Source: Psychrobacter sp. DM4 (GTDB lineage Bacteria > Pseudomonadota > Gammaproteobacteria > Pseudomonadales > Moraxellaceae). Taken from it: a stretch of 32,000 nucleotides of DNA. The translations under genes were made by a program, and so were the position numbers. The notes under the pieces are model-generated. The model made no database searches. It was not told where the DNA came from and saw only the letters and a list, made by a program, of their open reading frames with translations. The stretch lies in NCBI RefSeq assembly GCF_051307035.1, contig NZ_CP195536.1:1890001-1922000 (forward strand), written 5' to 3'. The first letter of the stretch is position 1. Each line of letters starts with the position of its first letter. Shown one piece after another: positions 1-32,000 of this stretch.

Positions 1-33
1 TGTAACTCATACTACATTTATTAGGAGTCATCT

Positions 34-423
34 ATGTCACAAGACAATATTTCAAACCAAAATCAGGACAATAACGCGAGCACGCAAAACAATAACCCTG
101 ACGCTCCCATCGAGATTACCCCCGAGATGCAAGCTTTTTATCAGCGCGCTGATGCCCTTATCGGCGTTGCCAACAGCCAGTTGGGTCCAGAGGCTCACTC
201 AGGTCAAGTGGGCGCCTCACTTTTATACGCCGCGGCGCGCTATAGTGCTTCGGTTGCCTCTATTGGTTTTGTCAAAGGTGATGACTTCGCCAAAGAAAAA
301 GACGATATCGTCGAGTTCTATGTTAAACAATACCGTCAAATGCTCAGCGATAACTTAACTGACTATGCGCAAAACTTCGACAACTACGTACAGCTTAATC
401 AAGATGACAAGCCTGTTGAATAA
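34..423 (+). CDS. small N/Q-rich acidic protein, DUF3144-like (function unknown)
   Basis: 129-aa ORF. AGGAG at 23..27 lies 6 nt before the ATG, and a terminator follows. The central 'GASLLYAAARYSA' region resembles the DUF3144 family as I remember it. Confidence 0.6.
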   Translation: MSQDNISNQNQDNNASTQNNNPDAPIEITPEMQAFYQRADALIGVANSQLGPEAHSGQVGASLLYAAARYSASVASIGFVKGDDFAKEKDDIVEFYVKQYRQMLSDNLTDYAQNFDNYVQLNQDDKPVE

Positions 424-450
424 AGCACTCACACTAAAAGTATCAACACA

Positions 451-483
451 AATAGCCTATCATTAAGATAGGCTATTTTTTTG
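451..483 (+). terminator. rho-independent terminator
   Basis: Perfect hairpin AATAGCCTATC/GATAGGCTATT (451..476) followed by a T-run, 28 nt after the stop codon. Confidence 0.8.
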
Positions 484-560
484 CTTGGTCTACCGTCGAT
501 AAATCATACTTATTCGCAAATTTCAGATGAAAATAATCAACAATACCCATAAAAATACCC

Positions 561-587
561 ATACCCAGCTCATGACAAGCTGGGTAT
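561..587 (-). terminator. candidate terminator of the downstream BCCT gene
   Basis: 10-bp perfect stem ATACCCAGCT/AGCTGGGTAT with a 7-nt loop. On the minus strand it is followed by GGGTATTTTTAT, so the T-run is displaced by 5 nt. Confidence 0.5.
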
Positions 588-617
588 AGGGTTAAATAAA
601 ACTATTGGGCGTCATTT

Positions 618-2270
618 TTAGATATCTTTTCCAAGAACAGGCGGACCCTTTAACAGCGCTTCATCTGCAAATTCATTTGCTGAATTGTGCTCAGCGGATT
701 CTTCGGTGATATACCACTGCTGATTGCGATAGAGAATCAATCTATCACGGCTGAGGCCACGTAGTAAGGAGTACATCATAATCAAAATGACGATAGCAAA
801 AGGAAAGCCTGATACGATGGAGGCCGCTTGTAGCGCGCCTAGACCACCAGCTGCTAATAACACTGCTGCGATAACGCCTTCTGTACCTGCCCAAAACAAT
901 CGCTGGATTTTTGGTGGATTGGTATCGCCGCCTGACGTCAGCATATCAATGACAAAACTAGCAGAATCTGATGAGGTGACAAACCAAAGTACGATCATCA
1001 CAATAATCAAAAACGATACCGCTTCGGTCATAGGATAAAATTCCATGAGCGCAAAGATCGCACTACCGCTATCCGCTTTTACCGCATCGACCAAACCTGG
1101 GCTCATGATTGCAGGATCAGCTGCAGCCATTAGCTCCATATTGACCGCCGCGCCGCCAAAAGCGGTGAACCATATAAATAAAATGGTCACAGGTATCAAT
1201 AACACACCTAAGATAAACTCACGAATAGTACGGCCGCGCGAGATACGGGCAACGAATACACCAACGAATGGTGACCAGCTGATCCACCATGCCCAGTAAA
1301 ATATCGTCCAGTATGACTGCCAGTTCTCTTCGCCCTCATACGACTCAGTCCATAATCCTAACGGAATCGCTTGGTGCAAATAGTTACCGATATTTTCGAC
1401 AAAGCTATTTAGAATAAACTGCGTAGGCCCTAAGATAATCACAAAGCTAAGCAGTACGATAGTCAAGAATATATTGATATCACTTAAACGCTTAATCCCT
1501 TTATCTAGTCCTAAAAACAGTGACATACCCGCAAACATAGTAATCACAGCAATCAAGATAATCTGCGTGGTAATGTTATTTGGGATACCAAACAAGGTAT
1601 CGAGGCCAGAGTTGATCTGTAATACGCCAAGGCCTAGCGTCGTCACGACTCCAAACATGGTACCGAATACGGCAAGCGTATCAACCGTATGACCCATAGG
1701 ACCGTATATTTTTTTACCGATTAGTGGATAAAGCGTTGAGCGAATCGCTAGAGGCAAGCCCACGCGGTAGTGAAAATACGCCAGCGCTAATGCCACGATA
1801 CCGTAAATAGCCCAAACGTGAAAACCATAATGCAAGAATGAGATATTCATTGCAAGCTTAGCCGCTTCCACAGTTTCAGGAGTACCTAAAGGCGGTGCCA
1901 TGTAATGATATAACGGCTCAGCAGTTCCCCAATACAGTAACCCGATACCAATACCTGCTGAAAATAGCATACCTATCCAAGATACCAGGTTGTATTCAGG
2001 TTTCTCTGTTTGATGGCCAAGCCTTATATCGCCATAGCGACTAAAGATCAGGTACACGCTCATCAGTAGCGCCAGATTGACGACGACGATAAAGAACCAA
2101 CCAAAACGCAAAGAGACAAACGCTTTGGCTTCATTGAATATGACTTCGGCTTGTTCATTGAACAACGCACCAAAGATGATAAAAACGATAATCAAAATCG
2201 CTGAGGTCAAAAATACAGGTTTACTTACCCGCGGAAAAGGCCCTAATCGGCCTACTTTTACGTGATCCAT
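618..2270 (-). CDS. BCCT family (betaine/carnitine/choline) transporter, copy 1
   Basis: 550-aa polytopic membrane ORF with the BCCT hallmark tryptophan-rich segment 'WTIFYWAWWISWSPFVGVFVARISRGRTIREF'. Confidence 0.9.
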   Translation of the reverse strand: MDHVKVGRLGPFPRVSKPVFLTSAILIIVFIIFGALFNEQAEVIFNEAKAFVSLRFGWFFIVVVNLALLMSVYLIFSRYGDIRLGHQTEKPEYNLVSWIGMLFSAGIGIGLLYWGTAEPLYHYMAPPLGTPETVEAAKLAMNISFLHYGFHVWAIYGIVALALAYFHYRVGLPLAIRSTLYPLIGKKIYGPMGHTVDTLAVFGTMFGVVTTLGLGVLQINSGLDTLFGIPNNITTQIILIAVITMFAGMSLFLGLDKGIKRLSDINIFLTIVLLSFVIILGPTQFILNSFVENIGNYLHQAIPLGLWTESYEGEENWQSYWTIFYWAWWISWSPFVGVFVARISRGRTIREFILGVLLIPVTILFIWFTAFGGAAVNMELMAAADPAIMSPGLVDAVKADSGSAIFALMEFYPMTEAVSFLIIVMIVLWFVTSSDSASFVIDMLTSGGDTNPPKIQRLFWAGTEGVIAAVLLAAGGLGALQAASIVSGFPFAIVILIMMYSLLRGLSRDRLILYRNQQWYITEESAEHNSANEFADEALLKGPPVLGKDI

Positions 2271-2418
2271 AGGTATTCCAAAAGTTAAAATTGCGTCACC
2301 ATACCAAGGTATGAGCCAATTATCAAATGTAACGCTAACCTAGCAGTGCTAGCTTTGTTAAATGTACTAGTGAAACATTCAAGTTTATTTTGTTAAACAA
2401 ACTTGAATATTCAATGCC

Positions 2419-2454
2419 AAAAAACAGACCCCAACTTATAAATAAGCTGAGGTC
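2419..2454 (-). terminator. rho-independent terminator between the two BCCT genes
   Basis: On the minus strand: 12-bp stem GACCTCAGCTTA/TAAGTTGGGGTC (two G-U pairs), loop TTTA, then TGTTTTTT. It starts about 20 nt after the stop at 2476. Confidence 0.8.
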
Positions 2455-2475
2455 TATTGATAGCAAAATAACGAC

Positions 2476-4125
2476 TTAATCACCTTTGACGATTTTGGGA
2501 GGACCTGTTAATAGACCTTCATCAACGAACTCATTGGCCGTATTGTGATCAATGGACTCATCAGTAATATACTGCTGCTGCGCACGATAAAGGATCAAAC
2601 GATCTCGACCAAGACCACGCCATAGAGCGTACATCATAACAAAAATGACGATAGCAAAGGGTAGTCCTGCTACAATAGCCGCCGCTTGCAATGCACCAAG
2701 GCCACCTGCAGCGAGCAAAATTGCGGCAATAAACCCTTCCATCGTTGCCCAAAACAGACGCTGAATCTTTGGCGGATTGGTATCGCCGCCTGCGGTGAGC
2801 ATATCAATGACAAAGCTTGCAGAATCCGATGACGTTACAAACCACATTACAATCATAATGACAATCAATAAGGTGATCGGTTTGGCTAACGGATAATACT
2901 CAACCAACTTAAAGATGGCGCTACCTGTATCTGCTTGTACTGCCTCTATTAGTCCAGGGCTTACTAGAGCAGGATCAAGGGCAGCAAGTAGCTCCATATG
3001 AATAGCGACGCCACCAAAAGCTGTGAACCAGAAAAATAGGATAGTCATCGGTATCAGTAATACACCAAGGGTGAACTCGCGAATCGTACGACCGCGACTA
3101 ATACGAGCGATAAACACACCGACGAATGGGGCCCAACTTACCCACCATGCCCAATAAAATATCGTCCAACCACTCTGCCAATCAGTACCACTATAAGCCT
3201 CACCCCAAAAGCTTAAGGGAATAACAACGGCTAAATAATTACCGATATTTTCAAAGAAGCTATCAAAAATAAACAGGGTTGGACCTAAAATGACGATAAA
3301 GGCTAACAAAACGCCAGTCAGACCCATATTGATATCACTTAAACGCTTAATACCTTTATCAAGTCCTAGCATCAAAGAGCCACAAGCAAGCAAAGTAATA
3401 AAGGCAATGATTGCAAATTGCACACCAAGACTGTTTTGGATACCAAATAAGCTCTCAAGGCCTGAGTTGATCTGCATAACCCCTAGACCTAAGGAGGTTA
3501 CCACGCCAAACATCGTACCAAATACAGCTAAGATATCGACTGTATGACCCCAACCTCCGTAGATTCTTTGACCAAGTATAGGATACAAGGTCGATCGGAT
3601 AGAGAGCGGTAACCCACGTCTAAAGTGAAAATAAGCTAATGATAATGCCACGATAGTATAGATCGCCCATGCATGGAGTCCCCAATGCAAGAACGAGATA
3701 TTCATCGCCTGTTTAGCCGCCTCTATCGTCTCAGGCTCACCTAGTGGCGGTGCCATGTAGTGATACAAAGGCTCGGCGGTACCCCAATAGACTAGGCCGA
3801 TACCGATACCTGCTGAGAACAGCATCCCAATCCAAGATACCAAGCTATACTGTGGACGCTCTGTTTGATTACCCAAACGTATATCACCATAGCGACTCGC
3901 TATCAGGTAAATACAGAAGACCAGTGCCATATTCATCAATAATATGAAGAACCAGCCAAAGTTTGTGGTGATAAAGCTTTGTAAGAAACTAAAAAGTGCG
4001 CCTGCAGCTTCAGTAAAGAACACACCAAAAATGATAAATCCAACAATCAATATACTTGAAATAATAAAGACAGGCTTGTTGACTCTAGGAAAAGGGCCGA
4101 GCCTTTCAACTTTGACATGATCCAT
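2476..4125 (-). CDS. BCCT family transporter, copy 2 (tandem paralog)
   Basis: 549-aa ORF colinear with copy 1, with the same start 'MDHVKV.RLGPFPRV' and the same BCCT signature 'WTIFYWAWWVSWAPFVGVFIARISRGRTIREF'. Confidence 0.9.
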   Translation of the reverse strand: MDHVKVERLGPFPRVNKPVFIISSILIVGFIIFGVFFTEAAGALFSFLQSFITTNFGWFFILLMNMALVFCIYLIASRYGDIRLGNQTERPQYSLVSWIGMLFSAGIGIGLVYWGTAEPLYHYMAPPLGEPETIEAAKQAMNISFLHWGLHAWAIYTIVALSLAYFHFRRGLPLSIRSTLYPILGQRIYGGWGHTVDILAVFGTMFGVVTSLGLGVMQINSGLESLFGIQNSLGVQFAIIAFITLLACGSLMLGLDKGIKRLSDINMGLTGVLLAFIVILGPTLFIFDSFFENIGNYLAVVIPLSFWGEAYSGTDWQSGWTIFYWAWWVSWAPFVGVFIARISRGRTIREFTLGVLLIPMTILFFWFTAFGGVAIHMELLAALDPALVSPGLIEAVQADTGSAIFKLVEYYPLAKPITLLIVIMIVMWFVTSSDSASFVIDMLTAGGDTNPPKIQRLFWATMEGFIAAILLAAGGLGALQAAAIVAGLPFAIVIFVMMYALWRGLGRDRLILYRAQQQYITDESIDHNTANEFVDEGLLTGPPKIVKGD

Positions 4126-4272
4126 GTGCTAGATAACCTTAAAATTTTAGGAGGTTTACCTTAACAAGATAACGCACAACTATCAAATGTAAACCAAGCA
4201 CTTACAAGTGCTTATCGAATAGAAACAAACTCAAACCTCAACAGTTAAAAACGTTGTTTCAATATTAGCGAA

Positions 4273-4298
4273 GCTCCTACCTCTTAAAAGGTAGGAGC
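4273..4298 (-). terminator. hairpin downstream of the dehydrogenase gene (possible terminator)
   Basis: 9-bp perfect stem GCTCCTACC/GGTAGGAGC with an 8-nt loop, about 28 nt after the stop. No clear T-tract follows on the minus strand. Confidence 0.35.
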
Positions 4299-4325
4299 AA
4301 AGACATCCGGTACAATAGCGTTTAT

Positions 4326-5564
4326 TTATTGAGGCAGTAGCTGTAGTAGCCTTGCCTCATCGCCATCTTCAAGCAGCCAAACCTGACCCTCTACGGTCAA
4401 TACATTACGAATCCTTGCGCCCATGTCATAGCGATAACGCTCATTAGCATTACCTGCCGCATCCATATCGACTACGATAAGCGCTTGAGACGATAGACCA
4501 CTCATTAGGGCGTCGCCTTGCCACGCTGGAAAGTCGTTTTGACTACCTGAGGTATAGATACTCAGTGAAGAGGGTGAGATAACGGGTGTCCAAGAGACTT
4601 TGGGTGGCTCAAACTCAGGACGGGTGTCGTGATCAGGTATATCTATGCCTGAGTAATTACGTCCGTTAGAGACTACAGGCCAGCCGTAGTTATTACCCTT
4701 GGTGATCAAATTATACTCATCACCGCCACGAGGTCCCATCTCATTAGCCCACAATCTACCTGACTCATCAAACGCCATGCCAAGTACGTTGCGATGACCG
4801 GTACTCCAAAATTGGGCGCTAATATCGTTATTACTAATATAAGGATTATCATCAGGTATAGTACCATCTGGATATAATCGAATGATTTTACCTAAATTGA
4901 GACTCATGTCTTGCGCAGGTTCTTTTTCTTGACGATCGCCTGAGCTGATATACAGATAGCGTCCATCAGGCGAGAACAGCAATCTATGACTATAGTGCCC
5001 TTGCCCATCGATTTTTTTATTTTGCTGCCAGATGGTACTGATATTTTTCAGACTTGGCTTGCCCGTATCCAAATCAGTCAGCGTAGCTTTGATAACCTTT
5101 GCACCATATTTATTACTGTCAGCGCCGCTGCCGGCTTCGGCGTGACTTAGATATATAGTATTACTCGTCGCAAAATCAGGCGATAAAATAACATCTCCTA
5201 ACCCGCCTTGCCCGCCATAAGCCACCTCTGGCACACCTGTCACTTTCGTCTTGGTACCCGTCTGCGTATCGACCACAAACAGCTCCCCTGATTTTTGCGT
5301 GACCAGTAATTTAAGCGAACCATCAGCTGTTTTGGGTAGTGTAGTCATCGCCCACGGCTCGCTAAAGGTAGCCACTGCTTTGGTTGTAAACTCAGGCTCA
5401 TCTGTATTCATAGCTTTATCAGTTTGGGTGGCAGTCGCCGAATTGCTTTGCTTAGTATTATCAGTATCGACTGCTGTCGGTTCGGAGCAAGCAGCAGTGC
5501 TCAACATTAACGCGGCTATCATTACAGGCAAAGAGAGTGGCGCACTGATATATTTATTCTTCAT
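4326..5564 (-). CDS. PQQ-dependent (soluble) sugar/aldose dehydrogenase, probable lipoprotein
   Basis: GSDH/YliI-type beta-propeller motifs 'HYSHRLLFSPDGRYLYISSGD', 'GHRNVLGMAFD' and 'GGDEYNLITKGNNYGWP'. N-terminus has signal peptide plus 'LSTAAC' lipobox. I place the start at ATG 5564 because AAGGA sits 9 nt upstream; the ORF track extends to GTG 5585. Confidence 0.8.
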   Translation of the reverse strand: MKNKYISAPLSLPVMIAALMLSTAACSEPTAVDTDNTKQSNSATATQTDKAMNTDEPEFTTKAVATFSEPWAMTTLPKTADGSLKLLVTQKSGELFVVDTQTGTKTKVTGVPEVAYGGQGGLGDVILSPDFATSNTIYLSHAEAGSGADSNKYGAKVIKATLTDLDTGKPSLKNISTIWQQNKKIDGQGHYSHRLLFSPDGRYLYISSGDRQEKEPAQDMSLNLGKIIRLYPDGTIPDDNPYISNNDISAQFWSTGHRNVLGMAFDESGRLWANEMGPRGGDEYNLITKGNNYGWPVVSNGRNYSGIDIPDHDTRPEFEPPKVSWTPVISPSSLSIYTSGSQNDFPAWQGDALMSGLSSQALIVVDMDAAGNANERYRYDMGARIRNVLTVEGQVWLLEDGDEARLLQLLPQ

Positions 5565-5646
5565 TATAAACATCCTTTTATACACATAGTCTTGTTTCTA
5601 ATATAGCAAGCAAGAGCACTATTCGGGTACAAATTATGTTTTCTAC

Positions 5647-5679
5647 AAAAAAACCCTTACCTACATCTGTAGATAAGGG
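5647..5679 (-). terminator. rho-independent terminator of clpB
   Basis: On the minus strand: CCCTTATCTAC-AGAT-GTAGGTAAGGG hairpin followed by TTTTTTT, about 30 nt after the clpB stop. Confidence 0.85.
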
Positions 5680-5709
5680 AATTATGCAAATATTGGTACA
5701 TGTTAAAGA

Positions 5710-8307
5710 CTAACTGACTCGCAACTTCCCAAAGATTAGTTTGTCATCAGCGTCCAACTCAACTTTGATGATGTCACCTGCGACAAAGTCACCTGCTAGC
5801 AGCTTCATCGACAGTGGGTTTTCGATCTCTTGCTGAATGGCGCGTTTGAGTGGACGTGCCCCATATACCGGATCGTAACCGACTGCGACCAGCTTATTCA
5901 TCGCATCGTGTGACAGCTCGATGTCCAGCTCGCGCTCATGCAAACGATGACGCAAACGATCAATCTGAATCTCAGCAATACCTGCCATCTGCGACATACC
6001 TAGCGGATGGAACACGACGATTTCATCAATACGGTTGACGAACTCTGGACGGAAATGTTGCCCGACCGAATCCATAACCTCCGCTTTGATATCCTCGTAA
6101 CTCTCACCAACCATTTCTTGAATCTTATGCGAGCCCAAGTTACTAGTCATAATGATAACCGTGTTCTTGAAATCAACAACGCGGCCTTGCGAATCTGTCA
6201 AACGCCCATCATCCAATACTTGCAACAAGATATTAAACACATCAGGGTGCGCTTTTTCAACCTCATCAAACAAGATGACGCTATAGGGCTTACGGCGTAC
6301 CGCTTCGGTCAGCGTACCGCCTTCCTCGTAGCCGACATATCCTGGAGGCGCGCCCACCAAGCGACTCACGCTGTGCTTCTCCATATACTCACTCATATCG
6401 ATACGCACGATAGCGTCTTCACTATCGAATAAGAAGTTGGCAAGCGACTTAGTCAGCTCAGTCTTACCGACACCCGTAGGCCCTAAGAAAAGAAAAGACC
6501 CTGAGGGACGATTGGGATCAGATAAACCTGCGCGACTGCGGCGCACCGCATTAGCAACGGCTTCGACCGCTTCGTCTTGACCGATAACGCGTTCATGAAG
6601 TTTGTCTTCCATCGCGATCATCTTGTCGCGCTCGCCTTGCAGCATTTTGCTCACAGGGATACCTGTTGCAGCCGCAACCACTTCTGCGATCTCATTATCC
6701 GTGACTTTGTTACGCAGCAGTTTGACGCCCGCAGGCTCGCCGATCTGTTCTGTTTGCTCAGCAAGGTCAATCTCAGCTATTTGTTTTTCGAGTTCCGGTA
6801 TGACGCCATATTGCAATCGAGACATCTCTGCATAATCACCATCACGTGTGGCTTTTTCTAGCTGAATACGTGCTCTATCTAAGTTTTCTTTATGTTGTTT
6901 GCTACCTTCAACGAGAGCCTTTTCTGCTTGCCAGATTTCAGTAAGATCGGCAAGGTCTCTTTCTAGCTCGTCTATTTGACCATCGAGCACTTTGCGCTCT
7001 GCTTGTGCGCCCACATCTTCTTCATTTTTGAGCACTTCACGTTGCATTTTAAGTTGAATCAAGCGGCTATCGAGCTTGCCCAGCGCTTCAGGCTTGCTAT
7101 CCATCTCCATACGTAGACGACTGGCGGCCTCATCAATTAAATCAATGGCTTTATCAGGCAGTTTGCGATCAGTAATATAGCGATGACTCATGCGCGCCGC
7201 CGCTATAATGGCGCTGTCTTGAATGACAACATTATGATGAAGCTCATAACGATTTTTGAGGCCACGTAGAATCGCAATGGTATCTTCTACGGTTGGCTCA
7301 TCGACCAGTACCTTTTGAAAACGACGCTCAAGCGCGGCGTCTTTTTCGATGTATTTACGGTATTCATCCAATGTGGTTGCGCCCACGCAGTGCAGCTCAC
7401 CGCGAGCGAGAGCAGGTTTTAGCATGTTACCTGCGTCCATTGCGCCCTCAGATTTACCTGCACCGACCATCGTATGTAGCTCGTCAATGAACAGGATAAC
7501 GTTACCCTCAGCCTTAGCCAAATCGCTAAGCACCGCTTTGAGACGCTCTTCGAACTCACCGCGAAACTTAGCACCTGCTATTAGCGCACCTAAGTCTAAT
7601 GACAGCACTTCTTTACGGCGAAGTCCTTCTGGGACATCACCCTTAATGATCTTTTGTGCCAATCCCTCAACGATAGCGGTTTTACCGACACCCGGCTCAC
7701 CGATCAGTACAGGGTTATTTTTGGTACGGCGTGAGAGCACTTGAATGGTACGGCGAATCTCTTCGTCCCGTCCAATGACCGGATCAAGCTTACCCAGCTC
7801 GGCTTGTTCCGTTAAATTAATCGTGTATTTATTGAGGGCATCACGCTGGTCTTCGGCGTTTTGATTGTTCACCGTCTCATCACCGCGCAATTGCTCTATC
7901 ACCGCTTTTAGTTTAGCTGCCGTAACGCCTGCGCCCTCAAAAATCTTTTTGGTTTCGCCCTGCTCAGCGAGTGCCAGCATGACCCATTCGGTCGCGATAA
8001 AATCATCGCCCTCTTTTTGGGCTTGACGATCTGCCAAATTTAAGATCTTGACCGAGCTTGGGTTTAGGTTGACGTCCCCTGTAGGATCACTAATCGTCGC
8101 TTGACTATCCAGCGCTTTGGCAACGCCGTTCTTGAGCGCAGGAATAGATGCGCCTGCCTGCTGACAGATGGATAAGTTCGACTCATCTTGTAATAAGACA
8201 GCAAGAAGATGCACCGGATCGATGCCCGTGTGGTCATGACCTAACGCTAGGCTCTGCGCCTCTTGTATAGCGGTTTGCAGCTTTTGCGTAAATTTTTCGA
8301 ATCTCAT
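5710..8307 (-). CDS. clpB: ATP-dependent chaperone/disaggregase ClpB
   Basis: 865-aa ORF. It has two AAA+ modules with Walker A 'GEPGVGKT' and 'GPTGVGKT', a long coiled-coil middle domain and a Clp N-domain. Confidence 0.97.
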
Positions 8308-8387
8308 AACGTATTCCTCTAATAATAAATGGTTGGCCGCGACGCTTATAATCTTGTAATGACGCTGCTAACCTTTGGTTGCTATCT

Positions 8388-8416
8388 ATATAAGGTATAA
8401 AGAAGATGATTTCAAC
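8388..8416 (-). promoter_or_regulatory. candidate sigma-32 (heat-shock) promoter of clpB
   Basis: On the minus strand: TTGAAA (8416..8411), a 14-nt spacer, then ACCTTATAT (8396..8388). Against the sigma-32 -10 CCCCATNT this is a partial match (5/8). It lies about 80 nt upstream of the clpB ATG. Confidence 0.35.
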
Positions 8417-8622
8417 TCCCAATTATTACTTGTCAATAATAAATAATGACTTTGTGGTATGAGGGTCAAAGCAGATGATATATGGCTTTAATTAAAACCC
8501 TACTACAAATGATGATATCAAGCTTATGCTATTAATAGGTATAGGATAGATTTATTTCAAGAAAAACAATGAGAGGAAGATGTGGATTTTTGCTATTGAT
8601 AATTAACTTAGAGAAATAAAAT

Positions 8623-9228
8623 TTATTCTATAATTTCAATTGGTGTTCCAAGGGTAATGAGATTCATGATTTCATCCATCTCATCGTTGGTGACTGCGAT
8701 ACAGCCATCCGTCCAATTGCGCTGCTGATTGTACCAAGCCAGATCGCCTAGTCCATTCATCTGTCCGTGAATCATAATGTCACCGCCTGCACTGACTCCA
8801 AGAGCTTCGGCGCGCGCTTTATCAGCGTCATTGGGGTAGCTGATATGAATAGAGCGATAAGCGATGGAATTCTCGTTCTTGTAGTCGAGGGTATAAGTAC
8901 CAACTGGCGTGCGCTCATCCCCCTCTTGCTGCTTGTGACCGATAGGATTCTCACCCAATGCAATATGGTAGGATTTGACAACCCTATCACCGTCTAGCAG
9001 TTGCATGGTGCGCTCAGACTTATCCACAAAGACTTTGTCAATCGTCACCGTATTTGGAATGGCAATCGTGCTGGCATAAGATCCTTGGGCGCGAAAAGGC
9101 GTTTTGTCATAGCGAACCAGACCGATGATACCCACAGCGACCAGACCGATAGCAAAAAGAGCAAGCATCCTAATCTTAGGATGCTTGCTCTTGCTTGGCT
9201 GGCTGATGTTATTAGTAGAGAGAGACAT
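8623..9228 (-). CDS. L,D-transpeptidase (YkuD/ErfK domain) family protein, membrane-anchored
   Basis: 201-aa ORF with an N-terminal TM anchor. The C-terminal catalytic motif 'IMIHGQ...WTDGCIAV' matches the H...GC pattern of YkuD domains. Confidence 0.8.
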   Translation of the reverse strand: MSLSTNNISQPSKSKHPKIRMLALFAIGLVAVGIIGLVRYDKTPFRAQGSYASTIAIPNTVTIDKVFVDKSERTMQLLDGDRVVKSYHIALGENPIGHKQQEGDERTPVGTYTLDYKNENSIAYRSIHISYPNDADKARAEALGVSAGGDIMIHGQMNGLGDLAWYNQQRNWTDGCIAVTNDEMDEIMNLITLGTPIEIIE

Positions 9229-9358
9229 AAAGAATCTACTTTATTTAAGAATAAACGCTTATAAATATAGCAAATAACATAAGATTTCTGTATGTAAAAA
9301 CAATGAAGGTTAAATGAATAAAGCTTTATACCTTTCTAAAAAATCAACTTTAAACGAT

Positions 9359-10144
9359 TTACACCATACGAATCGCGCCATCTAAACGGATTACTTCGCC
9401 ATTGAGATAAGCATTATCAATAATATGAACAACGAGCTTGGCGAACTCATCAGGAGCTCCCAAACGCTTAGGATAAGGCACAGCTGCCTCTAATTGCTCG
9501 CGCGCCTTTTCAGGAATAGCGTTCATCATAGGCGTCGCAAATACCCCCGGCGCAATCGTCATCACTCGAATACCGTGACGGGTCAGCTCACGGGCCAGTG
9601 GCAACATCATACCAACGACGCCCGCCTTCGATGAGGCGTAGCTTGCTTGCCCTACTTGACCGTCAAAAGCGGCGATAGAGGCCGTATTGATGATAATGCC
9701 GTTATCCGTGTTCTGCTCATTGTCAGGGCTAGCGTTAGCCGCCATGCGCTTAGCAATACTAGAGGCCACTAGGCGTGCAACATTAAATGAGCCGACTTGG
9801 TTGATAGTGACCCCGCGAGTGAACTGTTCAAGATCGGCGGGATTATTATCACGATCAAGCAGCTTTTGCACGACAGCAATACCTGCGCAGTTGATAGAGC
9901 CTTGTAACCCACCGAATGCCTCTTCTGCCAGACTAACAGCCGCTTGCACTTCATCGCTGCTAGTCACGTCACAACGGGCAAAAAGCGCTCTGTCCCCCAA
10001 TTCATTTACTAAGTCTTGTCCTGCTGATTCATTGAGATCAGCGATAACGACATTACCGCCTTGAGCCACAATCGCACGAACGACTGACTCACCTAGTCCT
10101 GAAGCGCCGCCTGTGACTAAAAAACTATTGTCTTTAACTTGCAT
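9359..10144 (-). CDS. short-chain dehydrogenase/reductase, 3-hydroxyacyl-CoA dehydrogenase type-2 (HSD10)-like
   Basis: 261-aa ORF with 'TGGASGLG' NAD-binding motif, catalytic 'YASSK' (YxxxK) and an HSD10-like 'IRVMTIAPGVFATPM' segment. Confidence 0.8.
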   Translation of the reverse strand: MQVKDNSFLVTGGASGLGESVVRAIVAQGGNVVIADLNESAGQDLVNELGDRALFARCDVTSSDEVQAAVSLAEEAFGGLQGSINCAGIAVVQKLLDRDNNPADLEQFTRGVTINQVGSFNVARLVASSIAKRMAANASPDNEQNTDNGIIINTASIAAFDGQVGQASYASSKAGVVGMMLPLARELTRHGIRVMTIAPGVFATPMMNAIPEKAREQLEAAVPYPKRLGAPDEFAKLVVHIIDNAYLNGEVIRLDGAIRMV

Positions 10145-10419
10145 GGTATTCCCTTATTTATTATTACTATCTTCTTTGAATGTTTCCTATAAAAACGAGA
10201 ATCTATTTTGCCGCTTAATCATTAAAAACAAATGCTTAAAGCGATCAAAATGACTCTAGGCAACTTAGAATCTCCTAAAAAATAGTCTCTGTCAGTAACA
10301 TGATCGAATATTAAACACGCCCTATATATTGAATCTTTTATAATTATAGGATGGTCTGTTTGACGTTTGTCTATTTATAACGCATTTATAACTTTATTTC
10401 AATACGTAACGTATCATTT

Positions 10420-11589
10420 TTATATAGCTAAGGATAGGCTATTTGGATTAGAAGCTTTTAAAAAATTCAGCAAAGCCTTCTCATCTTGGCTTTGCTGATT
10501 TTTGCTGCGACCACGGCGTGCTTGCTTGTACGGCTCGTAGAACTGCCCTGCCAAAAACTGCTCGATAATACGCGGATGAATGTAGGATGCGCGGCAGACA
10601 GAAGGCGTATTCCCAAGCTCATCAGCTACATCTTTTACCATTTGGGTCACTAAAACCTGACGCTCTTTACTATCAGGAACACTCGCCAAAATGTCATCGC
10701 CCGCTTTACTTTGTAACTCATCATATAAAAAGCTTGCCGCCAGCACACTTGCCATCCACGTGCGGAAGTCTTTGGCACTATAGCGCTTATCAGTACTGCT
10801 GTCGTCCGTGCTGTTGTCTCTACTAGAGGTGTCACCACCTAGATGTTCACGCAGATAGTCGTTAATATCACCACTATCGACCTCTTGCTTATCGCCATTT
10901 TTATCTAAATATTTAAATATCTGATACCCTGGCAGCTCAGAACATGCTTGCACGATTTCTATCAAGCGCTCATCTTGAAGCTCGATGTGATGCTCTTTAG
11001 CACTTTTACCGACGAAGTCAAAAGCCAGACCCTCATCAGTCTCACTCAAATGCTTGCTACGTAAGGTACTAAGCCCATAACTCTTATTGAGCTTGGCATA
11101 GCGGCTATTACCAATCCGAATCAGCGTCGTCTCAAGTAATTTGACTACAGCGGCAAGTACATTAGTACGAGATAGCGACTCAGCCTCCAAATCGATTTCT
11201 ACTTGCGCACGTAATGCGGGTAGTGCCTCGCCAAAACCTATCATGGCATCAAACTTGGCTTCATCACGAACGTTGTTCCATGCAGGATGATATAGATATT
11301 GCTTACGCGCCTTGAGATCGCGTCCTGTCGATTGCAAATGGCCTTTATCGTCTTGGCATATCCACACCTCAGACCACATCGGCGGAATGACCAACTCATC
11401 GAAACGCTGGCGCAAGGCTTTGTCTTTGATCGTCTCGCCTTTTGCGTTGCGGTAAGTAAAGCCGCGACCCCAGCGCACTCGGGTGAACCCAGGCTCATCA
11501 TCGCTGACATAACGCAACTTGGCACGCTGTGCTAAACGTTCATAATCATGACGCAGATCGTCTATTGCTTGCTCAGTCGTTTTTGCCAT
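10420..11589 (-). CDS. DNA topoisomerase IB (poxvirus-like bacterial type)
   Basis: 389-aa ORF. The N-terminal 'LRYVSDDEPGFTRVRWGRGFTY...VIPPMWSEVWIC' and C-terminal 'SVCRASYIHP' (putative active-site Tyr) are typical of bacterial TopIB. Confidence 0.8.
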   Translation of the reverse strand: MAKTTEQAIDDLRHDYERLAQRAKLRYVSDDEPGFTRVRWGRGFTYRNAKGETIKDKALRQRFDELVIPPMWSEVWICQDDKGHLQSTGRDLKARKQYLYHPAWNNVRDEAKFDAMIGFGEALPALRAQVEIDLEAESLSRTNVLAAVVKLLETTLIRIGNSRYAKLNKSYGLSTLRSKHLSETDEGLAFDFVGKSAKEHHIELQDERLIEIVQACSELPGYQIFKYLDKNGDKQEVDSGDINDYLREHLGGDTSSRDNSTDDSSTDKRYSAKDFRTWMASVLAASFLYDELQSKAGDDILASVPDSKERQVLVTQMVKDVADELGNTPSVCRASYIHPRIIEQFLAGQFYEPYKQARRGRSKNQQSQDEKALLNFLKASNPNSLSLAI

Positions 11590-11755
11590 GTGATGCGCCT
11601 TTATAGGATAAGAGATATATTATGAATGAGAGCTTTAGCATAATTAATTATTTAAACCAGCGCTGTTTATTTGCCATAGCCAAAGTGTAATGCTGTGTAA
11701 AAAATTCATCGTCAAAACTAATATTTTTGAGTATGATTACTAACCCCTACGCTTC

Positions 11756-12226
11756 GTGAGCAAAGCTGAAATGACTAAGAATTGTTCCATTCAAATTAAA
11801 CCATTAACTAAGGGCAATTATGCTAGTTGGTTGAGGTTGTGGCAGAACTACCTGACCTTTTATGAGACTGCTTTGTCAGCGCATATAACAGAAAATACAT
11901 GGCAAAAACTACACGATAATGAAGTACCTATTCATGGGTTTGGGGCATGGATAGACGATCAGCTATTAGGTATTGTTCATGTTATGGTACATCCTACTAC
12001 GTGGAGCGAAACTGAATCTTGTTACTTGCATGATTTGTATGTAGATAAAGGAGTGCGTGGACAAGGTGTTGGACGAGCACTAATTGAAGAAGTGTATAGT
12101 TTTGCCCGTACAAAAGACTGTAATCGTGTCTATTGGACAACGCAAGAAGGTAATACGGCATCTCGTTTACTCTATGATCAGCTAGCAATCAAAACGGATA
12201 TGGTGCAATACCGTAAAAATTTATGA
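11756..12226 (+). CDS. GNAT family N-acetyltransferase
   Basis: 156-aa ORF with acetyl-CoA motif A 'VDKGVRGQGVGRALIE'. The start is ambiguous: GTG 11756 or ATG 11771. Confidence 0.8.
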   Translation: MSKAEMTKNCSIQIKPLTKGNYASWLRLWQNYLTFYETALSAHITENTWQKLHDNEVPIHGFGAWIDDQLLGIVHVMVHPTTWSETESCYLHDLYVDKGVRGQGVGRALIEEVYSFARTKDCNRVYWTTQEGNTASRLLYDQLAIKTDMVQYRKNL

Positions 12227-12276
12227 GTTTAATTCCCTTTATTTTGATAAATTTCTCTTAAAAACTCCTCATAAAA

Positions 12277-12303
12277 AACGCCAAGCGTTAAACCCTTGGC
12301 GTT
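12277..12303. terminator. terminator between convergent GNAT and ppnP genes
   Basis: 9-bp stem AACGCCAAG/CTTGGCGTT with a 9-nt loop. An A-run on the left gives a T-run for the minus-strand ppnP transcript; the plus-strand tail is weaker. Confidence 0.75.
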
Positions 12304-12336
12304 GATTATTCTAATACTACTACAGTCTAAAAAACG

Positions 12337-12621
12337 TTACTTACCGTAGACACATAAGTAGGCGGTTTCTACTGCTACTTTGACCTGAAACTTCTTATTC
12401 GCGTCAACAGTGAATTGCTCACCAGCACTAAAGGTTTGCCACTCGTCACTCTCTGGCAGCTTAACCGTTAGCGCACCACTAATGACGCTCATCGTTTCAA
12501 ACTCGCTCGTTCCGAACTCGTACTCACCTATTTCCATAACACCGACAGTAGCTGGTTTGGTCGCCGTTTGAAAAGCGATAGAAGTGACTTTATCATCAAA
12601 ATAATTATTTACGCTTGGCAT
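12337..12621 (-). CDS. ppnP: pyrimidine/purine nucleoside phosphorylase PpnP (DUF1255/YaiE)
   Basis: 94-aa ORF. '[10 protein letters not shown]......ATVGVM..GEYEFGT...E.M.V.SGAL.V.LP' is the typical full-length PpnP pattern. Confidence 0.85.
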
Positions 12622-12768
12622 AGATTTCCTTAAATTTAAGTTTTATTAAAAGATTAAAATTTAACCATTGATTGTAGGCTGGTGCTTTAGCCTAACATTT
12701 AACATTAGCAAAGCTCTAAGCTGGCCTACGAAAAACTTCTCATTTTATCAAAATGTTTTAGAAAAAAA

Positions 12769-13864
12769 TTACAATCCAGCTTTGAGACTAGCTTCGATAA
12801 ACTGATCTAAGTCACCATCGAGTACCGCGCCTGTGTTAAACGTCTCAACGCCCGTACGCAAGTCTTTGATACGGGAATCATCAAGGACATACGAGCGGAT
12901 TTGACTGCCCCAACCGACATCGGACTTGCCATCCTCGACGGCTTGCTGAGACTCCATGCGTTTTTGCATCTCAAGCTCATAAAGCTTGGCGCGCAGCATC
13001 TTCATTGCCGTTGCCTTGTTACCATGCTGACTACGCTCGTTTTGACAGGTGACAACGACGCCACTTGGCTCATGAGTAATACGCACCGCAGAATCAGTGG
13101 TGTTGACGTGCTGACCACCCGCACCTGATGAGCGATAGGTATCGATACGTAGATCAGCAGGATTGATATCGATCTCGATGTCATCATCGATCTCAGGGGA
13201 GACAAAAACGGCCGCAAACGACGTATGGCGACCATTATTGCTATCGAATGGTGATTTACGCACGAGACGATGCACCCCAATCTCAGTACGCAGCCAACCA
13301 AAAGCGTAGTCGCCTTTAATCTCGATAGTCGCAGACTTGATACCCGCGACGCTACCGGATGACACTTCAATCTCTTCAACTTTGAAGCCATGCGCCTCAG
13401 CCCAGCGGGTGTACATGCGTAATAGCATCTCTGCCCAATCTTGCGCTTCAGTACCGCCACTGCCCGACTGAATATCTAGATAGCAATTATTTGGATCCAT
13501 CTCACCGCTGAACATCCGACGAAACTCCAAATCTGCCACGCGCTTTTCGGCATTATCTAGTTCCGCTTGCACGTCTTTTAATAATGATTCCTCGTCCTCT
13601 TCTACCGCCAACTCAAGCATCGCTGAGGCATCTTCTAGCGTTGTTTCAAGCGAGACGACGACATCAATGACCCCATCTAAATGGCTTTTTTCTTTACTAA
13701 TTTTGGTCGCGCGTTCTGGATCGTTCCAGAGCTCAGGACTCTCCATTTCTAAATTGACTTCTTCTAGCCGCTCTTGCTTGCCATCGAAGTCAAAGATACC
13801 TCCGTAAGTCCTGTCCGCGCTCTGATAAATCTTTGATTTGTTCTTGATACGGATTAATTTCCAT
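12769..13864 (-). CDS. prfB: peptide chain release factor 2, with programmed +1 frameshift
   Basis: The ORF track shows only the 325-aa part from an internal Met. A 24-codon frame-0 leader (ATG 13864, [24 protein letters not shown]) ends at CTT TGA C and joins the main frame by a +1 shift, giving 364 aa in total. SPF and GGQ motifs are both present. Confidence 0.93.
13789..13801 (-). promoter_or_regulatory. prfB +1 frameshift (recoding) site
   Basis: The minus strand reads AGG TAT CTT TGA C, with GGAGG 3 nt upstream of the CUU slippery codon. E. coli has AGGGGGUAUCUUUGAC at the same place. Confidence 0.9.
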
Positions 13865-14034
13865 TAGCTTTCCTAATTTTTACAATGATAGTTTGTAGGC
13901 AGTAAAATCGTCCAACCTTCAATAAACTGGCCAATTGTTGTAGACTAGGGTTTTAACCCAGCTTCGAGACTTTGTACATTTAAAGGCTTGGCTTGAAACC
14001 CAGCTTACGTTCAAGTCACAACTTTTGACCCAAG

Positions 14035-14733
14035 CTATATACTCCAGTCTTCAACTGCCCAGCGATGTGCTAACGCATGAGCGTGTAAGGCCTCATCTGG
14101 CGAGACACAAATAGCGACATCAGCCCACTCAAGTAAGGGAATATCGTTCTTTGAGTCCGAATAAGCATAGGTTTTGTCAAAGGTGACGCCGTTTAGCTGC
14201 TTTTTGTCAATCCATTTATCCAGATGATAAATCTTACCTGCTTTAAAGTTAGGCTTGTCAGCAAGTTTGCCAGTATAGCGCTCGTCAATGATCTCAAGTG
14301 GCGTTGACAACACATTAGCATCCTCTATCCCAAAACGCTTGGCGATAGCAGACACCACAAAATCATTGGTGGCTGAGATAATCACCACATCATGACCCTG
14401 CTCAATGTGATGACATAACACCTCCATCGCTTTTGGTCTGATATGCGGCTCAATCTCTGACTTAATATAGTCTTCGCGCAATTCATGCAAACGCTGCATT
14501 GGTAGGCTACTTAAGAACTGGGCGACGAATTCGTTATATTCAGTCGCGTCAAGTGTGCCTTCAATATAGTCATTGTAGAACTTTTGATTGGCGGTACGAT
14601 ACTGAGCTTCGTCAACGAGGCCATGTTTGACGATGTACTCTCCCCATAAATAATCGCTATCGACATCGAGTAAAGTGTGGTCAAGATCAAACAGCGCGAG
14701 CGTACGTAAATCGGTTGAAGATGAGAGGTTCAT
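14035..14733 (-). CDS. HAD-IB family hydrolase (phosphoserine-phosphatase-like)
   Basis: 232-aa ORF with motif I 'FDLDHTLL' (DxDxT), 'ISATN' and 'YSDSKNDIPLL'. Confidence 0.8.
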   Translation of the reverse strand: MNLSSSTDLRTLALFDLDHTLLDVDSDYLWGEYIVKHGLVDEAQYRTANQKFYNDYIEGTLDATEYNEFVAQFLSSLPMQRLHELREDYIKSEIEPHIRPKAMEVLCHHIEQGHDVVIISATNDFVVSAIAKRFGIEDANVLSTPLEIIDERYTGKLADKPNFKAGKIYHLDKWIDKKQLNGVTFDKTYAYSDSKNDIPLLEWADVAICVSPDEALHAHALAHRWAVEDWSI

Positions 14734-14893
14734 ATTAAAATCTCAAGAATAACAAAAGGGGTAGAGGGAAAATGCAAATAGTAGCTAAATTTACGACCTA
14801 AGCTGCAAAATTGTGCTAGCTTACCATCAAGCCTGTACTACTACAAAGTGCAATCTATAAAGTATAATGACCTATTAATAGTCTGACTGTATT

Positions 14894-15340
14894 ATGAAAC
14901 CACCTAATCGTAAGCCTACGCCCAGTATACTCGATAAACCTCATCGACCTGCGCGCTCGACAAAAGAAATCAGACGTCGTCAAAGGGGTGAGGACTATCA
15001 GTCTGTGACTGAGCGCCTCGTGTATGCGCTACTAAACGGTCTACTTTATGGATTTGGTGGCTTAATTATCGATTTGGCAGTCGTTATTATTCGTTCAGTA
15101 CTGGGTGTTGGTAGCGGTGATATATTTTGGCTATTCACGCCTGCACTATGCTTGCTGGGTATCGTAATCGGTTTTGTCGTCGGCAAAAGCTCGGGCGCTG
15201 ATAGTGTTGGTGCCTTGCATACGAGCGATACCACTCCTTATATTGATGACTACTCAATACGCCACGATGTCTTTCGCGGTGTTATCTTTGGCATTATTAT
15301 CTTTGCCGTTATTTGGCTCGTTATGATGATTATCGCATAA
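14894..15340 (+). CDS. hypothetical membrane protein (basic N-terminus, ~3 TM segments)
   Basis: 148-aa ORF with an Arg/Lys/Pro-rich N-terminal 40 aa followed by hydrophobic segments. I recognise no family and see no clear SD. Confidence 0.55.
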   Translation: MKPPNRKPTPSILDKPHRPARSTKEIRRRQRGEDYQSVTERLVYALLNGLLYGFGGLIIDLAVVIIRSVLGVGSGDIFWLFTPALCLLGIVIGFVVGKSSGADSVGALHTSDTTPYIDDYSIRHDVFRGVIFGIIIFAVIWLVMMIIA

Positions 15341-15395
15341 GCTTGTCTACAAATAGCTCTGTTAAATAAGAGTAAGTATTTAGACTGTTTACCAC

Positions 15396-15935
15396 TTATT
15401 CTGGTTGCTCAATCTCGACTAGACCTGTTTTGAATTTTTGGCAGCGATCGGCGTAATGCATGGCGGACAGCTTTAGCATAGCGGCTTGCTCATCGCTTAA
15501 AGTCTTGACCACTTTGGCAGGCGCGCCCATCACCAGAGAGTTATCTGGAATCACTTTGCCCTCAGTGACCAATGCCTTGGCACCGATAATACAGTTTTTG
15601 CCAATTTTTACATTATTTAATATCACAGCGCCAATACCGATCAAACTATTATCATCGACCTCACAGCCATGTAGCATCGCTAAATGCCCGATGGTGACAT
15701 GATTACCGATTTTGACCTCAATACCTGCGTCAGTATGAATGACACTATTTTCTTGCACATTACTGTAATCACCGATATGAATACGCTCATTATCCCCGCG
15801 AATGACCGCGCCAAACCAGACGCTGGCTTGATGACCTAAATATACATCACCAATGACCCGCGCCGTATCAGCAACCCAGCCATTGAAGGGGCTAGCAAAT
15901 TCAGGTTTTTTGTCCAAATATTGATAAATCATCAT
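15396..15935 (-). CDS. gamma-class carbonic anhydrase family protein (YrdA/CaiE/PaaY-like, hexapeptide repeat)
   Basis: 179-aa ORF with a left-handed beta-helix hexapeptide pattern and the conserved '[11 protein letters not shown]', 'IHTD' and '[10 protein letters not shown]' segments. Confidence 0.85.
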
Positions 15936-16042
15936 CCATCCTTAGTTTAATTTTGAGCGTAATAGTAGTTGTAAGAATTTATATCCTCTTTATAATACCA
16001 TTTTGAAATTTATAGCAAAGTGCTATGTTGAGGAACCAAGCA

Positions 16043-16717
16043 ATGAGCGCTAACAAGCACGCACCCCTTTCTTTATTACTAGGCACTTTAACGACTGAAA
16101 CTATGTTGCCCAGTCATTCAACTGTTGATCGCTTAACTGATAGTCATTCGATAATCAACCGTTTAGCCGCAGGCATTTTAACCGCAAGCATATTTATGTT
16201 AAGCAACATCATAGCTACCGCGCCAGCTCAAGCCGCGAGTCATTCAAGCCTTGAGCAAGCAGGAGATATCATCGCTGTTGGCATACCGCTGATAGCCTAT
16301 GGTAGTACGTATTATAAGGATGATAAAGAGGGGCGTCAGCAATTTTATCGCTCCTTTGGTACGACAGCAGTCACTACTCTAACTCTAAAGTCAGTAGTCA
16401 ACAAAGATAGACCAGACAATAGTGATGATGAGTCTTATCCCTCCGCGCATACTTCCGTGGCCTTTCAAGGTGCCAGCTTCATCCATAAGCGCTACGGGTT
16501 TGAATCTAGTATTCCCGCTTATGTTGGTGCAGGGTTTGTCGGATATAGCCGATTGAAATCAGATAAACATGATGTCGCTGATGTGGTAGCAGGCGCCGCA
16601 CTTGGCATTGCCAGTAGCATGTATCTGACAAAAAGCTATTATAGCGATCAACTCGTCATCGCACCCTCTTTATCTTCTGACTATTATGGTTTGAGCGTTC
16701 ACTATCACTTTAAATAA
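16043..16717 (+). CDS. PAP2 superfamily phosphatase, secreted or membrane-associated
   Basis: All three PAP2 motifs are present: 'KDRPDN' (KX6RP), 'PSAH' and 'SRLKSDKHDVADVVAG' (SRX5HX3D). I place the start at ATG 16043 (GAGGA 8 nt upstream); the ORF track starts at 16025. Confidence 0.8.
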   Translation: MSANKHAPLSLLLGTLTTETMLPSHSTVDRLTDSHSIINRLAAGILTASIFMLSNIIATAPAQAASHSSLEQAGDIIAVGIPLIAYGSTYYKDDKEGRQQFYRSFGTTAVTTLTLKSVVNKDRPDNSDDESYPSAHTSVAFQGASFIHKRYGFESSIPAYVGAGFVGYSRLKSDKHDVADVVAGAALGIASSMYLTKSYYSDQLVIAPSLSSDYYGLSVHYHFK

Positions 16718-17077
16718 CAAAAATAAAGCGCTATTACTTATATTAAACGGAAGAACACATTATTATTGAGCGTATAGTCTGAGTATATATTGACGAGGAC
16801 AATGCTAGCCCTAATCACAAAACTCTAGTATAATGCGCAAAATCTATGCCTAAGCGAGTGGACATGATGCGAGTTACTTCTTCACTATTTTGTGAGTGTT
16901 GTAAATTCCATCTATGATGTCTTCTCGCTTTTTTGTGGGAAATTTTTGCTCGCAGCCTTTTTATCAAGTAATCATTATAAAATTTAAATGATGATTCTAA
17001 AGGTCTACAAGAGTAAGAGCAGCCCTTTTATCCAAATAAAACTTGACGGCACTTATCACTAATAGCGGAGGCAATCC

Positions 17078-18325
17078 TTGAAATCATTGACCCAGATACA
17101 AGCAATTTTGGCACTAGCAGACGGTACGGTATTTCGCGGTGTCAGCATAGGCAGCCAAGGTCACCGTGTCGGTGAAGTGGTCTTTAACACGGCGATGACA
17201 GGCTATCAAGAGATCCTCACAGACCCAAGCTACGCGCGCCAACTGGTTACCCTCACCTACCCGCATATCGGCAATACGGGCACCAATGATGAGGACAGTG
17301 AATCGGGCAATATTGATTTCAAACAGCAAATATGGGCAGAGGGACTCATTATTCGCGATGCGACAATGGTCACTTCAAACTTTCGCAATACTGAATCTCT
17401 GAGCGACTACCTAGAGCGTCATGACACGGTTGCTATCGCTGAGATTGATACCCGTCAACTAACGCGTCTATTACGAGAGCAAGGCGCGCAGAATGGATGT
17501 CTTATGACTGCCTCTAATGGCGAGACTATTAGTGACGCTGATGTACAGCAAGCCATTCAATTGGCAAAAGATTTTGCGGGTCTAAAAGGCATGGATCTAG
17601 CTAAAGAAGCCAGTCATCCAGAAGGCTTTGAGTGGACGGCGGGCACGTGGGAGTTATCAGATACGCTACTCAACCGTGACGCTACTGGTAGCCATGACAG
17701 CGGTACGGGCGGGTTCTATAAGCAGCTGGGCACACATATCGAGCACAAGTATAATGTGGTTGCTTATGACTTTGGTACTAAGACCAATATATTACGCATG
17801 CTCGTCGATATCGGTGCTCGTGTGACCGTCGTTCCTGCGCAGACGCCAATTAAAGACGTGCTCGCGATGAATCCAGATGGTATATTTTTATCGAATGGCC
17901 CTGGCGACCCGGCCGCTAGTGATTATGCTATTGATAATGTTCGCCATATCATCGAAGAGACGGACATTCCGACTTTTGGTATTTGCTTAGGTCATCAGCT
18001 GATTGGACTTGCCAGTGGTGCTAAGACTATGAAGATGAAAACGGGTCATCATGGCGCGAATCATCCTGTGCAAGATTTAGCGACTAGTGTCGTGATGATT
18101 ACTAGTCAGAATCATGGTTTTGCGGTCGATGAAGATACGCTACCTGACAATGTTAAATCAACACATCGCTCATTATTTGATGGTACCAATCAAGGCATTG
18201 AGCTGACTAATAAGCCCGTCTTTAGCTTCCAAGGACACCCTGAAGCGAGCCCTGGCCCGCATGATGCTGCTGAGCTATTTGCTAAGTTTGCTGGGATGAT
18301 GGAGAAAAATAAGGCGAATAGCTAA
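17078..18325 (+). CDS. carA: carbamoyl-phosphate synthase small (glutaminase) subunit
   Basis: 415-aa ORF with the class-I amidotransferase triad region 'GICLGHQL' and '[13 protein letters not shown]'. It has a TTG start with GGAGG 6 nt upstream; E. coli carA also uses UUG. Confidence 0.96.
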
Positions 18326-19473
18326 TGGCGAATCAACTTACCCAAAAGTGGAAAATTAAAGACCTAAAAGGCGTCGGCGACGTTGAATTATCACTCGATG
18401 ATAGCAAACGGGTCTTTGTGTTCTTTGGTAGTAATGGTATTGGTAAGACTAAGACGCTAGAGGCTCTACTTTACTTTTTGCTAGCGCAGAATAAAAATTT
18501 TATACCCAAAGGTCATACGTTAAAAATATCAGATAGTATTTTTCAATCAATATGTTCAAATAATTTATGTATAAATGTGAAGAACGCTTTACTAAGCGAA
18601 AGTAAAATTTATCTTCCTAACATATTTAATCAAGTCGAGGTTAAAAATTACGACTCAGTTGCTTACATAGGAGCAAAACAAAGAGGTTCATCTGAAAAAA
18701 ATAGTAACCATCGAAATAAACCTATGGGAAGTTCTGAGTCACGCAGAGACACCCATTCCGAACTTTTTGAGTTAGCTATTGTTAATGGCAATTTAGATAG
18801 ATTAGGGATGAATCAAGACATTCATCATTGGTTCATCGAGCGTGCTCAATCTGTCAACCCTTATCAAAAGTCTGACGACAATCGACAAGTTGATATCGAT
18901 ACGGTTCTTGGCGCTTTAAACACTTTAGACAATCGCATTGGTAAAGCTCTCAATGTAGATGGTGACGATAATGTTTATCTGACTATCGAAGGACAAGAAA
19001 CCGAACTAAACAATTTAAGCTCAGGCTTTATCTCAGTAGTTAAAATTATCCAAGCCATTGTCTCTGCCTACTCTGCGTTTACTAATGAACAAGACTTACT
19101 TAATGTTAAAGGTGTCGTACTTATAGATGAAATAGAAAGTCATTTGCACGTAGAATGGCAGACTAGAATCATACCAACGCTAAAAGAGCTGTTTCCAAAC
19201 ACTACCTTTTATATCGCGACTCATTCCCCCTTAGTGTTATCACAACTTAGTGAAGGTGAGGCTTATCTACTTAAACGTGATAATGACAACATAGTGCGCT
19301 CTAGTGTAATTGACTCACCTAATAAGCGTATCTTAGCCAATGTCTTACGCGATGCTTTTGGTATTGACCTAAATGAGCTTAAAAGGGAGTCTATGGAAGA
19401 CGGTAGTCAAGATGTAGCAAAAAATCGCTTGTTAAAATTGCTTAGAGACCCAGCAGGTGACACTGGTGAGTAG
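18325..19473 (+). CDS. ABC/AAA_21-like (OLD/PtuA/AriA-type) ATPase of unknown function, first gene of the inserted cassette
   Basis: 382-aa ORF. It has Walker A 'GSNGIGKT' (aa 35-42), an ABC-signature-like 'LSSG' (aa 231-234), Walker B 'VVLIDEIESHLH' (aa 264-275) and H-loop 'ATHSP' (aa 298-302). Its ATG overlaps the carA stop (TAATG). It is AT-rich relative to its flanks. Confidence 0.75.
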   Translation: MANQLTQKWKIKDLKGVGDVELSLDDSKRVFVFFGSNGIGKTKTLEALLYFLLAQNKNFIPKGHTLKISDSIFQSICSNNLCINVKNALLSESKIYLPNIFNQVEVKNYDSVAYIGAKQRGSSEKNSNHRNKPMGSSESRRDTHSELFELAIVNGNLDRLGMNQDIHHWFIERAQSVNPYQKSDDNRQVDIDTVLGALNTLDNRIGKALNVDGDDNVYLTIEGQETELNNLSSGFISVVKIIQAIVSAYSAFTNEQDLLNVKGVVLIDEIESHLHVEWQTRIIPTLKELFPNTTFYIATHSPLVLSQLSEGEAYLLKRDNDNIVRSSVIDSPNKRILANVLRDAFGIDLNELKRESMEDGSQDVAKNRLLKLLRDPAGDTGE

Positions 19474-19891
19474 ATATATTCTGCTAGATGCTAATTTACT
19501 CATTGGCGCTTTTGATCATGACTCGGAAAATACAAAGCACATTCAGTCTAAACAGATTGTTGAAGCTTTACTATTAGACGATACTGTAAAAATCGCTATT
19601 ACACCGCTAATACGTTACGAAGTACTACGCGGCGTCCGCCGCGTGCCAACTGAGCAAATGGTTGAGATATTGAACGATTTTGAAGAATTTGAGATTACTG
19701 ACGTAGAAGGCAATAGAGCTTCTGATATCTATCGCTTAGCTCTTGTAAATAATCAAAAGTTAGACAAACGTAGTTTTGATGTTTTCCACTATGTAGTCGC
19801 TGAAATACGCAATCTAGAATGGATGAGTCAAGATAACGATTTGAGTAAAATTGCAAACCTCGCCAAACCTATTATTGAAGGACAAATTTAA
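19466..19891 (+). CDS. PIN-domain (VapC-like) putative ribonuclease, second gene of the inserted cassette
   Basis: N-terminal 'YILLDANLLIGAFD' is the classic PIN beta1 motif. In ORF-track numbering, acidic residues sit at PIN-like spacing: D11, E55, D108, D126/D128. The GTG at 19466 has AGGTGA 5 nt upstream; the ORF track uses GTG 19457. It overlaps the ATPase stop by 8 nt (17 nt from 19457), and its stop TAA abuts the carB ATG. Confidence 0.65.
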   Translation: MSRYILLDANLLIGAFDHDSENTKHIQSKQIVEALLLDDTVKIAITPLIRYEVLRGVRRVPTEQMVEILNDFEEFEITDVEGNRASDIYRLALVNNQKLDKRSFDVFHYVVAEIRNLEWMSQDNDLSKIANLAKPIIEGQI

Positions 19892-22800
19892 ATGCCAAAA
19901 CGTACCGACATAAAAAGCATTCTTATCATTGGCGCCGGCCCCATCGTTATCGGTCAAGCGTGCGAGTTTGACTACTCAGGCGCACAAGCCTGTAAAGCCC
20001 TTCGCGAAGAAGGCTACCGCGTTATCTTGGTCAACTCAAACCCAGCCACCATCATGACTGACCCTGATATGGCAGATGCCACTTATATCGAGCCGATTAC
20101 TTGGCAAACAGTTGAACAGATTATCAATGTCGAGCGTCCTGATGCCATCTTGCCAACGATGGGCGGACAGACCGCACTTAACTGTGCGCTGGATTTAGAT
20201 AAGCATGGCGTGCTAGAGAAGTATGGCTGTGAGCTGATTGGCGCAACTAAAGATTCGATTGAGATGGCAGAAGATCGTGATCTATTTGATAAAGCCATGA
20301 AGCGTATCGGACTTGAATGCCCGCGTGCTGAGATTGCTGAGACCATGGAGCAGGCTTTTGCCACCCAAGAAAAGATGGGCTATCCGTGTATCATACGCCC
20401 GTCCTTTACGATGGGCGGCTCAGGCGGCGGTATCGCATATAACCGTGATGAGTTCATTGAGATTTGTGAGCGCGGTTTTGATTTATCGCCAACCCATCAA
20501 TTGCTCATTGATGAGTCTTTAATCGGTTGGAAAGAGTACGAGACTGAAGTCGTCCGTGATAAAAACGACAACTGTATCATCGTCTGTACCATTGAGAACT
20601 TTGATCCGATGGGCGTGCATACGGGTGATTCAATCACCGTTGCCCCAGCACAAACCCTAACGGATAAAGAATATCAAATCATGCGTAACGCGTCCCTCGC
20701 GGTACTACGCGAAATTGGCGTTGAGACGGGTGGCTCAAACGTGCAGTTCGGTATCAATCCAAAGACCGGTCGTATGGTCGTCATCGAGATGAACCCGCGC
20801 GTATCTCGCTCATCAGCATTGGCATCAAAAGCAACAGGTTTTCCTATTGCTCGTATCGCCGCCAAGCTTGCGATCGGCTATACGCTTGATGAACTCCAAA
20901 ACGATATTACTGGCGGTGCAACGCCTGCGAGCTTTGAGCCTACCCTCGATTATGTTGTCACCAAAATACCGCGTTTTAACTTTGAAAAGTTCCCGCAAGC
21001 GGACAATATCCTATCGACGCAGATGAAATCGGTCGGTGAAGTTATGGCGATTGGTCGTAACTTCCAAGAGTCTATGCAAAAAGCATTGCGCGGTCTTGAG
21101 ACGGGTGCAGATGGTTTTGATGAGCAAATCGACTTATCCAAGGTTAGCACAGACAAAGCTCGTAGCGAGATCACCAATCGTTTGACCATCCCAACCCCTG
21201 AGCGTATTTTTTATATCGGCGACGCCTTTCGTATCGGTATGAGCGTTAATGAGGTCTTTAAGCTCACCAACATCGACCCTTGGTTCTTGGTACAGATCGA
21301 AGATATCATCAAGACTGAAACCCAAGTGCGCGCTCTCGGTTTTGGTGGTTTAAATGAGACCAATCTGCGTGGATTTAAGCGTAAAGGTTTATCAGATCTA
21401 CGTTTGGCAAAGCTGCTTGGCGTGTCACAAAAACAGCTACGCAAAAAACGTTGGGATTTAAATATTTATCCCGTTTATAAACGCGTTGATACCGCTGCTG
21501 CTGAGTTTGCGACCAGCACCGCTTATATGTACTCAAGCTACGATAGCGAGTGCGAAGCCAATCCGACTGACAACAAGAAAATCATGGTCATCGGCGGCGG
21601 TCCGAACCGTATTGGTCAAGGTATTGAGTTTGATTATTGCTGCGTGCACGCCGCTCTTGCCATGCGCGCGGATGGTTATGAGACTATTATGGTCAACTGT
21701 AACCCTGAAACGGTCTCAACCGATTATGATACCTCAGATCGTCTCTACTTTGAACCAATTACGTTAGAAGACGTGCTTGAAATCGTCCGTATTGAACAGC
21801 CTGACGGCGTCATTGTCCAGTTCGGTGGTCAAACCCCATTGAAGCTTGCCCGCGCTTTAGAGTCAGCGGGCGTTAATATCATCGGTACGAGCCCTGATGC
21901 TATTGACCGCGCCGAAGATCGTGAACGCTTCCAGCACATGATTCATCAGCTTAACCTTGTCCAACCTTCAAATGCGCTCGCGACGAGTCTCGAGGACGGT
22001 TTGGTCAAAGCCAAAGACGTCGGCTACCCGCTAGTGGTACGCCCATCATACGTCTTAGGTGGACGCGCGATGGAAATCGTCTACAACGAAGATGAGCTCA
22101 GACATTACTTGCGTACCGCCGTACAAGCCTCAAATGAGGCGCCTGTGCTGCTTGATCGCTTCTTGGATGATGCTATAGAAGTCGATGTTGATTGCGTTAG
22201 TGATGGCACCGATGTGGTCATCGGCGGCATCATGCAGCATATCGAACAGGCGGGCGTGCACTCTGGCGATTCAGCATGTTCATTGCCGCCTTACTCGCTA
22301 TCAGATGAGCTGTGTGATGTCATGCGCGAGCAAACCATTGCCATGGCAAAAGAGCTTGGCGTTATTGGACTTATGAACGTTCAGTTCGCAGTCAAAGGTG
22401 AAACGGTTTATATATTAGAAGTCAATCCACGGGCCGCGCGTACCGTACCTTTTGTCTCCAAGTGTATCGGTACTTCGCTTGCGCAGATTGCAGCGCGCTG
22501 TATGGCGGGCACGTCACTCAAAGATCAGGGGTTTATGACTGAGATTGTACCGTCTTTCTTTGCCGTAAAAGAGTCCGTATTTCCCTTTGCCAAGTTCCCA
22601 GGCGTTGACCCAATCTTGAGTCCTGAGATGAAATCAACGGGTGAAGTCATGGGTATCGGCAAAACCTTTGGCGAGGCTTTTTATAAAGCGGTCATCGGTA
22701 GTAATGAGCGCTTGCCTGGTCTGCCAACTGATGGCGAAAGCAAAACGGTCTTTATCTCCGTACGCGATAGCGACAAAACGCAAATCGCGCCTATTGCCCG

Positions 22801-23146
22801 CCAGCTTATTGATTACGGCTTTGATATCGTGGCGACCACTGGCACGCAAAAGGTGCTCGCAGATGCCGGTATCGACTGTCAGCAAATCAATAAAGTCACA
22901 GAGGGTCGCCCGCATATCGTCGATGCCTTGAAAAACGGTAAAATCGACCTTATTATTAATACGACTGAAGGCAAGCAAGCACAAGAAGATTCGTTCTCTA
23001 TTCGTCGCAGTGCTTTGCAAGGCAAGGTGTTTTATGTGACCACTTTAGGCGCGGCCGATGCGGTCTGTAAATCTTATGCCATTGACTTGCCCTTCGATGT
23101 TTATAAGCTACAAGACTTGCATGCGCAGGCTAAGCCTATCGCTTAG
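19892..23146 (+). CDS. carB: carbamoyl-phosphate synthase large subunit
   Basis: 1084-aa ORF with duplicated ATP-grasp halves ('[21 protein letters not shown]' / '[20 protein letters not shown]') and a C-terminal MGS-like allosteric domain. Confidence 0.98.
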
Positions 23147-23291
23147 CTTGATTTACTAAGTTTGGTTTATTAGGCGTGATAAATTTACTCTATTGACTTG
23201 GTTTGATAAATTCAGTAGATTAGAGACAATGACAATATTTGTTGGCTTATTATTACCTTTTGATAGAGCTTGGTTCAAAAATCACAGTTCA

Positions 23292-23327
23292 AAAAAGCAT
23301 AGTGGCAGGATTGCGACTATGCTTTTT
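23292..23327 (+). terminator. rho-independent terminator after carB
   Basis: 12-bp stem AAAAAGCATAGT/ACTATGCTTTTT, with an extra inner GCA/TGC stem, running into a T-run. It lies 146 nt after the carB stop. Confidence 0.7.
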
Positions 23328-23442
23328 AGTACGTCTCTTTTGCTAATATAACATTGACGCCCTCCCTTATTACTAGTTTAAAACCCTACTAGCACCATCT
23401 CATAACGAGGTGGTGTGATGGTATTGGTTAAAGGAAAAAATC

Positions 23443-23919
23443 ATGCAACGCTACCCTATGACTCCAGAAGGACATGCCGCTTTAGAAAGCGAGCTTAAGC
23501 AGCTAAAAACTGTCGATCGTCCTCGTATCACAGCTTCTATCGCTGAAGCGCGCGAACATGGCGATCTAAAAGAAAACGCTGAATATCATGCCGCACGTGA
23601 ACAACAAGGTTTTTGTGAGGCACGTATTCGCGACATCGAAGCCAAACTTGGCGGCGCACAAGTAATAGACATATCGACCTTAAAGCAAGAAGGCCGCGTA
23701 GTGTTTGGTGTGACTGTGGTCATTGAGAACATGGATACCGAAGAAGAAAAGCGTTACCAGATCGTCGGCGACGATGAGGCGGACTTTAAAGCGGGTAAAA
23801 TATCTGTCAATTCGCCTATCGCGCGTGGCCTAATTGGCAAGTCTGAAGGGGATGAGGCGCGAATTGAGACGCCAAAAGGCGTGGTTGAATATGAAGTGAT
23901 GAAAGTCATTTATCACTAG
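23443..23919 (+). CDS. greA: transcription elongation factor GreA
   Basis: 158-aa ORF. 'MT.EG...L..EL..LK...RP.I...[20 protein letters not shown]' is the canonical GreA N-terminal coiled coil. Its position after carB is the conserved gammaproteobacterial order. Confidence 0.96.
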
Positions 23920-24131
23920 AACCTATAGCGCTGGAATGTATCAGTAACCCCTTACATAAAAACGCTACTGTCTTAAACAGGTTTTAACGCATACTTGCCG
24001 TAGTTAATAGCATGAGCTATGCTTAAATCTGGGCTTACTTATACTGATACCCTTGTTATTTGGCATCAATGATAGCGTCATTTGACAAGGCTTTTGTGTT
24101 TTCGGATTTTACTTATAAAAAGGACTTTACG

Positions 24132-25052
24132 ATGACTATAGATTTGATATTAGCAAGGCGCACTGATAACAATAGAACAAATATGAGAAGAGTATCCTTA
24201 GTGACTTTGCTCACAGCGACTGGTTTAGCATTTACATCACAAGTGAGCGCCGCACCTGAAGTTACCATCAACCAATCAATGACTGGTAGTACCACTATCG
24301 TTGAGCAATACTCTAACGGGCAATCAGCTGTCATCACCTCGACGCCTAGCAGCATCTCGATGCGAGAAGGCATGCCCTACGCGGTTACTCAAATATCAAA
24401 CGCACCGCGCTATAGTGTCTATCAAGGCAGCGTGCCGGCTAGCAGAGCGGTCACAACGTTACCTGTAAATACCCTACCGCTTAATACCATACCTGTCAGC
24501 AATCAAGTCACTCAAGTCGGCGTCATAACGACACCTGTGGCTACGGTAACCAATACGCTACCTATCACTAACCCCGCCGTTATCGTAAATAATCAAGTTG
24601 CATCTACGCCCATAATGACCAATCAAACGGTTGCGGTTACCTCTTTGGATACACTAAAACTTAACCCTGTCTTTAGTGCGCCTGATAACGTCAAATCTCA
24701 AACCAAGATTATGAAGATTCTAAAGAACAGCGCTGGTCGTGATATCGCTGTACCTGCCAATCGTATCAATCCAGGCGACGTCATCGAATATCATACTACT
24801 TATACCAGCACCTTAGCGCAGCCCATCAATGATCTAAATGCGACGGTCACTCTGCCAAACGGTATCAAAGTCGTCTCTTTGAATAGTCCAATACCAACCT
24901 TAGCGACCACTGGTGGCAATAGTTATCAGACTATTCAGCAAGTCGGCAATAGCGTCGTGGTACAAGAGAACTATTCTGGTCTTAAATGGAACTTGGTTGA
25001 TTTGAATGCTAATGCACCGCAAACCGTGGTGATACGAGCGACTGTACAGTAG
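24132..25052 (+). CDS. secreted hypothetical protein with T/V/N/P-rich repeats and a DUF11-like C-terminal beta domain
   Basis: Signal peptide '...RRVSLVTLLTATGLAFTSQVSA/AP'. I place the start at ATG 24132 (AGGA 7 nt upstream); the ORF track starts at 24060 and another candidate is ATG 24183. The central segment is degenerate 'TLPVNTLPLNTIPVSN...'. The C-terminus 'GDVIEYHTTYT...NATVTLPNG' resembles the conserved-repeat (DUF11) fold, which is a weak call. Confidence 0.6.
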   Translation: MTIDLILARRTDNNRTNMRRVSLVTLLTATGLAFTSQVSAAPEVTINQSMTGSTTIVEQYSNGQSAVITSTPSSISMREGMPYAVTQISNAPRYSVYQGSVPASRAVTTLPVNTLPLNTIPVSNQVTQVGVITTPVATVTNTLPITNPAVIVNNQVASTPIMTNQTVAVTSLDTLKLNPVFSAPDNVKSQTKIMKILKNSAGRDIAVPANRINPGDVIEYHTTYTSTLAQPINDLNATVTLPNGIKVVSLNSPIPTLATTGGNSYQTIQQVGNSVVVQENYSGLKWNLVDLNANAPQTVVIRATVQ

Positions 25053-25086
25053 GCATATATACAGTAAGCGATTACACATTCATTTC

Positions 25087-25115
25087 AAAAAGCCTTGATT
25101 AATCGAGGCTTTTTT
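25087..25115 (+). terminator. rho-independent terminator
   Basis: Stem AAAAGCCTTGA/TCGAGGCTTTT with loop TTAA and a T6 tail, 35 nt after the stop. Confidence 0.85.
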
Positions 25116-25119
25116 GTGT

Positions 25120-25152
25120 GCTACTATGCGACAACCGTTGTCGCATAGTAGC
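25120..25152. repeat. 33-bp perfect palindrome (candidate operator or structural element)
   Basis: GCTACTATGCGACAAC-C-GTTGTCGCATAGTAGC has 16-bp perfect arms around one central base. It lies about 80 nt upstream of the radical-SAM gene start. Confidence 0.7.
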
Positions 25153-25233
25153 CTTAATTCTATAATAAATACAAAGACTTACCTGGTTTTTTGTTAAAAT
25201 AGCAGTCTATTAACTAATTGGTAAATACTGCTT

Positions 25234-26502
25234 ATGGCAACCATCAATTACGACAGACTTCAGGGTAAGCTCAACATCCTAGCGGACGCCGCTAAGTATG
25301 ATGTGTCCTGCTCCTCCTCAGCGGGCACGCGCAAAAATCAAGGCGGCGGTCTGGGTGATGCCTCCGCCACGGGTATCTGTCACAGCTATACCGAAGACGG
25401 TCGCTGCGTCAGCCTCCTCAAAATCCTACTCACCAATCACTGTATTTATGATTGTGCCTATTGTACTTCTCGTAAAAGCAACGATACCCCGCGCGCCGCT
25501 TTTAGTGTCGAGGAAGTCGTCGACTTGACCATGCAGTTTTATCGCCGTAATTATATCGAAGGGCTATTTTTGAGCTCAGGTATCTTTAAGAGCGGTGACT
25601 ATACAATGGAGCGTTTGGTTGAAGTTGCCAAGATATTGCGTACTCGCGAGCGCTTCAATGGATATATCCATCTAAAGACCATTCCGGGGGCATCAAAAGA
25701 GTTGCTATTAGAAGCAGGTCTATACGCTGATCGTCTGAGCGTCAATATCGAAATTCCGACTAAGTCAGGTCTAGCACTGCTCGCACCTGAGAAGTCACAT
25801 GACGAATTAAAAGCGCCGATGGAAACGGTAAAGACTGAAATCATCACGATTAAAGAGAGCAAAAAAAAGCATAAGAAAGCACCGAAATTTGTGCCAGCGG
25901 GTCAAACCAGTCAAATGATTGTGGGTGCGAGTAATGAGACGGACTTACAAGTGATTCAGCTTTCAAGCCACTTTTATAAAGAGTACGATCTCAAGCGCGT
26001 TTACTACTCAGGCTACGTGCCGATGCTATCGGATAGCCGCCTGCCAGCTATTGGCACGCCTGTGCCTATGGTACGTGAGAACCGTCTATATCAAGCAGAT
26101 TGGTTAATGCGTTTTTATGGGTTTGGCGCGCACGAAATCGTGGAACCAGAATCACCGTTTTTGGATCTAGACTGTGATCCAAAATTAGCTTGGGCGATAC
26201 GTCATCGCGAGCACTTTCCTGTCAATATTCAAACTGCAAGTTATGAGATGATCGTTCGTATTCCAGGTATCGGTACCAGAACAGCTAGAAAGATCGTCAA
26301 AGCGCGCAAGTTTAATCAGTTGACTCTAGAGCATCTCAAAAAGATGGGCGCAGCGGTCAATCGTGCCAAGTATTTTATTGCGACAACGGGTAAGAACGAG
26401 CACTTATCACATTTAACTCGCGACAACTTTCGCCAGTATGTACTGGCACAAACACAAACGAAATACAAAGATCAGCGTAGCGGTCAGTTGGCTTTGTTCT
26501 GA
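25234..26502 (+). CDS. putative DNA modification/repair radical SAM protein (TIGR03916-like)
   Basis: 422-aa ORF with the radical-SAM cluster motif 'CIYDCAYC' (CxxxCxxC) and a C-terminal helix-hairpin-helix 'IPGIGTRTARKIV'. It is paired with a DUF4130 gene, as is usual for this family. Confidence 0.8.
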   Translation: MATINYDRLQGKLNILADAAKYDVSCSSSAGTRKNQGGGLGDASATGICHSYTEDGRCVSLLKILLTNHCIYDCAYCTSRKSNDTPRAAFSVEEVVDLTMQFYRRNYIEGLFLSSGIFKSGDYTMERLVEVAKILRTRERFNGYIHLKTIPGASKELLLEAGLYADRLSVNIEIPTKSGLALLAPEKSHDELKAPMETVKTEIITIKESKKKHKKAPKFVPAGQTSQMIVGASNETDLQVIQLSSHFYKEYDLKRVYYSGYVPMLSDSRLPAIGTPVPMVRENRLYQADWLMRFYGFGAHEIVEPESPFLDLDCDPKLAWAIRHREHFPVNIQTASYEMIVRIPGIGTRTARKIVKARKFNQLTLEHLKKMGAAVNRAKYFIATTGKNEHLSHLTRDNFRQYVLAQTQTKYKDQRSGQLALF

Positions 26503-26540
26503 GTATTGGATTAAACTATCACTTAGCTACAGGATAACCT

Positions 26541-27413
26541 ATGTCGCAACTTCTTTCAAAAGATAGCTTTGCTATTGGTCAGGTGATGCCAAGTGTCTTG
26601 CTCTATGAGCCAAGCTTTGAAGGATGGTTGACAGCGGTTTATCAGGTTTATGATCGTAAATTGCAATATAATGAATCGCTACAACTTGTCGCTGAGGACA
26701 GCTACGTCCCTTCTTTGATAAGTACTGCCACGAGCGTGAATACTGATGATGAGCAAGCACAGCGCGTCCTAAAAAAGCTTAATGCCTTGCTCGGCCCTTC
26801 AGGTATGCGCCAGATCCTTTGGGGTTTTTTATCTGAAAAGGATGATATCGGTACTACTTTATTCCACATCGTCAAATATGCTATCGATTATCCTAAGCGC
26901 CGTATCCTAGAGGACTTAGGTCATTTAGACGTTTTGGAATTGGCACAAACGGTCAAATCCGTACACCGCGAAAAGCATCGTATGGAAGCTTTTGTACGTT
27001 TTGAGCATACGACTGATGACATTTATTTTGCGCGCGTAGAGCCTGATTTTAATGTACTGCCTATTATCGGTGAGCATTTTCGTCAGCGTTATCAAGATCA
27101 ACATTGGGCAATCTATGACTTAGCACGCGGCTATGGCATCTACTACGACAAGACTCTGAGTACACCGTCACGTCCTGCTGACTTGCAAACCATTACCGAT
27201 CTCGATGATGCGGTACTAAGCAATCCTACCAGTATCCATAGTCCTGATGAGCAGCGTTACCAGCGTTTTTGGCAGGGCTATTTCACTAATGTCAACATCA
27301 AAGAGCGCAAAAATAATCGTCTTCATAAACAGCACATGCCGCAGCGTTACTGGAAGTATTTGAGTGAAAAACAAATTTTGCCCAATGCTGATTACCTTCA
27401 AAAGAAAAGATAG
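26541..27413 (+). CDS. DUF4130 / TIGR03915-like putative DNA repair protein
   Basis: 290-aa ORF 38 nt downstream of the radical-SAM gene. The 'FVRFE...FARVEPDFNVLPIIGEHFRQRYQDQHWAIYD' pattern matches my memory of DUF4130, and the conserved gene pairing supports the call. Confidence 0.6.
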   Translation: MSQLLSKDSFAIGQVMPSVLLYEPSFEGWLTAVYQVYDRKLQYNESLQLVAEDSYVPSLISTATSVNTDDEQAQRVLKKLNALLGPSGMRQILWGFLSEKDDIGTTLFHIVKYAIDYPKRRILEDLGHLDVLELAQTVKSVHREKHRMEAFVRFEHTTDDIYFARVEPDFNVLPIIGEHFRQRYQDQHWAIYDLARGYGIYYDKTLSTPSRPADLQTITDLDDAVLSNPTSIHSPDEQRYQRFWQGYFTNVNIKERKNNRLHKQHMPQRYWKYLSEKQILPNADYLQKKR

Positions 27414-27495
27414 AAAAAGGTGCGCTAGTATGAAACTGGCGACTAAACATTTTATTAAGAAGTTTTGGTAAGATAAGTGCTTATTATGTTTATAG

Positions 27496-27526
27496 AACTC
27501 AATCTCGTTATAAGGTTGAGTTTTTT
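27496..27526 (+). terminator. rho-independent terminator after the DNA-repair pair
   Basis: Stem ACTCAATCT/AGGTTGAGT (one G-U pair), 7-nt loop, then TTTTTT. Confidence 0.8.
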
Positions 27527-27590
27527 GCGTTTATGACTGACAATATCAGCTTACTTTGATTTAGGATTGTCTCTTTTTATTATGATAATT

Positions 27591-28943
27591 ATGCGCCTAT
27601 TATCGTCCCTAAAACATGATGAATCCGAACGTGGTATCTTTCATCTTGGGCGCGCGCTTGTCAAAAACGGTCATACCTCAATCATCGTAGCGAGTGCTAA
27701 CAAAGATAATGATTTGGTCAAACGACTTGAGCGTGATGGCAATATCTATCATCAGCTTCATATGAACAAAAAGTCTTGGTTGTCTTTATTACAAGTCAAT
27801 ACGCTGCGGCACTTGATCGAAAAACATAACCCTGACGTCATCCATATTCACTCAAGAACGCCCGCTTGGATTTTGCATCTGGCGCTCAAACGAGTCAAAG
27901 TCAAACGCCTGCCAAAGCTTGTCTCTACGATGTATGGCTTTTATCCGATTAATAAGTACTCACAAGCGCTGCTCGATGTCGATACTATCATCACAGTATC
28001 TGATAGTGTCACAAACTATCTAAAAAAGGGTCTGCGACGTGAAGAGGTCGACCCCAAAGATATCAAGCGCATCTACCGCGGTATCGATACGCGCCGTTAT
28101 CCTTATCGGCATAATCCTTCAGTGTATTGGCTACGCCATACCTTTGCAGAATACCCTGAGCTTGAGCACAAAAAGTGGCTGGTATTTCCAACAATCGTCG
28201 GTAATGAATACGGTCAAGAATGGCTGATTGATATTTTAGGAAATCTACAAGAAGAGTTTCCGCTGATTCACGCTATTATTATGGATGATGACTACAAAGA
28301 TGGCGATGTGGCTCATGAGGACTTTCGTCAACGTACCCATGCGCTCGGTTTGGCTGATCGCATTACCTATGTCGGGCGTAAGCGCAATGATATGCGTGAA
28401 TGGTTGTCAGCGGCCAACATTGTGATGGCATTGGCCAATCAGCCTGAATCTATCGGTATTAATGCCTTACAAGCCATTCACCTAGGTACGCCAGTCGTCG
28501 GCTGGGATCAGGCCGCTTTTAGTGAAATTTTGCAGCCTTTGTATCCTGAGGGTTTGGTCAAAAAATACAATGCTCAAGCACTTTGTAAAACGGTCAGGCA
28601 TCAGCTTGAAAGCGTGACCCGACCTGAGATGACCAGCGAATTTACGATGCGAGAGATGATCAGTGAAACTTTAGATGTTTATCGTGAACTACATGATCAT
28701 GCGTTATTAGAAGAGCAGTTACTATTTGATGTCTCTGCTGCCAAAAGAGTTAAAAAGCATCTAAAATCTGCCAATAACCCTATGGTTGAGTCCTCCCATA
28801 AAAGAGTGAGCAACACTAAAGTTGAGCTATTGAAAAAGAAGGATACTCACCCAAGCACTCAAGATATAAGTAAAAGATCCTCTAAAGATAAAAGTAGTAC
28901 TCCTCATAATAAAAAGGTTAGTGATACTAGCAATGATCGTTAA
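27591..28943 (+). CDS. GT-B fold glycosyltransferase (family 4-like) with a K/S-rich C-terminal tail
   Basis: N-terminal 'ERGIFHLGRALVKNGH', mid 'IITVSDSV' and C-terminal 'PESIGINALQAIHLGTPVVG' fit GT4. The start is ambiguous: TTG 27567 (ORF track), ATG 27582 or ATG 27591. The last ~70 aa are low-complexity and basic. Confidence 0.7.
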   Translation: MRLLSSLKHDESERGIFHLGRALVKNGHTSIIVASANKDNDLVKRLERDGNIYHQLHMNKKSWLSLLQVNTLRHLIEKHNPDVIHIHSRTPAWILHLALKRVKVKRLPKLVSTMYGFYPINKYSQALLDVDTIITVSDSVTNYLKKGLRREEVDPKDIKRIYRGIDTRRYPYRHNPSVYWLRHTFAEYPELEHKKWLVFPTIVGNEYGQEWLIDILGNLQEEFPLIHAIIMDDDYKDGDVAHEDFRQRTHALGLADRITYVGRKRNDMREWLSAANIVMALANQPESIGINALQAIHLGTPVVGWDQAAFSEILQPLYPEGLVKKYNAQALCKTVRHQLESVTRPEMTSEFTMREMISETLDVYRELHDHALLEEQLLFDVSAAKRVKKHLKSANNPMVESSHKRVSNTKVELLKKKDTHPSTQDISKRSSKDKSSTPHNKKVSDTSNDR

Positions 28944-29143
28944 TAAATAGTTGGTGTATGCGCACTGATAACGTGCGCGGTTGTGTCACTAGAATTAATA
29001 AAGGTATGCGGGCGACTCGTGTCAATCATATAGCTACTACCTTGATTTAAAAGATAAGTAATATCGTCAGCACGAATCAGAGTTTTACCTTCAATAACCG
29101 TGCCGTCCTCCTTCCCTTCATAGCTAGACTTCTCTCTCGTCAA
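28940..29143 (-). CDS. short ORF resembling the C-terminal half of a cupin domain (possible remnant)
   Basis: 67-aa ORF with a TTG start. 'RPHTFINSSDTTAHVISAHTP' resembles cupin motif 2, but motif 1 (GX5HXH) is absent. It overlaps the convergent glycosyltransferase stop by 4 nt. Confidence 0.25.
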   Translation of the reverse strand: MTREKSSYEGKEDGTVIEGKTLIRADDITYLLNQGSSYMIDTSRPHTFINSSDTTAHVISAHTPTIY

Positions 29144-29284
29144 GTTTTTAAATTAATAGGTTTCAATCATGAAATCTAGATTTCTAGTCGTGCTGTGATT
29201 ATAAATTGGTTTGAGTGACGCTCTACTACTAGTCTTACTGAGCCGCCGCCCATGCTCAGACAATAACTCTACAGCGCTTGCCTA

Positions 29285-29316
29285 TATAAAGTGCTAAACT
29301 CTTTGAGCACTTTATA
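29285..29316. repeat. 11-bp perfect inverted repeat (candidate operator) upstream of the aldehyde dehydrogenase gene
   Basis: TATAAAGTGCT-N10-AGCACTTTATA, about 113 nt upstream of the ATG at 29429, in a divergent intergenic region. Confidence 0.5.
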
Positions 29317-29428
29317 CAGCATGTCATCATCTTATTTCAATGAAAGCAGGCTCTAATATTGATGCAGTGATCAACCATTATAACCATTAAGTATAATCAA
29401 AAACGGATTTTGAACCCAAGGACTATTT

Positions 29429-30802
29429 ATGAGCGATTATCAAGTAACCAATCCTGCCACAGGCGAAGTGGAATCTACTTACCCCACTGCTACCGAACAA
29501 GATATCCAGCATGCTATTCAGCAAGCAGATGACGCTTACCAAGACTGGCGTAAAGTAAGTCTGAGCGAGCGTAGCGCTATGCTACATAAGATCGCTGATA
29601 TCTATGACGAGCGTCAAGATGAGCTTGCCAAAATCATAGCAACAGAAATGGGTAAGCCTATTGCCCAAGGTAAAGGCGAGCTTGGCCTAGTTGCTCAGAT
29701 CTATCGCTATTATGCCGATAATGCTGAAACGTTGCTTGCTCCTAACAAAATCGATGTTGATCAAGGGTCAGCTTCTGTAGTGAAGCTACCAGTAGGCGCA
29801 CTTCTTGGTATTATGCCGTGGAATTTTCCACACTATCAAGTAGCTCGTTTTGTCGCGCCGAACTTTATGGCGGGTAATACTATCATTCTAAAGCATGCTC
29901 CGCAGTGTCCTCAAACTGCTGAAGTTATTGTCGATATCCTAAAAGACGCAGGTATCCCTGAAGGCGTTTATAACAATATCTTTGCCACAAATGACCAAGC
30001 CGCCACTATTATTGAAGACAAGCGAGTGCAAGGCGTCTCATTGACAGGGTCTGAGCGCGCAGGACAAGCGGTTGCCAAAATAGCGGGCGGCGCACTTAAA
30101 AAGGTCGTTCTAGAGCTTGGCGGTTCTGATGCCTTTATCGTGGCGGCAGACGCCGATCTTGCTCAAGCGATACAGAACGCTATTGTCGGTCGCTTTGGTA
30201 ATACAGGTCAGGCTTGTAATGCAGCCAAACGTCTTATTGTTGTAGAAGACGTTTATGAGCCATTTGTAAAAGGTTTTACTGATACTGTACGTGGTATATC
30301 AGCGGCAGACCCGCTACAACAAGACACTTTTATTGGTCCAATGTCCTCGCAGAGCGCTGCTGAAAACCTACAAAAGCAGTTAGATGGCGCAATTGAGAGT
30401 GGTGCTACGGTGCTCGTTGAAGGGGGTATGAACGAAGACAAGGCTGGCGCATGGTTTGCCCCTGCGGTACTCGCTGACGTCGATAGCTCTATGCCTGTAT
30501 ATAGCGAAGAATTGTTTGGTCCTGTTGCTGTCATCTATAAAGCGCGCGATATCGCTCATGCTATCGAGATTGCTAATGACGTGCCCTTTGGTTTAGGCGC
30601 TTCTATTCAAACTCAAGATGCCGATCTTGCGGCTGATATCGCTGATCAGCTTGAGGTAGGTATGGTCTATATCAATACTCCCTCTGGTTCTGAGGCTAAT
30701 ACGCCATTTGGCGGTGTTAAGCGCTCAGGGTTTGGTCGTGAGCTGGGTACATTAGGCATCACTGAATTTTTAAACTACAAGCTCATTCGTAATAAGTCTT
30801 AA
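29429..30802 (+). CDS. NAD(P)-dependent succinate-semialdehyde dehydrogenase-like aldehyde dehydrogenase (Sad/YneI-type, short form)
   Basis: 457-aa ORF with ALDH motifs 'PWNFP', 'ELGGSDAF' and catalytic-Cys 'GQACNAAKR'. AAGGA lies 8 nt upstream. Confidence 0.8.
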   Translation: MSDYQVTNPATGEVESTYPTATEQDIQHAIQQADDAYQDWRKVSLSERSAMLHKIADIYDERQDELAKIIATEMGKPIAQGKGELGLVAQIYRYYADNAETLLAPNKIDVDQGSASVVKLPVGALLGIMPWNFPHYQVARFVAPNFMAGNTIILKHAPQCPQTAEVIVDILKDAGIPEGVYNNIFATNDQAATIIEDKRVQGVSLTGSERAGQAVAKIAGGALKKVVLELGGSDAFIVAADADLAQAIQNAIVGRFGNTGQACNAAKRLIVVEDVYEPFVKGFTDTVRGISAADPLQQDTFIGPMSSQSAAENLQKQLDGAIESGATVLVEGGMNEDKAGAWFAPAVLADVDSSMPVYSEELFGPVAVIYKARDIAHAIEIANDVPFGLGASIQTQDADLAADIADQLEVGMVYINTPSGSEANTPFGGVKRSGFGRELGTLGITEFLNYKLIRNKS

Positions 30803-30877
30803 TCTATAAAACCTTTAAAAGCTTAATTTCTAGTTTTTTGGAAAAGGATTCTTAGATAGCTAAATTTTTAGACAAAG

Positions 30878-30906
30878 AAAAAGCCTAACATAGTGTTAGG
30901 CTTTTT
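30878..30906. terminator. bidirectional rho-independent terminator between convergent ALDH genes
   Basis: AAAAAGCCTAACA-TAG-TGTTAGGCTTTTT is a perfect 13-bp stem including the A/T flanks, so it gives a U-tail on both strands. Confidence 0.85.
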
Positions 30907-31028
30907 TAGGTTTGAAAATTAAGACCTACCTTTTAGTAGGGTTCTGTATTAACCAGTGCTGATTGACTACTTTTAGCCCCTCAAACGCTTTGTCCATGAC
31001 TACTTTTAGCAGTCGAGCTTGTATCAAA

Positions 31029-32000
31029 CTAACTGACATCAGAGCACCAGTATTTGGTCACAACATACTCATCTATTCCGTATTTTGAGCCTTCACGGCC
31101 AAACCCTGATTGTTTGACGCCGCCAAAGGGCGCAACTTCTGTTGAGATAAGACCTGTGTTATGACCGACGATACCGTACTCCAGACCTTCTGTTACCCGC
31201 CATGCACGAGCATAGTCGCTACAATAAAAATAGGCGGCTAATCCATAAATGGTGTCATTAGCCAAACGTATGGCTTCGCTCTCATCTGTAAAGGTAAAGA
31301 TAGTCGCGATGGGACCAAAGATCTCCTCTCGAGCGATATCCATATCGGTATTTAAGTCAGTCACGATTGTTGGGTTATAACTGAGCGCTGAGGCCTCATT
31401 GGTGCTACCGCCTGCGATGAGCGTCGCGCCTTTATCTAGAGCATCTTTGAGTAGTGCTTGTACTTTGTCCAAGGCTTTTTGATTGATCATCGGTCCGATG
31501 TCGACACCTTCTTGCATACCATCACCAACGCTTAGCTTAGCGACTTTTTTGACAAAGATGTCTAAGAATTTGTCTTTTACGCTGTCTTGAACATAGACGC
31601 GGTTGGCACAAACACAAGTCTGACCGGCATTACGGAATTTAGAGGCGATAAGGCCGTCAGCGGCTTTTTCTAGGTCCGCATCATCAAAGACGATGAATGG
31701 CGCATTGCCACCAAGCTCTAAGGATAGCTTTTTGATCGTAGGCGCGCACTGAGCCATCAAAGTACGACCGACCTCTGTTGATCCTGTGAATGAGAGCTTA
31801 CGAATACGAGCATCACCCGTCAAGATATCACCGATGACTGATGATTTACCAGTGACCACTTGGATGACACCTGCAGGAATACCTGCTTGCTCTGCTAGTA
31901 CGCCAAGCGCTAACGCCGAAAATGGCGTCTCTGTCGCAGGTTTAATGATCATCGTGCAACCTGCTGCTAGTGCGGGGGCCGCTTTACGGGTGATCATCGC
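31029..32000 (-). CDS. gabD: NADP-dependent succinate-semialdehyde dehydrogenase (GabD-type), 5' end outside the window
   Basis: C-terminal ~323 aa of an ALDH with 'ELGGNAPF' and catalytic 'GQTCVCANR', closely resembling GabD. The reading frame stays open to the window edge. Confidence 0.85.
   Translation of the reverse strand, partial: AMITRKAAPALAAGCTMIIKPATETPFSALALGVLAEQAGIPAGVIQVVTGKSSVIGDILTGDARIRKLSFTGSTEVGRTLMAQCAPTIKKLSLELGGNAPFIVFDDADLEKAADGLIASKFRNAGQTCVCANRVYVQDSVKDKFLDIFVKKVAKLSVGDGMQEGVDIGPMINQKALDKVQALLKDALDKGATLIAGGSTNEASALSYNPTIVTDLNTDMDIAREEIFGPIATIFTFTDESEAIRLANDTIYGLAAYFYCSDYARAWRVTEGLEYGIVGHNTGLISTEVAPFGGVKQSGFGREGSKYGIDEYVVTKYWCSDVS

Follow-up and report, generated by a model that had tools for sequence, protein, structure and literature searches.

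The described systems closest to the locus analysed here combine an ABC-type ATPase with a small nuclease. HEC-03 (Payne et al., 2024), which is embedded in Hma systems, consists of an ABC ATPase and a VapC-like PIN protein; it protects E. coli from phages, requires both genes and is toxic on induction or over-expression, and its PIN protein has been compared with the VapC structure 6A7V (10.1101/2024.01.29.577857). PtuAB of Retron-Eco7 is reported to degrade tRNA-Tyr (PMC12673091). Two reports on the PARIS-type design describe an ABC ATPase that, on sensing a phage factor, sets free a tRNA-cutting nuclease (PMC11464382, PMC12409363), and one of them gives AriB of PARIS as a tRNA-cleaving nuclease (PMC12409363). 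Phage protection by HEC-03 and tRNA cleavage by Retron-Eco7 PtuAB and PARIS thus provide a precedent for reading such a gene pair as a defence module. An earlier sequence-only reading had likened the present pair to Septu, PARIS and AbiL, which proved apt, as PtuA is the nearest relative of its ATPase by HMM, PDB sequence and fold; its statement that no named system pairs this type of ATPase with a PIN effector did not hold, because HEC-03, validated with phages, has that architecture.

The pair was examined in Psychrobacter sp. DM4 within the window, that is, the whole stretch of 32,000 nucleotides that was analysed. Both ORFs were found where that reading had placed them, and they form a cassette wedged exactly between carA and carB (Table 1). 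Reading of the junctions showed that the ATPase start overlaps the carA stop (TAATG at 18325), that the PIN gene, starting at 19466, shares 8 nt with the end of the ATPase gene, stop codon included, and that the carB ATG at 19892 begins with the base right after the PIN stop, leaving no spacer. The order carA-(x)-carB-greA also occurs in Xanthomonas and at other loci. The GC content of the cassette is 0.36-0.39 vs 0.48-0.49 for carA and carB. The absence of a transporter, SMC or RecF/RecN context had been remarked on correctly, but the embedding in carAB, which recurs across families, had been missed.

Table 1. Positions of the cassette, its motifs and the adjoining genes, counted from the first letter of the window. 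Invariance of ATPase residues refers to a 27-sequence alignment.
Feature	Nucleotides	Strand	Residues	Remarks
carA, CPSase small subunit	17078..18325	+		ORF; 100% identity to Psychrobacter sp. DM4 CarA
PtuA-like ABC (AAA_21/AAA_15) ATPase gene (gene 1)	18325..19473	+	382 aa	Proposed sensor and regulator
Walker A GSNGIGKT	18427..18450	+	aa 35-42	G35, N37, G38, G40, K41, T42 invariant
Hypervariable insert	18487..18729	+	aa 55-135	Between Walker A helix and Q-loop
ABC signature LSSG	19015..19026	+	aa 231-234	L231, S232, S233, G234 invariant
Walker B VVLIDE, then IESHLH	19111..19131	+	aa 263-269	D268, E269, I270, E271, S272, H273, L274, H275 invariant
H-loop ATHSP	19216..19230	+	aa 298-302	T299, H300, S301 invariant
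PIN gene (gene 2), VapC-like	19466..19891	+	141 aa	Proposed RNase effector
PIN catalytic codon	19487-19489		D8	
PIN catalytic codon	19619-19621		E52	
PIN catalytic codon	19778-19780		D105	
PIN catalytic codon	19838-19840		D125	
carB, CPSase large subunit	19892..23146	+		ORF; CPSase Pfam domains at orthologous loci
greA	23443..23919	+		Pfam GreA_GreB; conserved last member of carA-(x)-carB-greA

No defence island was found within the window, where the neighbours are all housekeeping genes, and this counts against a role in defence. Between 17900 and 20300, the search for mobile-element repeats returned only short direct repeats at chance level and no inverted repeats, and no integrase or transposase was found near the cassette. 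A promoter consensus scan of the cassette gave nothing beyond the shuffled expectation, and no terminator-like site was found within it. In X. citri, RT-PCR revealed read-through along carA-orf-carB-greA-rpfE from a single promoter that is repressed by uracil, arginine and glutamate (PMC4619228).

The product of gene 1 carries the full ABC/AAA_21 motif set proposed earlier, with Walker A, LSSG, Walker B and H-loop residues invariant. As the sequence-only reading had expected of an hmmscan search, Pfam assigned it to AAA_21 (1.3e-14) and AAA_15 (3.2e-13), both over their gathering cut-offs, and assigned gene 2 to PIN. Comparison with PADLOC showed that the PtuA models match the ATPase over aa 8-342 (4.9e-36) and account for 24 of its 25 best matches, and every significant match among PDB sequences was also a PtuA. 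The AlphaFold model (pLDDT 82.6) gave the same picture: the top 50 Foldseek matches were all PtuA, from retrons Ec78/Eco7/Ec83 and Septu, the best at 4e-17. The C-terminal helices at aa 335-375 are conserved, although the model gives them low confidence. The score against the NCBIfam PtuA equivalog was 102 bits, compared with a cut-off of 500. By sequence and fold, the closest relatives of the ATPase are the PtuA proteins of Septu and retron I-A.

Gene 2 matched Pfam PIN (PF01850) with 44.9 bits (2.1e-11; cut-off 23.6). The PIN-spaced acidic residues pointed out previously are conserved: among 31 homologues D8, E52 and D105 never vary, and at least 90% have D125. The best fold matches of the PIN model (pLDDT 90.2) were Mtb VapC11, VapC15 and VapC20, with TM scores of about 0.7 and up to 0.73. 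Gene 2 therefore encodes a VapC-like PIN protein with a conserved D-E-D-D set, although it reached only 22 bits against the NCBIfam VapC equivalog, whose cut-off is 80. It matched none of the PADLOC models, among them PDLC04147, the model for the HEC-03 PIN. The choice of start codon gives a protein of 141 or 144 aa. The GTG at 19466 is more likely the start than the GTG at 19457 chosen by the ORF caller (144 aa), since AGGTG lies 7 nt upstream of it, homologues begin at an equivalent M-S-R/K-Y, and the 141-aa form is the one named VapC family toxin in NCBI and UniRef.

The two genes were expected to be co-conserved, and they are strongly paired. The PIN gene lies directly downstream of the ATPase gene at 77 of the 80 ATPase-seeded genomic loci, and an ATPase gene lies directly upstream of the PIN gene at 59 of 62 PIN-seeded metagenomic loci, the other three being contig ends or fragments. 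The junction between them measures -11 to +15 nt in almost all loci, and in X. axonopodis DSM 3585 they are fused into a single 520-aa ORF, a natural fusion suggesting that the end of the ATPase and the beginning of the PIN protein are near each other. The linkage between ATPase and PIN is thus near-obligate.

A pattern scan of species-representative genomes identified 367 relatives. The arrangement carA-[ATPase-PIN]-carB was seen at about 41 of the 80 genomic loci and at 22 of the 62 metagenomic loci. Around 40 species have this layout, drawn from the Moraxellaceae, from Xanthomonas/Lysobacteraceae and from several groups of Betaproteobacteria (Comamonadaceae, Accumulibacter, Azoarcus and Gallionella). 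Other relatives sit between nuoL and nuoM, as does a gonococcal copy, after ureC, after hrpA, or in type I restriction-modification (R-M) operons, either between hsdS and hsdR (Thiothrix, L046 and L062) or after hsdM/hsdS (Thiomicrospira, L078 and L049). The ATPase tree mostly follows taxonomy, and in an unbootstrapped NJ tree the carAB-embedded ATPases cluster apart from those of other contexts. Between Psychrobacter strains, the cassette without its insert is about as similar as carA and carB are.

The gap between carA and carB was found in several states: empty (L092 and L093), scarred (L091), filled by the cassette alone, or filled by the cassette and other cargo. The scarred locus belongs to the closest CarA relative (94% identical), which lacks the cassette and has a 47-nt spacer in which some 60 nt from the 3' end of the PIN gene survive as a deletion scar. 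The spacers of P. aquimaris and P. luti are unrelated and measure 140-152 nt. Besides the cassette, the gap can hold HNH_2, Fic/DOC, PRTase, ORF6N, LysE+PdxJ, PhzF and peptidase S51 genes. A DNA-level search of 5,426 E. coli genomes with the enterobacterial version gave no match. A tblastn search of phages and plasmids found no copies of the cassette, which counts against a defence role; its matches were to remote PtuA-like ATPases (about 26-37% identity), and one at 41% was rejected because the supposed plasmid is a gonococcal chromosome under a wrong label. The cassette is an accessory gene pair.

The sequence-only reading had proposed a possible sensor insert at aa 60-230 of the ATPase. A variable region capable of serving as a sensor does exist, but it is narrower, spanning aa 55-135, and aa 136-230 include the conserved Q-loop region. 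Mean pairwise identity is 17.7% in the insert compared with 58-67% in the flanking segments; between Psychrobacter alleles the insert is 28-31% identical and the N- and C-terminal parts 87-95%, and nucleotide identity falls to a trough of 39-60% in the insert against a background of 75-93%. Pairwise NG86 estimates, in which dS is saturated, gave a dN/dS of about 0.7 for the insert and 0.02-0.06 elsewhere; with that saturation, and with the insert still under 1, positive selection is not claimed. Measured against a Psychrobacter orthologue, the ATPase core and PIN have a dN/dS of 0.04-0.06, in line with the 0.05 of carA, and both genes are real and under purifying selection. A hypervariable insert in an otherwise conserved protein is a pattern compatible with an arms race, and we propose that aa 55-135 form a trigger-recognition surface.

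On balance, the cassette is probably a module for immunity or abortive infection that consists of two proteins and acts through a nuclease, the ABC ATPase being the sensor and a separate nuclease the effector, in which a VapC-like PIN RNase takes the place of HNH beside a PtuA-type ATPase. The overlapping genes would yield the two proteins in a fixed proportion, and the ATPase would bind the PIN protein in a complex and hold it inactive. A phage-derived trigger may be recognised through the hypervariable insert, whereupon binding or hydrolysis of ATP would change the complex and the PIN protein would cleave host and/or phage RNA. By analogy with VapC toxins, Retron-Eco7 PtuAB and PARIS, the target could be a tRNA or rRNA, and its cleavage would stop translation and phage growth. 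Neither a promoter nor a terminator was detected in the cassette itself, which is presumably transcribed by read-through from the carA promoter, so that its dosage would follow carAB regulation. It lodges between conserved, co-directional host genes and probably spreads by homologous recombination of the flanks, in the manner of minimal mobile elements. The relatives inside type I R-M operons support a role in defence through guilt by embedding.

Three other explanations bear on the same evidence. The tight and apparently long-lived integration into carAB across many families, with its shared codons and a tree in which taxonomy is mostly respected, is unusual for defence genes, and the cassette could have a host function. 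One form of this would be a factor tied to CPSase or to pyrimidine/arginine metabolism, for example one that processes or destabilises the carAB transcript and so sets the CarA:CarB ratio. The recurrence of the carAB-embedded layout in genomic and metagenomic loci, the codon overlap at both junctions, the separate clustering of the carAB-embedded ATPases in the NJ tree and the carAB-like similarity of the cassette outside its insert are in keeping with such a factor. We nevertheless regard it as improbable: close relatives live without the cassette, E. coli genomes gave no DNA match, clear homologues occupy unrelated operons, the carA-carB gap carries unrelated cargo as well (HNH_2, Fic/DOC, PRTase, ORF6N), and the hypervariable insert is hard to square with a fixed housekeeping substrate. 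Less probable still, and in our view very improbable, is a role for the pair in DNA repair or chromosome maintenance, as a RecF/RecN/SMC-like ATPase with a structure-specific PIN/FEN-like nuclease. PIN-like domains do include DNA flap nucleases, and the N-terminal P-loop region of the ATPase matched Pfam SMC_N (1.1e-05) and, with a score far short of the cut-off, NCBIfam RecF (6.5e-06), but these matches are short and sub-threshold, over its full length the ATPase matches PtuA best, the PIN belongs to the VapC type rather than the FEN or Mut7-C type, and the distribution is patchy and accessory.

An addiction module of the toxin-antitoxin kind, a selfish "operon rider" with the PIN protein as toxin, the ATPase as an unusually large antitoxin and no dedicated anti-phage benefit, has more in its favour and is unlikely rather than improbable. 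Such a rider would persist because imprecise loss damages carAB, perhaps with post-segregational killing in addition. The RefSeq name of the PIN protein (VapC-family toxin) and its fold, nearest to VapC toxins, agree with this, as do the overlapping and strictly paired genes, the siting of the cassette between genes of essential or important function in several operons that have nothing in common (carAB, nuoL-nuoM, after ureC, after hrpA) and the toxicity of HEC-03 on induction. However, no VapB-like small DNA-binding antitoxin is found, and the scarred locus records a clean deletion that spared both carA and carB, implying that the position of the cassette does not prevent its loss. The variability of the insert and the embedding in R-M operons are also better explained by interaction with invaders. 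A toxin-antitoxin role and a defence role can go together.

The immunity reading can be extended, tentatively and with less than even confidence, to a whole class of immune cassettes that lack a promoter and reside in conserved housekeeping operons (carA|carB, nuoL|nuoM, after ureC, hsdS|hsdR), an extension we consider somewhat unlikely as a whole. Under it, a carAB promoter responsive to pyrimidine and arginine supply would set the dosage of the cassette, so that the immune effector would be induced when phage replication drains the nucleotide pools. The flanking genes would serve as homology arms for movement between species by transformation and would make imprecise loss costly.

If confirmed as a defence module, the cassette would represent a widespread, unnamed branch of ABC-ATPase-plus-nuclease immunity in which PIN replaces HNH. 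At 382 and 141 aa it would be a compact model, and the natural variants of its sensor insert, set beside a constant effector, would suit the mapping of trigger specificity. The location inside housekeeping operons is the less ordinary part: the discovery of defence systems relies on defence islands and mobile elements, so a cassette fused to an operon in dozens of species would escape it. The same location suggests a connection, open to experiment, between the regulation of nucleotide pools and the dosage of immune genes.

Comparison with known systems places the cassette near several of them. With Septu and retron I-A PtuAB it has in common a two-gene module of an ATPase followed by a small nuclease, and control of the nuclease by an ATPase oligomer is the likely common logic. 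The partner here is a PIN protein, whereas PtuB of Septu is an HNH protein, and the ATPase, at 382 aa, is 70-170 aa shorter than PtuA chains of 456-552 aa. PtuA proteins have a long helical insert between the Q-loop and the signature motif; only about 45 aa separate the two here. Assignment to Septu was rejected for lack of an HNH partner: PIN is the sole partner, and carA and carB bound the cassette without a spacer. Retron type I-A was rejected because no RT ORF was found near the cassette, the window gave no Rfam match and there is no HNH gene.

With PARIS (AriA ABC ATPase and AriB Toprim) and the ATPase-Toprim pairs of the AbiL/PD-T4-4 type the general design is in common, but the effector fold differs; the ATPase is not assigned to PARIS, as there is no Toprim gene and the AriA match is marginal (E 0.008) and limited to about 60 C-terminal aa. 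VapBC modules have the VapC-type PIN with its D-E-D-D acidic set in common with gene 2, and by analogy cleavage of tRNA or rRNA is the likely activity of the latter; in place of a small DNA-binding VapB upstream, a 382-aa ABC ATPase is found. The three-gene systems Menshen and ptuXYZ were set aside, the PIN-like domains of Menshen lacking catalytic residues and that of PtuZ being fused to a BECR/YoeB toxin domain, and so were the PIN-containing DefensePredictor systems DS-3 and DS-5, whose architectures differ. As in the minimal mobile elements of Neisseria (Saunders and Snyder; PMC3082526), conserved flanks enclose variable whole-gene cassettes, the carA-carB gap holds variable cargo, and integrase and repeats are absent, which would be compatible with acquisition through homologous recombination of the flanks. 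The flanks here differ in being the two genes of one operon, joined to the cassette by overlapping codons, which would extend the idea past Neisseria and into operon interiors.

HEC-03 has the same architecture and gene order, with co-oriented, overlapping genes and the ATPase before the PIN, and 6A7V is the top fold match of the PIN protein here. Its ATPase (WP_025259138) is DUF3696/NsnB/AriA-like, however, matching its own PADLOC model (5e-231), then NsnB and AriA. BLASTP between the two ATPases gave only a 38-aa match at Walker A (E 0.01), and hhalign of the PIN family with the HEC-03 PIN (WP_025259137) gave a probability of 0.3%. On these comparisons and the PADLOC models, membership of HEC-03 was rejected, the homology being one of shared folds, and the description of the family as undescribed stands so far as searched. 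In the literature searched, no description was found of an ATPase/PIN pair lodged between carA and carB, and a PIN protein without a PADLOC match beside an ATPase far under the NCBIfam PtuA cut-off does not make up a recognised system. The novelty proposed earlier holds for the family and not for the architecture, and defence is what we infer. All told, the cassette is probably an uncharacterised relative of the ATPase-plus-nuclease phage-defence systems, and its odd feature is that it resides in housekeeping operons.

The two-gene ATPase and PIN observation of the sequence-only reading proved genuine and well described, both ORFs carrying the expected domains. The ATPase, PIN and CarA proteins were each 100% identical to their counterparts in Psychrobacter sp. 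DM4. Gene 1 contains the complete ABC motif set claimed for it, which was invariant in an alignment of 27 sequences, and matched AAA_21 and AAA_15 in Pfam, as had been expected. With Foldseek, its predicted model (pLDDT 82.6) matched the PtuA proteins of E. coli Septu and of retron Ec78/Eco7/Ec83 at 4e-17 to 1e-13. No family other than PtuA matched significantly in the PDB sequence search, and PtuA models also led the PADLOC results (4.9e-36); the protein fell far under the NCBIfam PtuA cut-off. The ATPase belongs to the PtuA branch. The PIN-like nature of the gene 2 product was likewise borne out by its Pfam match and by its predicted model (pLDDT 90.2), whose nearest folds were M. tuberculosis VapC11, VapC15 and VapC20, followed by other VapC toxins. 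In the homologue alignment, residues D8, E52 and D105 were invariant and D125 nearly so, which together with the VapC-like fold suggests that the PIN protein should be catalytically active. Its most likely start is GTG 19466 rather than GTG 19457, because AGGTG lies 7 nt upstream, homologues start there and NCBI/UniRef name the 141-aa form (P0122); with this start, the first 8 nt of gene 2 are shared with the end of the ATPase gene, stop codon included. Compared with a Psychrobacter orthologue, dN/dS of both the ATPase and PIN genes was within 0.04-0.06, the same as that of carA, demonstrating that both are under strong purifying selection.

Features of the cassette, its surroundings in the window and the comparison loci (L-numbers; coordinates internal to each locus)
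Feature	Position	Strand	Remark
Gene 1, ABC ATPase, 382 aa	18325-19473	+	Pfam AAA_21 1.3e-14, AAA_15 3.2e-13
Walker A GSNGIGKT	aa 35-42		ATPase translation
Q-loop	Q181		ATPase translation
ABC signature LSSG	aa 231-234		ATPase translation
Walker B VVLIDE	aa 263-269		ATPase translation
H-loop ATHSP	aa 298-302		ATPase translation
Gene 2, PIN domain, 141 aa	start 19466 (GTG)	+	Pfam PF01850 2.1e-11
greA	23443		downstream of carB
Release factor 2, 325-aa ORF	12769-13746	-	PCRF match from profile position 12
Radical-SAM/HHH (422 aa) and DUF4130 (290 aa) proteins	25234-27413	+	adjoining genes
Fused ATPase-PIN ORF, 520 aa	L043 2676-4238		X. axonopodis DSM 3585
carA-carB junction with PIN remnant	L091 6230-6310		Psychrobacter, GCA_947495055.1
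Gonococcal cassette	L090 5971-7611		N. gonorrhoeae 2022NG-0032, NZ_CP119142.1
Split gonococcal ATPase ORFs	L090 5971-6969, 6828-7139		frameshift
Gap cargo	L014 4609-5745		upstream of cassette
Gap cargo	L019 4605-5973		upstream of cassette
Gap cargo	L020 4600-5322		upstream of cassette
Gap cargo	L022 5256-5978		upstream of cassette
Gap cargo	L031 3534-4046		upstream of cassette
~120-aa ORF	L023 5333-5701		between carA and cassette
~120-aa ORF	L031 3151-3513		between carA and cassette
~120-aa ORF	L032 5591-5962		between carA and cassette

When each GTDB species was represented by one genome, a pattern scan yielded 367 relatives of the ATPase. Among the best 80 of these 367, a PIN gene lay directly downstream in 77, one exception being a contig end; reciprocally, the ATPase lay directly upstream in 59 of 62 PIN-seeded metagenomic loci, the remaining three being fragments or lacking upstream sequence. 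The homologues therefore do co-occur as neighbours, a point that the earlier reading had proposed to check. The junction between the two genes was -11 to +15 nt in nearly all loci, with overlaps of 4, 8 or 1 nt the commonest. In X. axonopodis the two are fused in one ORF, the junction sequence being unlike that of X. populi, where ATGA holds both the start and the stop; the fusion is either natural or an assembly error. The tight pairing, short junctions and fusion form the pattern expected of two subunits in one complex.

The sequence-only reading missed the carAB setting of the cassette. The last base of carA (18325) is the first of the ATPase ATG (TAATG) and carB starts at 19892, the base right after the PIN stop codon, showing that the cassette is spliced into the carAB operon with zero intergenic sequence. 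Its GC content was 0.36-0.39, versus 0.48-0.49 for carA and carB. No terminator-like site was found inside the cassette, promoter-like matches in it were not commoner than in shuffled sequence, no repeats flanked it, and no Rfam element was found across the window. In X. citri, RT-PCR placed carA, an intervening ORF and carB on one transcript, whose single promoter is repressed by uracil, arginine and glutamate (PMC4619228). The neighbours scanned were RF2, HAD phosphatase, PAP2, GreA and a radical-SAM/DUF4130 pair (housekeeping), the rest being ORFs without a Pfam match, and no defence island was found among them. The profile position at which the PCRF match of RF2 begins agrees with the programmed +1 frameshift that prfB usually carries close to its 5′ end. 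The radical-SAM and DUF4130 genes, unrelated to the cassette, form a conserved pair with a putative role in DNA repair or DNA modification.

The cassette is accessory. The Psychrobacter genome whose CarA is nearest (94% identity; L091) has a 47-nt carA-carB spacer and no cassette. The carA end and the spacer retain ~60 nt from the 3′ end of the PIN gene, and carA reads into this remnant (CarA of 418 aa versus 415), so that the seemingly empty junction is a deletion scar. P. aquimaris and P. luti also have no cassette between carA and carB, their spacers being unrelated (140-152 nt), and P. aquimaris has a cassette of the other clade at another genomic location (L083). Extra cargo beside the cassette was found in several Moraxella and betaproteobacterial genomes; besides the tabulated loci, the gaps of L017, L018 and L044 hold such cargo. 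This comprised defence- or phage-like genes (PRTase with an unknown 187-aa protein, Fic/DOC, HNH_2 endonuclease, ORF6N/Rha-like protein) and metabolic ones, namely peptidase S51 (Pfam) and LysE+PdxJ and ICMT+PhzF, the last four named by sequence reading rather than family scan. In its behaviour the carA-carB gap resembles a small variable island. By gene layout, it appears to fit the definition of a minimal mobile element, in which differing cassettes between two conserved genes are exchanged via homologous recombination (PMC3082526). Searches of plasmid and phage sequences found no close copies, and a DNA-level search of 5,426 E. coli genomes with the enterobacterial version found none. In Comamonadaceae-like genomes, the cassette is separated from carA by a conserved ~120-aa ORF (MKLFSFP...LEKAI...) that has no Pfam match.

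The order carA-[ATPase-PIN]-carB was found in ~41 of the best 80 genomic loci and in 22 of the 62 metagenomic loci, in Psychrobacter, Moraxella, Enhydrobacter, Xanthomonas, Lysobacteraceae, Comamonadaceae, Accumulibacter, Azoarcus, Gallionella, Kushneria and others, often with stop/start overlap at both cassette ends. In an NJ tree without bootstrap, these ATPases clustered apart from those in other contexts and mostly followed taxonomy, with exceptions including Kushneria. Cassettes of the other clade lie between hsdS and hsdR or after hsdM/hsdS in type I R-M operons (Thiothrix, Thiomicrospira), after ureC (other Thiothrix and Thiolinea), between nuoL and nuoM (N. gonorrhoeae, with a frameshifted ATPase 41% identical to that studied here), after hrpA (Aggregatibacter), after an HSP20-family (ibpAB-like) gene (Enterobacteriaceae) and after an APH-DUF2007-GATase_4 gene row (other Psychrobacter species); the upstream gene was co-oriented in 27/31. 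The ureC-downstream cassettes (L042/L045/L060) are close relatives of the hsdS-hsdR ones (L046/L062), implying that the cassette moves and indicating recent relocation in Thiothrix/Thiolinea. The gonococcal replicon, a 2.17-Mb chromosome, is entered as a plasmid in PLSDB. Proteobacteria-like carA/carB or cassette sequences also occur on three MAG contigs labelled Cytophagales (L054), 'Borreliella' (L056) and 'Francisella' (L058); their CarB shares 64% identity with that of Psychrobacter, and the contigs are probably mis-binned or mislabelled.

ATPase residues 55-135, in the interval from the Walker A helix to the Q-loop, form a hypervariable patch, equivalent to 'Insert 1' by the ABC nomenclature that Payne et al. 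(2024; 10.1101/2024.01.29.577857) use. Mean pairwise identity was 17.7% in the patch versus 58-67% in the flanking core, and Psychrobacter alleles were 28-31% identical in the patch while their N- and C-terminal parts were 87-95% identical. At the DNA level, identity fell to a local trough of 39-60% against a background of 75-93% that was otherwise unbroken from carA through the PIN gene into carB. The dN/dS was ~0.7 in the patch versus ~0.05 elsewhere; as the patch value is <1 and dS is saturated, positive selection is not claimed. A trigger-recognition module would be expected to combine a fast-changing surface on a conserved ATPase with a constant effector, making the patch a candidate for this role.

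We consider it rather probable that the pair acts in abortive infection, with the ATPase as sensor and the PIN protein as effector, transcribed from the carA promoter. The two proteins would be co-translated and would assemble with PIN in an inactive state; a phage factor would be sensed via the variable insert, and the ATPase cycle would free or activate PIN, leading to cleavage of tRNA or rRNA and abortion of the infection. A selfish, toxin-antitoxin-like 'operon rider' with no dedicated defence benefit is a less likely account. A host factor linked to carAB expression is improbable, as the cassette is missing in close relatives, also occupies other insertion sites and has a variable ATPase insert, and a repair ATPase-nuclease pair is more improbable still. 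While the ATPase and PIN idea itself has a validated precedent, two features are unusual and can be tested: the recurrent residence within respiratory and biosynthetic operons, and the natural series formed by the sensor-insert alleles.

The claim that no named system pairs this ATPase type with a PIN effector is outdated, since the architecture is already known and validated in HEC-03, an ABC ATPase with a VapC-like PIN embedded in Hma systems. HEC-03 cuts plaquing by orders of magnitude, requires both genes and is toxic upon IPTG induction (10.1101/2024.01.29.577857). Comparison with the HEC-03 proteins from the supplement of that study showed that likeness of the ATPases was confined to the Walker A region (BLASTP E 0.01) and that hhalign gave no alignment of the two PIN families (probability 0.3%); the PIN protein matched no HEC-03 model of the PADLOC library. 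The HEC-03 ATPase is of the DUF3696/NsnB/AriA branch, unlike that studied here, and the present family is a separate, apparently unnamed instance. Septu was ruled out because the cassette has no HNH, a retron effector because it has no RT or ncRNA and VapBC because it has no VapB; nor is it PARIS. Compared with PtuA, the ATPase is shorter, with just ~45 aa from the Q-loop to the signature motif. Retron-Eco7 PtuAB, reported to target tRNA-Tyr (PMC12673091), is, with PARIS and the VapC toxins, an analogue of the RNA-cleavage mechanism proposed for the cassette.

Follow-up and report, generated by a model that had tools for sequence, protein, structure and literature searches.

An ATPase-PIN gene pair between carA and carB: a probable long-term, fast-evolving resident of the operon and a candidate anti-phage module

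In the 32,000-nt stretch of Psychrobacter sp. [quoted passage not shown] A preliminary description had taken this cassette for horizontally acquired DNA depending on carAB transcription. The locus therefore raises the question of whether the pair is a recent arrival or an established occupant, and what function it could serve. As judged from sequence comparison, the cassette is an old, fast-evolving resident of a carAB slot and not a recent one-off insertion, because the same pair occupies this slot in many proteobacteria and varies sharply among close relatives.

All operon features given below are on the forward strand. The upstream conserved flank, carA (17078..18325), matches Pfam CPSase_sm_chain (3e-50) and GATase (2e-51) and is 85-88% identical to other Psychrobacter carA. 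The last A of its TAA stop doubles as the first base of the ATPase ATG (TAATG, 18323..18327), and this 1-nt overlap is present in all cassette-bearing Psychrobacter loci (L081, L085, L089, and L096). The ATPase open reading frame (ORF; 18325..19473, 382 aa) overlaps by 8 nt the ORF of the PIN-domain nuclease (19466..19891, 141 aa), which begins with GTG at 19466; an alternative GTG at 19457 gives 144 aa and a 17-nt overlap, and gene calls at homologous loci favor the shorter form. The PIN stop (TAA, 19889-19891) abuts the carB ATG at 19892 (TAAATG, 19889..19894), and the same zero-spacer junction is found in L081, L085, L089, and L096. A likely carB ribosome-binding site, GAAGGA (19877..19882), lies inside the last PIN codons, 9 nt 5' of the carB ATG; in Psychrobacter with an empty slot, GAAGGT lies 13 nt 5' of carB. 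Re-inspection of the sequence reproduced the coordinates of all three junctions and the position of GAAGGA as they had been given in the preliminary description. The downstream conserved flank, carB (19892..23146), is 93-94% identical to Psychrobacter carB and is followed, as in nearly all related loci, by greA (23443..23919; Pfam GreA_GreB_N 6e-31, GreA_GreB 2e-28), the usual last member of carA-(x)-carB-greA. The carA-carB interval contains no terminator-like site, and its promoter-like sites are no more numerous than expected by chance. No promoter, terminator, or mobility gene belonging to the cassette was detected, and its layout appears to suit co-transcription with carAB as well as translational coupling to it.

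The ATPase-PIN pair was located between carA and carB in 14 of 14 independent lineages with an ATPase identity of at least 45%, a small sample picked for long contigs that consists of 12 of 12 context look-ups and two metagenome contigs (L106 and L107). The lineages belong to Psychrobacter, Moraxella, Xanthomonas, Kushneria, Ramlibacter, and one unplaced MAG, and they represent at least four families (Moraxellaceae, Xanthomonadaceae, Halomonadaceae, and Comamonadaceae) and two classes. Throughout this Beta-/Gammaproteobacteria clade, the pair is on the same strand as carA and carB, with little or no spacer. Relatives with just 39-42% ATPase identity keep the ATPase-PIN pairing and are located elsewhere; distant relatives in Neisseria lie between nuoL and nuoM. 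The pair is a conserved unit. On a carAB tree it occurs on all major Psychrobacter/Moraxella branches, and the Spearman correlation with carB identity was 0.76 for the ATPase core and 0.61 for the PIN protein, from data points that are not phylogenetically independent. The pair is absent from Acinetobacter, from Pseudomonas, and from most carAB loci in a sample of 80, and five other Psychrobacter species do not have it, which supports its being accessory.

The junction also holds other cargo. Three Psychrobacter species have a spacer of 165-168 nt in place of the cassette, P. glacincola carries an Mrr type IV restriction enzyme (PADLOC 7e-67), and one further Psychrobacter species has an uncharacterized gene. 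A ShosT/PsyrT-like PRTase pair occupies the slot in Moraxella sp. and N. gonorrhoeae, PD-(D/E)XK and DUF559 proteins are found in other taxa, and a LysE-type transporter is the cargo in Pseudomonas (P. oryzihabitans L020) and Aquitalea. The carA-carB spacer of N. gonorrhoeae spans 3.3 kb and contains three 281-nt tandem repeats, DUF559, and the PRTase pair, in agreement with the repeat-filled Neisseria spacer mentioned in the preliminary description. The use of one site in distant taxa and the several unrelated cargo genes at the same junction could suggest a site-specific mobile element that targets it by an unrecognized mechanism. We consider this highly improbable, as the cassette has neither a recombinase or transposase nor terminal repeats or a target duplication, no spare non-coding DNA accompanies it, and empty-site spacers contain no cassette-related scar. 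In addition, phages and plasmids yielded no copy of the pair, and none was seen in classical defense islands, which is unusual for defense systems. The earlier statement that integrase, inverted repeats, and att-like duplications are missing held up: in 17900-20400 there are no inverted repeats, and the direct repeats are short and at chance level.

Base composition had been read as a sign of foreign origin. The five 60-nt G+C counts reported before (17, 15, 21, 32, and 33 of 60) were exact on recount, and the cassette has a G+C content of 0.371 (GC3, 0.30-0.31), compared with 0.479 (0.45) for carA, 0.490 (0.51) for carB, and 0.443 for the whole window; just one further gene among the 25 in the window, a GNAT acetyltransferase (11756-12226), is equally low. 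However, cassette G+C rises with that of the host, from 0.29-0.37 in Moraxellaceae to 0.52 in Xanthomonas and 0.59 in Ramlibacter, always staying 7-19 points below it. The low value is real, but because it tracks the host with a steady deficit, it does not point to recent arrival. A recent, one-off horizontal islet, inserted by chance at the carA-carB junction of this strain and now riding on carAB expression, would agree with G+C and GC3 values below those of the flanks, the five Psychrobacter species without the cassette, and the missing promoter and terminator. Nevertheless, the recurrence of the pair at this junction in 14 lineages, its composition adjusted to each host, and the TAATG/TAAATG architecture, constant across Psychrobacter alleles with 58-87% ATPase identity, make such an origin very improbable, and on these sequence comparisons it appears largely refuted. 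The accessory character assumed in the preliminary description remains; the single, recent event does not. As for the ancestral operon member with host-like composition in all relatives, which that description had named as the opposite case, the pair occurs in many of the relatives, though not in every one, and its composition follows the host's without matching it.

Both proteins keep every catalytic motif. The ATPase matches Pfam AAA_21 (1e-14) and AAA_15 (3e-13) and the PADLOC PtuA models (5e-36); in a PDB sequence-profile search the top match was PtuA (2e-21), and Foldseek with the AF2 model (pLDDT 82) ranked PtuA of retron Ec78/Ec83/Septu first (E 6e-17, TM 0.55-0.66). The closest solved structures are thus PtuA of Septu and of retron Ec78/Ec83, although the score against the NCBI PtuA equivalog model, 102 bits, is far below the cut-off of 500. 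In alignment A1, the Walker A, signature, Walker B, and H-loop motifs are all invariant: Walker A, GSNGIGKT (18427..18450), covers residues 35-42 (G35, N37, G38, G40, K41, and T42 invariant), the ABC signature, LSSGF (19015..19029), covers residues 231-235, and Walker B with the D-loop, VVLIDEIESHLH (19114..19149), covers residues 264-275 (G263 and V265-H275 mostly invariant). The PIN protein matches Pfam PIN (2e-11), and its D-E-D-D tetrad is intact, with D8, E52, D105, and D125 invariant in 19 homologues (alignment A3). NCBI names it a VapC-family toxin; since it scores 22 bits against the NCBI VapC model, with a cut-off of 80, its substrate is not readable from homology. We propose that the ATPase is the sensor and regulator and that the PIN protein is the RNase effector.

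The cassette is hyperpolymorphic and mosaic, whereas its flanks are conserved. Variation is concentrated in an ATPase insert (residues about 48-158; 18466..18798), which has the lowest G+C of any part of the cassette and forms a beta-rich insert after helix 1 in the AF2 model; segment 256-320 is 72-100% identical between alleles. Between hosts with carB identities of 98-100%, the insert is 18-33% identical (18-38% for hosts at 93-100%), and PIN identity falls to 52% between near-identical hosts. L081 and L085, with 100% identity in both carB and PIN, share 33% of residues 48-158, and a swapped DNA segment of about 500 nt lies at the insert between these two loci. The PIN proteins are 53% identical in L093 and L107 (carB 99%) and 52% identical in X. 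nasturtii and X. arboricola (carB 98%). Reshuffling affects the ATPase and PIN alleles independently of each other. The divergent stretches are sharp-edged: in Xanthomonas the upstream edge is at the carA 3' end, in L081/L085 and L093/L107 it is inside the ATPase gene, and DNA identity returns exactly at the carB ATG. Identity in the ATPase C-terminal region (residues 321-382; 19285..19470) follows PIN identity and not that of the ATPase core (C-terminal region 91 and PIN 88 for mg107 versus Moraxella sp.; 72 and 53 for mg93 versus mg107). By analogy with the C-terminal domain of PtuA, which binds PtuB (PMC12065111), this region is proposed to dock the PIN protein. We further propose that the hypervariable insert is the trigger-recognition region.

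Taken together, the cassette is probably a two-gene anti-phage conflict module of the abortive-infection type, in which a PtuA-like ABC ATPase and a VapC-like PIN ribonuclease are read from the carAB transcript and alleles are exchanged through the flanks. An oligomer of the ATPase would hold the nuclease through the C-terminal region, the hypervariable insert would recognize a phage-derived trigger, and ATP binding or hydrolysis would activate or release the PIN protein, which would cut tRNA, rRNA, or mRNA and stop translation in the infected cell. Expression would come from the carA promoter as a carA-ATPase-PIN-carB-greA transcript, the cassette having no promoter of its own, and in Psychrobacter translational coupling would start the cassette at TAATG and hand over to carB at TAAATG. 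The module would be long resident in the slot, as suggested by its host-tracking G+C, the correlation with carB identity, and its distribution on the carAB tree. Homologous recombination through the highly conserved carA 3' and carB 5' ends would bring in new alleles as well as other cargo, for example Mrr. Two sequence patterns point to such a conflict role: the arms-race signature of divergent, independently shuffled alleles in near-identical hosts, and the defense-like company in the slot (Mrr, the PRTase pair, PD-(D/E)XK, and DUF559). Against it stand the absence from phages, plasmids, and classical defense islands, the PIN score below the VapC cut-off, the small number of lineages sampled, the non-independence of the identity correlations, and the differences from Septu in ATPase length and nuclease type described next.

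The best reading, by analogy, would be a Septu/PARIS/HEC-03-like abortive-infection system. Septu (PtuA with the HNH protein PtuB, also found as PtuAB of retrons Ec78/Eco7 and Ec83) shares with the cassette the PtuA-type ATPase, as judged by HMM, PDB profile, and predicted fold, and the two-gene order with the ATPase first, a small nuclease second, and overlapping reading frames. However, the partner is an HNH nuclease in Septu and a PIN domain here, solved PtuA chains have 456-552 aa, so that the cassette ATPase is about 100-170 aa shorter, and the cassette, unlike the retron forms, has no retron and is embedded in carAB. When cells are infected, the PtuAB effector of retron Eco7 is reported to degrade tRNA-Tyr (PMC12673091). 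In PARIS (the ABC ATPase AriA and the TOPRIM protein AriB), a scaffold holds the nuclease until a phage trigger releases the tRNA cutter, which provides a mechanistic template, but the AriA match is weak (E 0.002) and the cassette has no TOPRIM/DUF4435 effector. The best functional precedent is HEC-03, an ABC ATPase followed by a VapC-like PIN protein with the same domain logic, which protects against phage, requires both genes, and is toxic on induction (Payne et al., bioRxiv 10.1101/2024.01.29.577857). No sequence relationship was detectable between HEC-03A and the cassette ATPase (hhalign probability 45%, Walker B region only) or between HEC-03B and the cassette PIN (BLASTP E = 0.49); HEC-03A is a 461-aa DUF3696-type ATPase, and HEC-03 is found within Hma defense systems, not in a metabolic operon.

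The same toxicity of HEC-03, together with the VapC-family label, would also suit a selfish, toxin-antitoxin-like addiction module of no benefit to the host, with the PIN protein as toxin, the ATPase as restraint, and carAB embedding providing transcription and making imprecise deletion costly. As the junctions have no spacer, sloppy deletions would damage carA or carB, and the distant Neisseria relatives are likewise inside a core operon. The cassette resembles VapBC in the canonical four acidic residues of its PIN domain, but there is no VapB, the upstream gene being the 382-aa ATPase, clean losses and replacements have occurred in Psychrobacter, both genes decay together in N. gonorrhoeae, and the hypervariable insert and allele shuffling better fit selection by a changing external target. 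Such a module is therefore unlikely, and the anti-phage module is preferred.

The strict tie to one housekeeping operon, a further point against the conflict module, could instead suggest a carbamoyl-phosphate or pyrimidine role, with the pair processing the carAB-greA transcript or linking carbamoyl-phosphate synthase output to nucleotide levels. The linkage to carA and carB is ancient, the pair broadly co-diverges with carB, and co-transcribed ORFs are embedded in the carAB operons of X. citri and P. aeruginosa. However, presence is patchy even within one genus and lacking in most carAB loci sampled, a restriction enzyme or nothing can take the slot, allelic diversity is extreme in near-identical hosts, the closest relatives of the ATPase are defense ATPases, and related pairs occur in unrelated contexts, so that we regard a housekeeping role as quite improbable.

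The reports considered here on embedded carAB ORFs (P. aeruginosa, X. citri, and Neisseria) neither describe an ATPase-PIN pair nor treat the junction as a common slot. These ORFs share with the cassette the junction, the strand, and a start overlapping the carA stop, and differ in cargo. The P. aeruginosa ORF, mentioned in the preliminary description, is confirmed by the operon carA-orf-carB-greA (Lu et al. 1997, as cited in PMC4619228). In X. citri, carA-orf-carB-greA-rpfE is one transcript by RT-PCR, is repressed by uracil, arginine, and glutamate, and contains an uncharacterized ORF of 444 bp, distinct from the ATPase-PIN pair, that overlaps carA by 1 base (PMC4619228).

The two genes of the cassette are packed tightly into the carAB operon. 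The stop codon of carA (17078-18325) and the start codon of a 382-codon ORF have one base in common (TAATG, 18323-18327); this ORF encodes the ATPase and ends at 19473. The ATPase gene overlaps the PIN gene by 17 nt or 8 nt, depending on whether the latter starts at the GTG at 19457 or at 19466. The PIN stop codon TAA (19889-19891) is directly followed by the carB ATG at 19892, and a putative carB ribosome-binding site, GAAGGA, is placed at 19877-19882. These junctions agree with the preliminary description, and its five hand-counted G+C values were all exact on recomputation. The G+C of the cassette is 0.371 (GC3 0.30-0.31), against 0.479 (GC3 0.45) for carA and 0.490 (GC3 0.51) for carB. Of the remaining 23 large ORFs of the window, a single one is similarly low in G+C, a GNAT acetyltransferase gene at 11756-12226 (G+C 0.39, GC3 0.31) that is possibly a further accessory gene.

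The interval from carA to carB contains nothing resembling a terminator, and promoter-like sites are not in excess there. ORF calls and a repeat search bore out the earlier observation that an integrase, inverted repeats and an att-like duplication are absent: neither inverted repeats nor flanking direct repeats surround the cassette, and att-like or terminal repeats amount to chance-level direct repeats of 13-25 nt. With respect to integrative mobile elements and genomic islands, the cassette consists of two ORFs, both assigned, and has no integrase, transposase, terminal repeats or target-site duplication. The Rfam search of the whole window returned no tRNA, leader, regulatory or other RNA family at gathering scores. 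A 13-nt near-repeat, TATCGAAGGACAA at 18984-18996 in the ATPase gene and TATTGAAGGACAA at 19873-19885 at the PIN 3' end, is probably due to chance; its second copy includes the putative carB ribosome-binding site.

The ATPase matched AAA_21 and AAA_15 in Pfam and, over almost its full length, the PtuA models of PADLOC (5e-36). With the NCBIfam PtuA equivalog model NF041760, whose cut-off is 500 bits, it scored 102; the protein appears to be related to PtuA without being an equivalog. When the PDB was searched with a profile of 17 ATPase homologues, the best solved relatives were PtuA of Septu and of the retrons Ec78/Ec83 (2e-21), and GajA and AriA were matched weakly. The AlphaFold model of the ATPase (pLDDT 82, pTM 0.81) was closest to PtuA chains in Foldseek (E 6e-17, TM 0.55-0.66). 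In the homologue alignment, no variation is seen in Walker A, the LSSGF signature, Walker B or the H-loop. The family is compact, since an exhaustive search gave 72 clusters (50% identity) at E 1e-30 or better versus 13,752 weak ABC matches. The second protein has a PIN domain (PF01850, 2e-11), and its acidic residues D8, E52, D105 and D125, the canonical four, are invariant across 19 homologues.

Both the pairing of the two genes and their site are conserved. The window ATPase is 100% identical to a Psychrobacter sp. DM4 protein, and the order carA-ATPase-PIN-carB was present in 12 of 12 genomic-context look-ups made with homologues of 87% down to 45% identity. These look-ups covered a number of Psychrobacter lineages, two Moraxella-like metagenome lineages, Moraxella sp., M. 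bovis, Xanthomonas nasturtii, X. arboricola, Kushneria aurantia, Ramlibacter sp. and a MAG labelled Cytophagales. The same order was seen in the metagenome contigs L106 and L107, which were found independently. The window has the layout carA-x-carB-greA, in which the cassette genes share the strand of the carA and carB genes that enclose them and greA is downstream; 14 related loci show this layout too. The names of PIN homologues, taken by name alone, suggest further carriers among additional Xanthomonas and in Acidovorax, Paracidovorax, Xylophilus, Vandammella and Azoarcus.

More distant pairs (ATPase 39-42% identity) retain ATPase and PIN at sites other than carAB. One of them adjoins a class II amidotransferase gene, and another lies between nuoL and nuoM in the nuo operon of a Neisseria-like contig (L109:4971-6610) and of N. 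gonorrhoeae (L156:6971-8608), with ATPases of 39-41% identity. The source of the latter, NZ_CP119142.1, is an N. gonorrhoeae chromosome that PLSDB lists among its plasmids. Its pair consists of pseudogenes, with a frameshift in the ATPase and a premature stop in the PIN gene, and the Neisseria DNA uptake sequence (GCCGTCTGAA or its complement) occurs several times in its flanks. This pair was considered as a test of whether the PIN is tolerated without the ATPase and was unusable, as both genes are broken. A scan of viral contigs for a close ATPase homologue returned remote ABC ATPases only, at most 27% identical at full length; INPHARED phages gave partial matches only (about 30% identity), and PLSDB plasmids gave remote matches only, apart from the misfiled chromosome.

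The carA-carB junction also holds other genes. We surveyed 79 carAB loci of other genomes in which both genes were found; the gap is 1-200 nt in most of them, and several have other cargo. P. glacincola carries an Mrr type IV restriction enzyme (L004:7236-8195; PADLOC 7e-67; G+C 0.36), and Psychrobacter sp. 5A.1 carries a 183-aa ORF (L003:4947-5498; G+C 0.30) without a match in Pfam or PADLOC. The cargo of these two loci starts 0-2 nt from the carA stop, as TAAagATG or with a GTGA overlap. Elsewhere the junction contains a PD-(D/E)XK_3 protein in a Thiodiazotropha MAG (L053:7184-7579), an ORF6N protein in a Polaromonas MAG (L067:7136-7729), LysE-type transporters in P. oryzihabitans (L020:7147-7803) and Aquitalea, and a DUF2059-like protein and an unknown protein in Lysobacter and Pseudoxanthomonas. 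The loci L041, L049 and L070 are among those with such cargo.

In Moraxella sp. the slot holds, besides ATPase-PIN, a PRTase resembling PsyrT/ShosT (PADLOC PsyrT 3e-22, ShosT 3e-12) and a 187-aa protein (L095:4621-5757). A corresponding pair is present in N. gonorrhoeae (L157:4880-5994), 48% and 52% identical to that of Moraxella, and the module resembles a toxin-antitoxin or defence pair of the ShosTA type. The partner of about 185 aa has a faint SLOG/YAcAr match. The large repeat-bearing spacer of Neisseria was located in N. gonorrhoeae as 3.3 kb (L157:2715-6000) with three 281-nt tandem repeats (3784-4626). It further contains a glyoxalase-family fragment (2768-3052) and a DUF559 protein (3310-3699), and the PRTase and 182-aa genes stand directly before carB, ending 6 nt upstream of it. 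The embedded ORF of P. aeruginosa is on record in the literature. In X. citri, an embedded ORF has a one-base overlap with carA and belongs to the operon transcript, which uracil, arginine and glutamate repress, as determined by RT-PCR and a GUS fusion (PMC4619228). By its length of 444 bp, the X. citri embedded ORF (PMC4619228) is a conceivable PIN candidate, since the PIN gene of X. arboricola is also 444 bp long (147 aa); the latter, however, has the ATPase ahead of it. The searchable literature yielded no description of an ATPase-PIN pair in carAB; as far as that literature shows, the conserved embedding in carAB and the shared-slot pattern are undescribed.

Very different alleles of the cassette occur in near-identical hosts in the three pairs of loci compared. 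In the Psychrobacter carriers L081 and L085, identity is 100% for carB, 98% for carA, 95% for the ATPase core and 100% for PIN, and 33% for ATPase residues 48-158. The corresponding values are 99, 98, 75, 53 and 18% for the metagenome loci L093 and L107, and 98, 94, 67, 52 and 31% for X. nasturtii and X. arboricola. Sliding DNA identity showed that the divergent stretches are sharp-edged. Between L081 and L085, the divergent block of about 500 nt lies within the ATPase gene; between L093 and L107, identity drops early in the ATPase gene, and in the Xanthomonas pair at the carA 3' end, and in both cases it returns exactly at the carB ATG.

The alleles are also mosaic. L107 is closer to Moraxella sp. 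in PIN (88%) than in the ATPase core (78%), and L093 is closer to it in the ATPase core (87%) than in PIN (52%); ATPase and PIN modules are shuffled between alleles. Within the ATPase, residues 1-47 and 256-320, which hold the catalytic motifs, are conserved, residues 48-255 are variable, and the C-terminal residues 321-382 covary with PIN. A specificity domain under diversifying selection would be expected to show such polymorphism, its alleles being swapped by homologous recombination through the conserved flanks. Residues 48-158, or up to about 255 with a looser limit, form a naturally mapped putative specificity region that suits trigger-swap experiments.

The preliminary description had interpreted the cassette as a recent horizontal insert. 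Its G+C is 0.29-0.37 in Moraxellaceae, 0.42 in a host of 0.51-0.54, 0.52 in Xanthomonas and 0.59 in Ramlibacter, and in every host it is 7-19 points below carA and carB. Because the G+C of the cassette follows the host, the dip is a standing property of the module rather than a mark of recent arrival. The identities of the ATPase core and of PIN rise with that of carB, with Spearman coefficients of 0.76 and 0.61, values that are descriptive, as the pairs are non-independent. In a tree of carA and carB, every major branch of Psychrobacter and Moraxella bears the pair, and one Psychrobacter subclade combines a carrier with three members whose slot is empty, one with Mrr and one with an unknown gene. 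Most simply, the pair has resided here for a long time and has now and then been lost or replaced. Given the host-following G+C and the presence of the pair at carA|carB in every look-up, recent arrival is not retained, whereas the view of a dispensable accessory holds. In its place, the pair is read as an old, dispensable and fast-evolving resident, defence-like in character, of a slot within the operon.

The empty slots of Psychrobacter have conserved spacers of 165-168 nt (L001:7228-7395, L002:6641-6805, L005:7228-7395). They were aligned to the cassette ends in search of remnants, and nothing convincing was found beyond the carA and carB ends. The spacers carry a short hairpin, AACGCC-ATGA-GCGTT, that is not followed by a T-run.

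Among known systems, the cassette falls with those that combine an ABC ATPase and a nuclease for defence, and a PtuA-like ATPase with a PIN protein is a candidate new combination. In Septu, PtuA stands beside the HNH nuclease PtuB, whereas the cassette has a PIN protein (PF01850) and no HNH match. For Gabija, the match to GajA is confined to the N-terminal ATPase part (E 3e-5), and neither the TOPRIM domain of Gabija/OLD nor the helicase partner GajB is present with the cassette. AriA of PARIS matches the ATPase at just E 0.002 over 42 residues, and the cassette has no TOPRIM protein comparable to AriB (TOPRIM/DUF4435). With regard to VapC of VapBC, the cassette protein has a PIN domain with the four acidic residues (D-E-D-D), and it scored 22 bits with the VapC model NF047959, whose cut-off is 80. 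A small VapB antitoxin gene directly upstream is likewise lacking; the upstream gene encodes the 382-aa ATPase, and the window ORFs leave no room for a further one between carA and PIN.

HEC-03 has the same domains in the same order, an ABC ATPase gene followed by a gene for a PIN-domain protein. Membership in the same family was rejected on comparison of HEC-03A (DUF3696 ATPase) by hhalign (45% probability, 48 columns around Walker B) and of HEC-03B by BLASTP (E = 0.49); PADLOC-DB 2.0.0 is without HEC models. Since homology to HEC-03 is not detectable, the cassette combines the same parts either independently or as a very distant relative. HEC-03, with its VapC-like PIN, requires both of its genes to protect E. 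coli against phages and is toxic upon induction (bioRxiv 10.1101/2024.01.29.577857). It is the best functional precedent for the cassette.

On the modest number of contexts sampled, we lean towards a defence function for the pair. An ATPase oligomer would dock PIN through its C-terminal region, as the C-terminal domain of PtuA binds PtuB, and the hypervariable insert of the ATPase would sense a phage product. Activated PIN would then cut RNA, leading to aborted infection; its target would likely be tRNA, by analogy with retron Eco7 PtuAB and PARIS. Expression would come from the carA promoter with translational coupling, as the anatomy and the X. citri precedent suggest.

Three ideas on the location fit the data. 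The breakpoint pattern supports the idea that conserved flanks ease allele exchange, for which they would offer a simple route through transformation. A second idea, that embedding gives transcription and guards against sloppy deletion, is consistent with the zero-spacer junctions and with the pair at nuoL|nuoM. A coupling of dose to nucleotide and arginine status is speculative. By its position, the pair's expression would track nucleotide and arginine status, and carB could be affected by any polar mutation or activation. What is likely an immune pair would be a long-term resident of a core biosynthetic operon across two Proteobacteria classes, with arms-race-like diversification. Defence genes are commonly looked for in islands beside mobile elements, and a core-operon setting is a blind spot of neighbourhood-based discovery.

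A broader proposal, which we consider rather improbable, is that carA|carB, and perhaps other core-operon junctions such as nuoL|nuoM in Neisseria, serves as a conserved intra-operon slot for promoterless immune genes, with dose set by pyrimidines, purines and arginine and with the flanks as recombination handles. Its observed examples would be ATPase-PIN, the ShosT-like PRTase pair, Mrr and small nucleases. It is doubtful, though conceivable, that the nucleotide drain of phage infection would raise immunity through an operon responsive to pyrimidines, purines and arginine, and the very conserved flanking genes would, in this proposal, let alleles pass across strains and species. If true, the proposal would define a class of defence hotspot distinct from islands borne by mobile elements, and would give a single explanation for the embedded ORFs and spacers of Pseudomonas, Xanthomonas and Neisseria carAB that have been reported piecemeal since the 1990s.

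The PIN gene of some carriers shows signs of decay. At L104:7131-7757 it was called as two short ORFs, yet a 144-aa PIN can be translated, and the call at L105:7131-7565 is intact; at L110:3723-4028 a 101-aa C-terminal PIN remnant lies beside an intact ATPase. SLOG proteins are frequently associated with nucleotide-based conflict systems, and in Moraxella bovis a cpYpsA gene of the SLOG family (L097:10808-11302) directly follows carB, in the usual position of greA.
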